Below are positions 1 through 64,000 of a stretch of 64,000 nt of DNA, in pieces. Made by a program: the position numbers and the translations under genes. Under the pieces are notes generated by a model, which worked only from the letters and a program-made list of their open reading frames with translations, was not told where the DNA came from and did not search any database. The DNA comes from Octopus sinensis (taxonomy: Eukaryota), in contig NC_043010.1 in assembly GCF_006345805.1 (NCBI RefSeq), positions 14,756,001 to 14,820,000 on the forward strand, written 5' to 3'. The number at the start of each line of letters is the position of its first letter. Position 1 is the stretch's first letter.

Positions 1-112
1 AAAATTAATATGCATTACTGGGGCCGCTCAAGTCGAACAGATACTCAGTACAGCTTTGCACGAAAATAAAGGAGAATATAAAGAAGCAGTTATTTATTTT
101 TTATTTATGCAC

Positions 113-410
113 CCTTTTCAAGCCTAGCCAGGCTCATGGGCCCAGTTTGCCGGTTTCTATGGCGTATGTGTCTCCCCCCAGCTGGACGGGACGCCAGTCC
201 ATCGCAGCGTTACTCAAGAAACAGGAAGAAAGAGTGAAAGAAATTTGGGGCGAAAGAGTATAATATGGGTTGCCACCACCCCCTGCCGGAGCCTCGTGGA
301 GCTTCAGGTGTTTTCGCTCAATAAACACACACAACGCCCGGTTTGGGAATCGAAACCGCGATCCTCCGACCGCGAGTCCGCTGCCCTAACCATTTGGCCA
401 TTGCGCCCTC
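113..410 (-). mobile_element. tRNA-derived SINE (label SINE-C), tail variant 1
   Basis: Minus strand reads gcgcaatggccaaatggttagggcagcggactcgcggtcg...ggtttcgattccc (A and B boxes). The same head occurs at 11030-11130 and 63839-63911. Confidence 0.8.
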
Positions 411-680
411 ACATAAAGAAGCATAAAAAAAATCAAAAGTGTATATTTAAAAGATTATACGATTATGAGGCCAGAGTTTACTCGGATTTCCAAAACGTTT
501 AGGCTGAGCGGTACAACACTTCGTCTGTTTTTTGGCCCTATTCCATCGCTGTCCTTCGCATCCCAGCAAATGCCCCTGTTTTTCGTGCAATGTTAAATGA
601 ATTATCTTTCTCAAGAATGCATTGCACTGCTCGATCCGAGAAACAAGAACACGTGACCTAGCGATCGAGAACCCAATACC

Positions 681-911
681 TATTTCTTTACTACCCACAA
701 GGGGCTGAATACAGAGAGGACAAACAAGGACAGACAAACGGACTAAGTCGATTATATCGACCCCAGTGCATGACTGGTATCTAATTTATCGACCCCAAAA
801 GGATGAAAGGCAAAGTCGACCCCGGCGTAATTTGAACTCAGAACTTAACGGCAGACGAAATACCTCTCAGCATTTCGCCCGGCGTGCTAACACTTCTGCC
901 AGCTCGCCGCC
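681..911 (-). mobile_element. tRNA-derived SINE-A monomer
   Basis: Head ggcggcgagctggcagaa, B-box gagttcaaatt, tail agccccttgtgggtagtaaagaaata. About 19 units of this family in the window. Confidence 0.9.
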
Positions 912-1081
912 TTACGAGAATCTAATCCCATTCGCCACTCGGCTATGTACATTCATTCACCGAAAGCATTTAGGGTGGAATGAGACAATTGGGGTGCGGG
1001 CTGTTTGAACTCTGACGATCTGGCACGGTCCACTGGATATTCGGTCTGTTTTGGTAACAACCATTTTTGATTCTGGAGGTA

Positions 1082-1224
1082 AACACACACACACACACAC
1101 CACACACACACACACGCACACACACACACACACAACACACACACACACAACACACACAAACACACACACATATACACACACACAAACACATACACAAACA
1201 CACAACACACACACACACACAAAC

Positions 1225-1267
<43 letters not shown>
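1082..1267. repeat. (CA)n followed by (TA)n microsatellite
   Basis: Direct reading. Confidence 0.95.
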
Positions 1268-1272
<5 letters not shown>

Positions 1273-1343
1273 AGTGATTTGTGTTGTTAAAATTTATGTA
1301 AAATAAGTAATTTTTGTTGTTAAAATTTATGTGAAATAAGTGA

Positions 1344-1374
<31 letters not shown>

Positions 1375-2111
1375 GAAATACACACGCAGATACAAAAAAT
1401 GAAAGAAATCGTAAGAGAAAAAGCGGCATGGCAATTTTTTACTTGAGCACACCTGACATAAACACTTTTTCTCTCATCATAGACATAGAGCTATCCTCAC
1501 ACACATACATAAACAGGGCGAAAGAGACACAAAGAGAAAGAACAGAGAGAGAGAGAGAGGAGAGGAAGGAAAGGAGCGAGGGAGGGAGAGAGAGAACGAG
1601 AGAAAACGTTAAAAATGCCTGGTGTCAAATAAGTTAATGTCGAGCCAGCGACACCAAAAGAGGCGACGGCCAAAACGTCTGTGTCCATATGTCTCATAAA
1701 ATCTTGGAGATGTATTTGATCTGTTGCAGGTATGGCGAATTCGCCAAATCGTTAGAAAATTCTGAGAAAAGCGCTTTTACGGTATTTAGTTACAACCCTT
1801 TAATTACTTCGTTCGAATGTTCGTTCGAGGGTAGGAAGACTCCGCCTTCCATTCTTCTGGAACGGTGGCCTGGGGTGGGTGTGATATCAAATTTACTATC
1901 AAGCAACTGGTGTCAATTTAATCAATTAAACCTTCCCACTACATAAAATCTGTAGCATTGTGTTAATGTTGAAGATCAAAAGATTTTAATTGATGTTGTT
2001 ATCGCAGCCAGTTAAACCCCAACTTTGTCCTGAATTGACAGATCTTTCATCAAAGCTGTTAGAGCCATGATTATCATTTCTTTTAGTTATGGCATAAGAA
2101 TGCACTGTGAA

Positions 2112-2391
2112 GCCGCGTAGCTTAGTGTTTAGGGTACTCGGCTCACAACGGTCAGGTCGTGAGTTCGATTCCCGGCGACGCGTTGTGTCCACTCAGCTGG
2201 CAAAATTGACTGGTGACCGTATTTTAAAATGCGTGCCTTGTTACAGTGTGTCGCGCTGAATTCCACCGAAAACTACGTTAAGAATACGTGTGTCTGAGGA
2301 GCGTTCAGTCACATGCACAGGAATTTCACGAGCAGGCTGTTGCGTTGATCGGATCAAATGGAACCTCGTCGTCGTAACCGACGGAGTGCCA
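2112..2391 (+). mobile_element. tRNA-derived SINE (label SINE-D)
   Basis: A-box-like tagcttagtg and B-box gagttcgattccc, followed by about 220 bp of non-tRNA body. Single copy in the window. Confidence 0.6.
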
Positions 2392-2785
2392 CGAGTGCAT
2401 TATCAACTGTGCGATTTATGAAGAGACATAAGAGTGTTTTTTTTTTTGGGGGGGGGACTTAGGGTGCTATTTCTAGCAGGTCAACGACGAGCCTCTTCGT
2501 AAACGCTTGACAAGCTAGAATTATCCAACGGAAACTACTTCAGACGACAACCTAACGTTTTAGAAAAGAAACTCTGAAATAATGGGATTCTGAATCTTGT
2601 GCGCACTCCATAAAGACAGGATGGTCACAATTTTAAGTCCACTCCTTTTATAAGCCTGCTCGATCAGTTTTGCCTGGAGCTAAGCAAAAGCAGCTGCAGT
2701 GCTAGCAACAAGAAAAACAACAACAATGCAAGCTGTTTTACCTCATTTTGTCGCTGCTAGACTTTAAATAATGCATCTATATACC

Positions 2786-3013
2786 TATTTCTTTACTACC
2801 CACAAGGGGCTAAACACAGAGAGGACAAACAAGGACAGACAAACGGATTAAGTCGATTATATCGACTCCAGGGCGTAACTGGTACTTATTTAATCGACCC
2901 CGAAAGGATGAAAGGCAAAGTCGACCTCGGCGGAATTTGAACTCAGAACGTAACGGCAGACGAAATACAGCTACGCATTTCGCCCGGCGTGCTAACGTTT
3001 CTGCCAGCTCGCC
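2786..3013 (-). mobile_element. SINE-A monomer
   Basis: Near-identical to 681-911; the 3' end is followed by ggtat. Confidence 0.9.
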
Positions 3014-3214
3014 TTCCACCCCTTTATTTTTTGTGTTATAAAAAAAACCCCTAAAACCCCAAAATACGTCGATTTCTTGTGAGAGCGTCTGTGTTTGAAA
3101 AACTTGCTAAAGATACCTGCTATATTTCCTTCAAACCATTTGCTATCTTTTAAAAAGCGACACATTGAACAATGTAGACTTTGATACATAATATATAATA
3201 TAATATCTTATCGA

Positions 3215-4900
3215 CCCCTCGATTGATTTGTCATTCTAAATCCAATTTAGTAAAAAAAATCATTGATAGGGTAATACCCATCCTTAAGTCTAAAATTAGA
3301 TTAGCCCTCTGGTCTGATGCCCAAGAGGTGGTGTGATGGTTTAAGCTTCTAGAAATTAGTAAGACTAATAAATTCTTGCAACTAGATATAGACAGCTACT
3401 ATGCCACTATCAATCCGATCGTTCTTAATCAAGCCCTGATTTTTGGTATGAAAAATTCTGAATTGTCCCAACGCGAAATAGATATTATACTTGAAGCGTG
3501 AGCCACTCTAGTAGACTTTGATGGTAGATTATGGTGAAGATTAGATGGGGAAAATGCATTTTATATAGCAATGGGCTCACATGATTCTGCTCGGGCCAAT
3601 GACCTAGTCGGAATATACACTACCGTCAGAAATTAATTAGCACCCTTGATTTGCTCTTCACTCAAGGTATGTGCTGTCACCTAGTGGCCATATCTCGAAC
3701 TATTGCTTTGTTGCGAGTTCACTGTTGCGCAGAACGATGACGTAACTTTGTTTGCAGAGCAGTTTGAGAGTCTACAGCCTTATGATGTTGACATAGTAGT
3801 GCAACAACAACTTGGAGTGCGGATGCAGACAAATCTTCCTTTGTTTAATAGATATAGGTAGCGCCTCGCAAGGACCGAAATCACACCATACTAAGTTTTC
3901 TCATCGCGTAAGACGTTTTGAACAGCTCATAGGTTAATTGATTTAACCTATTTAATGTAGAAATTTGAGAAGTGCTAATTAATTTCTGACGCAAGTGTAT
4001 ATCCTTTCATTAATACAGTCTTCTTTTCTGGAAGTAACAGGAGGTTTATATAGGGATGACGCCTTATTTTTTCTGGACAGAAGTAGTAAAGTACAGTTAG
4101 AAAGGCATAGGAAAAATTTCTTGAGACTTTTCAAAAATTTAGGACTAAACATTACTATAGGTAAGATTATCGTAGAGTGAATTTTCTTGACGCTACCTTC
4201 TGTCTTGTACTGGATTATTTGAACCATTTCAGAAGCCAAATGATCATATCAAGTACATTAACGTAGCATCCAACCATCCACCCGCCCTCAGTTATACGGG
4301 GACTAGTTAAGAATATTTCGACAAGAATCTACAGATTATCCGCTAATAGAAAATTTTCGAATCACATGCAACTTATTATAATGCTGCTCTAGCTAGGGCT
4401 GGGTACTGTGAAAAAATTCAATATATACAAGAAGCAGGTATGCACAACACTGGTAATTCCTCCAACTGTGGTGCACATTGTGTACCATCACAAAGTTACT
4501 GTTTGAGAACTCAAAAGATAAAGAATACAGGTCAGGAAGAATTAGTCATATCAATGAACTACCAACGAAAACTCATAGAGACACGCGACATAATAATCCA
4601 ACTGCTTACTCCAATCCTACAGAACACACACGATCAAATAAGCTTATCAACAGATATAGAAATCAGGATGTCCTCTGGTTAAAACCAATTTTCGGTTTGC
4701 ATGCTTCAACCAAAATCGCTGGAAATTTTTTTGCTGCTTTGGACAAGTGTTTTTTCTAAATCTAATCAGTATCATGCTATTTTTAATCGACAAACAGTGA
4801 AGCTATCCTATGCCATATCTGCTAATTTAGAGCAGCTTATGCGTCGCAAAGTGCCGCAAAGGTTCAATAACCCACCTGCTGGATCTAGCGAACATTTGCA
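3215..4900 (+). pseudogene. Decayed Penelope-like element reverse transcriptase
   Basis: Translated motifs RLICHSKS, KFLQLDIDSYY, FYIAMGSHDS..DLVGIYIL, GLYRDDAL, VLWLKP and AIFNRQTVKLSY correspond to PLE motifs RLINPAK, FDVTMGSYDG..ELVG, GLYRDD, IIWFNPP and IFNRNTVKVSY. Contains stops and frameshifts. Confidence 0.8.
3618..3997. mobile_element. 380-bp Tc1/mariner-type MITE inserted in the PLE RT
   Basis: 26-bp TIRs cactaccgtcagaaattaattagcac / gtgctaattaatttctgacgcaagtg (2 mismatches) and a TA TSD. Removing it restores gga ata tat atc ctt (GIYIL). Confidence 0.9.
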
Positions 4901-5222
4901 TCTCAATACCAACGAAGGAGATGTAAACCGCAATGGTAAGCATCAAATACGACCAATTTGTTGTATCAGAAATACTTATGATGCTGCTAACACGGTAACA
5001 ACACCGGTAAATTGATTGTGATTATTTTCTTTCCCAGTATTTCTAAAACTTCAGCAACTTTTAGGCTAAGACAATGCTATTGATATAATTTATCTTAATA
5101 TCATTTCTGGTGTAATTAAATGTCTCACACAGCCTCCCGTTTAAACAACAGGCACACGGAAACACGCAGACATTCTAGTATACAATCACATGTATGTGTG
5201 TGTATGAGCGAACATTAAAGTA

Positions 5223-5473
5223 CTGGGTTGGTGCATAATTATTGCGGCTTTTTTTCAACAAATTTTATTCAACAAAAACAATGACAATATTTAACAAAAA
5301 ACATCTTTAAATGACGGTCTGACCGTTTGCCAAGCAAATGGGACGCAGTAATTGAAGTACATGGTGAATATGCTCCGGGATAATCATTTAAAGATGTTTT
5401 TGTTACGTGTTGTTATTGTTTTTGCTGAATAAAATTTGTTGAAAAAAGCCGCAATAATTATGCACCAACGCAA
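5223..5473. mobile_element. Mariner-derived MITE with about 95-bp inverted arms
   Basis: TIR ctgggttggtgcataattattgcgg resembles the Hsmar1/MADE1 TIR. TA on both flanks. The interior encodes LPSKWDAVIEVHGEY, a mariner C-terminus-like sequence. Confidence 0.85.
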
Positions 5474-5497
5474 TATGTTTCTCTATATGTGCATGTG

Positions 5498-5548
<51 letters not shown>

Positions 5549-5737
5549 GTACATACACACGCACATACACTCTCTCTCTCATAAGCACACATCGCTAAAT
5601 AATAGCTTATCAATATTATATATTCGTTTGGAAAACGCTGTAAGCAATGCAGGTGACGAGTTAAATAAAATATGTAAGTTGATGTCAATGAACGAAAATA
5701 AAGAGAAAAGATAATATATTAATTTATATAGGCAGTT

Positions 5738-6138
5738 TGATAATGATAATTATAATAATAATAATGATAATAATAATAATAATATAGAATAATAATAATA
5801 ATGATAATGATAATGAATAGTATGAATGATAAATAATAATAATAATAATGATAATGAGAATAATAATGATAATAATAAGAATAATGATAATAATAATAAT
5901 ATAATAAATATGATGATTATAATAATAATAATAATGATAATAATAATAATAATGATAATAATAATAATAATAATGATATATAATACTAATGATAATGCTC
6001 AATGATAATAATAATGATGTAATAATAATATAATAATGATAATGATAATAATAATGATACATAACTAATAATATAATAATAATAATAATAATAATAATAT
6101 AATAAATAATAATGATGATGATAATAATAATAATGATA

Positions 6139-6169
<31 letters not shown>

Positions 6170-6210
6170 TAATAATAATGATGAGATGATGATGATGATG
6201 ATAATAATAT
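5738..6210. repeat. Imperfect (AAT)n/(GAT)n microsatellite
   Basis: Direct reading. Confidence 0.95.
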
Positions 6211-6629
6211 ATATATCTATATATATGTATTTATATATTCTAAACATGTGTGAGTATATATATATATATGTGTGTGTATACATATAATGAAAATATGTAT
6301 ATAAATACACTCATACATGCATATGTGTAGTTATGCATACACATAAACGCACACATAAACGCACACATACATAGACTGTGTTGCTTCGCTACTGGTGGAA
6401 TCTAACAAAATTATCAGACAGAGATGAATATCATTTAATATACGCATAATTTAAGTGTGAGCTTTTAGAGACTGAATGATTGCCTGGATAAGAACGGCAC
6501 AGTATAAAGTTAGTCCAGCCATTGTATTTTTTAGTGGCATGAAGCAAATAGTAGTTCGTACTTAAATCCTGTGCACATTTTATTATATAAATATATATAT
6601 ATATACATAAATATATATATATTATAATA

Positions 6630-6667
<38 letters not shown>

Positions 6668-6726
6668 AATATATATATTATATAATATATATATATTATA
6701 TCTAATATATATATATATATATATAT

Positions 6727-6771
<45 letters not shown>

Positions 6772-7016
6772 ATATATATACCTGCGTGAGTTATTTTTGA
6801 GTATACATTGTCTGGGAGACCTTTCTTATAGTAGAGGAAATAGCTAAAATTTTTTGGCTGCTATTTCTAAAAGTTCGGTGTGGTGGTAACGTAATTTTTG
6901 CTGAAGCCTAATTATATAACGTAATGTTTCAAATATATCGTAAATGGTCTTTTTACATACTGAACACTACATGGTAAAATTTATTAATAATTAATTAATT
7001 TTACCCTTTTAGTATT

Positions 7017-7060
<44 letters not shown>

Positions 7061-7153
7061 ATATATATGTAGGTCCCGGGTTGATTCGGGGTTAACCACA
7101 GTAAATAAGGTACTCAATACATAGCAGAGTAAAATTATTTATTATATAGAAGG

Positions 7154-7204
7154 AGCTTCTACAGGACTAGAACTGTTTCATTCAAGAGAAATCTTCAGGA
7201 AGCT
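7154..7204 (-). ncRNA. Putative type I hammerhead ribozyme
   Basis: agcttc CTGAAGA t-ttc-tctt-gaa-t GAAA cag ttctagtc ctg TA gaagct: 6-bp stem I, intact core, stem III, GUA cleavage triplet. Stem II is closed by U-U. Confidence 0.7.
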
Positions 7205-7251
7205 GCCTGAAGATTTCTCTTGAATGAAACAGTTCTAGTCCTGTAGAAGCT
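7201..7251 (+). ncRNA. Mirror copy of the putative hammerhead ribozyme
   Basis: Same fold on the plus strand, with one mismatch in stem I (agctgc/gaagct). Confidence 0.6.
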
Positions 7252-7265
7252 CCTTCTATATAATA

Positions 7266-7302
<37 letters not shown>

Positions 7303-7499
7303 GTATATATATATATATATATACTATATATATATATAATATATATATATATATAATATCATTATATATATAATATATAAATAATAATGATGATGATGAT
7401 AATAATATAATAATAATAATAACATAAAATAATAATATAATAATAATCAGAAGAAGAAGAAAAGAAGAAAGAGAAAAAGAAGAAGGAAGAAGAAGAAGA

Positions 7500-9996
7500 A
7501 GAGGAATTGGAAGAATTCTGGAGAGATATGGTCGGCGAACGAACCACCAAAAAAAGGAGTATCAAAATAACAAACTCGGCATCTGAACAACTTGGACCCC
7601 CATAACACTGAAGAGGTCACCCAGGCACTGCAAAGACTAAGCACTGGAAGGCACCTGGGCATGACAAGATCCCCAACTTCTGGTTGAAATATCTAACAGG
7701 AATGCACAAAAAGCTGGCTGAAAACTTTAACAACGTACTAGCAGAGCCAGAGACAATGCCTGAATGGCTCACGAAGGGGAAAACCATCTTAATTCCCAAA
7801 TCAAATGAAACAGAAAAACCAGAAAACTACAGACCAATAACCGGCCTCCCTACTATGTTCAAGGCATTTACTGCAGTGATATCACAAAGGCTGAACAAGC
7901 ACCTGGACGAAAACAACTGTTCCCAGAAGAGCAGAAAGGATGCCGCAAAGGCTCATATGGCTGTAAAGATCAACTAATGATTAATAAAGCCGTAACTGAA
8001 GACAGCCACAGAAAGAAGAAAGGCCTCAGTATGGCCTGGATTGACTACAAAAAGGCGTTTGATAGCATCCCCCACACATGGATCCTCGAAACACTAGCCA
8101 TTAACAAAGTAGCACCAACAATCATAAAATTCATAGAGCACTCTATGAATAAATGGCAAACAGTCCTACACCTCCAAACAAAAGAGGGACTCATGAAAAC
8201 CAAAGACATCCCCATTAGAAGAGGAATATTCCAGGGAGACACGCTCTCTCCACTCCTTTTCTGCTTGGCACTGTCACCTCTATCTGATATGCTAAATAGA
8301 ACTGGATGCGGATATAAATGTTACGGCAAAACGATCAGCCACCTTTTATATATGGATGACCTAAAACTATACGCTGCAAATGACAAACAGCTGGAAACAC
8401 TATTAAAGACAGTTCATGGATTTACCAAAGAAATAGATATGAAATTGGATTAGAAAAATGCGTCAAAGTAACCATGAAAAGAGGAAAACTAGTTAAGAGT
8501 AACAACATCACACTAGATAAAACCAATGAAATAAAAAATTAGACCAAAGCCAAACTTACAAATACTTAGGAATCCATGAACTAGATAAGACACAACACAC
8601 ACAAATGAAAGAGAATAAGAAAAAGAATATTATGGACGAGTTAGATCAATACTAAACACAGAGCTCAATGCTAAAAACAAGATAATAGGTATCAACACTT
8701 TAGCTGTCCCAGTTATAAGTTACAGCTACAATATCCTTAACTGGACACGAAATGAACTGACCAAAATAGATAGGAAAACAAGAAAAATAATGACAGGATC
8801 TAGGATGCATCACCCAAAATCTGACATAGAAAGACTATATATACAACGTATAGAAGGTGGTAGAGGCCTTATACAGCTGGAAAACTACTATAAAAACCAC
8901 CATAGGACTGCAAAAATATCTACTTCAGAAGGAAGGAAAACTGATCCAGATAGCGGCAAAACACGAGCAAAACAAAAATCTGTTCTCAGTATTTAAGGAA
9001 GCTGACAAATACAAACAAGAATCATACCACCTAATAAACATGAAGAAGAAGAAGAAGATGAAGAAACAACAAAAGCTATAAAACAAATGAAAACCCAACT
9101 AAAATAGAACAGCAACGAACCATGATAAAACGATGGCAAGAAAAGCCCCTTCATGGTAAATACTGGACTAAACTAAACGCAAAAGAAATAGACAAAGAAA
9201 AATCCCAGCAACGGTTGAGAAGCTCAGGACTCAAAGCAGAAACAGAGGGATTTTTAATTGCAGCACAAGACCAAAGCCTCCCCACCAGAAATTACCAAAA
9301 ACATGTAATGAAAAGAAATATTACAAGTAACTGCAGAATATGTGGAGATGGGACAAGAAACAATAAATCATATTATCTCTAGCTGCCCAGTCCTGGCTAA
9401 GAAGGAATATATTCACAGACATGACAGAGTTGGAACCTACATACATTGGAAGCTATGCCAACATTATGGAATAACAACAGAAAAAAGATGGTATAGGCAC
9501 ACACCAGAAAAGGTCACAGAAAACGAGAAAGCAACCATACTCTGGGATATGCCGATACACACAGATAGAGAAATTAAGGCCAACAGACCAGATATAGTTG
9601 TCAGAGACCATGAAGAAAAAAATGCTTTCTAATTGATGTATCAATACCGGCTGATGACAACGTGTCTCTAAAAGAAATAGAGAAACTCTCAAAATACAAA
9701 GACCTGGAAATAGAGGTAACTAGAATGTGGAATCTGAAAACAGAAACAATTCCTATCATAGTAGGTGCATTAGGCATGATAAAAAAAAATATTCAGACAA
9801 ATACATAACAAAAACACCAGGACTTACAAACACATATACATACAGAAAATTGCACTACTAGGCACTGCACACATCCTACGCAGAACACTTTCCATACAAT
9901 AACCATCAGAGCATCACAACAAATCACAGCACATACCCAAGGCACACAGAGCTGCGCTCGGTAGTGAAGTGAAAGCACGCTATAAAAATAAAACTA

Positions 9997-10000
<4 letters not shown>
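7500..10000 (+). mobile_element. 5'-truncated, frameshifted R4/Dong-clade (RLE) LINE
   Basis: RT motifs KAPGHDKIPNFW, WIDYKKAFDSIPH, GIFQGDTLSPLLF, HLLYMDDLKLY, YKYLG; zinc knuckle CRICG..ETINHIISSC; RLE motif RPDIVV..LIDVSIP; (AAT)n after 10000. Confidence 0.93.
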
Positions 10001-10034
<34 letters not shown>

Positions 10035-10446
10035 GTGGGTGTAAACACATGAACAAAATAAAAATAAACAAAAACAAAAGGAAAAACAAATTACACTAAC
10101 CTATATAAACAGGAGATACAAATATTACAGGCATTTCCCCCCAAGCACACACTAACTAAACATAGACGCACATGTGCAAATGAAGATACATACAATAGAA
10201 ATACATAATACAAAATGGCTGACCGTTAGTAAAGAGAGACACACAAATAAGAAAGAAGAAAGCAAAGGACCACTGATGAGGTCACAGGAGTGTGACGAAA
10301 GAACTCGTAAGATTAAGATTAATGTAAAAAATACATAACGCTGAAGCAAAGTAACACCAAATATAGAGTGCGTGTGTTTTTAATGGCTAAACTGGCAAAA
10401 TGATCATGCCTAAATACAACAATATATATATATGAATATATTCATA

Positions 10447-10489
<43 letters not shown>

Positions 10490-10826
10490 GTATATATATG
10501 AGCAAAAGCGTTCGAGTATTTACACTCGAAGATGTTACTATTGTTAATGTAATCTGCGGTGAATATTTTTAATTGATAATATTAACAACAGTAAGAGAGG
10601 TCGTTCAACAGGTCTACTAGCATTATATAGCTACGAAGTTTAAAGTTAGCACAAGGCATAAGGAGGCGGAAAAAGCATCAACCTGTTTAGAAATAGAAGC
10701 TAAAATTCCTAATTCAACCACCCTGTACATGCATGCGTACATACGTACATACATACATACATACATACATACATACATACATACATACATGCATGCATGC
10801 ATGCATACATACATACATACATACAA

Positions 10827-10866
<40 letters not shown>

Positions 10867-10874
<8 letters not shown>

Positions 10875-11130
10875 ATCACGTAACCGACCAGGTTAACAGA
10901 TGTTGCGACACATCACTGGTCACAATGCGCTTCGCATTGTTTTAGCCTTCAAATGACGCCACCCCGCTGGCTAAGTGAACAGACCAACAGAAGAAAGAGT
11001 GAGAGAAAGTTGCGACGAAAGAGTACAGTTATTTTGCTCAATAAACATTCACAACACCCGGTTTGGGAATCGAAACCGCGATCCTACGACCGCGAGTCCG
11101 CTGCCCTAATCACTGGGCCATTGCGCCTCC
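10867..11130 (-). mobile_element. SINE-C head with tail variant 2, internally deleted
   Basis: Head matches 63839+. The body diverges from the 113-410 copy after actctttcttc and ends in cacgtgatcacgtgat. Confidence 0.7.
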
Positions 11131-11140
11131 ACACACACAC

Positions 11141-11171
<31 letters not shown>

Positions 11172-11173
11172 CG

Positions 11174-11245
<72 letters not shown>

Positions 11246-11332
11246 ATATATATTATATATATATATATATACATTATATATTTACACACATACACACACA
11301 CACACATATATATATATACACATATTTCCATT

Positions 11333-11364
<32 letters not shown>

Positions 11365-11434
11365 TATTGATATATATATAGGACATATATACTCGTATAT
11401 AAATGTATATATTTCTGATATATAAATGAACATA

Positions 11435-12393
11435 CGGAGTCTGATCCAATAAGTATCCAGACTGTTGCCATAGTAACGAAGCTAAAGCTTGCAGAGTGAA
11501 GCCGCTGGGTAAAAGTCGACCATGAAGCCTGCTGTGCATGCGCACAAAGTTTTTCTGTTCTGGCTCACTTCCGCTGTTTACAGCAGTGCTGGGAAGGAAG
11601 CGTATGTAGCGTGTGATCGTCGCATTGACTATGATTAAATTGTAATGGTGATACCAGTTCAGAAGCCTAAGCAAAGCTACAGAAGATGTAAGGAGAGTAG
11701 TTTATGAGCCCCACACAAGTGTACAAGTGGTTCAGACGTATTCAAGATGGCCGAAAAGACGTCGACATTAACGAACGTTCTGGAAGACACGCAACTAACT
11801 GAAATGATAAAAAAATCGCAGATGTGTGTGCAGCTGAGAATGTAAATCGTCGAATCACCATCTGTAAGTTAACCAAGGATATGCAGATTAGTTTCGGTTC
11901 AGTTCAGTCCATTATCACTGAAGATTTAGATATGAGACGCATGTCTGCCAAGTTTGTGCCCAAACTGCTTTCAGCTGACCAAAAAGACACACAGGTTTCA
12001 ATTGCACATCATCTTCTTGATTGTGTCGAGAACGATGAAAACTCTTTGAAAGTTTTGCGTAGGACTCTGAGCAGGTATCGACAAGCTTTTGGCAAAATTT
12101 GATGCAGATTCTCTGCTCAACTTTCTCTGTCATTATCAATGCGACGACGACGACACGCTACGCACCTTCCTTCCAAGCGCTGTTTTAAACAACAGAAATG
12201 AGCTAGAACGTTAAAATTTAGTGCACATTAAAATGGCGGTGCCCCAGCATGGCCACAGCTCGTGAGCTGAAACTAGATAAGAAAAAATATAAAAATGCAC
12301 AGCACAGTTCAAGATCTGTGCTAAGCAGTTTTACGCTGCGTGCATTAGTTTCGTTACCATGGCAAAGTCCGGATACTTATTGACCAGACCACG
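11435..12393. mobile_element. Rearranged mariner remnant: two 5' halves in inverted orientation
   Basis: About 48-bp degenerate TIRs (aataagtatcc[a/g]gac...gcca.[a/g]gtaacgaa). The plus strand encodes VYKWFRRIQDG..ERSGR..LDMRRMSAKFVPKLL; the minus strand from 12139 encodes MTEKVEQRICIKFCQKL. Confidence 0.85.
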
Positions 12394-12711
12394 TTTATAT
12401 ATGTATATATATATGTGTGTGTGTGCGTGTGTGTGTGTGTGAGATTATTCTTAGGTGTATGCAAGATAGTAAAAAATTATTAAACGGTGGTTTCGTGGAG
12501 TCCCTTGTGTTATTTTGCCACCAGAGAATCATATAAGATCTGTTCTCAGTAATAGCTTACGCTGGATAAACTTAGACGCAGTGAGTAGGAGAGGAATATT
12601 GTACTTCGGAACTATCGATTAGTTTGACAACAGATTTCAGTTTTTTTGCCGACTGTTGAATAGTTAAATAATAGTTAAATAAGTGGCTGTGTGGTAAGTA
12701 GCTTTCTCACC

Positions 12712-14847
12712 GAACGGACGCGTTTTTTTTTCGCTCCGGCAAATGTCACGTTTTAACGTGAATTGTTGAACTTTTGACTCGACTACAGGTAGGCGTTTTG
12801 TATTTTTGGGAGCTTAGCGAAGTCTATTACTTGCATTTATGTTTTTTAGCATTTAATATTTTTTAGCAGATAATAAACTCCACTTTGCTCCAGATATAAT
12901 TTTTCTGCCTGTTGTCGAGCGTAAAGACTCACTTTGCAGTGAGAATTGTATTTTTAAAGCGGCGTAGTCCGTCTGCAAAAATTGTTTTTGAAATTGTCTT
13001 TGTGTTATCCACGGGAATTACCAAGGAGTACCAAGGATTATTTTATCAAGGTGTTTTACCAACTGTGCATTTGGCCTGGAATACAATTTTTAGGCCGAAA
13101 AAAGTGAAAACAAAAAAAAAAAAAGAAAAAATTAATTCCTTTGTCTGGATTTGAACTCTCTTTCTCCGTTTATCATTTAATTTTTTAAAAAAGAACTTTT
13201 TTTGAACTGCTATTTCTAATTTTATTTCTTCCCTTCTGTTGTATTTTTCATTCTCCTTTCTGTGTCTTATTTTATTTTATCACATTTTGAACTGTCTTTA
13301 AATCTTACGTTATGGCAAAGAAATTCACTGTGTGAGATTTGACACCTCCCAAAAAATATTTGAATGAGCTCCAGGAAAAGACCATGGTGCTGAGGACATA
13401 TTCGAAGTCGCTCGACACCATAGCAGTCTTTCCAAAGGCCACTATTGTTAACGAGCTGGCAGACTACATGCCAGCCGTTAAATACATCGCACGAGGAGTT
13501 AAATACGCAACGGTTTTGTTGCTATTTGACTCCCCTAAAGCAGCTTGCAAATTTGCAAGCCAGCCCATTGAGGGCAAACAAATATTGTTTCTCCCAAATT
13601 ACAAGGGAGAAAAATTGTTGAGAGCTTGGATCTGCGGCTTACCACCAGGCGTTGAGCCCGAGTGGATAGAGGACTCTATCCGCCGGGGCTTGGATGGTAG
13701 CAGTTCCAAGCTACTGAACGTAAAAGTACAGCCTGCGGCTGATTGGGAGGGATAAAGAGCTGTTTTGACCCTATGGACCCAGTCAGCCAAAAGTCTGGTT
13801 TTACCGGACTTTTTGAGGATGGCCGGGTACAGGTATCCGGTGATGCTTGAGGGACGCCCCCCCCCCAAGTGTCACCTGTGCCTGGAGCCTGGACATATCA
13901 AGAGGAAGTGTCCCGGTGGCCGTGGTGCTGCCCCGGAGCATGAAAAGGAAAAGGTGTCCGCTGCCCCCTCATTGGAAGGGGAGACGGTGGAAGTCGTGGA
14001 GGAGGTTGCCTTCACGAAAAGAAAGAGACAGGTTGCTTACCAAAGAACGTACAGACGGAGGAGGAGGATAGCGACCCCCCGTGTCTGCCGAAGGAGCCCC
14101 CGGGCTAGCAGCCTCTAAAAAAAAGAGGAAAAAAAAAAGAAAAAGAGGTCGGACGGCTGACGTTTCTGTGTCGCCGACGGAGCCACGGGTGGGACGTGTG
14201 CCACCCGCGGACAGTGCTCCGTCAGTGGAAAGTGTGCCACTGACGGATCAGTGTGAGGTCCCTTCCTGTGAAGAGGAGTTGTTTCTCCTCCTTTACCACA
14301 AGGGAGGGAAGGTGGAAAAGTTTTTGAATGGCTTGGGTGACCGAGAACGCAAGGACACGGTCAGCTCAAGGAGTCCGTTATGGCCTCCGTGGGTAGCTGC
14401 GGAGGTAGTAACGGAAAACATTTTGTCAAGGGTCACAAAGACCTTTGAGAGGAAACATTTTACTTTTCTCTTTGCAGGCCTCGACTTGTCGTCGCAGAGT
14501 TGTCTGCAGGCGGCAAGATAATTTGCTTCGGGGACCTGACAGGGAGAATTTTGTGAATTCATATACTGCCCTTGTGGCAAAAGAAATGAAAAAAAGAACT
14601 TTGTAAGAGGTTTTAGTGCCTCCTTCGTGTAAGAGGTTTGCGACCTCATGTCGATTTATTGAAACTAAAGAAAAAAGAAAATTGAACTTATTAAAAAAAG
14701 AACAATGTCTTAGAGAAGCGGAAGTCGGCGGGCGCTTTTTGACTTCTCCCATCACCATCTTCATCCACCACCACCATCATCCATTTATGTCTTTGTCCAG
14801 CCCGTAGCTACTCTGTGTACTGCCCTAGTGGCAAAATTGTTGAAATA
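12712..14847 (+). mobile_element. ORF1-only (HAL1-like) non-autonomous retroelement, probably Tx1/L1-related
   Basis: 16-bp TSD aagtagctttctcacc / aagtagcttgctaacc; 5' end cggacgcgttttttttt; 600-bp 5'UTR; zinc-knuckle ORF; no RT or EN; 3' end ...gaaata. Confidence 0.75.
13312..14521 (+). pseudogene. Gag-like ORF1 of about 400 codons with a CCHC knuckle
   Basis: ATG at 13312; in-frame stops at 13333 and 13753; one frameshift near 14040-14080; VMLEGRPPPK-CHLCLEPGHIKRKC (CX2CX4HX4C); basic tract KKKRKKKRKR. Confidence 0.75.
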
Positions 14848-14987
14848 AAGTAGCTTGCTAACCAACCACATGGTTCTGGGTTAAGTCCCACTGCGTGGCA
14901 CCTTGGGCAAGTGTCTTCTACTATAGCCTCGGACCGACCAAAGCCTTGTGAGTGGATTTGGTAGACGGAAACTGAAAGAAGCCCGTC

Positions 14988-15026
<39 letters not shown>

Positions 15027-15670
15027 TGTGTGTGTTTGTGTGTCTGTGTTTGTCCCCCTAGCGTTGCTTGACAACCGATGCTGGTGTGTTTATGTCTCCG
15101 TTACTTAGCGGTTCGGCAAAAGAGACCGATAGAATAAGTACTGGGCTTACAAAAGAATAAGTCCCGGGGTCGAGTTGCTCGATTAAAGGCGGTGCTCCAG
15201 CATGGCCGCAGTCAAATGACTGAAACAAGTAAAAGAGTAAAAGAGTACTGATGTTCTGCTCCGGCAAGTAGTCGAATATGGGCTGCGCAATGAGGAACAA
15301 AATAACATAAACGCTTCAGACATTTGTTGTTTATCGTAGAACGAGCTAAATATAAATAACTTGAGAATCATTAAGAATGGGTGAAGTGAGGTTAAACGGG
15401 TGAAGAGGGTGAAAATGGTGTACATATTATACATACATGCACATTCACAAACACATGTATATATATACACACACACACATATACATAGATACAAAAATCA
15501 ATGAGAGGAGGAAATACATTCGTGGGTTTGACTGTTCTGAAAATATCTTTTTTAATATTTGCATGGCTATTGTTCTAAGGTATCGCTCTAAGACCTGTTA
15601 CTTACTACCTAGCGAGCCTTCACAAAAGTAAGAGAGTGTGAGAGAGAGAGAGAGAGAAAGAGATAGGTAG

Positions 15671-15704
<34 letters not shown>

Positions 15705-15870
15705 AAAGAACGAAAATGTCCTGACTATTTGAAAATAATTTTAAAATATTTTAAAAAACATTTCGTTTAATTGTTTTTCATGCTTTACTCTAAGTTGAAA
15801 AGGTCGCAAAGGCTGAAACCGGTACTAAAATATTCTTCATGATAAAATTATTTTCTACCTGTCCTATTGT

Positions 15871-15923
<53 letters not shown>

Positions 15924-15962
15924 ATATGTATATATATGTATATATATGTATGTATGTATGTA

Positions 15963-16036
<74 letters not shown>

Positions 16037-17233
16037 ATGCATATAAATCTCTATCTATCTATATATATCTATCTAACTATATATATATGTGAGAAAAATA
16101 AGAAAATAGAGATTAATCAATTAATAATTATATTTATTCGTTGCAAAAATAGACATAATCTCTGACAGCTGTTTCGATTCAGACTTTAAAGATCCTAATT
16201 GAAATAATTAAATCATTATAAAGTAGAATCTCGTTGGAGGTAGAAAAAAATGTATACCATTACATTTTTATGTGTTAAGTGTACGGAACATTTCAGCTGA
16301 GTATTGTTTTATGGATAAACTTGGTACAGACCTTATAAGGGGGGAGAATGTATATTTAGAAAGAAAGTAAATATATAATATACTCTGTGTAACCATTAAA
16401 CAGTATTAGGATAAATAATATATAGTAAATAACTGTGTATGTAAGTATCATATTAATATTGGAGTAAATATGTTTATACAAATTTAAGTAATAAGGGTGT
16501 ATAAATTCGTAAGTAAAAATAAGAAATGGATAGAGTTATAGATATATTCATATATATTTGAATGCATATATAAATATAAATACATTCAAATATTTATAAA
16601 TATATAAAAATATATGAAAATTTTTTAAAATGGACGCGTAAATTATCTCATCTTGCATATGTACTTATATATTTATACTCTCAGACATAATAAATTCATG
16701 TAAATATCTGTACAGAAATCATATGCAAAAAAATTGTATAAATATGTAATTGTGTAATGTGTTGTTAGTTAGATTTACACATAAATATTTACTTATGTTC
16801 AATAATAATGCAGCAGTAAATAAATAAATAAAAAATGTATTTATTATACGTATATATTTTGGTAATAAAACCTGACACCCCTAAATCTATTTTATATTAA
16901 TCAAATAAGTTAAAGAGAATCTATTGGGTTTATATTTTAAAAATATATTACGTTTGATTTCTTTGGGGGATCGTTAACGGTAACGTAAAATATAATAAAT
17001 AAGAAAGAAAGAAAGAAAGAAAGAAAGATGAAAGAACAGAGTTAATATGTTATGTGTATAAAATAAGAAAGCAAGGAAAAATCTGTTTATCAAAGCAAAA
17101 ATTGTATAGTTTTTTTTAAAGTTTGGGGATAGAATGCTTATGTGTGCAAAAAAATAATATATTCTTTCGGTGGAATACCCTCTACATAATCTTAGACACG
17201 AAAGACATAATTCTTGTTTACATATGAGAAAAT

Positions 17234-17390
17234 ATTAATGTGATATGAGCACAATATGATGAGAGGAAAAAAGATGTACATTTGGATGTTATATGCGTGC
17301 TTATGAATTCATTTTAGTCTCCTAAAATGATTTCATAAGCAAATGTACATATTTGTTCCTCGAATGATATTGTGCTCATGTCACATTAAT
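17234..17390. mobile_element. 157-bp hairpin MITE-like element
   Basis: About 55-bp imperfect inverted arms attaatgtgatatgagcacaatat... / ...atattgtgctcatgtcacattaat. Confidence 0.6.
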
Positions 17391-17647
17391 GTAAAGTTAA
17401 AGTTTATTGAGCTTTAATTGAAACGGCTGTAAGTGATGATTACGAATTTGCAGTTAATAATAAACACTTATTAACTTCTTAATCTCCATTTTCCTTTCTT
17501 CTTTTAAATGAATATAAACTATATGTTTTTATATATATCTATTACTTTAAGGAAATTCATTCCTCCCAGATACTAGCTATTGAACCAGTATTTCTTTGTT
17601 TGGATAAAGCCATGCCTTCATGAGGTTTGCATATCCTCTAATAATAT

Positions 17648-17704
<57 letters not shown>

Positions 17705-17714
17705 TATATATATA

Positions 17715-17836
17715 GGGAGAGTTTACGAAAAAAACAAAAGACGAAGACAGGTGGTGTACAAAACAAACAGATGTATTAGTATACGCTCAGGAATAGAAAA
17801 AGTGTTTTATGTTTTGAGCCTACGCTTTTCTACAGA
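17715..17836 (-). repeat. (TA)n-embedded interspersed repeat, copy 1
   Basis: Reverse complement matches 53600-53722. Confidence 0.8.
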
Positions 17837-17944
17837 ATATATATATATATATATATATACATAGTGAGGCAGAGAGACATACATAGATTGATAGATATTC
17901 ATAAATACACACATACACACTCACACGCACACACACACACGCAC

Positions 17945-18023
<79 letters not shown>

Positions 18024-19065
18024 GCATGTATGAATGAAACAACAGTTTGGTATTTGGTATCCAATAAGCGTAGACATTCGCAATCACGCAAAATAATCAC
18101 AGAATACCGATGCGTGATTTTATGAGTTGTGCGCGGAGATAATGCACTCCTACCGACCACATGAATTTTCTTAGCCATAACAATATATTTTCCCCTTGAG
18201 TTAGTGTAACAGCGTTTTTAAAGAAGTTCCATTCGTCTTCATTAAAAAACATCCCTAACGTTCGTACTTAAATACTTTGATGCATTTTATTATCTTGCCA
18301 CTAGGAGTCTTATGATATAAAACACTCCCGTATCATCTATCTTAATATTGATATCTGGTTTTGTGAAAATGGCGATTCGTCTAATTTGCAACATTTCTTT
18401 ACGCAGGGATACGAGATAAATATATTTTAGGATTTTACAGTAGGTTGTCAAACTCTATTTTTGAACGGATTCACTGCAATTCCTTGACGTTTTAAAGCAT
18501 GAATTCCGTGGAATTATTTAACTAAGATTATAGCCAAAAAAAAAAAAGAAAGGTGGAGTACCTAGTTAACTGTTAATACTACAAAAAAAAACTCTGCCCC
18601 AAACTAGAAAGCAAAATTATTTCTAATCAAATAATGACCACATCGCCCGTCCCAGTGACTTCCTCTCTCATTCTCTCCCTCCCTTCCGCAGTCTCTTTCA
18701 CTTTTTTCTCTCCCATGATCTCTGTCTCTCTCGCTCTATATCTGTATCTTTGGTTTAACATAGATTTTTGATAAAATCAATTTAACATGCAGCTAAAAAA
18801 TTTATACGTGTTTGTAGAGTACATATTTATCATAACTTTACAAGAAGGCTGGAGGGTGATTTTGAAGCTTCGGTCTGCTAGGCTATATATATATATAAAG
18901 ACACATACATGCACACACACACACTCACTCACACACACATGAAAGTATATATATATATGTATATATGTATATATATGTATATATGTTTATATATGTATAT
19001 ATATGTATATATATGAATATATACATACATATATATATTTATATATGTATATATATATATGCATG

Positions 19066-19111
<46 letters not shown>

Positions 19112-20609
19112 TATACGTATATATATATATATGTATATATACATATATATATAACATATATACATATATATACATATATATAACATCAAAATAAGCAACA
19201 AGGATATCCAAAGGTCATGCAGTACGATTGTTTCACGCAACTCCATTTAATTGAACAATATAGAGCAATCCTTAGCTGCACAAAGACATAGAATTTAATT
19301 AAATTAAAACAGATGGATACATTAGTATAATTTTATTTGTTTTAGGAATTCTCAATAAATTATGAATACGCAAATTATGAAGTCAGTTATGTAATAACAT
19401 GAAATTAGTTACCCGATAGCAAAAATTCAAATAAAATAGCCTCGAAAAGGGATTTAATGCGTTCCCAGAGTATATAGAATACAGGACGAAATACTAATAA
19501 GGTATGTATACTAAAATCGTGAAGTATATTATGTAATAACAGGTTAATCAGTTATGAGGTAATAACAATTCAAAGTAAATAACTCTGAAAAGGGCTTTTG
19601 TGTGTTCCCAGAGAATATTACTCTCATGGAAACCTTTTTGTCCAATTTGGCAGAGGAAATGAAAAGAACTTTAAATTTTGGTCGGCGTCATGCTGAAGCT
19701 TCATGTTACAATCCCGCACAGCACCTAGCCATGTGCGTGTGTCCGCGGGTGGGTAAAAGGTACAACAGACCGACCCATTCATCCATTCTCCAGAAGTGTC
19801 CTGTTGATGTTTCACGATTCCAATCCTGTGCAACGTGGCATGGCCCTGCTGCATGTCTGCTTTCTATGTGCAATACAAAAGGTTCATACAAAAAAAAAAA
19901 AAAAACCAAGCAAACTGCTGTTCTGACTCACAGCCATTTGAGTTTGACCGCGTAACCACTTCCGGAAGCTACGCTCTCCACCTGAAATTAGTCCCCCACC
20001 CCTGTGTTCCCTCCCCCGTTTTGTCGAACGATTAATTATAGGGTGTATAAGAATTAATGATAATTTGAGTGAAATTGGATGCATTTTTTTAAAACTCCCT
20101 TTTTTAAAAAATCAATTTTATTTACGTTTACAATGTGTTAAAAGTGTATAAATTTTGTATTTTCAATGTTTTCTATTTTCAAAGTAATTGATTTTCAAAG
20201 CAGTTTTCATTATTTCTGATATAAGTTCGGATCTAGAATCCTAAAAAGGGCATTCTTCTTTGGGTTTTTTTTGTGTAACTGATCATTTATCTAACTTTGT
20301 AAAAAAAAGGGAACATTTTGAATTTTCATTTCGCACAAATGTCTACGTTCATTACATGGAATATCTTTAAGAGATGGATATTTGATTTGTTTGTTTTTTA
20401 TGCACTCTAATCTACTCTATTAAATTTGTTAAAAAAATTGGGGCTGACTCGTTCGACCCATATTATTCAAGGTGGTGCCCCAGCATAACCGCTGTTTACT
20501 AGCTGAGACAAGTGAAAGAAAGGTAAAAGGAAGATAAAGAAACAAGCGAGAGGCACCTGACCGTTCTTTGTTTGAATATGTTGGCTTAAAAAGCAGTAGT
20601 AAAAATATA

Positions 20610-20845
20610 TATTTCTTTACTACCCACAAGGGGCTAAACACAGAGGGGACAAACAAGCTCAGACAAAGGAATTGAGTCGATTACATCAACCCAGTGCGTA
20701 ACTGGTACTTTATTTATCGACCCCGGAAGGATGAAAGGCAAAGGCAAAGTCGACCTCGGCGTAATTTGAACTCAGAACGTAACGACAGACGAAATACGGC
20801 TACGCATTTCGCCCGGCGCGCTGACGTTTCTGCCAGCTCGCCGCC
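20610..20845 (-). mobile_element. SINE-A monomer
   Basis: Family consensus match. Confidence 0.9.
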
Positions 20846-21653
20846 TAGCGCAAAAAGGAAGTTAACTAAATAACTTATTGTACTTAGTCACTCCAGCTGA
20901 GTCCACTTGGATCGACTTTACCATTTGTCCCCTGAAGATCGATGAAAATGATATCCGGAGTATGTAAGGAGTCAGTTCGATCGGTTGTTATTTCCCACTT
21001 TTTACAAATGTGCGTCCTTTCTGCTAGAGTGAATAATCAATAGTTATTTTGGATCGAAGTGACTGTCAAAACGTGATTTATATATAGCACAAATTTAGCC
21101 TTTCGCACTCAACGTCTTCTGTTTTATTTTCGTCTTTTATTTTTAGTCTCTTCAAGCTAATAATATAATTCACTCTTACCGCCTTTTCCTACCATCCAAT
21201 GTATACAACCATGAAATTATTAGGTGCCACATGTTTTCTTCATGAGTTGCTCATTTAGCGCATTTCAGAAATTACTGAAGCTAAGAAGTTCAAATATATA
21301 TATTTTTCCATCAATTGCATTACGAAGCAAAATGAAAACAAATCGAACGTCAAAACTATAGATCTCGAGAAAATTAAATTTAGGGTCCCTGAGAACCCAA
21401 ATTGAATTTTCTTGAACGAATTAATCGAAAGTTGTTAAATTCAATGTTAGAACAATGAGATCGAGTTTCGATCTTGTTCTAACAATATTAAGAAGGCAAA
21501 TCTCTCAAAGAGATCTCTTTGCGAACAAAGGTAGAAGTAAAAGGAAAATCGTTTTTCACATTGAACCTGGAAGTGAGTATTATTAGATGTATTATGATGG
21601 TAAGATAAAGAAGCTGTAGCTAATGGTTGAAGCTATAACGGAGGAGCTCCACA

Positions 21654-22085
21654 TCATCATCATCATCATTGTTCGACCGTGGTCGAGACAATGGAATTTA
21701 CTATGCTACGCCAGACTTCACGGTCCATCATAGCATTACGGAGGTCCTGTTGCTGGATGCCTGTATCCCTGGAGATTACACCAGGGTAGGAGAGTGTGTG
21801 CCCTCTGGTATCGCGAGTAGATGGCTTCCAGAGGAGAAGAGTAGAAATTGCTTCGTTTTCAGCTCTACAGCAATGTCCAGCAAACTGGACTCTTCTACCT
21901 TTCACAATAGATGATACAGGTGGTAGTTTCCCATATATTTGCATTTTGGTAGGATGACGCTTCCACGAGAGATTTTGAGCTCTCATAAGGAGGAGAGTGT
22001 AGGTTCCATCCAACCGCCTCTCAAGCTTCTTTGATAACGTCCAGGTTTCTGAGCCATATAGTAGAATTGGTTCGACTGTGGCTTT
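21654..22085 (-). mobile_element. 5'-truncated RTE/RTEX-group LINE 3' end
   Basis: ATVEPILLYGSETWTL..RRVQFAGHCCR..DREVWR open to the stop; (TGA)n tail; 10-bp TSD gagctccaca at 21644-21653 / 22086-22095. Confidence 0.9.
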
Positions 22086-22788
22086 GAGCTCCACACTCTA
22101 CGTGAAAGTGGGTGTTTCCATACAATGTTAGCCAAGTTAATTTGGTCGGAGAGGAATCCTCTACAGGGTCACTCAAGATGCTAGAAATCGCAGTTAAATG
22201 CTTTACAACTAACATATCATAATCAGAAAACAGGATGTATATGACTGAACGGCTATGGTCTGATTGCTTTCGGTCGTAGATCTGCTCAGTTAGGACAGAT
22301 TTTGAGCTAAATAATAACAAAAACAAAACTAATTAGCGCAAAAATAACTACAAGGAGCCGAACCTAGAGATATTCGCTTGTGACAAACTGACATCATTAG
22401 ACAAGATTCGGATTGGCTCACAATACCATATTTAACGGCTCATAAGGTGTATCTTTTCTTCTAAATAGTTCCAAAACAATCACACTGTGTCCCACATGCA
22501 AATTTGGTGGTGGTGGTGGTGATGGGGATATATTACATGTATTAATACACTGCTGAAATTGGGACGCATCTACTATACCCGTGCATTTTTTATTCCACTA
22601 CTTGTAGTATATTCCACCACCTTTTTGTGACTAACTCTCACGAATGATACAGAGTCAAAAACATAATCTACTGAGATTAGTGCTCTCTCATTATACAGCC
22701 TTAGTATGAAAAGTTGGATTCTCCAGCTGGAGCATTGACTCTTGATCTAGTATCGAGAAAGATGAACACGAAACTTGGGAAGGCAAAG

Positions 22789-23188
22789 GTGGTGAGTTGG
22801 CAGAAACTTTAGCACGCCGGGTGAAATGCTTAGCGGTATCTCGTCTTTCTTTACGTCTTGAGTTCAAATTCCGCCGAGGTCGACTTTGCCCTTCATCCTT
22901 TCGGGGTCGATAAATTAAGTACCAGTTACGCACTGGGGTCGATGTAATCGACTTAATCCGTTTGCCCTCTCTGTGTTTAGCCCCTTGTGGGTAGTAAAGA
23001 AATAGGTATTTTGTCGGTCTTTACGTCCTGAGTTCAAATTCTGCCGAGGTCGACTTTGCCTTTCATCCTTTCGTGGTCGATAAATTAAGTACCAGTTTCG
23101 CACTGGGGTTGATGTAATCGACTTAATCCCTTTGTCTGTCCTTGTTTGTCACCTCTATGTTTAGCCCCTTGTGGGCAATAAAGAAATA
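22789..23188 (+). mobile_element. SINE-A tandem dimer
   Basis: The second unit starts at ggtatt (23005); 19-bp TSD gaaact[t/a]gggaaggcaaag. Confidence 0.9.
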
Positions 23189-23528
23189 AGAAACTAGGGA
23201 AGGCAAAGTTTCATGCAGCTCACACTCCAGTCAATCTAGAAAACTGGATTGACAAGTACTAGCATTTCTGACCGGATGGTAACTGCCATCTACAAAATGG
23301 AATTGATGGGACTGCTGATTCTGGGTCGTGGAGAAGGTTGAATATATTTTAGGTTGAATAAGCGTTAGGCCACAACACCGATGTATATACCCAATCGGTG
23401 GCTTCGTTAATCGATAGCCAGCATTCATCGCAGAGAAATAAATTAACGGCACCGAAGCACCAAGAAAAGGAAAAAAAAAAGAGGTTTGGATATCTAATGC
23501 ATCATGTTTTCCTTTCTCTTTTATAACG

Positions 23529-23929
23529 TTAGTAGCAGTATCGCCCGGCGTTGCTCGGGTTTGTAAGGGAAATAACTATATAAGCATTTTTAGAGATGTA
23601 AGGTATAATAGCCATCTCAATATGGCTAACCACAAAGGGGGGGGTTGTTACTGTAGCTTTTTACGTTCTGAGATTTAATAATAAATTTTTAGAGAGTTAC
23701 TTCCCTTATATATGCCAAAAATGCATTAAAAATGGGAAAAATTGATGGTAATTTTTTTTTTAAATCGTAGACTCATCGTAGACGCGCGCTAATACCCAGA
23801 AGGGTTCGATATGAATCACGACTATAAGATACCCGCTTTTGGTTAAACTGCACCGCAAAATGTGGGAGTAGTTAGGAATCTAAATCGTAGGAGACAGACA
23901 GCACACAACCTCTCTTTTATATATAAAGA
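23529..23929 (-). mobile_element. Non-autonomous Helitron (about 400 bp)
   Basis: Minus strand begins a|TC tttatatat and ends with hairpin cccgagcaacgccggg followed by ...ctactaa (CTAG-like). No TSD. Confidence 0.7.
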
Positions 23930-24922
23930 TATGTATCTAGACAATAGCATCTTTTCATTGTAGTTATTTCGATTATTCCGAGTGCACTTATTATTTGGGG
24001 GATTCTTTCTGTTTTCAATTCCGCTTGAATTATACTTCGAATTTATTTGGACAATAAGTATACAACTATGGTAGGTTAACTCTACGGGGTATATAATGAA
24101 AGAAGTTGAAATTAATTTACTGAAAAACGAAACGAAATGGAAACACTTTCACTTGCTTATCGTTACACAATCATGGCTTTAAAATATTTGTAATATGTAA
24201 TGTATATAATATTACGGAGATGTACTTGCATAGCAAGTGAATGCAGCACGGATTTTTGTCAGTGAACAGGTCGCGGTCTTATAGCGACGAAAATATTTTG
24301 ACAAATTAAACTTAAATGTTGAAGTGAATCGAACGGCTTTTGTGTGTTTCTTAAATGGCTTACAAACACCTTCCACGCTGCAATTGAATGTATATAATAG
24401 TTATTTGAGAAAAATAAATTAAAATGCTAGCCATATATGCAGCTATAATAGGAGAATAAAGTACATTCAAATATTAATGACATACGTAGATATAATATTT
24501 ATTTGTATGAAAACATATTCAAATGTGAATATAATAGTTAGTAGTTAAAAAGACGTTAGATTGGCAGATCCGTTAAAGCCTTGTGGTTTTCGTTCCAGGT
24601 ATTTCTATCCTGATTTAAAATCCTGCCGAGAGCTCAACTCTTCGTCCATTTCGGAGTCAGTGTATAAGGTCCAATCAAGTAACCATTGCAAGCCATCACA
24701 TAGCAGTTTGAACTTCTGTTGGCCAATGCAAGAAAAGATGAGATGGACCGAGGGAAAAATCTATTGCTGTAGTTTTGAAGAGGCTTGTCTATTTTCACTG
24801 TCTCTAATGATGAAAACACAAGTACCTCAAAATCTATGAGAATTTTGCATACGTTAGTACTGTAACTAAAGCCACTATAACAAAGTCTGTAGATTCCGGA
24901 AAATATGGAAGTTGGAATTGTA

Positions 24923-25343
24923 GGCGCAGGAGTGGCTGTGTGGTAAGTAGCTTGCTTACCAACCACATGGTTCCGAGTTCAGTCCCACTGCGTGGCACCT
25001 TGGGCAAGTGTCTTCGGCTATAGCCCCGGGCCGACCAATGCCTTGTGAGTGGATTTGGTAGACGGAAACTGAAAGAAGCCTGTCGTATATATGTATATAT
25101 ATATATATGTTTGTGTGTGTGTGTTTGTGTGTCTGTGTTTGTCCCCCCTGTCATTGCTTGACAACCGATGCTGGTGTGTTTACGTCCCCGTCACTTAGCG
25201 GTTCGGCAAAAGAGACCGATAGAATAAGTACTGGGCTTACAAAGAATAAGTCCCGGAGTCTATTTGCTCGACTAAAGGCGGTGCTCCAGAATGGCCGCAG
25301 TCAAATGACTGAAACAAGTAAAAGAGTAAAAGAGTAAAGAGTA
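24923..25343 (+). mobile_element. Full-length SINE-B
   Basis: Head ggcgcaggagtggctgtgtgg, B-box agttcagtccc, internal (TA)(TG) tract, tail (aaagagt)n. Confidence 0.9.
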
Positions 25344-25689
25344 TATTTAACAATGCTTTTGCAGTACCAGTGCTAGCACCAGTATTTGGGATATTGGACT
25401 GGATACTCGTCGAGATACATAGCTTGGATGTCAAATTCAGGAAGGTACTGACTACCGTTGGCAACTTACGCATCAATAGCGAGACCGATAGCATCTATAT
25501 TGAGATAAGTGGTGGCGGTAGAGGCATAAGGTCTGTCCAAACAGCCCTTGGATGTCACATTGTATCACTCAGACAACACCCACTGAACAGTATAAAGAAA
25601 GAAGTGAGTACATTCCATGCATGCACAAAAGTGAGAGCAACATCCAGAGCTGGAGAACTACTCATGCAGGTACTCTGAGAATACAAAAA

Positions 25690-25920
25690 GGCGGCGAGCT
25701 GGCAGAAAAGTTAGCACACCGGGCGAAATGCGTAGCCGTATTTCGTCTGCCGTTATGTTCTGAGTTCAAATTACGCCGAGGTCGACTTTGCCTTTCATCC
25801 TTTCGGGGTCGATTAAATAAGTACCAGTTACGCACTGGGGTCGATACAATCGACTTAATCCGTTTGTCTGTCCTTGTTTGTCCTCTCTGTGTTTAGCCCC
25901 TTGTGGGTAGTAAAGAAATA
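25690..25920 (+). mobile_element. SINE-A monomer with TSD
   Basis: TSD ggtactctgagaatacaa at 25669-25686 / 25921-25938. Confidence 0.92.
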
Positions 25921-26385
25921 GGTACTCTGAGAATACAACTGTCTCAAGTGATCTAAAAGATGTTGAACCTGTCTACCAAAAACGTAAGCTTGGAGGACAA
26001 GCAGGCATCATGCCAGGAAAAAATCAATGCATGGGCACATATCCCGTAAGCTAGGGGGCAACAACAGCATTGACAGGAAGAGTAACCTCTCCTGGGCCTG
26101 GGACAGATACATTACAACCCACCTAGAAGGTTTATGCCTTCGCTAACCATGAACAGGAGACAGCTACTAAATACCTCATAAACAAGAGAGACAAAAATAT
26201 CAACAAAACTCCACGTTGTGATAAAAATATCGGCTCTGTAATACTAGTGTGGAAGATATCATGCTCATCATCATCAGCTGCCCCAAATTGTCTACGAGAT
26301 ACTACATAACCCTGGGCATGATATCACTGCAAAGACTAATTACAATGCAATCCGCAGGAAGGGCTCCCTTGGCGTATACATTAAA

Positions 26386-26762
26386 GGCGGCGAGCTGGCA
26401 GAAACGGGCGAAATGCGTTGCCGTATTTCGTCTGCCGTTACGTTCTGAGTTCAAATTCCGCCGAGGTCGACTTTGCCTTCAATCCTTTCGGGGTCGATTA
26501 ATTTCAATAAGTACCAGTTACGCACTGGAGTCGATATAATCGACTAAATCCGTTTGTCTGTCCTTGTTTGTTCTCTCTGTGTATAGCCCCTTGTGGGTAG
26601 TAAAGAAAACGGTATTTCGTCTGCCGTTACGTTCTGAGTTCAAATTCCGCCGAGGTCGACTTTGCCTTTCATCCTTTCGGGGTCGATTAAATTAAATAAA
26701 TCCGTTTGTCTGTCCTTGTTTGTCTTCTCTGTGTTTAGCCCCTTGTGGGTAGTAAAGAAATA
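26386..26762 (+). mobile_element. SINE-A tandem dimer
   Basis: The second unit begins at ggtatttcgtc (26611) and is internally deleted. Confidence 0.88.
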
Positions 26763-27301
26763 GGTATGTTAGAACCAGTAGGTATTCACACCTTTAAAAA
26801 CAAGGAATACCAGTGGAACACTCAATAAAAACATGAGTTCGGCGCAAACATAACACACTTGATATTGTTCTATGGGACCAGGAACAAAAGTCATGCTGCC
26901 CAGCAGACGTGAATGTGCAATCAAAAGTCCAAGAAAAAGAGAACATTTATGGCGAATTAATGCAAAACTTACAGTGCTTGTAATCTGACTTTGAATTCTC
27001 ATCTGCACCTATTATCAATTTTTAAAAACCCTACGAATACTCAGCTTCACGAAGAAAGAGCAAAAGAAATAGATGCGGTTTCTTCAAATCCAATCTATTT
27101 GTGGCACGTTGAAGATTTGTAAGACATTCCCAAAATTCTCCATCTGAGATTCTTATGTGAATAGACGGATATACTTGGGTATATGCATCGGCAGTTCAAC
27201 CGACACACCAACTCAACCATACACTGAGAACTCTCTTAAATAAAAAAATGTCATATCCCGTTGAACTCTCTCAAGAACTTAAATAAAACTCAATGAAAAA
27301 T

Positions 27302-27665
27302 CATACATACATACATTAACACACACATACATATATACGTACGTACATGCATACATACATACATACATACATACATACATACAGACATATCCATACATAC
27401 ATACATACATACATACATACATACATACATAAATACATACATACATACATATCTGTACATACATAGATACATAGATACATACATAGATACATACATACAT
27501 ACATACATACATACATACATACATACATACATACATACATACATACATACATACATACGTACATACATATCTATACATAGATAGATAGATAGATACATAC
27601 ATACATACATTCATACATACATACATATCTGTACATACATAGATACATAGATACATACATACATA
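27302..27665. repeat. (TACA)n microsatellite
   Basis: Direct reading. Confidence 0.95.
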
Positions 27666-27799
27666 TATATTTGTGTGTGTGTGTGTGTGTAATAAGCAAA
27701 ATATAGTTGATCAGATCAGTGGCTATTATAGAAGCAGTAATGAAATAGTTGATAACCCCGTCAATTTGCCAGAGAACGTAGAATTTTTGTTAACGTTTG

Positions 27800-28260
27800 A
27801 CAACGAGTCAATATTATTTTAGATATGATCTTAGATATGAGTTGTTTATGAATATAGCTGAAATACTGGTTCAGATACGTAACATATGAACGATACTCTG
27901 ATATGGGTTTTATTTGAGCTTGGCAGAAATTGGGTATTAACTGATCAGAGCTGAAATATTTTCTGATCCAGAAGAAGAAACCTAGTCTTTGGAATATAGT
28001 CCTTTCAGTTCATTTTGGTGTAAATGTGATCCACGATTTGTTATAATGCTATAGTATAATTTTAAATGTAGCAAGTACTATGGGAAAGACAATATGCTTA
28101 GACGTAAAGCTGGGTACATATCTTGGTGGGTACATACCTTTGATTTGTATAGTTTTTTTTTGTAAAGGAGAATAATATCCGATCTCTGAAAGGAAATAAA
28201 TAAGAAATCCCTACTTATGAGTTCCTGTTAACCCCCAACTTGAGATATAAGTACTTCAGT
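27800..28260 (-). pseudogene. Highly decayed CR1/L2/Jockey-group LINE RT C-terminus
   Basis: QRLGFFFWIRKYFSSDQLI..CQAQIKPISEY resembles the LGFL.R.RKYFT..QL..LYKAQIRP.LEY motif. Confidence 0.45.
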
Positions 28261-28330
28261 TGGAATTTATAGGCCGCAAGTGCTTGAACCAGAAAACAAA
28301 CCCGCCCTCCCAAGATATGAGTCGTCGTTC

Positions 28331-28651
28331 TTTTTCTCTTGGCTTTATTGAGAAAATTCTATAGTTTGTAAGATATTTGTTGTTGTTTTTTCTTCAATTT
28401 CTGCAATTTCAACCAATCACTGACGTCCATTGAGTTAAAAAACATTCTGTGTCGTATGAATATGTCCCTCGTTTGAGAAACAGATTGGGTTTATTTACAT
28501 TTGTGAAGAAAAAAAGATACCCTTCCCCCCACCCCTAGCCCTAACCCTAAAATAGATTGAATTGCAATAGATCGATACTAGGGTCATATTTATGGGTGAC
28601 AATTTCATATGACACTGCTAGAAAAAACTGCCGTTCAAACCGAAAAGATCC
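28331..28651 (-). mobile_element. One-ended copy of the GGATC-TIR MITE
   Basis: Reverse-complement match to 49617 and 56465; only one TIR is retained. Confidence 0.85.
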
Positions 28652-29372
28652 GAATCCACATCTATTTCTTTTGCTCTTTCTTCGTGAGAACAAAACCCGC
28701 CCTCCCAAGATATGAGTCGTCGTTCTTTTGTTCTTCCTGATGGTGGAATTCTACAGGAAATCCACGTCCTTACGGAGGGATAGATGAAACAAGCAAAAAT
28801 ATATGAAGATATTTATAATCTGAAGATGCGGTCCTTATGCCTATCTCACAGTAGACTTCATTTCCAGTGATAATAAGCTACATACCGGTATTAAAAAGCG
28901 CCATCGCAAGGTTAGATACGGTCATCGTACAACACACTAGGTATTAATAGAAGTTGACATCATGCACTTGTAAGACCTAGGGTTAATAGCCTGCAAGGGG
29001 CTACTCTGCATAAGACGCACATACTTGTAATAAATTGGACTTGAGCTACGTGAACTCAAGTGTCCTGTTCAAGGGTAACAAACGACTCCCACCTAGTTGG
29101 GGAATCGTACTCAAGTTAACCATTAGGCCACGTGTTTCATAAAATAGGAACCATAGTGAAGCAAAAACATACGAAAGGAAGTATTGTATACATAAAAATA
29201 AAGTGTTCCGAAGTGGTGTCTGCATCACTAAATACTTTACAGACGTAAAGCATACACACGCATACATATAACACACGCATACGATCATATATGTACAGAC
29301 AAATATGTACACACACTCACATACACACATACGTAAACACAGTTATAGGACGCATATTCACAAACACACACA

Positions 29373-29783
29373 TACTCTTTTACTCTTTTACTTGTTTCAG
29401 TCATTTGACTGCGGCCATGCTGGAGCACCGCCTTTAGTCGAGCAAGTCGACCCCGGGACTTATTCTTTGTAAGCCCAGTACTTATTCTATCGGTCTCTTT
29501 TGCCGAACCGCTAAGTGACGGGGACGTAAACACACCAGCATCGGTTGTCAAGCGATGCTAGGGGGACAAACACAGACACACAAACACACAAACACACACA
29601 CATATATATATACATATATACGACGGGCTTCTTCCAGTTTCCGTCTACCAAATCCACTCACAAGGCTTTGGTCGGCCCGAGGCTATAGAAGAAGACACTT
29701 ACCCAAGGTACCACGCAGTGGGACTGAACCCGGAACCATGTGGTTGGTAAACAAGCTACTTACCACACAGCCACTCCTGCGCC
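29373..29783 (-). mobile_element. Full-length SINE-B
   Basis: Reverse complement of the 24923-25343 family. Confidence 0.9.
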
Positions 29784-30449
29784 ATGCAAGTACATATGCA
29801 AGTACACAATTATGTAAGGTATTCACTCATGGACATACATACTCCCACATATACACATGGGTGCATACGCACACATACGTATTCATACGCACACATACGC
29901 ATTCATACGCACAACCGCATGCGCATATGTGAGAGCGCAGAATTACTCCTTTGAATGATCATTTTAAATGACTGAATACAGATTTCTATTTTGTTATATA
30001 ATAATATATCTGTAATATATAAAATACCGCTGAAAAAAAAAAGCCGCAGACGAAACAAGTTAAACATAATGAACAACCAGTCAATAGAAAACATATTAAC
30101 TAAAGAAGCAAATATACAAATATTAAGAAAAACAAAAAAAAAAATAAAAAAAAAAAAAAAAAAACCAACGTGAAATTGAAAAAGAACAAAAATACCAATA
30201 AATTAATAAAACTGAAAATAGAAAATATAAAAATTTAACAAATCCAACCATTATCTCCACCATGTGTGAGAATTTAAGTCACTAAGTAGTCCATTGAAAT
30301 TATTATCAACACATACATGACACAGCTGAAATCAAATAAGTTAACAGCATATATATATATGTATGTATATATATATATATATATTATATATATATATACA
30401 TATATATAATGTATATATATATCTATATATATCTATATCTATATATATA

Positions 30450-30496
<47 letters not shown>

Positions 30497-30503
30497 GTAT
30501 GTA

Positions 30504-30537
<34 letters not shown>

Positions 30538-30547
30538 ATGTTGTATA

Positions 30548-30596
<49 letters not shown>

Positions 30597-31576
30597 ATAT
30601 GTATGTATATATAAGTATATATATATGTATGTATATATATATGAAATATGTATAAGTATATTTATATATATATATATATATATAGATAGATAGATATGCA
30701 TATATGTGTGCGAGTGTGTGTATGTGTGTGTGAGTGTGGGTCTTATTAAACGGATGTTGCTCTTTCGAATATTTAAAAAAAAATCTGTATGTCCCTTGAG
30801 TATCTAGTTTAATACAAATTTGACTGAAATAACCACTCATCGATGGTACCATTTATTGGTGGCCTAAACAAAACTAATTCTGACCAACTGAAAGATAAAA
30901 CTTGTTTTTATTTTTTTCATTTTTTTTTCCTTATTATTAGTATTCTTTTTTTATGATTTTTTTTTATCTATGAATGGCAGACAACATTATAAGGTTCATT
31001 TCGCGCTTGAAGTCACGTATGTCGTAGACATAATGAACCACAGAGCTCTGTATGTGTATGTATGTGTGAGTGTGAAGTGTATGTGTGTGTGTGTGTTTGT
31101 GTGTGTATGTGTGTAGGTGGGAAGCAAAAAAAAATCCTGGTTACATTTAAGTGCGCTTGTGCTTGCGTAGACATGTGTATGTATTCCTTCCAATATTTTT
31201 AGTCATAAAATCAAGTTGTCATTGCACTCGTAGTGTGTGTGAGTGTGTGTGTGTGTGCGAGCACGTATGTGTGTGTATTTGATGTATGTCTGTATGTATG
31301 TATGAATGTATGGTGGTAAGTATGCAGCTATATGTAAATGGACATGTATATGTACTCATACAGTTACATTAATATTCTCTTATAATATCTTATAAATTTA
31401 AACGGCGCTGGTCTGTATGGGATATGACTCACGCACCTATACACTCACACGTGTATGCACACATACGCACACACATATCGATGATTTATATAAATTTAAA
31501 TGTCTTCATGGGACATTACCTACATAAACGACATACATATACATCATGTACATCTGCCTGCCTGTCTGTCTGTCAT

Positions 31577-31641
<65 letters not shown>

Positions 31642-31719
31642 GTCAGAAAGAGAGATTAAAAAGAGGCAGATAATGAAGAATAGAGAGAGAAAGGGAGGCC
31701 AATGGGGAGGAACAGAAAT

Positions 31720-31762
<43 letters not shown>

Positions 31763-31763
31763 T

Positions 31764-33190
31764 GTTTCTTTATTAGCCACACAGGGCTGCACACAGACAG
31801 AACAAATTACAAGGTAGAGCTTTTCTTTTAGGGGTAAAAAAGAGCGGGTCGGTTTTCGATCAAAAGGGATCGTAAAAGGAAAGAAAGAGGACAAAAAAAA
31901 GGGGAGGATTTTAAAAAAAGGTGGGGAGAGGGAAAAAAAAGAAAAGGGGAGAGGGAAAAAAAAGTTGATCAATAGGGATCGTAATCACAGAAATGTCAAT
32001 ATGAAGTGTAAAGGGGAGGACAGGTGAGGTTTACCCGTAGAAAGAAAAGCCTACGGAAAAGACCACGGTAACCTCGGTCAATGAAGTCACATGTTATATT
32101 TCTTTTTTTTTTTGCAAATAAGCAACTCTCTGTATTAATTTTTACGGTTCATAAATCATAGTCAGGGTGGCTTCGTCATTCATACGTGCCATCCTTGCTA
32201 CATTCACCCATCTTTTTTTAAAACATTCACTAGACAAAACTTGTCTCTCTACTCTCACTTTCCTCTTCAAGTGATACTTGAAGAAGTTGATGAGAGATTG
32301 ATCAGAGAGGAAAGTGTTTGTCTCTAATCCTTTCAGGCGCGTCCACCAGATACATTCTTTCGCCATAGCCACAAGTATGATAAAAATAGCTCTTCCTTCC
32401 CGTTTGAAGGAAGGAGGCGTGACGATATTAACGATAGACTCGGCTGATAAACCGACACGTCCCACACGTGACAGCAGTCGTTCGACATAAGCTCACAGGT
32501 CGGAAATTGCTGGACACTGCACGATTGCGTGCAGAGCGGTTTCGTCGCTCTGCCCGCATCTCGGGCAGGTCGGCCCCGTGTTTCCCGAGCCATGCCTATA
32601 GAGCTTATCCCGAACGGGTAGCGCTTCTCGGTAGCACCGCCAGGCCAGGGATCTCTGGAAGTTGTCCATAGGTCCCGGGCCGAAAGTCGTTTGAAACAGG
32701 CGGGTCAGGTATTCCTCGTCGACGCCCAGGTTTGCCCCGAGATCGTCGTCGTACCTCCCCTCCACTAATCCTCTATAGAATGCTTTGGTTTTGTTGAAGT
32801 CACTCAAGGTCGACCCGGGACGGCAGAGTTGCTTGAAAGCAAAGCGACACTCGCGGTGCCATTCGCCCTTCCTCGGCCTCTTTTTGATCCACGACTGCAG
32901 CTCGGTCATGGAGACGAGTTGCGGGAATGCGTGCCTCACAAACGGCGACCACACCTGTTCACTGTCGTCTACATAGAGCCGGAGATGTCGCAGTCTCAGC
33001 GCGTGTCTGCGCATCATCAACCACGGCATGTCCAGCCCTCCTTTTAACGGGTGTTGACAGCAAATGGATCGCCTGACCATCGGGACGCATCCTTTCCACA
33101 AGAAGCGGAAGAGAATGCGTTCTAGTTTGGTGATGGTAGGGTCGGGACAAGGTACGACAGTCAGGCGGTAGTAGATGATGGACGCGATGT
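31764..33190 (-). mobile_element. 5'-truncated Tx1/L1-clade LINE in a (GATA)n tract
   Basis: ORF2 C-terminus 33190-32142 with a single in-frame TGA at 32493: LFRFLW..GGL, AWRCYREALPV, CPRCGQSDETALHAIVQC (zf-RVT-like). 3'UTR ends aataaagaaac. (TCTA)n on both flanks. Confidence 0.88.
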
Positions 33191-33218
33191 AGATAGATAG
33201 ATATATAGATAGATATAT

Positions 33219-33251
<33 letters not shown>

Positions 33252-33366
33252 TAGATAGATAGGTAGATAGATAGATATAGATAGATAGATAGATAGATAT
33301 ATATATATATATAGATAGATAGATAGAGAGATAGATAGGTAGATAGATATATAGATAGATAGATAA

Positions 33367-33536
33367 GTTTCTTTATTGGCCACACAGGGCTGCACACAAA
33401 TGGGACAAATTAAAAGGTAGAGCTTTTCTTTTGGGGGATGAAACAAACAAAAAAACAAAAGAAACAAAAAAAAGGGGTGGCGTAGGTTTTCGATCAAGAG
33501 GGATCGTAAAAGGGAAGAAAAGAACAAAAAAAAAGA
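33367..33536 (-). mobile_element. Second 3'-end copy of the same Tx1 family in the same (GATA)n tract
   Basis: Similar to 31764-31920; flanked by gata repeats. Confidence 0.85.
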
Positions 33537-33549
33537 ATAGATAGATAGT

Positions 33550-33593
<44 letters not shown>

Positions 33594-33605
33594 GAGATAG
33601 ATAGG

Positions 33606-33646
<41 letters not shown>

Positions 33647-33966
33647 TCAAATGAAGTCAAATGAAGTCATCTTTTCTGGCAGTGATTGAAAAGGGTCCGA
33701 TCGGTTTTATATTGAGACATTCATTAAGGATTAACTTCACTCTCAACAGCTAAAGTTAGCAAATGATACATTTTGTTGAAAAGCTTAAACACTGGAACTA
33801 ATGTAAGGGTGCCAAAATGTCCGTATGTGGGCATGTCCTGGGTGTGACCTTAAACTACATCTTTTAGTGAGACCCAGTTCGGGTGTTTGTGTTGTGAGGC
33901 AGTTGGAATCATCCCTTAATTACCATTATTCTTCAGTCAGTTCTGATCCGGAACCTGTCAGGTACC

Positions 33967-34376
33967 TATTTCTTTATTACCCACAAGGGGCTAAACACAG
34001 AGGGGACAAACAAGGACAGACATAGGTATTAAGTCGATTACATCGACCCCAGTGCGTAACTGGTACTTAATTTATCGACCCCGAAAGGATGAAAGGCAAA
34101 GTCGACCTCGGCGGAATTTGAACTCACAACGTAACGCGGACGAAATACCTATTTCTTTATTACCCACAAGGGGCTAAACACAGAGGGGACAAACAAGGAC
34201 AGACATAGGTATTAAGTCGATTACATCGACCCCAGTGCGTAACTGGTACTTAATTTATCGACCCCAAAAGGATGAAAGGCAAAGTCGACCTAGGTGGAAT
34301 TTTAACTCACAACGTAACGCAGACGAAATACCGCTAAGCATTTCGCCCGGCGTGCTAACGATTCTGCCAGCTCGCC
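33967..34376 (-). mobile_element. SINE-A tandem dimer with TSD
   Basis: tgtcaggtacc duplicated at 33956-33966 / 34377-34387; internal junction at about 34150. Confidence 0.92.
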
Positions 34377-34863
34377 TGTCAGGTACCGTTTATGAGTTAA
34401 ATAGATTTACCAAAGGTGGAGAAGACTCTTGTGACTTTTGACGAAGAGTCGTGGGAAGCAGCTGTTGTAGGAGAAAGATACTCAGACATAAAACTTCTCG
34501 TACCGGTTATCTTCCGATGCTTGCCACAGGAATCTATTATGGTGACCGAAAGAGTAGCAAAAGTGTTGTTTAAGCTTCTGTCACCGATAGCTCACTGCTC
34601 ATTTCTGAATGTGAGGTGACTATCATCTGGCAAGTTCAGACGAATACTCTACAATGTCATTCTAATAATCCTTTCTGCTATAGGCGTAAGGCCTGAAATT
34701 TGAGGAATGAAGTGTGAGTCGATTACATCGACCCCATTGCGTAACTGGTACTTATCTTATCAACGCTGAAAAGCATGGATGGCTAAGTTGACCTCGGTGT
34801 AATTTGAACTCAGAATGTAAAGAAGGAAGACATGCGGCTAAACATTTACGAACGTACTTCCAT

Positions 34864-35100
34864 CCTCGGAATTTTCCAGAAAGTCCCTCCTTTCTTCGGA
34901 ACTTTCCAGGAAGGCCCCGCGGAAATTTCCAGGAAGTCACCTCCTCAGAACTTTCCAGGAGGTCCTTCCTCCTCTACCCTCCTCGGAACTTTCTAGGAAG
35001 TCCCTCCTTGGAATTTTCCAGGAACCCCCCCCTCGGAACTTTCCAGGAAGTCTCTCCCCTCCTCGGAAATTTCAAGGAAGTTATTCCTCGTCGGAACTTT
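34864..35100 (+). repeat. Minisatellite, about 9 copies of core cggaactttccaggaag with variable C-rich spacers
   Basis: Direct reading. Confidence 0.85.
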
Positions 35101-35114
35101 TTAAAGCCTGGTTT

Positions 35115-35400
35115 TTAATCTATCGTTCTCTTTGCAGAACTGTAACTGGGGCGTAAAGACACAAACACCGGTTGTCAAGCGCTGTGGGAGGAAACATAGA
35201 CACAAGAACATACATATACACACGTACACGCGCGTGTGCACAGAGGCTTCTTTCAGTTTCCGTCTACCAAATCCACTAACAAGGCTTTAGTCGGCCTTAT
35301 AGTAGAAGATCTTTAACCGAGGTGTCAGGCATTGAGACAACCCGGAACTATGCGGTTGAGAATCAAACTTACAAAACAAACACGACAGGTACATGTTCAT
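35115..35400 (-). mobile_element. Degenerate SINE-B
   Basis: cagtttccgtctaccaaatccac and ccggttgtcaagcg match SINE-B. Confidence 0.7.
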
Positions 35401-35662
35401 CACTCCTGTCACAACCTGGGACCTTGAAGACTGCTTTAATGCAAGAAAGTATACTAGTCCCTTAATATTTTATATTCAATATTTCATCTATTCAACAAGA
35501 CAATCAATACTTCGTTTCATTTTACTATATATATATTATTTATACTATATATTCTATATTCTACATTAATATTATAAAGAATATAAATAAAACATAAAAA
35601 ACAGAGTTGGAATTCCTTTAAATAATATATATATATAGATAGATAGATATACACACACACTC

Positions 35663-35695
<33 letters not shown>

Positions 35696-35703
35696 ATAAT
35701 ATA

Positions 35704-35738
<35 letters not shown>

Positions 35739-35818
35739 GCTAGATAGATAGATAGATACATTAATATTATATAGAATATAAATAAAACAAAAGAACGGCG
35801 TTGGAATTTCTTTGAATA

Positions 35819-35853
<35 letters not shown>

Positions 35854-35870
35854 ACATGCATATACATACA

Positions 35871-35902
<32 letters not shown>

Positions 35903-38071
35903 TATATTATATATATATATACATATATACATATATACATACATACATACATACATGTCTATATCTGTGGGGGGTGTATGTATGTATGCATGACTGGTTA
36001 CCTCTGCAATTAAGAAGTTCGAAACTGGTTGTAATTTGTCAACCTCGTTGCTGAGATAACATCTATACATGATATAGATGGAGAAACGAATTGATTGTTT
36101 CTTATTTCCATACTCCTCTGTGAATAGTCTGTTGTCGAATTTAGGAAGCAAACGATATATTTCTCGCAATTTTCGTCTTAGAAATCATCGTTGTGCAGTG
36201 TTTCGTTAAGCAGACGACATGTCTTTTCGTCTGTAATGGCCGTTCAGTGTCTCATTAACCAAGCGTCGTATATCTCTTCATCTCCTATGAATTGTTTGTG
36301 GATTCGTTAACCACATTACGATAACGTCCATTTTCAATGAGCGTTTAGAGTCAGAAAATAATAATCTCTCTTCACCCTCCTCAACAACCGTTCACAGTTT
36401 CAATAAGCAGAATGCATAATTCTCTTTTCCAACTCTAAATGTTTCCCTTCACAAATCTCAAGGGTCAGTAGGAATGGCTCTTCATTCCGGTTTCTATAAC
36501 ATTAAGTGGATCAGAAATAAATTTACTTGTGTACATGACGGAAGCTAATCTATCGAAGATATTATACCCATAAATTCGGCTACAGTTAAGAATACGGAGA
36601 CAAACACGTTTAATGTGTTCTGCCCGGACATTGAAGGAAATTTTTCGAGTCGTGTAACTGTTCCATCGAGTGAAAAATTAAGATCAGTAATGAAAAAGAA
36701 TCCCTTATCTTCACATAGTTTACCGATGTAGAAACATTTCTTTCACTTGCTTCAACGGATAAATAAACGGATAAATAATTATGTTCATTAATGAAAGAAA
36801 CGGAATTCTGCCTTCACATGGTTTATACTTCATCATAGTTTTTAATATCTACAAAATCTCTTTTAAGCAGGTCTGAAAGTGTCAATGCCTTATTGGATAT
36901 TCATCTAAATGTAATTCTTTTCCCCTCGTATTACTTTACATAATTCTTTCAGAAATAATATCCCTTGTTCTCTACTGACATATAAATGTGCCTTTGTTAT
37001 TTCTTTCATTTTAAAGTCTAAGTGAATCCGTGTCCGCATTTACGGCTTGTGTTGAGGAAATTTTCAATAACATGTTTTTCACTACTGCGATTATGTACAT
37101 ACGCAAGTATGTACGTACGTACGTACGTACGTATGTATGTATGTATGTATGTATGTATGTATGTATGTATGTATGTATGTATGTATGTATGTATGTATGT
37201 ATGTATGTATGTATGCATGTATGTATGTACGTACGTACGCACGCATGTATGTATGTAATATGTATGTATTAGACGTATAATTTACAGGTTATGTAGCCTA
37301 TAACATTACCATCGGCATTGTCGCTGATGTTGCTACGGTCATCAGAGCAGCTATCTATATTGCTTTTATCGTTACTGTAGTTATTGCTCGAAATAGCATT
37401 GTTGTTGTTGGTGTTGATATATATGATGGAATTATTACTGCTATTTGGATATTTATTTAGAATAAACTGAATTATTCGTATTGCCTTGTCTCTCTCCTCT
37501 CTTTCCCGTGAGGGAGTATGATCGTAGCCATTGGCTATGAGAAATATCTACAACTGTCACTTCGGCAGCCATTTTAGATTTCATTTTCTGCCGTTAAGAC
37601 AGATACAAACAAAATTAGCAATATTCAATCTTCTAAATAGCAAAGATGTATAACTATTGAATTCTTCGCCTTTCTTTCTCGCTAAAACGGCAATAAAACA
37701 AACACCAAATTTAAGTTACGTTAAACAAAACAATTATTGTAACAAGGCAAAGAAACAGCTGCATCAAAACATGTTGTTTTTCAACAGATCAATACAAGAA
37801 CAAGGACAAGAACAACAGCAGCAACGACTACGACGACGACTATGACAACAACAACAGCAGCAGCAGCAGCAGCAGCAGCAATAACAACAACATTGTAAGC
37901 AATGACAACAATTGATTCAAACATAAACATAAGGCCACACATTTGGAAGTAGAAAAGTTAGCTGATTAAACCCTCCCCCAGAACTTTATTCTATCAACCC
38001 TGGAAGGATGAAGGGGAAAGTTGATCTCAGAGAGATTTTACCTCATGGCATATATAACCTGAATAAATACC

Positions 38072-38486
38072 TATTTCTTTACTACCCACAAGGGGCTAAA
38101 CACAGAGGGCACAATCAATGACAGACAGACGTATTAAGTCGATAACATCGACCCCAGTGTGTAACTGGTGCATAATTTATCGACCCCGAAAGGATGTAAG
38201 GCAATGTCGACCTCGGCGGAATTTGAACTCAGAACGTAACGGCAGACGAAATACCTATTTCTTTACTACCCACAAGGGGCTAAACACAGAGAGGACAAAC
38301 TAGGACAGACATAGGTATTAAGTCGATTACATCCACCCCAGTGCGTAAATGGTACTTAATTTATCGACCCCGAAAGGATGAAAGGCAAAGTCGACCTCGG
38401 CGGAATTTGCACTCAGAACATAACGGCAGACGAAATACCGCTAAGCATTTCGCCCGTCGTGCTAATGTTTCTGCCAGCTTACCACC
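38072..38486 (-). mobile_element. SINE-A tandem dimer with imperfect TSD
   Basis: taacc[t/g]gaataaatac duplicated on both flanks; internal junction at 38255. Confidence 0.9.
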
Positions 38487-38844
38487 TTAACCGGAATAAA
38501 TACGGTGAGTCCCTTCATTGGATACTTTAAACATTCAGCTGATCCGCTTCCCCTTAATAATAATTGGTGGCATAAGCATAAATCCAGACATTTGGTGGTA
38601 GTTGGAGTATATGCTATTCGATAATAATGGATTTCGAATTTTGGCGCAATGCCAGCAAGTTCGGGGATGCGGTAAGCCGATTACAATCGACCTCAGACTT
38701 CAACCGGGATTTATTTTATCGACCCCGAAAAGATGGAAGGTAAAGTCGACCTCGGCGGAATTTAAACTCAGAACACAAAGGCGGACGAAATGCCTCCAAG
38801 CAATTTCCACCTTGTGATAACGACTCTACCAGTTCACTGTCTTT

Positions 38845-39346
<502 letters not shown>

Positions 39347-40429
39347 CTGTATATATATAAAAGGCATGATGTGTATGTATGTGTGTGTGTGTGTGTACGT
39401 GAATGTAAATTATGCGCGTATACAAATTAGCTCGCATGTCGCTCCAATTTTAGGAGGACATTCGTCACGATTCTAGCTGTATTTTCGTCAAATTATTTTC
39501 CCCCGAGGCATCAGCGAATAGCGATAAAAATAAATTTTCGACAATAACTTAACAAATTTCACAGCGGAGACAGAAGATCAAGAAATAAGACAGAGGACCA
39601 AGAAGTAGGATTGGAAATAGAAAGAATCTACAGAGCCTGAAAAGTGAGTGTACTACCTATTGTGATCGGGGCACGTGTGACCATCTCAAAAAGAGCAACA
39701 TTCTGCCATCAAAATCTTCAAATATTAAACTTCTTAGGAAGTATTTAGACGGCAGCAATACTTGAAACAGCTGATGTGTTGAGGAAAATGTTAGCTGCGG
39801 GATGGAACTGTGAGTTGACGTAGACCAGCGCTCCGCAAGCTGTATGCTGCGGCACACTGGTGTGTTACGAGACGATGCTAGGTGTGCCGCAGTTTACTTA
39901 CTTACTTGTACTTGTGGCGACATTCACCCTGGGCGGGTTGAGTCGGCTTCTTCTACTCATGGAAGAAGTTTCGTGGGAATATGTGGATTTCACAAGTGGT
40001 CCCCAACAATCCCGCATGTGGAGACATCCTGTTGGCTACAAGATTGTCCGCAGACGCAGGGACAGAACGACCGAGGAGTCACCGGTTGCTGAGGCAGACA
40101 CTCCGAGGATTTTCACCAGGGTTGTGGGCCTAAAACCACTCGGTGTCAGACCAATCCGCCTTGGGTGGCCCCTACCAGGAACCGAAGTTCTCGACGGCAT
40201 AGCTCTGACACTACCCGTTGCCAGCGTCCCTCCCACGGTGAGGAGGGGATGGACTTTGGGGACGCCGCAGTTTAACCTGGATATAATTTTTTTCCTATAC
40301 TTTTAGTTATATTTTTAGTTCAGGTGTGCTGCGGAATTTTGAAAAGAATAAAATTGTATCGCAGGTGAAAAAGGGTTGAGCAGTACTGACATAGATACAG
40401 GTAAATCAGAAATTAAATAAATAATAATC

Positions 40430-40839
40430 TTTTACTTTTATATTTGTTTCAGTAATTTCACTGTGGCCATGCTGGAGCACCGCCTTTAGTCGAGCAAATC
40501 GACTCCGGGACATATTCTTTGTAAGCCTAGTACTTATTCTATCGGTCTCTTTTGCCGAACTGCTATGTTACGGGGACGTAAACACACCAGCATCGGTTGT
40601 CAAACGATGTTAGGGGGACAAACACTGACACACAAACATATACACACACATGCACAAATAAACATATATATATATACGATGGGCTTCTTTCAGTTTCCGT
40701 CTACCAAATCCACTCACAAGGCTTTGGTCGGCCCGAGGGTATAGCAGAAGACACTTGCCCAAGGTGACACGCAGTGGGACTGAACCCTGAACCATGTGGT
40801 TGGTAAGCAAGCTACTTACCACACAGCCACTCCTACGCC
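40430..40839 (-). mobile_element. Full-length SINE-B
   Basis: Family match; head intact with gcttgcttacc. Confidence 0.9.
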
Positions 40840-41499
40840 TATAATAATGATAATAATAATAATACAGTTGACTTCTCCCTTTTCCGTAAGACTACAAATT
40901 TTGCTGATTTAGTCATTTTTTTTTTCGTTGACACGAGTACATAGCAGCTATTTGTAGTATCAACGGCGTTTACAATTTTCTCTGATACATTAGCAAAATT
41001 GCATGAAACTCGTCGGCTAGTTCTCTGATATCTTTATAAATCTCAGACACAATTGCAGCTGGATTAAAAAACATAAAAGCATTTTATATTGATCGAATCT
41101 ATTCCGTTCAAAGGAATCAGTTCTGGGACGTTCACATGTGCGCATGCGCTCCTAAACACGCTTTCGCACACACATGCGCAAAAAGCTCAGATGTACATGT
41201 ATACACTTACGCATGCGTACAACTGTTTCTGCTTCTGCATTTCACTTCCTCCCCTTTCTCTCTATATGTATGTATACATATATACATATACATACATACA
41301 TACATACATACATACATACATAATACATATTATATATATATATTATATATATATATTACATATATATATATGTAGATATATATATATATAGATATATATA
41401 CATATTATATATATGTATATACACGCACATACACACACACACATATATATATACATATATATGCACAAACACAAACACACATATTTATCGATATATCTA

Positions 41500-41530
<31 letters not shown>

Positions 41531-41545
41531 ATGTGTGTCTGTGCA

Positions 41546-41581
<36 letters not shown>

Positions 41582-41934
41582 TGTATGTATGTATGTATGT
41601 ATATATGTATGCATGTATGTATGTATGTGTGTGTGTATGTATAGATTTAATCTCCAGAGAATCAAACCTACACACCATACACACCATTTTTGCACAACCA
41701 CGTGCTTACATATGGACGAGCGAACCTCCCCGCCAAAAAAAAAAAACATAAATGAATTTTTTTTTCAAATTTTATTAGATCAGTACATAAATAATTTTGC
41801 ATCATCGTTCTTCCGTTTTCGCAAATGAAATTCTTTACTAATATATAGCTACTGAGACTAGCAGTGATTGAGCCGTGTTATTAATTAAAGTTCCCACTAT
41901 ATTAATATTGGAAATTGAAAAAAAAAAAAGATAG

Positions 41935-41965
<31 letters not shown>

Positions 41966-42128
41966 GTATGTATATGTGCATATGTATATATATATATATT
42001 ATATATATATATATACATATATACATACATACATACATACACACATATACATACATACATATACATACATATATACATATATACATACATATATGCATAC
42101 ATATATATATGTATATAGATATGCATAA

Positions 42129-42180
<52 letters not shown>

Positions 42181-42353
42181 CTATATATGTATATAGAAAA
42201 ATTATGAGATAGAGGTTATGCAACCGTCTAAGGGATAAATATATCCGTAGGCACTACTGATGTATTACGTAACTATGCATAGGCCTTGGTGTAAATTTAA
42301 CAGTAGCTGGTAATTTATTTTATCTTATCTATATGTGTATATGTATATATATA

Positions 42354-42394
<41 letters not shown>

Positions 42395-42514
42395 ATGTGC
42401 ATATGTATATATATATATGCACACACACACACACACACAAACACATATACTTTCATATACGCAGGTGAGTCAAAGAATAAGGCAAATAAAAGCTGTTGTC
42501 TTCGTACATAAATA

Positions 42515-42589
42515 TAATACATACATACATACATACATGCATATATACATACATATATACATATATACATACATACATACATGCATACA

Positions 42590-42623
<34 letters not shown>

Positions 42624-42645
42624 CATACATACATATATACATACA

Positions 42646-42679
<34 letters not shown>

Positions 42680-42875
42680 CGTACATACATACATACGTAC
42701 ATACATACATACATACACACATACATACATAGATACATACATGCATACATACATACATACATACATACATATACATACACATATACATACATACATACAT
42801 GCATACATACATACATGCATACATACATACATACATACATACATACATACATACATACATACATACATACACACA
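42515..42875. repeat. (TACA)n microsatellite
   Basis: Direct reading. Confidence 0.95.
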
Positions 42876-43039
42876 TGCGTAAGTAAAGTTTTAAGCAATA
42901 TAAAGCCGGAAAGAAAAAAAAGAATGTATGATGTTATATTTGGCGTAGTTTGGAATGTAGGTTGTCGCTCTCTTATAGAATGATGATTGATGTGAATTTA
43001 ATATTACCATTACAGCACCAGCAGCAGCGTAACCAACAA

Positions 43040-43144
43040 TAGCAACTCCTCCTCCTCCTCCAACTACTACTACTGCTGCTGCTACTACTACCACTACTAC
43101 TACTACTACTACTACTAGTACTACTACTACTATTACTACTACTA

Positions 43145-43199
<55 letters not shown>

Positions 43200-43281
43200 C
43201 ACTACTACTACTACTACCGCTGCTGCTGCTGCTGCCGCTGCTGTTGCTATTACTTCTACCATCACCACCACCACCACCACC

Positions 43282-43324
<43 letters not shown>

Positions 43325-43474
43325 TACTACCGCTGCTGCTGCTGCTGCCGCTGCTGTTGCTATTACTTCTACCACCACCACCACCACCACCACTACTACT
43401 ATACTACTACTACTACTACTACTACCGCTGCTGCTGCTGTTGCTATTACTTCTACCACCACCACCACCACCACC

Positions 43475-43526
<52 letters not shown>

Positions 43527-43555
43527 ATAATAATAATACTAATAATAATAATGAT
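43040..43555. repeat. Compound (ACT)/(ACC)/(GCT) microsatellite with higher-order units
   Basis: accgctgctgctg..ttgctattacttctaccacc recurs 3 times, and again at about 44125. Confidence 0.9.
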
Positions 43556-44046
43556 AATGGTCTCTAAATTTGCCACAATGCTCGACATGAGGAGTAGATA
43601 AGCAGCCGACAACTGATGAAGGGTCGAGAACAAAGCGAGAAACGCGAGACGCCTTACATTTACATACACGTACATAACTACTTACCAGGGACGTGCCGCC
43701 TGGATAAGCAAGGTGGGCAGTGTCTACACCGAATGAAATAGATCGATAGTAACATCTTCCTTATATGGTAAAATGTGCATCTAATTCAATAAAATCATGA
43801 AGGTTACTGTGATTATTATGCAAAAAATTCAAATTATTTTATTGTTTTGTAGATTAGGTAGACATAATTCGCTCCTGTTTTTCAATCTCAATATTAAAGC
43901 TACGCATAGAACTGCTGTAGTACACATGCTGCGTACATTCCTACAACAACGTTTTCTTTACGCGCTATAAAGGCAGAAGTAAATCTGCCCCCAACCCAGT
44001 CGCGCTTATTTTTTGTGTGCTTTACTACATAAACCTCACCACCACC

Positions 44047-44105
<59 letters not shown>

Positions 44106-44174
44106 ACTACTACTACTACTACTACCGCTGCTGCTGCTGTTGCTATTACTTCTACCACCACCACCACCACCACC

Positions 44175-44238
<64 letters not shown>

Positions 44239-44743
44239 ATAATAATAATAATAATGATAATGGTCTCTAAATTTGCCACAATGCTCGACATGAGGAGTAG
44301 ATAAGCAGCCGACAACTGATGAAGGGTCGAGAACAAAGCGAGAAACGCGAGACGCCTTACATTTACATACACGTACATAACTACTTACCAGGGACGTGCC
44401 GCCTGGATAAGCAAGGTGGGCAGTGTCTACACCGAATGAAATAGATCGATAGTAACATCTTCCTTATATGGTAAAATGTGCATCTAATTCAATAAAATCA
44501 TGAAGGTTACTGTGATTATTATGCAAAAAATTCAAATTATTTTATTGTTTTGTAGATTAGGTAGACATAATTCGCTCCTGTTTTTCAATCTCAATATTAA
44601 AGCGACGCATAGAACTGCTGTAGTACACATGCTGCGTACATTCCTACAACAACGTTTTCTTTACGCGCTATAAAGGCAGAAGTAAATCTGCCCCCAACCC
44701 AGTCGCGCTTATTTTTTGTGTGCTTTACTACATAAACCTCACC
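43338..44743. repeat. Tandem duplication, 703-bp period
   Basis: Unique segment 43555-44040 matches 44258-44743; one substitution seen by eye (43901 t / 44604 g). Confidence 0.92.
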
Positions 44744-44783
44744 AACTGCCCTATCCTGAGTAATTACTCATGGCACGTGCCTG
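44389..44783. mobile_element. 395-bp hAT-type MITE (a truncated twin lies at 43686-44040)
   Basis: TIR cagggacgtgcc / ggcacgtgcctg; 8-bp TSD ctacttac at 44381-44388 / 44784-44791. Confidence 0.85.
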
Positions 44784-44849
44784 CTACTTACACATACACA
44801 GACATTCACACATATGTATGTATGAATGTATGTATGTAGGTATGGATGG

Positions 44850-44850
44850 G

Positions 44851-44945
<95 letters not shown>

Positions 44946-44986
44946 GTCTGTGTGTGTGTGTGTGTGTCTGTCTGTATGTCTTTCTA

Positions 44987-45071
<85 letters not shown>

Positions 45072-45135
45072 TTATCTATCTGTCTGTCTGTCTGTCTCTC
45101 TGTCTAACTGTCTATCTATCTATCTATCTATAAAT

Positions 45136-45222
<87 letters not shown>
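44850..45222. repeat. (TATC)n/(TGTC)n microsatellite
   Basis: Direct reading. Confidence 0.95.
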
Positions 45223-47060
45223 CTCATATACCTTACAGTCTGGCCAGGTTACGCATGTCAACCAGAGGCGTAGTAAATTTATTCAGAAAACGATGTCTTG
45301 AAGATAGAACACTTTTGCCGCCCGACTTCAGTTAAGAGGCAATGAGAAGTTAGAAGAAATTTCGTATCCCTTCATTCTGTACCCAGGAGTGACTCTTCCC
45401 CTTCTTTCCTCCCCTTCTTTCACGCTTCTCATACGATCTACAATATTTATACTTACCAATGATATGAAGTACTTTAACACATGCTCATGCTCAACCATCA
45501 CCATTAGATAGTACTGTAAATTCTGCTAACACATCCATGTACAAAACCTAATTGAGATGGCGCAAGAGGCGGCGCATTAGTTTCTCAAATAATTAAAAAA
45601 AATATATTTTAAATTGTAAGTTACTTGCACTAAAGCAACTAATTTCCCAACATACAAAGCAAACCAACCAACCAACCAACCAACCAACCAACGAACAAAC
45701 AAACCAACCAACACAGCAACCTAATTACCAACTCCTCACCTTCAGTCATCGAGTTCTGCTCCACTTGTCTTACTATCTTCTGACCTCCTATCGATCTTCA
45801 CAATAGACTCTCACACATCACTAATCAAAACAAAAGCGTTTTCACAAACTTCAAAAATGCCTGGTGGAACCACTTTGTTCAAGAAATCTAATTACATCGC
45901 AAAATTGAAAATCAACACATCCCAATAACCATCATTTTTCGATTTTATCAGCTGACAGCATCTCACAAGACGGTTTCAGACCATTACTCTCAACTAAACA
46001 CCGCTCACAAATCACAAACAAAAAGTACATGATGACTTGGAAAGCAAAATGGGCGAATTTGCAGAGTCGTTACAGTCGCTGACTCTTTGCTCTGAGGTCA
46101 ACTTCCGACAAGGTCAACTTCGCCTTTCATTCATTCGGCGTCATTAAATAAAAAAGGTATCAATCTAAAGCTGTGGATAGGTGGGTTCGTTAGAATGTCA
46201 TACCATATGCTTTGTGTTATTTCTTCGAGTTCCCTGCCTTCTGAGTTTGAATCTCGCCATGGCCTACATAGGTGGTAGACTTAACCGTCACCTTGTTTAA
46301 CACTTCGGATGTCTTTAGTAGAGTCCAATCTGCCAGCATTCTGATCAAGTTTTGGGATACTTTCTTCGCTCACTCTCATTAATCTGGAATGCCTTGTAAC
46401 GGATCATGGGTACCGCTCTTGACTAAAAGATAGGATTTAGACCCCCCCCCAATAAAAAAAAACCCTTCTAATTACTGTCGGTACCATCAAAGTTTTAAAA
46501 TCTAGTCCCTACTTATAAAGAAACATCTTAAGAAACATCAAAACGTTGACTAGAAAACAATCTTCATCTCACCAGGGCTGTGTTGCATGCAATGAAAATA
46601 ACAACCACATTTTCTCATTCTCTTCATCCTTTTCCTTTAGAATCACTTCTTTCAGAATTTACTTCTTTCATTGAACTGCGGTCCGACTGGTGTGCTACCT
46701 TAAACTGTTTTAGTTGAACAAACGAACTCCAATTATTATTTTAAAAAATATCTTGTACTTATTCTATCGGTCACTTCTGCAGAAATGCTAATGTTATATG
46801 GCCGTAAACAAACCAGCTCCTGCCTCCCAGGGTTTAGACTTGGCAAAGGTATTTTCTTTTTGTATGGAATTCCATTTGTTGTTTATACAGTAAATCTCTT
46901 CTCCATATACCATCAATATTGCCCACGGTAAAAACAGGGGCCAACATAACTTGGCATCTACGTCATCACAAATGAATTTAGAACCTAAAGATTAAGAAAG
47001 AATACCGCAAAACATTTTATCTTATCCTCTACCAGTCTCACCAATCCACTGCTCTGTACA

Positions 47061-47500
47061 AGAAATTTATTTTATCGGCCCCTGAATGGTAAAGCTGACC
47101 TCAGAAAATTTTGAACTCAGATCATTAAGATTCCGTGATAACTACTGCAGGACATTCTGCCAATCCACCACTTTTTTAGAACTCAAATACCCTCCTCCAA
47201 ACTGGAAACAGGAAACTTATTTTATCGACCCTCAATGGTAAAGCTGACTACCGGTATGACATTCTGTCAATCTGGCCACCATTTTAGATCTCATATGCTC
47301 TCCTCCAAATCGGAAACAGGAAATTTATTTTAACGACCCTCAATGGTAAAGCTGACTTACTGCGGGGCATTCTGTCAATCTAGCCACCATTTAAGATCTC
47401 AAATGTCCTCCTCCAAATCGGAAACAGGAAATGTATTTTATCGGCTCCTGAATCTACCAAACATTTTAGATCTCAAATACTTCCCCCCAAATCGGAAACA
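47061..47500. repeat. About 110-bp tandem repeat x4
   Basis: Recurring ggaaacaggaaa..ttattttatcgaccc..aatggtaaagctgac..gacattctgtcaatc..ctcctccaaatc. Confidence 0.8.
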
Positions 47501-47737
47501 ACACAAATAATACTCTTTATTTGTCTCATCACGGTTTGTAAACAGGACATATCTTTAGGCTGCCAACACAACGAAATGAGAAGTAAAGAACCCCTGAAGG
47601 GAGCCAGCCTTGTCACTATACACATAATCGCTGCAAAACACGCAAATATACAACGCACACACAAATCTTAAATGACTCATGGCTCCAATGACACCCTCCT
47701 ACTGATTCTATCTTCCCTTCACCTCAAACAGACATAT

Positions 47738-48155
47738 GTTTCTTTATTACTCACAAGGGGGCTAAACATAGAGGGGACAAACAAGGATAGACAAACGGAT
47801 TAAGTCAATTACATCGACCCCAGTGCGTAATTGGTACTTAATTTTATCGACCCCGAAAGGATGAAAGGCAAAGTCGACCTCGGCGGAATTTGATCTCAGA
47901 ACGTAACAGCAGACGAAATACCTATTTCTTTACTACCCACAAGGGGCTGAACACAGAGGGGACAATCAAGGACAGACAAAACGGATTAAGTCAATTACAT
48001 CGACCCCAGTGCGTAATTGGTACTTAATTTTATCGACCCCGAAAGGATGAAAGGCAAAGTCGACCTCGGCGGAATTTGCACTCAGAACGTAACGGCAGAC
48101 GAAATACAGCTATGCATTTCGCCCGGCGTGCTAACGGTTCTGCCAGCTCGTCGCC
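47738..48155 (-). mobile_element. SINE-A tandem dimer
   Basis: Internal junction at 47922. Confidence 0.9.
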
Positions 48156-48251
48156 TTTCAGACATAACAATCACAAACACGCACACAGTTCCAATAGCTT
48201 CTTTTGCTCCTAAACTGTCTGGTGGTAGCTGGTATGAACACCACCGATGGT

Positions 48252-48483
48252 GGCGGCGAGCTGGCAGAGACGTTAGCACGCCGGGTGAAATGCGTAGCCG
48301 TATTTCGTCTGCCGTTACGTTCTGAGTTCGAATTCCGCCGAGGTCGACTTTGCCTTTCCTCCTTTCGGGGTCGATAAATTAAGTACCAATTTACGCACTG
48401 GGGTCGATGTAATCGACTTAATCCGTTAGTCTGTCCTTGTTTGTCCCCTCTGTGTTTAGCCCCTTGTGGGTAATAAAGAAATA
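48252..48483 (+). mobile_element. SINE-A monomer, inverted relative to 47738-48155
   Basis: Family match; 96-bp spacer between the heads. Confidence 0.9.
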
Positions 48484-48798
48484 GGTATTGATATTATACA
48501 GAGAAGAGTCGTAAGGGTGTTTATAGACGATTAGATTGCCTGTCTTCTCACCATCTCTCTTAGTATTTGGTTGGTACTTTATTTTATCGACCTGTTACCG
48601 CCAGAGAATAACAAATGACAATGCTGACCTCGACAGGGCCTGATCTCAGAAAAATCAAGTGACCCTAACAAAAATATCGCAAAACACTTTGTGCTTGGCA
48701 TTCTGCAGATTCTATCAATAACAAACAGCAACAATAACGACCACAACAACGATAACAATTGCTGTCGCTGTTGTTGTTGTTGTTGCTGTTGCTGCTGT

Positions 48799-48833
<35 letters not shown>

Positions 48834-48890
48834 TCTTATGGTCTAATACTACTACTACGACCACCATCAACACCACCATCACTACTACTA

Positions 48891-48922
<32 letters not shown>

Positions 48923-49121
48923 ACTACTACTACTACTACTACTACTATGTTATGCTCTAATACTACTACTACTACTACCACCACCATCAACACCGCCATC
49001 ACTAATACTACTACTTTTACTACTATCTTATGCTCTAATACTACTACTACTACCACCACCGTCAACACCGTCATCACTAATACTATTTCTACTACTACTA
49101 CTACTACTACTATCTTATGCT

Positions 49122-49159
<38 letters not shown>

Positions 49160-49616
49160 GCACATGAAAAATATGCGAGTGAATGCGAACTCAAATCACA
49201 AATATTACTAAATTACACTTTCGTCCAGAATTATGATTATCACTCCTGGAGAAAAACCCGCATCAAGAAACCAACGAAGGAGCCTCTATGAAGTCACTCT
49301 TCTTGCAAAGAAATAGTAGTTATTCTCCTCCAAACCATGCATCATTTTCTTAAAAAGAATTGACATCCTTGGAATAATATAGTCCCAGATTATTCTTGTC
49401 TTTTTTAATGAGGTTCACCTTAGGTGCGAGTGATCTGATGATAATCACATGTGCGCATGCGTGCGCTCGTGTGTGCATGTGTGCATTTTGTGTTTGTGTG
49501 TTGCGTTTGTGCGTGTCTTGTGTTGGCACTAATACAGATCGATAATATTGATGAGAAGCGATATATTTCAACGTATGTATCACTGTTCTGGACATTTGTG
49601 GTTCTAGTGTGCTATA

Positions 49617-50034
49617 GGATGTTTTCGGTTTCAACGGCAGTTTTTTCTAGCGGTGTCATATGAAATTGTCACCCATAATTATGACCCTAGTATCGATCTA
49701 TTGCATTTCAATCTGTTTTAGGGTTAGGGGTGGGGTGGGAGGAAGGGTATCTTTTTTTCTTCAGAAATGTAAATAAACCCAATCTGTTTCTTAAACGAGG
49801 GATATATTCATACGGCACAGAATGCTTTTTTACCTCAATACACGTCATTGATTGGTTGAAATTGCAGAAATTGAAGAAAAACAACAACAAATGTCTTACA
49901 AACTATAGAATTTTCTCAATAAAGCCAAGAGAAAAAGATGTTTTATAAACACATTCTACCAGTATACGAAGTTTAAAAGTGTTTAGTTACGTGGAAATTA
50001 TTTTTAAAAACTACCGTTCAAACCGAAAAGATCC
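49617..50034 (+). mobile_element. 418-bp MITE with GGATC TIRs and an 8-bp TSD
   Basis: TIR ggat[g/c]ttttcggttt..aacggcag; TSD gtgctata at 49609-49616 / 50035-50042. Confidence 0.92.
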
Positions 50035-50678
50035 GTGCTATATGTACAGAGTTGTCACAGGCGAATTCAGAAAGTAAAAGGTCGGACAAGGAAGTACTAT
50101 AAAGCATTTTGTCCAATTCTTTAATGATTCTGCCAGTCCACTGCTTATTGGGGTCTCCACTACCTCCAAGACAAACAACAAAGAACACGAACAGCCCGCT
50201 TTGCATCGTCACAGGTGGTTTGCGGGTCGTATCCTTAATCCTTATACACGGTTTATGCATTTATCGGTAGACGATTAAGGTAACCCCGGCACTTGACCAG
50301 CAAGTATTTCAAATTTATGGATACCAGAAGAATGAAATGTAAATTTAAACCCCGGCGGATTTTAAATTCAGAAAGCAAAACACCGGAAGAAATGTCGCAA
50401 GACATTTTGTCCGATGCTCTAACGATTCAGCCAATCCACAGTCTATGCTCTCGTGTTTACGGCTTGAATGCTTTTGGACATAAGTCTACCTGGACAGAGT
50501 TGATTTGAGTGCTGTTAAATCATCATCATCACCACCACTACCATTATCACCATCACCTTCATCATCATAATTAACATCATCATCATCATCATTAACGGCA
50601 GCAGCCGTAGTAGAAGTATCGACATTATCCTCTGTATCAGTAGACCAGCAACAGCACCCCCTCCCCCCGGCCGCCGCC

Positions 50679-50798
50679 GCCGCCACCACCGCTGCCGCCA
50701 CCACCGCTGCCGCCACCACCGCTGCCGCCACCACCGCTGCCGCCACCACCGCTGCCGCCACCACCGCTGCCGCCACCACCGCTGCCGCCACCACCGCC
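50679..50798. repeat. (GCCGCCACCACCGCT) 15-mer x about 8 within a trinucleotide-repeat field
   Basis: Direct reading. Confidence 0.9.
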
Positions 50799-50817
50799 GC
50801 CGCCGCCGCCACCACCG

Positions 50818-50860
<43 letters not shown>

Positions 50861-51329
50861 TACTACTACTACTACTAGTAATAGTCGTAGTAGTGGTATT
50901 AGTAGTAACAACAACATCAGCAACATAGCGACATCAGCAACACCACCGTCAGTACAACCACCATCCCTACTACCACCACTACCACCGCAGCTACAACCTC
51001 CCACCACCACCACCACCACCACCGCCGTTACCATCAATAATAAGAGCAGCAACGAGACGACGAGGAAACCTTTTATGTGGTTGTATGATCTTTCAAAATA
51101 GTCTGCAAATCTCCTGGAAACCGCCCTTCTGTCTTGAAAGGACGCCATTAACGAACGTTGCTTCACGTATCACTTAAAAAAATAAATAAATAAAAAGGCA
51201 GAATGGCCATGGCTGGATTGCCATTGATCATAGATCTGCTTGATCAGAAATTGATCAAAGGCCTACATAATAGGAATGAAAAACAATAAAAAAAAACTGC
51301 AAAACTACTGACTCTCCCCTCCCTCCCCT

Positions 51330-51463
51330 CCCCCTCCTCCTCTTCTTCTTCTTCTTCTTCTTCTTCTTCCTCCTCCTCCTCGTCGTCATCGTCGTCGTCA
51401 TCATCATCATCAACATCATCATCGTCGTCGTCATCATCATCATCATTGTCATCATCATCATCG

Positions 51464-51498
<35 letters not shown>

Positions 51499-51559
51499 GT
51501 CATCATCATCATCATCATCATCAACATCATCATCGTCGTCGTCATCATCATCATCATTG

Positions 51560-51604
<45 letters not shown>

Positions 51605-51613
51605 CTGTCATCG

Positions 51614-51646
<33 letters not shown>

Positions 51647-51650
51647 GCAT
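51330..51650. repeat. (CTT)/(CCT)/(CAT)n compound microsatellite
   Basis: Direct reading. Confidence 0.95.
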
Positions 51651-52547
51651 CAGCGTCAGTAAGAGCTCTACCACCAATAACACTGAAGGCCTAAGAACTG
51701 CATTTTTATTCAATAATATCGCCGCCATTACAGCTCGTATCATCACCAGCAGCACTGCCACCAATAACAACAACACCAGTTACTAATAGTAAGTTCTTTA
51801 ACCTTTAACACCACCGCCTCCTTCACCAACACCATCGCCACCACCATTACCAGTGCCACCGCCGCCGCCGCCGCCGTCACCACCACCGCCATCACCTCCA
51901 CCACCATCGCCACCACAGCCATCTCCATAAAGCGATGACGACACAAAGAATACCGATGATCAAAAATAACGCGAAAAGACTACACCGACGACAACAACAA
52001 CAACAACAACAACAACTGCAATACCAACAACAACAGCAACTGCGATAAACAATGCTTCCATCTACAAAAACTCTGGCGCAATACAAATGCCGAGAGTTAC
52101 AAAGAAAAGAGAAGAAGATAAAAATAAAAAAAATGTAAAAAAAAGAATAATAAAAAAAACATTAACAACAACAACAGCAACAAATAATAAATAAATAAAT
52201 AGATAAATAAATAAATAAAACTCTTTCCAATTCCTCGGAAATATATTCTCGTTGAAGTTCGATGCAGCAACAAGAAATTTTTTTCGTATTAGATTTCCTG
52301 CGAGATTCTTTGGCCATTCTACGTCACAGACCTTCCTTAAATGTAGAGATGTCGCTGCATTGCTAATGCTACCAGCCTGGCTGTCTGTCACAACAGCAGC
52401 AGCAACGCAAGAGCAAGAACAAAGGCAGAACAAGGGTGGACATCGTTAAAAGCATAGGAGTGGTTTCTCTCTGTCTTTGTGTGTGTGTGTTTGTGTATAA
52501 TATATGCACACGTAATTGAGTATACGTATGTATGCATTTACACATAA

Positions 52548-52579
<32 letters not shown>

Positions 52580-52671
52580 TATGTACATATATATAATGCG
52601 TATGTATGTATGCATGTGTGTATGTATGTTGTCACTATATAAGTGTAGCTTTATTATATGTATTATATATC

Positions 52672-52702
<31 letters not shown>

Positions 52703-52778
52703 TATAAGCGTAGTGTATTATGCATGTGTGTATGTATATGTTGTCACATATAAGTGTAGCTTTATTATATGTATCGTA

Positions 52779-52835
<57 letters not shown>

Positions 52836-53487
52836 GCGTATGTATGTATGCATGTGTGTATGTATATGTTGTAACTATATAAGTGTAGCTTTATTATATG
52901 TATGTATATATATCTATATTTATATCTATCTTTATATCTGTGTAAACACACATGCACAGGTATATTAAGATTGTCACGCATACACACACACAGGGATCGA
53001 GAAGTGCAGTTTTAGTGCATCGGGCTATTTCATCACAACCGAATGCTTTATCAGAGAAAGAGAAAGTTCACAAAAACGCAGCGCAGAGCGGGAACTAGGA
53101 TTTTATGTTTATGTCATTCAAACAAAGCGAAAGACCGCTGCGCAAATATATCACAGAAATGGAAACCTCTGGGAATATCTACATATTTAATTATTCACCT
53201 CGTCAAACGATGATGGGCGAAATGCATTCCAGCGTTGATCTTCAATCTATATACAATCGTTCACATCAAAGTGATTGGTATATACATCCACAGGGAATAG
53301 ACAAAAGAAACTAAGTGATCGCTTTATATATATATGTATATCTACAAGAAATAATGATAGTCATAGAAAGCTTGTGAAAAAAATACTTCCAGAATACTCC
53401 GTAAGTGTTTTTTTTATGTCTGTGAAACTGTGAAACCAGTACGACTGCAAATCTGAGCCAAACAGTTAATTCACGCCTTAGCGCATC

Positions 53488-53521
<34 letters not shown>

Positions 53522-53722
53522 CGTAAACTTTACGTAAAACTGTCATTTGTGTCATTACTTTATTTTTATATTTCTCCTTGTTTTTTCTATGTCCCTTTTC
53601 TGTGGAAGAGCGTAGGCTCGAAACGTAAAAGACTTTTTTCTATTCCTGAGCATTATAACTAATACATCTGTTTGTTTTGTACATCACCTGTCTTGGTCTT
53701 TTGTTTTTTTCGTAAACTCTCC
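53522..53722 (+). repeat. (TA)n-embedded interspersed repeat, copy 2, with a degenerate hammerhead-like core
   Basis: Matches 17715-17836; contains ctgtggaagagcgtaggctcgaaacgta. Confidence 0.75.
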
Positions 53723-53753
<31 letters not shown>

Positions 53754-53796
53754 TGGTGTGTGTGTGGGTGGTGGTGTGTGTGTGTGTGGTGTGTAA

Positions 53797-53827
<31 letters not shown>

Positions 53828-53841
53828 TGTATGTATGTATG

Positions 53842-53876
<35 letters not shown>

Positions 53877-55083
53877 ATATATATATATATATAAAGCAAA
53901 TAATTAACAAGGGTGTCAAGGTATCAGTGCATTACGGCCGTTTCAAGCGGCTCCATTTAATCGATCAATGCAAACATTACATCAATTTGAAATTATCCGC
54001 TCTCTTCGGACGCGTACGACCGTAAAGATTTCCAACACACAGGATATCCCACTTCGCAAATTTTTCATCAGTACTAGAGACTAAAAGGCATTGCTTCTTT
54101 TGCTATTATTGTAGCAGAATGAATTCAGGGAAAAAAATTCCTAAAGGCTTCTAATAATTTTGAGTGGCAGAAGGAAATAATGGGGGTCAAGAAAAAGGGA
54201 TGGTGATATAGCCACATTCATCTTTATCCTTATTATATACAAAAGACCTAATGCAGCAAGTAGTCTACATCCCCTTAGAATCAAAACCATTGGGAATTGA
54301 CAGTTAAGTTCTTGTTGCTGGGGATAAATTCATTAATGTCAGATATTCTTCTCTACCCCTATTTCACTATGACCATAAATCAGCCATACCTACATAAAAG
54401 AATATATTAACATTAAATGTTAATAACAATTATCTCCCCTACAAAGTAGCTCTCAATGTTGGATTATACGATTGCTGGTAGCCATGATTAATTCATAGAG
54501 AGAAAATTACCATACAGATAAGTTAACATTTCTTTTTACTAACATTTCTTTTCCCTACTTTTATTCCACATTTCTGTTCATTATTTACTAAAGTAAAATT
54601 ATCCCAACAACTTCTAGTTATATAATTTTAGTTTGTCATGTCTTTATATAGGATGTAAAAAGCAAAATAAGTTCATAAAGATAGACTTGAAGATTGGCAA
54701 TACAATCGTTTTAATATGGTATTGTATTTAGAAACATTCTATTTCAGCAATATCGAGGAATATGTTGTCATGAAACGCGTGTAGTCTAGATAATGTAAAG
54801 TATATGATTTGAAATAAGAATTGAAGGTATTAATTTTGTTAATTTGGAATAAGGATTGTAGGTATTAATTTTGATAATTTTAATATTTAGTCCTATACGT
54901 ACATATTGTGGATAATGTCATTCAATGATGATTGAGTTGCTTGAGGGTGATTCTGTCTCTTAAACCTTTCTATTTATATGTATATAATACAGTGAGTAAT
55001 TCATTTTAGTACCACTAAATTGAGCTTTTCTCCCCTGTGGACTTGGAAATAACTTCCCTAATATTAATATATATAGATTAATA

Positions 55084-55154
55084 GGCGCAGGAGTGGCTGT
55101 GTGGTAAGTAGCTTGCTAACCTTCGTCGAAGTCGGACGTGTTTTTTTGGCGGTG
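55084..55154 (+). mobile_element. SINE-B head broken at 55121 by a foreign 5' end (cggacgtgttttttt), then an assembly gap
   Basis: ggcgcaggagtggctgtgtggtaagtagcttgctaacc|ttcgtcgaagtcggacgtgtttttttggcggtg. Confidence 0.75.
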
Positions 55155-55254
55155 NNNNNNNNNNNNNNNNNNNNNNNNNNNNNNNNNNNNNNNNNNNNNN
55201 NNNNNNNNNNNNNNNNNNNNNNNNNNNNNNNNNNNNNNNNNNNNNNNNNNNNNN
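55155..55254. other. 100-N scaffold gap
   Basis: Run of N. Confidence 1.
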
Positions 55255-55483
55255 GCGTGAGCTGGTAGAAACGTTAGCACGCCGGGCGAAATTCGTAGCC
55301 GTATTTCGTCTGTCGTTGCGTTCTGAGTTCAAATTCTGCCGAGGTCGACTTTGCCTTTCATCCTTTCGGGGTCGATAAATTAAGTACCAGTTACGCACTG
55401 GGGTCGATGTAATCGACTTAATCCCTTTATCTGTCCTTGTTTGTCCCCCCTGTGTTTAGCCCCTTGTGGGTAGTAAAGAAATA
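55255..55483 (+). mobile_element. SINE-A monomer
   Basis: Family match. Confidence 0.88.
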
Positions 55484-55538
55484 TATATATATTATATTAT
55501 ATTATATTATATGATATTATATTAAATTATCTTATATG

Positions 55539-55875
55539 AACACAACCGCAGCCCGGTCCGGGATGCGTGTTGGGCGCAGCCCGGTCCCCCCAACACGCAT
55601 CCCGGACCGGGCTGCGTGTTGTGTTCTTGAGCAAAGCACTTTATTTCACGTTGCTCCAGTTCACTCAGCTGTAGAAATGAGTTGCGACGTCACTGGTGCC
55701 AAGCTGTATCGACCTTTGTCTTTCCCTTGGATAACACTGGTGGCGTGGAGAGGGGAGGCTGGTATGCATGGGCGACTGCTGGTCTTCCATAAACAACCTT
55801 GCCCGGACTTGTGTCTAGGAGGGTAACTTTCTAGGTGCAATCCCATGGTCATTCATAACCGAAGGGGGTCCTAAA
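55539..55875 (+). mobile_element. SINE (label SINE-E) with an inverted 5' end and an 11-bp TSD
   Basis: TSD tatcttatatg at 55528-55538 / 55876-55886; 28-bp perfect inverted repeat 55547-55574 / 55589-55616. Confidence 0.75.
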
Positions 55876-56464
55876 TATCTTATATGCATATATATATTAT
55901 ATATATATATATATATTATATATATATATATGCATGAATGTGTACATATACACGTACAAATAATATTATTGCCAAGTAAATTCCTTAATTACATTCGCAG
56001 ATTATCCACACACTCTAAATGTATCATTAATTATTTAGTTGGCACTATTTCACCGAGATTCTCTAGTATCTTAGCTACTTATGAAATATCGCATTAGCAC
56101 TATCTGTATTACAACGAGAAATTCACTAAAAGTCTGTACACAGATACGGTTTATTATATTATACGCATAACAGAAATAAAAGATACATCTACTTTTATAA
56201 CCCAAGATTTGGAAGAAGTTATTTCATTGGCTAAATTATTCTTTCCACCCAACACTACCTAACACATGTACTACGATATCTTGAACAAAAACAGTGTTCA
56301 GCTATACTTTCTACTACACCGAATCTGGTTCAAATTATAGTTTCTTGTAAGGTAAAATAAATCCAAAATATCATATACATCCTACCAAAAGTTTTTACTA
56401 TCCTAAAAAAAATTGCTTGCAGCAAGAATACTGTGTGTGTATACTCTTCTCCTGCACCGAATTT

Positions 56465-56893
56465 GGATCTTTTCGGTTTGAACGGCAGTCTTTTCTAGCG
56501 GTGTCATATGAAATTGCCACCCATAATTATGACCCTAGAATCGATCTATTGCATTTCAATCTCTTTTAGGGTTAGGGTTAGTTAGGGTTTGGGTTAGGGT
56601 CAGGGGTGGGGGGAAGGGTATCTATTTTTCTTCACAAATGTAAATAAGCCCAATCTGTTTCTTAATCGAGAGACATATTCATACAGCACAGAATGCTTTT
56701 TAACTCAATAGACGTTGAAATTGCAGAAATTGAAGAAAAAGAAACAACAAATATCTTACAAACTATAGAATTTTCTCAATAAAGCCAAGAGAAAAAGATG
56801 TTTTATAAAGACATTCTACCAGTATACGAAGTTTAAAATCTTTTAGTTACCTAGAAATTATGTTAAAAACTGCCGTTCAAACCGAAAAGATCC
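56465..56893 (+). mobile_element. 429-bp MITE with GGATC TIRs and an 8-bp TSD
   Basis: Perfect 25-bp TIR ggatcttttcggtttgaacggcagt; TSD ccgaattt at 56457-56464 / 56894-56901. Confidence 0.95.
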
Positions 56894-58532
56894 CCGAATT
56901 TAGTACAAATTATTTGTTTTAATCAGATAAAGTAAACAGAAATTCTGAAAATCACTTTACTATTTGCAACTGTAATAATTCTTAAAAAGTGTCCACTGTA
57001 ATCCATGTCTTGTAAATAACGTCGCGTATAAATGTACAGTCCTGATATCGCGTATTGATAATATATAAGCCATACAATAACTTAAAACTAAGACACACCT
57101 CACTTACGAATTATTTTCGTTGCTTTCATAGATCCAAGGTACTTCCTTATGGGTTTGAATTTATTGGAAGTAGTATACCTTAACTTTGAAACTTAAATAA
57201 CCTCTTTTAAAAATAGGCAATCGCATTGCTGTAACAAGTCTTATAAATTACTTTCCACTAAGCTCTTTGAAATTCTTTTCTGTAAGAGATTTTTACTACG
57301 TAGAAAGTCTGTAGATATCCTTTTAGAATTACAAGAATCTAAAAGCATTCTTAAATTCCCATTTCGTTAGTATTACTGACCTTTTGCTACCCTTACGTAT
57401 ATTTAAACCTCTATAGAAGAATGCTACAACATAAAACTGTTTTTTTAAAATCTGGGTTCTAAACGCAATTCACTTACATCTAACTGATGTTTAAGATTGC
57501 CTCTTAACTCGATCCATACATACTGTGAGTACAATGCATAACAAAAGACTTATTATTGCTCTTTGTACTGCACTTTACATTTCACTACATGTTTACTTTA
57601 GAATTTTTCCATTTCCTACTCAATACATTTCCCATATAGCTATCATGTAGTGGCATTCACGAAAATGCATTCCTAAGAACCATCATCTTCATACATTCTG
57701 TTATGCTCAAACGCAGCTCCTTCTTTTTATAAAGCAATTTCCCTTGTTCTAGTTTGTTGAATTTACTTTATTTTTGATGTTTAATTTTGTTCATCAGTTT
57801 TTGAATTGGTAAATCACACTATGATTGTATCTTTTCAATCTGCTTTTTATGTTGTTACGTTACTACTTTTACACGTTGACACACCGTTTATAAAAGTTAT
57901 ACTATGTAGGTATTTTTTACTATGTTATTACAACCAGTTTATAAAATAAGACCATGTTACTTCTTATGAAAGTAGGACAAATATAATACCTTTTTGGTTT
58001 CACTTCTTTGTCCTTGGAGAGCGACCACGCTGGAGCATCGCATTGGAGGGTTTTTTTGTCGAACAGATCGTCCCCAGTTTCAATAATTATTTTAAAAGTC
58101 TCGTACTTATTGACCAAATCACTACGTTAGGGGGGGATGAAAAGGAGCCAACGCCGGTTATCAGAGGGTGGAGGTCAAAAACAAGCACAAAGACACATAC
58201 AGGTATACGGACGCAGACACACTCACACACACACACACATACAAATACACACACATACACACACACTCACATACACACATAAACATACAAAAGCACACAC
58301 ACTCAGATATACACGCACAGATACATACGCACACACATACACAAACATACACATGTACACTTATATATGAAGGATTACAGCACAGCTTTCGTCTACATAA
58401 TTCACTCATGAGGCATTGGTAGAGCGGGAGCTATAGAAGGAGATACTTGCTCAAGGTGCCGCGTAGTGGGACTGAACACGAAACCACGATGGCTGAAAAA
58501 CGAGCTCGGAAACTACACATCCCTATCTAGAT

Positions 58533-58871
58533 CTCTCTTTTACTCTTTTACTTGTTTCAGTCATTTGACTGCGGCCATGCTGGAGCACCGCCTTTAGTCG
58601 AGCAAATCGACCCCGGGACTTATTCTTTGTAAGCCCAGTACTTATTCTATCGGTCTCTTTTGCCGAACCGCTAAGTTACGGGGACGTAAACACACCAGCA
58701 TCGGTTGTCAAGCAATGTTAGGGGGACAAACACAGACACACAAACATATACACACACACTTATATATATACACATATATACGACAGGCTTCTTTCAGTTT
58801 CCGTCTACCAAATCCACTCACAAGGCATTGGTCGGCCCGGGGCTATAACAGAAGACACTTGCCCAAGATGC
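58533..58871 (-). mobile_element. 5'-truncated young SINE-B
   Basis: Family match; stops at gcccaagatgcc. Confidence 0.88.
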
Positions 58872-58884
58872 CAAGATAATATTT

Positions 58885-59103
58885 TTACTTTTATTTCTTT
58901 TTACTTGTTTCAGTTATTAGACTGCGGCCATGCTGGAGTGTCGCCTTGAAGAATTTTAGTTGAACGAATCGATTTCGGTATTCATGTTTTTTTTTAAAAG
59001 CCTTGTATTTATTTTATCGCCTCTTTTACCGAACCACTAAGTTAGGAGACGTTGACGCACTGACACAGGTTGGGAATCAGCGGTGGGGAACAAATACAAA
59101 CAC

Positions 59104-59189
<86 letters not shown>

Positions 59190-59976
59190 GTATACATGCG
59201 ACGAGTTTTTTCTTCTGCTTCTTATTTCTTTATTGCACACAAGGCGCTAAACTTAGAGGAGACAAACAAGGACAGACAAAGGGATTACGTCGGTTGCATC
59301 AACCCCAGTGCGTAACTGGTACTTATTTAATCGACCCCGAACGGATGAATGGCAAGACGACCTCGGCGGAATTTGAACTCAGAACGTAAAAACAAGCGAA
59401 ATACCTGTTTCTTTACTACCCACATGGGGCTAAACACAGAGGGGACAAACAAGGACAGACAAATGGATTAAGTCAATTATATCGACCCAAGTGCGTAACT
59501 GGAACTTGATTTATCGACTCCGAAAGGATGAAAGGCAAAGTCGACCTCGGCGGAATTTGAAATCAGAACGTAGCAGCAGACGAAATACCTATTTCTTTAC
59601 TACCCACAAGGGTCTAAACACAGAGAGGACAAACAAGGACAGACAGACGGATTAAGTCTATTATATCAAATCCAGTGCGTGACTGGTACTTAATTTATCT
59701 ACCCCGAAAGGATGAAAGGCAAAGTCGACCTCGGCGTAATTTGAACTCAGAACGTAGCAGCAGACGAAATACCGATGAGTATTTCGCTCGGCGTGCTAAC
59801 GTTTCTACCAACTCGCCGCCTTTTCCCCTCAGTTTCTGTCTACCAAATACACTCACAAGGTTTTGGTCGGCCTGAGGCTATAGTAGAAGACATTTGCCCA
59901 TTGTTCTACGCAGCAGGACTGCACACGAAACCGCGTGGTTGAAAAGCAAGCTTCTAAACTACACAGCCATACCTAC
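58885..59976 (-). mobile_element. Older SINE-B-like copy split by the SINE-A trimer
   Basis: The tail half is at 58885-59220 and the head half at 59821-59976. Confidence 0.7.
59223..59820 (-). mobile_element. SINE-A tandem trimer
   Basis: One head and three bodies; junctions at about 59405 and 59590 read tail|ggtatttcg. Confidence 0.92.
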
Positions 59977-61714
59977 ATAATATATTACTATTCTCAGCTA
60001 TTTTTTTTTTCACAATCTGTTAATGAGTGCAGTGTTATGCTGCATCTTCTTCCAACTGTTTATCATCAGTAAACCATCTTTTGCCGAATCCCATTCTATT
60101 CAATTTTAATCTAACGGCTGCAAAGCATAATCTTGTTTCCTTACTATTATCTTCGCCTTATTTGCACAACACACCTGAAATATACTGGAGACCCTGCTTA
60201 TTTACATTATACTTTGCTTCATTACAAACATTTTATTTGGCTACAGGTAAAGCAATTTTAGATTCTTATTCAATTATTAACAAGAGACTGCATTACTATT
60301 TAGAAATACTTAGGTTTCTTGCACTCTAGTGCAACAATTAATCTTGTCTTGATTTAATAATTCTGAAACTTCTCGTACACACAATCTTATATCCATTAGG
60401 ATATTTGCTGACCTCCCATCGTTATAGAATTTTACCTCCTTCCTTAGTATTTACTAACTAGTTTACTACTCCCAAGGCGAAACCGCATCATTTTAAACAG
60501 TTCTTTGGATCAATAAATATTTCACTTCAGTTATCGACAGCGCGCAAATCCGTTAGGGTTTCCGTTCAAATTATAATCTGCAATATTATATTGGAATTCC
60601 GTATTGTGAATACATTCTCTCTAGTTTCCAAATAATTTCTTTGTTTCCCCGCTAAACATTTCTTTGCTGTTTAGCGATTCTAACGTGACTTTTGAATAAC
60701 AGAAACTTTTCTCAATGTTCGCCGGCCAATTTTCTCTAAAATTCAGTTGTTTTTATTCTTAACACGACCGGTAGTATAATAATAATAATATTCCCTTCAT
60801 ACCTGCTCCATTACGCAATATTCCAGTTAACTATTTTTATTTTGATTCTTTCAAATACCACCGCTACACACTGCTTTGTAAATGTATGCAAAAAACCTCA
60901 TCTTCTTGCGCTAAAGAAAATCTCATTTTTTTTCCCTTTTTTCTTGTATAAAACTAGATAATTTATCTTATTTATATTTTATTCACGTAACTTCTCTAAA
61001 CCTTAAATATACCTTTACCTAAATACTACAGCTCTTCACTCTTTCGTCTTACTTTGAGTTTAATTCGTATCTTTATTCGTTCGGCTCTGACCACCGTTTA
61101 ACATTTTGCCGTCACACACACACATGCACACACATGCACATACACTCATTCACACTCACAGAAAACAAAACAATGTAAAGTGAAAGCCTTACTGCAAGTA
61201 TGGCTTTGCAAAGTGGTCAAGAAGATGGCTTTGAAACCACATGGGTTTCGGGTTCAATCAACTGTGCAGCATTTGTATATTCTCTGCTATAGTCCCGGGC
61301 CTACCAAAGCCTTGTGAGTCACTTCGGTAGAGGAGTAGGAGCCGAAACCGGATGTGGTTCCTCCTGATGATGTCTTGAGCTAACTGGATCCTATAAAGGA
61401 GCTGTTGTGGTAGCAGAACACAAAACACGGTTGCAATTCCTCCTATTTGCCCCAACTATGGTGCGTTTCTTCACCTTAATATTTGCCTTCTATCAACCCT
61501 ATGTTTTCCACCTTCTTTCTCATTCCTCACCACCTTCCCTCTTATTTCTGCTTAATCGTTTAATTACATTTTTTCTGATAAGTGGTCTTCACCGATTAAT
61601 TTTGTATTAACACTCATACAAAGAACAGTGTTTTACAGTGCATTTCGCACACCTGTTACACCTGTATCTTACCATTGTTAGGTATTACGTCATTAATAAT
61701 AATGATAATAATAA

Positions 61715-62029
61715 GCCGTGTGTTGAAAGGAATTCTTGGCGGTTTGAATAATTCACCTCTGGAAACATGGGTGTTTCGTTCAACATCCTTAAACAATCCT
61801 TATTCAGGAAACTTTTGAGCAGGATAGGCTACTCGACCAGAAGAAAATACTAACTGGGCCCCACCTGCAAGGTCATGCGCTGTTTATCTTGATATGAGAT
61901 CACCATGTCGCGCACATATGGTTGTGATGCCTGGTGTACCCTTATCAGACGGGTAGTCACGATGGGTATACTTGGCTTCGTATATTTTACCCCAGTGTCA
62001 CTGTGATGGCATGCACTGCTCTCTCTCAC

Positions 62030-62031
<2 letters not shown>
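61715..62031 (+). repeat. Probable interspersed repeat bounded by (AAT)n on both sides
   Basis: Non-simple block between TAA tracts; single copy here, so family status is unverified. Confidence 0.4.
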
Positions 62032-62066
<35 letters not shown>

Positions 62067-62089
62067 TGATGATGATGATGATGATGATG

Positions 62090-62130
<41 letters not shown>

Positions 62131-62491
62131 TTATTCTTTTACTGGCCACAAGGGCTCATATAAAATAACATTAAAAGACATGTAACAACATTAAAGACAA
62201 ACACGGGGTGATACAATGGGTTTTACTGCGTATACACAATATAATAACAATAAAAATTAAACAAGATAAAACTCCCAATAGGGGAGGTACTTTAATGACC
62301 TCGTGAGAAAACCCAGAAAAGCCACGGGTGCCTGAACAATAGGACAAGTGCCCTTCTCCTTTAGTTTACAGGTGCACGTTCAGAAGTGGTCCTTTCACAC
62401 TGGCCATTCTTCCAACATTCACCCACCTTTCAACAAACTTGCTACAAGGCAACACTTCCTTCTCCACCCTCAACTTTCTTTTCAAGTGATA
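62131..62491 (-). mobile_element. Tx1-clade 3' fragment, second lineage, abutting (TAA)n
   Basis: YHLKRKLRVEKEVLPCSKFVERWVNVGRMA* aligns with YHLKRKVRVERQVLSSECFKKRWVNVARMA at 32142-32290; ends agcccttgtggccagtaaaaagaataa. Confidence 0.82.
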
Positions 62492-63130
62492 TCAGATTGG
62501 AGTTCGGACTGAAAAAGTGTGATGTGTTAGTCTAGAAGAGAGGCAAAATAAAATGTATGGACGTGCTAGCGATACCGTCGGAGGAAGTTATGAAGCAAAT
62601 AGAAGAGACGTGCCATAAGTATTTGGGGATATTGAAAATGGGTAAATTGATGGAGAAAGAAATCACAGAAAAACGTAAGTCTACTTGTGCAGACTGAGAC
62701 TGATACCTAAGTCGAAATTAAAAGAAAGGAATAAAACTGAAGCTATCAACACATGGGCGGTTTCACTCCTTAGATATAAAGCAGGGGTAATCGCACGGAC
62801 AGAAGATAAATTAAATAGCTTAGACAGAAAGACAAGGAATTTGCTGACTAGATATGGGTCACTCCACCCAAAAAGTAACACAGACAGACTGTATGTACCA
62901 AGAAAAAGAGTGGAAAAGGACAGATTGGATGCGAATACAGCATTAGAGCAGAAGAAAACAACAAAGCAGGGTATGAACCGCTGTTATTGGAAGTAAGAGG
63001 ATCAGGCTTATGTTGGATGGAAAATTGCGAAGATAAAACACTGTACAAAGACTTGAGCATGAATGAAATTGAAAATAGGTGGATAAAGAAAAGAATGCAT
63101 GGGCAATTTAATAGGGATGTTAAGATAAGA
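62488..63130 (+). mobile_element. Third R4/Dong-like LINE fragment
   Basis: DIRLEFGLKKC, HKYLGILK, AINTWAVSLLRY, LDRKTR..SLHPKSNTDRLYVPRK. Confidence 0.82.
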
Positions 63131-63235
63131 CGTAAGAGTGAAAAGATGGCTATGGATGAGCCATCCATAGCCATAGTCAACCTCGGCGGAATTTGAACTC
63201 AGAACGTAGCGACGGCCGAAATGTCACTAAGCAGT

Positions 63236-63480
63236 ATGTATGTATGTATGTATGTATGTATGTATGTATGTATGTATGTATGCATGTATGTATGTATGTA
63301 TGAATGTATATATGTATGTATGTGTGAACGTTTGTATGTATGTATGTATGTATGTATGTATGTATGTATACATGTATGTGTGAACGTATGTATGTATGTA
63401 TGTATGTACGTATGTATGTATGTATGTATGAATGTATGTATGTATGTATGTATGTATGAATGAATGTATGTATGTATGTG
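63236..63480. repeat. (TATG)n microsatellite
   Basis: Direct reading. Confidence 0.95.
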
Positions 63481-63838
63481 TCTGTGCGAGTGCATTTGCA
63501 TACGTGCGCTCACACGCATACACACATTCAAAATAGAGTTTACCCCAATTCGCTGCTCAGACATCTTGTTGCTCGAGTAACGAGTAACATTGAGACATTT
63601 TGTCGAAAGAAACATCGCACGGAGATAGCGTTCACAAGGTTATGCTCATAGTTTTAACTGCATTTTCAATGAGGTAAATGAGAAATTTGAGTTTTCGTTG
63701 GATATTTTGCAGGGTGATTAACTGACCGTTGCTCTGTACGGATAGCAAACTTTGATTTGGGTCTATTATTATTTTTAAATTCATTTCTTTGAAGGTGGTA
63801 ATTGGGGGATTTCCTTAAATTATTTATTTATTAACAGT

Positions 63839-64000
63839 GGAGGCGCAATGGCCCAGTGGTTAGGGCAGCGGACTCGCGGTCATAGGATCGCGGTTTCGAT
63901 TCCCAGACCGGGCGTTGTGAGTGTTTATTGAGCGAAAACACCTAAAGCTCCACGACGCTCCGGCAGGGGATGGTGGTGATCCCTGCTGTACTCTTTCACC
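63839..64000 (+). mobile_element. SINE-C 5' part, running off the window
   Basis: ggaggcgcaatggcccagtggttagggcagcgg...ggtttcgattccc. Confidence 0.85.

What the first reader, a model, noticed from the sequence alone, without database searches (positions are those of the whole stretch)
12696..14863. ORF1-only retroelement that appears to target the tRNA head of a SINE
Seen: a 2136-bp element with a 16-bp TSD (14/16 identical) sits inside the head of SINE-B, between the A and B boxes. It encodes only a CCHC ORF1 (about 400 codons, 3 lesions), with no RT or EN. Its 3' end (ctctgtgtactgccctagtggc...gaaata) resembles the Tx1 3' ends in this window. Known: HAL1 elements are ORF1-only L1 derivatives; Tx1-clade elements are often site-specific (Tx1L in a DNA transposon, Keno in U2, Mutsu in 5S, Dewa in tRNA arrays). 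Inference: a non-autonomous hyperparasite using a high-copy SINE as a safe harbour, mobilised in trans by a Tx1 ORF2. I know of no description of this combination.
Basis: partly seen in the sequence, partly recalled or inferred. Interest (0 to 1): 0.82.

Follow-up and report, generated by a model that had tools for sequence, protein, structure and literature searches.

The report
ORF1-only retroelement lodged in a SINE head
An octopus jumping gene that has kept only its RNA-binding gene and lost its copying enzyme turns up four times next to the same position in the head of a short repeat, so it probably borrows a relative's enzyme and lands in that repeat on purpose.

Summary
A 2136-bp element (12712-14847) splits an octopus SINE ("SINE-B") and is flanked by a 16-bp duplication of SINE sequence. 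It encodes only a decayed ORF1 of about 400 codons (two RRM-like domains plus a CCHC knuckle) and has no endonuclease or RT.

Its 3' end carries the tail motif GCCCT(T/A)GTGGC...AAAGAAAT. The same motif ends L1/Tx1-type LINEs and another SINE in this window, and full-length LINEs in Octopus and Argonauta.

New evidence:
- Three more copies have a SINE-B head cut at the same place directly 5' of the element: one in this window at 55122 and two in O. sinensis.
- A second copy is also ORF1-only.
- ORF1 evolved under purifying selection (dN/dS about 0.25, dS about 1).
- The autonomous relatives are themselves target-specific, for microsatellites.

Weak points:
- Only this copy shows both junctions.
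- One O. sinensis copy has no SINE remainder 3' of it, so the head could travel with the element.
- No ORF2 donor with this specificity was found.
- Tx1-clade membership was not tested.

Verdict: a real, probably SINE-targeting, HAL1-like derivative of a target-specific LINE lineage. It is a new variant of known kinds.

The parts
12682..12711 (+). Left piece of the host SINE-B (head with the A-box-like motif, 5'-truncated). Its last 16 nt (12696-12711) are the left TSD copy.
   Evidence: 93% match to intact SINE-B heads; alignment A1; direct repeat D8.
12712..13311 (+). 5' UTR of element E1. The terminal motif GGACGCGT (12716-12723) overlaps by one base a T9 run (12723-31).
   Evidence: GGACG(T/C)GT lies within about 20 nt of the 5' end of E2 and of LINE-Z. 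Near-matches occur at the 5' ends of LINE-Y and the Argonauta LINE. The UTR aligns with E3 and E4.
13312..14521 (+). Disabled ORF1, about 402 codons: two RRM-like domains, a CCHC knuckle (13867-13914), a K-rich linker and a family-specific C-terminal region. Lesions: TGA 13333, TAA 13753, 1-nt deletion near 14044, TAG 14069.
   Evidence: Translations. 64% identity to O. sinensis P0001. tblastn hits to the ORF1 of full-length LINEs at E=1e-9 to 6e-11. AF2 model of homologue P0001, pLDDT 81, matching tandem-RRM proteins. dN/dS 0.23-0.28.
14522..14592 (+). Short 3' UTR with the first (internal) tail motif TACTGCCCTTGTGGCAAAAGAAATGA (14564-14590).
   Evidence: 12-mer TGCCCTTGTGGC plus AAAAGAAAT shared with the Argonauta LINE tail. 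E4 has TTGTGGCA at the equivalent distance after its ORF1 stop.
14593..14847 (+). Second 3' module, ending in the terminal tail CTCTGTGTACTGCCCTAGTGGCAAAATTGTTGAAATA (14808-14847). Its origin is unresolved: a tandem second insertion, an RT template jump, or a duplicated UTR.
   Evidence: 40-nt direct repeat with the internal tail, 78% identical. No other copy in the window or in the loci that could be searched.
14848..15250 (+). Right TSD copy (14848-14863) and the remainder of the host SINE-B: B-box-like motif, body, (TA)n(TG)n and 3' end.
   Evidence: 92-94% match to three other SINE-B copies; alignment A1.
55084..55154 (+). Second copy (E2). A complete SINE-B head (55084-55121) is broken after GCTAACC, followed by 33 nt of a related 5' end (TTCGTCGAAGTCGGACGTGTTTTTTTGGCGGTG). 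It then runs into a 100-N assembly gap (55155-55254).
31761..33197 (-). LINE-X, a 5'-truncated L1/Tx1-type LINE: ORF2 C-terminus with zf-RVT-type CCHC, 3' UTR and tail GCAGCCCTGTGTGGCTAATAAAGAAACATA, inserted in (TCTA)n. It represents the autonomous lineage whose tail E1 shares.
   Evidence: 59% identity to the Argonauta LINE ORF2; tail alignment.

Best explanation
E1 is a dead copy of a non-autonomous, ORF1-only retroelement family. The family derives from an octopod L1/Tx1-type LINE lineage.

Shown. The family keeps a 5' UTR, an ORF1 encoding an RNA-binding protein (two RRM-like domains plus a CCHC knuckle), and the lineage's conserved 3' tail. It has lost ORF2.

Inferred. Its RNA, probably coated by its own ORF1 protein, is recognised through the tail by the endonuclease/RT of a related autonomous LINE. 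That enzyme copies it into the genome by target-primed reverse transcription.

Integration appears sequence-specific. The bottom strand of SINE-B would be nicked at GGT^AAGTAGC and the top strand 16 nt downstream, after GCT(A/T)ACC. This splits the SINE between its A and B boxes and gives a 16-bp TSD. Such specificity would come from the donor's endonuclease. The autonomous relatives seen here are also target-specific, for (ATT)n and (TCTA)n microsatellites.

The high-copy SINE would serve as a harmless landing pad. The double tail in E1 is best read as two family RNAs joined in one event or as two hits at one site.
For: Insertion with TSD inside a SINE-B:
- Searches show both junctions and the 16-bp duplication.

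Four of four copies have a SINE-B head ending at the same position (within 1 nt) directly 5' of the element's 5' terminus:
- E1, E2, E3 in L001, E4 in L004.
- The outer flanks are unrelated.
- E2 carries 8 extra nt between the head and the GGACG motif, as expected for separate integration events.
- 2 of the 5 SINE-B heads in the window are interrupted there.

Heads versus element divergence:
- The heads are 84-97% like the SINE-B consensus.
- The adjoining 5' UTRs of the two lineages barely align.
- This fits landing in young SINE copies.

ORF1-only architecture:
- No EN or RT in E1 or downstream of E4.
- The ORF1 stop is at an equivalent codon in both, with a tail-like motif about 50 nt later.

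Selection: pairwise dN/dS is 0.23-0.28, bootstrap upper bounds are at most 0.41, and dS is 0.9-1.3.

Homology: E1's ORF1 matches the ORF1 of full-length LINEs. Those LINEs carry APE + RT + zf-RVT and are collinear with human L1 ORF2p.

Tail motif: shared with LINE-X, SINE-A, LINE-Y, LINE-Z and the Argonauta LINE and its SINEs.

Relatives are target-specific and form arrays.

A second, unrelated ORF1-only lineage with the same tail exists in O. vulgaris.
Against: - Only E1 shows both junctions.
- E4 has the head 5' but no detectable SINE-B remainder 3' of it. E3 is 3'-truncated and E2 runs into a gap.
- Head variants track the element lineages: GCT(A/C)ACC in E1 and E2, GCTT-CC in E3 and E4. 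Inheritance of the head would predict exactly this.
- No ORF2-bearing copy preceded by a SINE-B head was found, and no autonomous close relative of this ORF1.
- The copy number looks low: only two gene models in the protein databases and no hit in the metagenome, genome or viral contig scans.
- The sample is 4 copies. Two of them were found through the element itself.
Confidence: 0.57

Rival explanations
1. The SINE-B head is part of the mobile unit. One ancestral insertion into a SINE-B, or a template switch onto SINE-B RNA, added the first 38 nt of the SINE to the element's 5' end, and the 'head + element' unit has been retrotransposed since. On this reading there is no SINE specificity. The SINE remainder 3' of E1 would be the founder-type locus, a homology-guided resolution, or an adjacent 5'-truncated SINE-B.
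For: - E4 has the head but no SINE-B remainder 3' of it.
- Head variants follow the element lineages.
- E1's head is 5'-truncated, as in a 5'-truncated LINE copy.
- Recurrent 5' additions of small-RNA sequence are documented for SINEU elements mobilised by Tx1 (PMC4494074).
Against: - In E1 the SINE continues exactly from the duplicated 16 nt. A chance neighbour starting there is very unlikely.
- The right-hand TSD copy carries the rare A variant (GCTAACC) that E2's head also has. Only 1 of 11 intact heads has it.
- The heads stay near the SINE-B consensus while the adjoining UTR has diverged beyond easy alignment.
- Starting transcripts exactly at the SINE 5' end needs Pol III. But the B box is 2 kb away and a T9 (E1) or T7 (E2) run follows the head at once.
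- The autonomous relatives and the second ORF1-only lineage have no such head.
Confidence: 0.22
2. E1 and E4 are independent one-off internal deletions of an ordinary full-length, possibly SINE-B-specific, LINE. On this reading there is no propagating ORF1-only family.
For: - Only two copies show the ORF1-to-tail junction, and that junction region aligns poorly.
- Internal deletions of LINEs are common (general knowledge).
Against: - In two copies separated by dS about 1.3, the ORF1 stop sits at an equivalent codon and a tail-like motif follows about 50 nt later.
- No trace of ORF2 is left in either copy.
- No ORF2-bearing close relative appeared in any protein search.
- An unrelated ORF1 lineage shows the same ORF1-plus-tail layout with an intact ORF, so this architecture recurs in Octopus.
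Confidence: 0.1
3. Chance. An ordinary non-specific retroelement happened to land in a SINE, and the other head junctions are coincidences or duplicates of one locus.
For: SINE-B is abundant: 5 heads in 64 kb.
Against: - Four junctions lie at the same nucleotide (within 1 nt) of a 38-nt head, in different genomic contexts, on different chromosomes and apparently in at least two species' lineages.
- The elements differ by about 30% at the nucleotide level, so these are not recent duplicates.
Confidence: 0.02

Closest known systems
HAL1 ('half-L1') of mammals
   Same: A non-autonomous LINE derivative that encodes only ORF1p and keeps the LINE's ends, so it depends on an ORF2 supplied in trans. 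HAL1 arose several times (PMC5753468). Here too, two separate ORF1 lineages show this layout.
   Different: - The parent is a different LINE lineage: an octopod L1/Tx1-type element with a specific 3' tail rather than poly(A).
- The ORF1p is a different type: tandem RRM-like domains plus CCHC, not coiled-coil/RRM/CTD.
- It has an apparent fixed target site, which HAL1 lacks.
Tx1L in Tx1D (Xenopus); Tx1-Mar LINEs and SINEU in Mariner-N4_AMi (crocodilians)
   Same: L1-group LINEs, and the non-autonomous elements they mobilise, that preferentially insert into another transposon family. The partner and the LINE share the target preference (PMC4494074).
   Different: - The target here is a SINE head, not a DNA transposon or an LTR element.
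- The dependent element carries a selected ORF1 rather than being a short non-coding SINE.
- The autonomous partner with this specificity has not been seen.
- Tx1-clade membership was not tested by RT phylogeny.
Keno, Mutsu, Dewa, Kibi and Koshi (target-specific Tx1-clade LINEs)
   Same: Precise insertion into multicopy RNA-gene-like sequences or microsatellites (PMC4494074 introduction). The relatives found here insert in (ATT)n and (TCTA)n. The SINE-B head has tRNA-type A and B boxes.
   Different: Those elements are autonomous and target genuine small-RNA genes or simple repeats. This one targets a retroposed SINE and has no ORF2.
U6/L1-type chimeric retrocopies and SINEU 5' extensions (RT template switching)
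   Same: A small-RNA-derived segment sits directly 5' of a LINE-type sequence. This is a possible origin of the head, and of the double tail in E1.
   Different: - The break point in the head is constant to within 1 nt. SINEU-2 extensions vary by up to 22 nt.
- In E1 the SINE continues 3' of the element with a 16-bp overlap. Template switching does not produce that.

Membership tests
L1/Tx1-group non-LTR retrotransposon (as a derivative) | ORF1 homologous to the ORF1 of elements that also carry ORF2 | tested here: met
   tblastn against the Argonauta LINE (E=1e-10) and against Octopus LINE-Y (E=6e-11). The profile search returns Octopus ORF1-like proteins.
L1/Tx1-group non-LTR retrotransposon (as a derivative) | ORF2 with APE endonuclease and reverse transcriptase | tested here: not met
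   No EN or RT similarity in 12000-15500. The relatives have Exo_endo_phos + RVT_1 + zf-RVT. The element is therefore a non-autonomous derivative, not an autonomous member.
L1/Tx1-group non-LTR retrotransposon (as a derivative) | 3' end shared with autonomous LINEs of the same genome | tested here: met
   The core CC..GTGG.A is invariant across 10 tails, including LINE-X, LINE-Y and the Argonauta LINE.
L1/Tx1-group non-LTR retrotransposon (as a derivative) | Target-site duplication, as left by target-primed reverse transcription | tested here: met
   16-bp TSD, 14/16 identical, defined by overlapping SINE-B coordinates. Seen only for E1.
Tx1 clade proper | RT phylogeny places the lineage with Tx1 rather than with L1 or another clade | not tested
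   The element has no RT. For the relatives I showed only collinearity with human L1 ORF2p and the zf-RVT domain. No reference set of clade RTs was at hand.
HAL1-like ORF1-only family | Several diverged copies share the ORF2-less architecture | tested here: met
   E1 and E4 have the ORF1 stop at an equivalent codon, a tail-like motif about 50 nt later and no ORF2. The sample is only n=2.
HAL1-like ORF1-only family | ORF1 kept functional during the family's spread | tested here: met
   dN/dS 0.23-0.28, upper 95% bootstrap bound at most 0.41. E3's ORF1 is open for 281 codons.
HAL1-like ORF1-only family | Derived from mammalian L1 (HAL1 in the strict sense) | tested here: not met
   Octopus host, and a tandem-RRM plus CCHC ORF1. 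It is an analogue of HAL1, not a member.
Target-specific LINE-type element | Independent copies joined to the same nucleotide of the same target at the 5' junction | tested here: met
   4 of 4 copies. Outer flanks are unrelated.
Target-specific LINE-type element | The target continues after the 3' end in every complete copy | tested here: inconclusive
   Yes for E1 and no for E4. E2 and E3 cannot be assessed.
Target-specific LINE-type element | An endonuclease that cleaves that target | not testable with these tools
   No donor ORF2 was identified. This needs biochemistry.
SINE-like retroposon whose own 5' module is the small-RNA head | The head acts as an internal Pol III promoter for the whole unit | tested here: not met
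   The B box is separated from the A box by 2.1 kb. A T9 run at 12723-12731 (T7 in E2) follows the head immediately. This was read from the sequence; transcription was not measured.

The most novel reading that the evidence does not exclude
A long-lived ORF1-only retroelement lineage, with copies separated by dS above 1 yet ORF1 under purifying selection, that is strictly specific for one nucleotide position in the tRNA-like head of a SINE. It would be a parasite of a LINE's enzymes that uses another parasite as its landing pad. This implies a still unseen autonomous partner with the same specificity, or a role for the retained ORF1 protein in choosing the target.
Probability: 0.4. Interest if true: 0.75.

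Novelty: new variant of a known kind. Interest (0 to 1): 0.6.

Why it matters
ORF1-only LINE derivatives are known mainly from mammals (HAL1), and their mode of persistence is poorly understood. Target-specific LINEs are studied as models for safe, programmable insertion.

An invertebrate lineage that combines the two would show three things:
- A retained, selected ORF1 can sustain a non-autonomous element over long periods.
- Target specificity can be shared across autonomous and dependent partners.
- SINEs can themselves serve as safe harbours.

It also points to an octopod LINE superfamily with a conserved 3' recognition tail and varied target specificities: (ATT)n, (TCTA)n and a SINE head. 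That makes it a natural system for studying how the endonuclease and the tail determine the target. In practical terms, the O. sinensis gene models LOC115225585 and XP_029639579.1 are built on this element's ORF1, in whole and in part respectively, and should be treated as transposon-derived.

Tried and rejected
Searches that found nothing:
- Looking for more copies in public collections failed. The metagenome contigs gave nothing by protein pattern or by SINE-head pattern. The GTDB genome contigs and IMG/VR gave nothing either. The first alignment was unusable for the scan.
- A protein search with ORF1's C-terminal part fused to a junction-spanning reverse-strand ORF found only a SINE-B-derived O. 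vulgaris model.
- ARAGORN and Rfam do not recognise the SINE head as a tRNA.
- RNA folding of the 5' and 3' ends is no better than shuffles.

Ideas rejected or left as weak:
- An internal '5'-end-like' 8-mer at 14718 is expected by chance. I dropped the 'mini-element' idea.
- A conserved 3'-UTR box is unsupported: there are 9-10-mer matches, but they are not collinear.
- The end of ORF1 resembles the ORF2 'LER..F.FLW.G' motif only at E about 0.5, and E4 does not share it.
- E4's 3' flank is not a degraded SINE-B; the local alignment does not exceed shuffles.
- The flanks upstream of the E3 and E4 heads share only an 8-mer, so they are not segmental duplicates.
- The flank upstream of E1's left SINE piece resembles a tail only weakly (p about 0.07).
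- SINE-B's own TSDs are too short or unclear to prove that the left and right pieces belong to one SINE copy.

Technical limits:
- L004, L006 and L015 were not available to scripts, so I analysed L004 and L006 with the other tools.
- O. bimaculoides protein P0081 could not be traced to a contig.
Full report
What is there.
The window is octopus DNA. The nearest relatives of its ORFs are Octopus proteins, and its SINEs recur in O. sinensis and O. vulgaris loci. At 14848 the same SINE resumes 16 nt further back, so AAGTAGCTT(T/G)CT(C/A)ACC is present on both sides. The 2136 bp in between (12712-14847) have no other copy in the window. The break lies between an A-box-like TGGCTGTGTGG and a B-box-like GGTTCAGTCCC. 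ARAGORN and Rfam do not call the head a tRNA, so its tRNA origin rests on those motifs alone.

Coding content.
One reading frame runs from ATG 13312 to TAA 14521. It is broken by TGA 13333, TAA 13753, a 1-nt deletion near 14044 and TAG 14069. That makes four lesions, not three. It carries one CCHC knuckle, a Pfam zf-CCHC match below the curated threshold. Its O. sinensis homologue P0001 is 64% identical. Modelled with 29 relatives, P0001 gives pLDDT 81 with two beta-alpha-beta-type domains, and the best PDB fold matches are tandem-RRM proteins such as hnRNP A1 UP1 and NONO/SFPQ. The protein is homologous to the ORF1 of full-length LINEs: an Argonauta hians element in L002 and an O. vulgaris element ('LINE-Y') in L005. 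The ORF2 of those LINEs has APE endonuclease, RT and zf-RVT domains and aligns collinearly with human L1 ORF2p. Nothing in or near the element resembles that ORF2. 'ORF1 only' is therefore correct.

The tail.
The element ends in CTCTGTGTACTGCCCTAGTGGCAAAATTGTTGAAATA. A second, better copy of the motif (TACTGCCCTTGTGGCAAAAGAAATGA) lies at 14564-14590, 45 nt after the ORF1 stop. The same motif ends several other elements:
- A 5'-truncated LINE in the window ('LINE-X', 31761-33197, minus strand) and a second fragment of it.
- At least 17 copies of another SINE, 'SINE-A'.
- LINE-Y, and a further O. sinensis LINE, 'LINE-Z', in L006.
- The Argonauta LINE and its SINEs.

The core CC..GTGG.A is invariant in ten aligned tails. 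Such a shared specific tail is the classical sign that SINEs and other dependants are recognised by a partner LINE's RT (established knowledge; cited in PMC4494074).

The relatives are target-specific.
- LINE-Z and the Argonauta LINE sit inside (ATT)n.
- Both LINE-X fragments sit in (TCTA)n.
- LINE-Y forms a head-to-tail array of three copies that are 99% identical.
- The Argonauta LINE follows three tandem SINEs with the same tail.
- The 5' termini of these elements, and of E1 and E2, carry GGACG(T/C)GT or a near-match within about 20 nt of the end. E1 is therefore full-length at its 5' end, and that end abuts the SINE directly.

More copies.
A second SINE-B head at 55084-55121 is broken after GCTAACC. 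It continues with TTCGTCGAAGTCGGACGTGTTTTTTT..., which is homologous to E1's GAACGGACGCGTTTTTTTTT, and then runs into a 100-N gap. The only close protein homologue led to an O. sinensis locus (E3, L001), where a complete SINE-B head ends ...GCTTGCTTCC and the element's 5' UTR follows. That copy is cut off within ORF1's C-terminal part. A chimeric gene model (P0015) led to a fourth copy (E4, L004), with a more diverged head ending ...TTGCTTCC. All four copies therefore have a SINE-B head, broken at the same position, directly 5' of the element. The sequences outside the heads are unrelated. In the window, 2 of 5 heads are interrupted in this way.

ORF1-only as a family trait.
E4 has an ORF1 that stops at a codon equivalent to E1's. 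A TTGTGGCA tail-like motif follows about 50 nt later, and no ORF2 lies downstream. Pairwise dN/dS among E1, E3 and E4 is 0.23-0.28 (upper bootstrap bound at most 0.41), with dS of 0.9-1.3. The lineage therefore diversified for a long time with a functional ORF1, and the individual copies decayed afterwards. A different ORF1 lineage in O. vulgaris (P0011, L014) shows the same layout: an intact 379-codon ORF1, a 500-nt 3' UTR, the tail motif and no EN or RT within 8 kb. ORF2 loss with ORF1 retention thus recurs in this superfamily, as HAL1 does in mammals (PMC5753468).

Site-specific target, or a head that travels along?
E1 is decisive for at least one true insertion into a SINE-B, because the SINE resumes exactly at the duplicated 16 nt. 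Its right TSD copy has the rare A variant (GCTAACC), also present in E2's head. Only 1 of 11 intact heads sampled has it (about p=0.04 by Fisher's exact test, my calculation). Further points favour repeated targeting:
- The heads stay close to the SINE-B consensus next to strongly diverged UTRs.
- E2 has extra nucleotides between the head and the element.
- Pol III transcription through T7-T9 runs and 2 kb without a nearby B box is implausible.
- The relatives are target-specific.

Against it:
- E4 has no recognisable SINE-B remainder 3' of it.
- The head variants follow the element lineages (GCT[A/C]ACC versus GCTT-CC), as inheritance would predict. A GCTTCCC variant does exist among intact SINE-B copies, however.

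I rate repeated targeting of SINE-B at about 0.55-0.6, a co-mobilised head at about 0.2, and independent one-off deletions of a full-length LINE at about 0.1.

The double tail.
The 255 nt after the internal tail end in a second tail, and the whole lies within one TSD pair. After the internal tail comes AAGAACTTTG, which is 7/10 like the start of the TSD. That is too weak to call a middle target copy. Three readings remain open: two hits at one site, an end-to-end template jump between two family RNAs, or a duplicated UTR. The arrays seen in the relatives make the first two plausible.

Comparison with what is known.
Tx1-clade LINEs are known to target DNA transposons (Tx1L in Tx1D; Tx1-Mar in Mariner-N4_AMi), LTR elements, snRNA genes and microsatellites. 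SINEU elements share Tx1-Mar's target (PMC4494074). L1-Tx1 LINEs are widespread in molluscs (PMC10294476). The octopus LINE literature I could search describes RTE and Dong elements but nothing like this (PMC9115989). I found no description of a SINE-head-specific LINE-type element or of an invertebrate ORF1-only family. This is therefore a new variant that combines two known kinds. Tx1-clade membership itself was not tested.

Noticed in passing
window 31761-33197 (-) and about 33370-33500 (-): A 5'-truncated L1/Tx1-type LINE ('LINE-X') and a second short 3' fragment of it. Each ends in the tail motif followed by (TCTA)n, and the upstream fragment is also preceded by (TCTA)n. This looks like a microsatellite-specific LINE.
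   Followed up: partly
window 26380-26763, 33968-34400 (-), 59200-59800 (-): SINE-A forms head-to-tail arrays of full and 5'-truncated units. Its tail CTCTGTGTTTAGCCCCTTGTGGGTAGTAAAGAAATA matches that of O. vulgaris LINE-Y, its likely partner.
   Followed up: partly
L005 4438-19184 (O. vulgaris OX597840.1): Three head-to-tail copies of a full-length LINE (ORF1 plus APE/RT/zf-RVT ORF2). The period is about 5.28 kb and the copies are 99% identical, with no spacer between the tail and the next 5' end.
   Followed up: partly
L002 4848-11210 (Argonauta hians) and L006 9720-15370 (O. sinensis): Full-length LINEs of the same superfamily inserted in (ATT)n microsatellites. The Argonauta copy is preceded by three tandem tRNA-like SINEs that share its tail.
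   Followed up: partly
L014 about 7640-9655 (O. vulgaris OX597833.1): A second ORF1-only element from a different ORF1 lineage (P0011): an intact 379-aa ORF, the tail motif at about 9607-9655, (TA)n on both sides and no SINE-B head.
   Followed up: partly
L001 10001-10846; L004 10001-36638: O. sinensis gene models are built on this transposon. LOC115225585 is the element's ORF1. XP_029639579.1 ('K02A2.6-like') fuses the first 46 ORF1 codons, plus translated 5' UTR, to a downstream integrase-like fragment.
   Followed up: yes
protein P0075: A protein labelled 'MAG: Herbaspirillum sp.' is 61% identical to the octopus LINE-X ORF2 C-terminus. It probably reflects cephalopod DNA binned into a bacterial MAG.
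   Followed up: no
window 56567-56612: A short degenerate telomere-like stretch (GGTTAGGGTTAGGGTTAG...GGGTTAGGGTCAGGGG) at an interstitial position.
   Followed up: no
window 55545-55625: A near-perfect GC-rich palindrome of about 35 nt per arm (CAGCCCGGTCCGGGATGCGTGTTGGG...CCCAACACGCATCCCGGACCGGGCTG), just after the assembly gap.
   Followed up: no
window 7612-9629 (+), tail region to about 10030: A decayed RT-bearing LINE of another type (Pfam RVT_1, E=2e-20). Its ORFs are broken, and (AAT)n follows at about 10000-10030.
   Followed up: no
L007-L012 (Logan contigs from six SRR118693xx runs): The same roughly 1.7-kb contig recurs in six runs. It has an intact 294-aa ORF1-like gene (P0007) and no ORF2 in the 560 nt that follow. 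It may be another ORF1-only transcript. The species is unknown.
   Followed up: no
window 12659-12682: A perfect 11-bp tandem duplication (AATAGTTAAAT x2.2) lies directly upstream of the truncated left SINE-B piece. This flank resembles a family tail only weakly (p about 0.07).
   Followed up: partly
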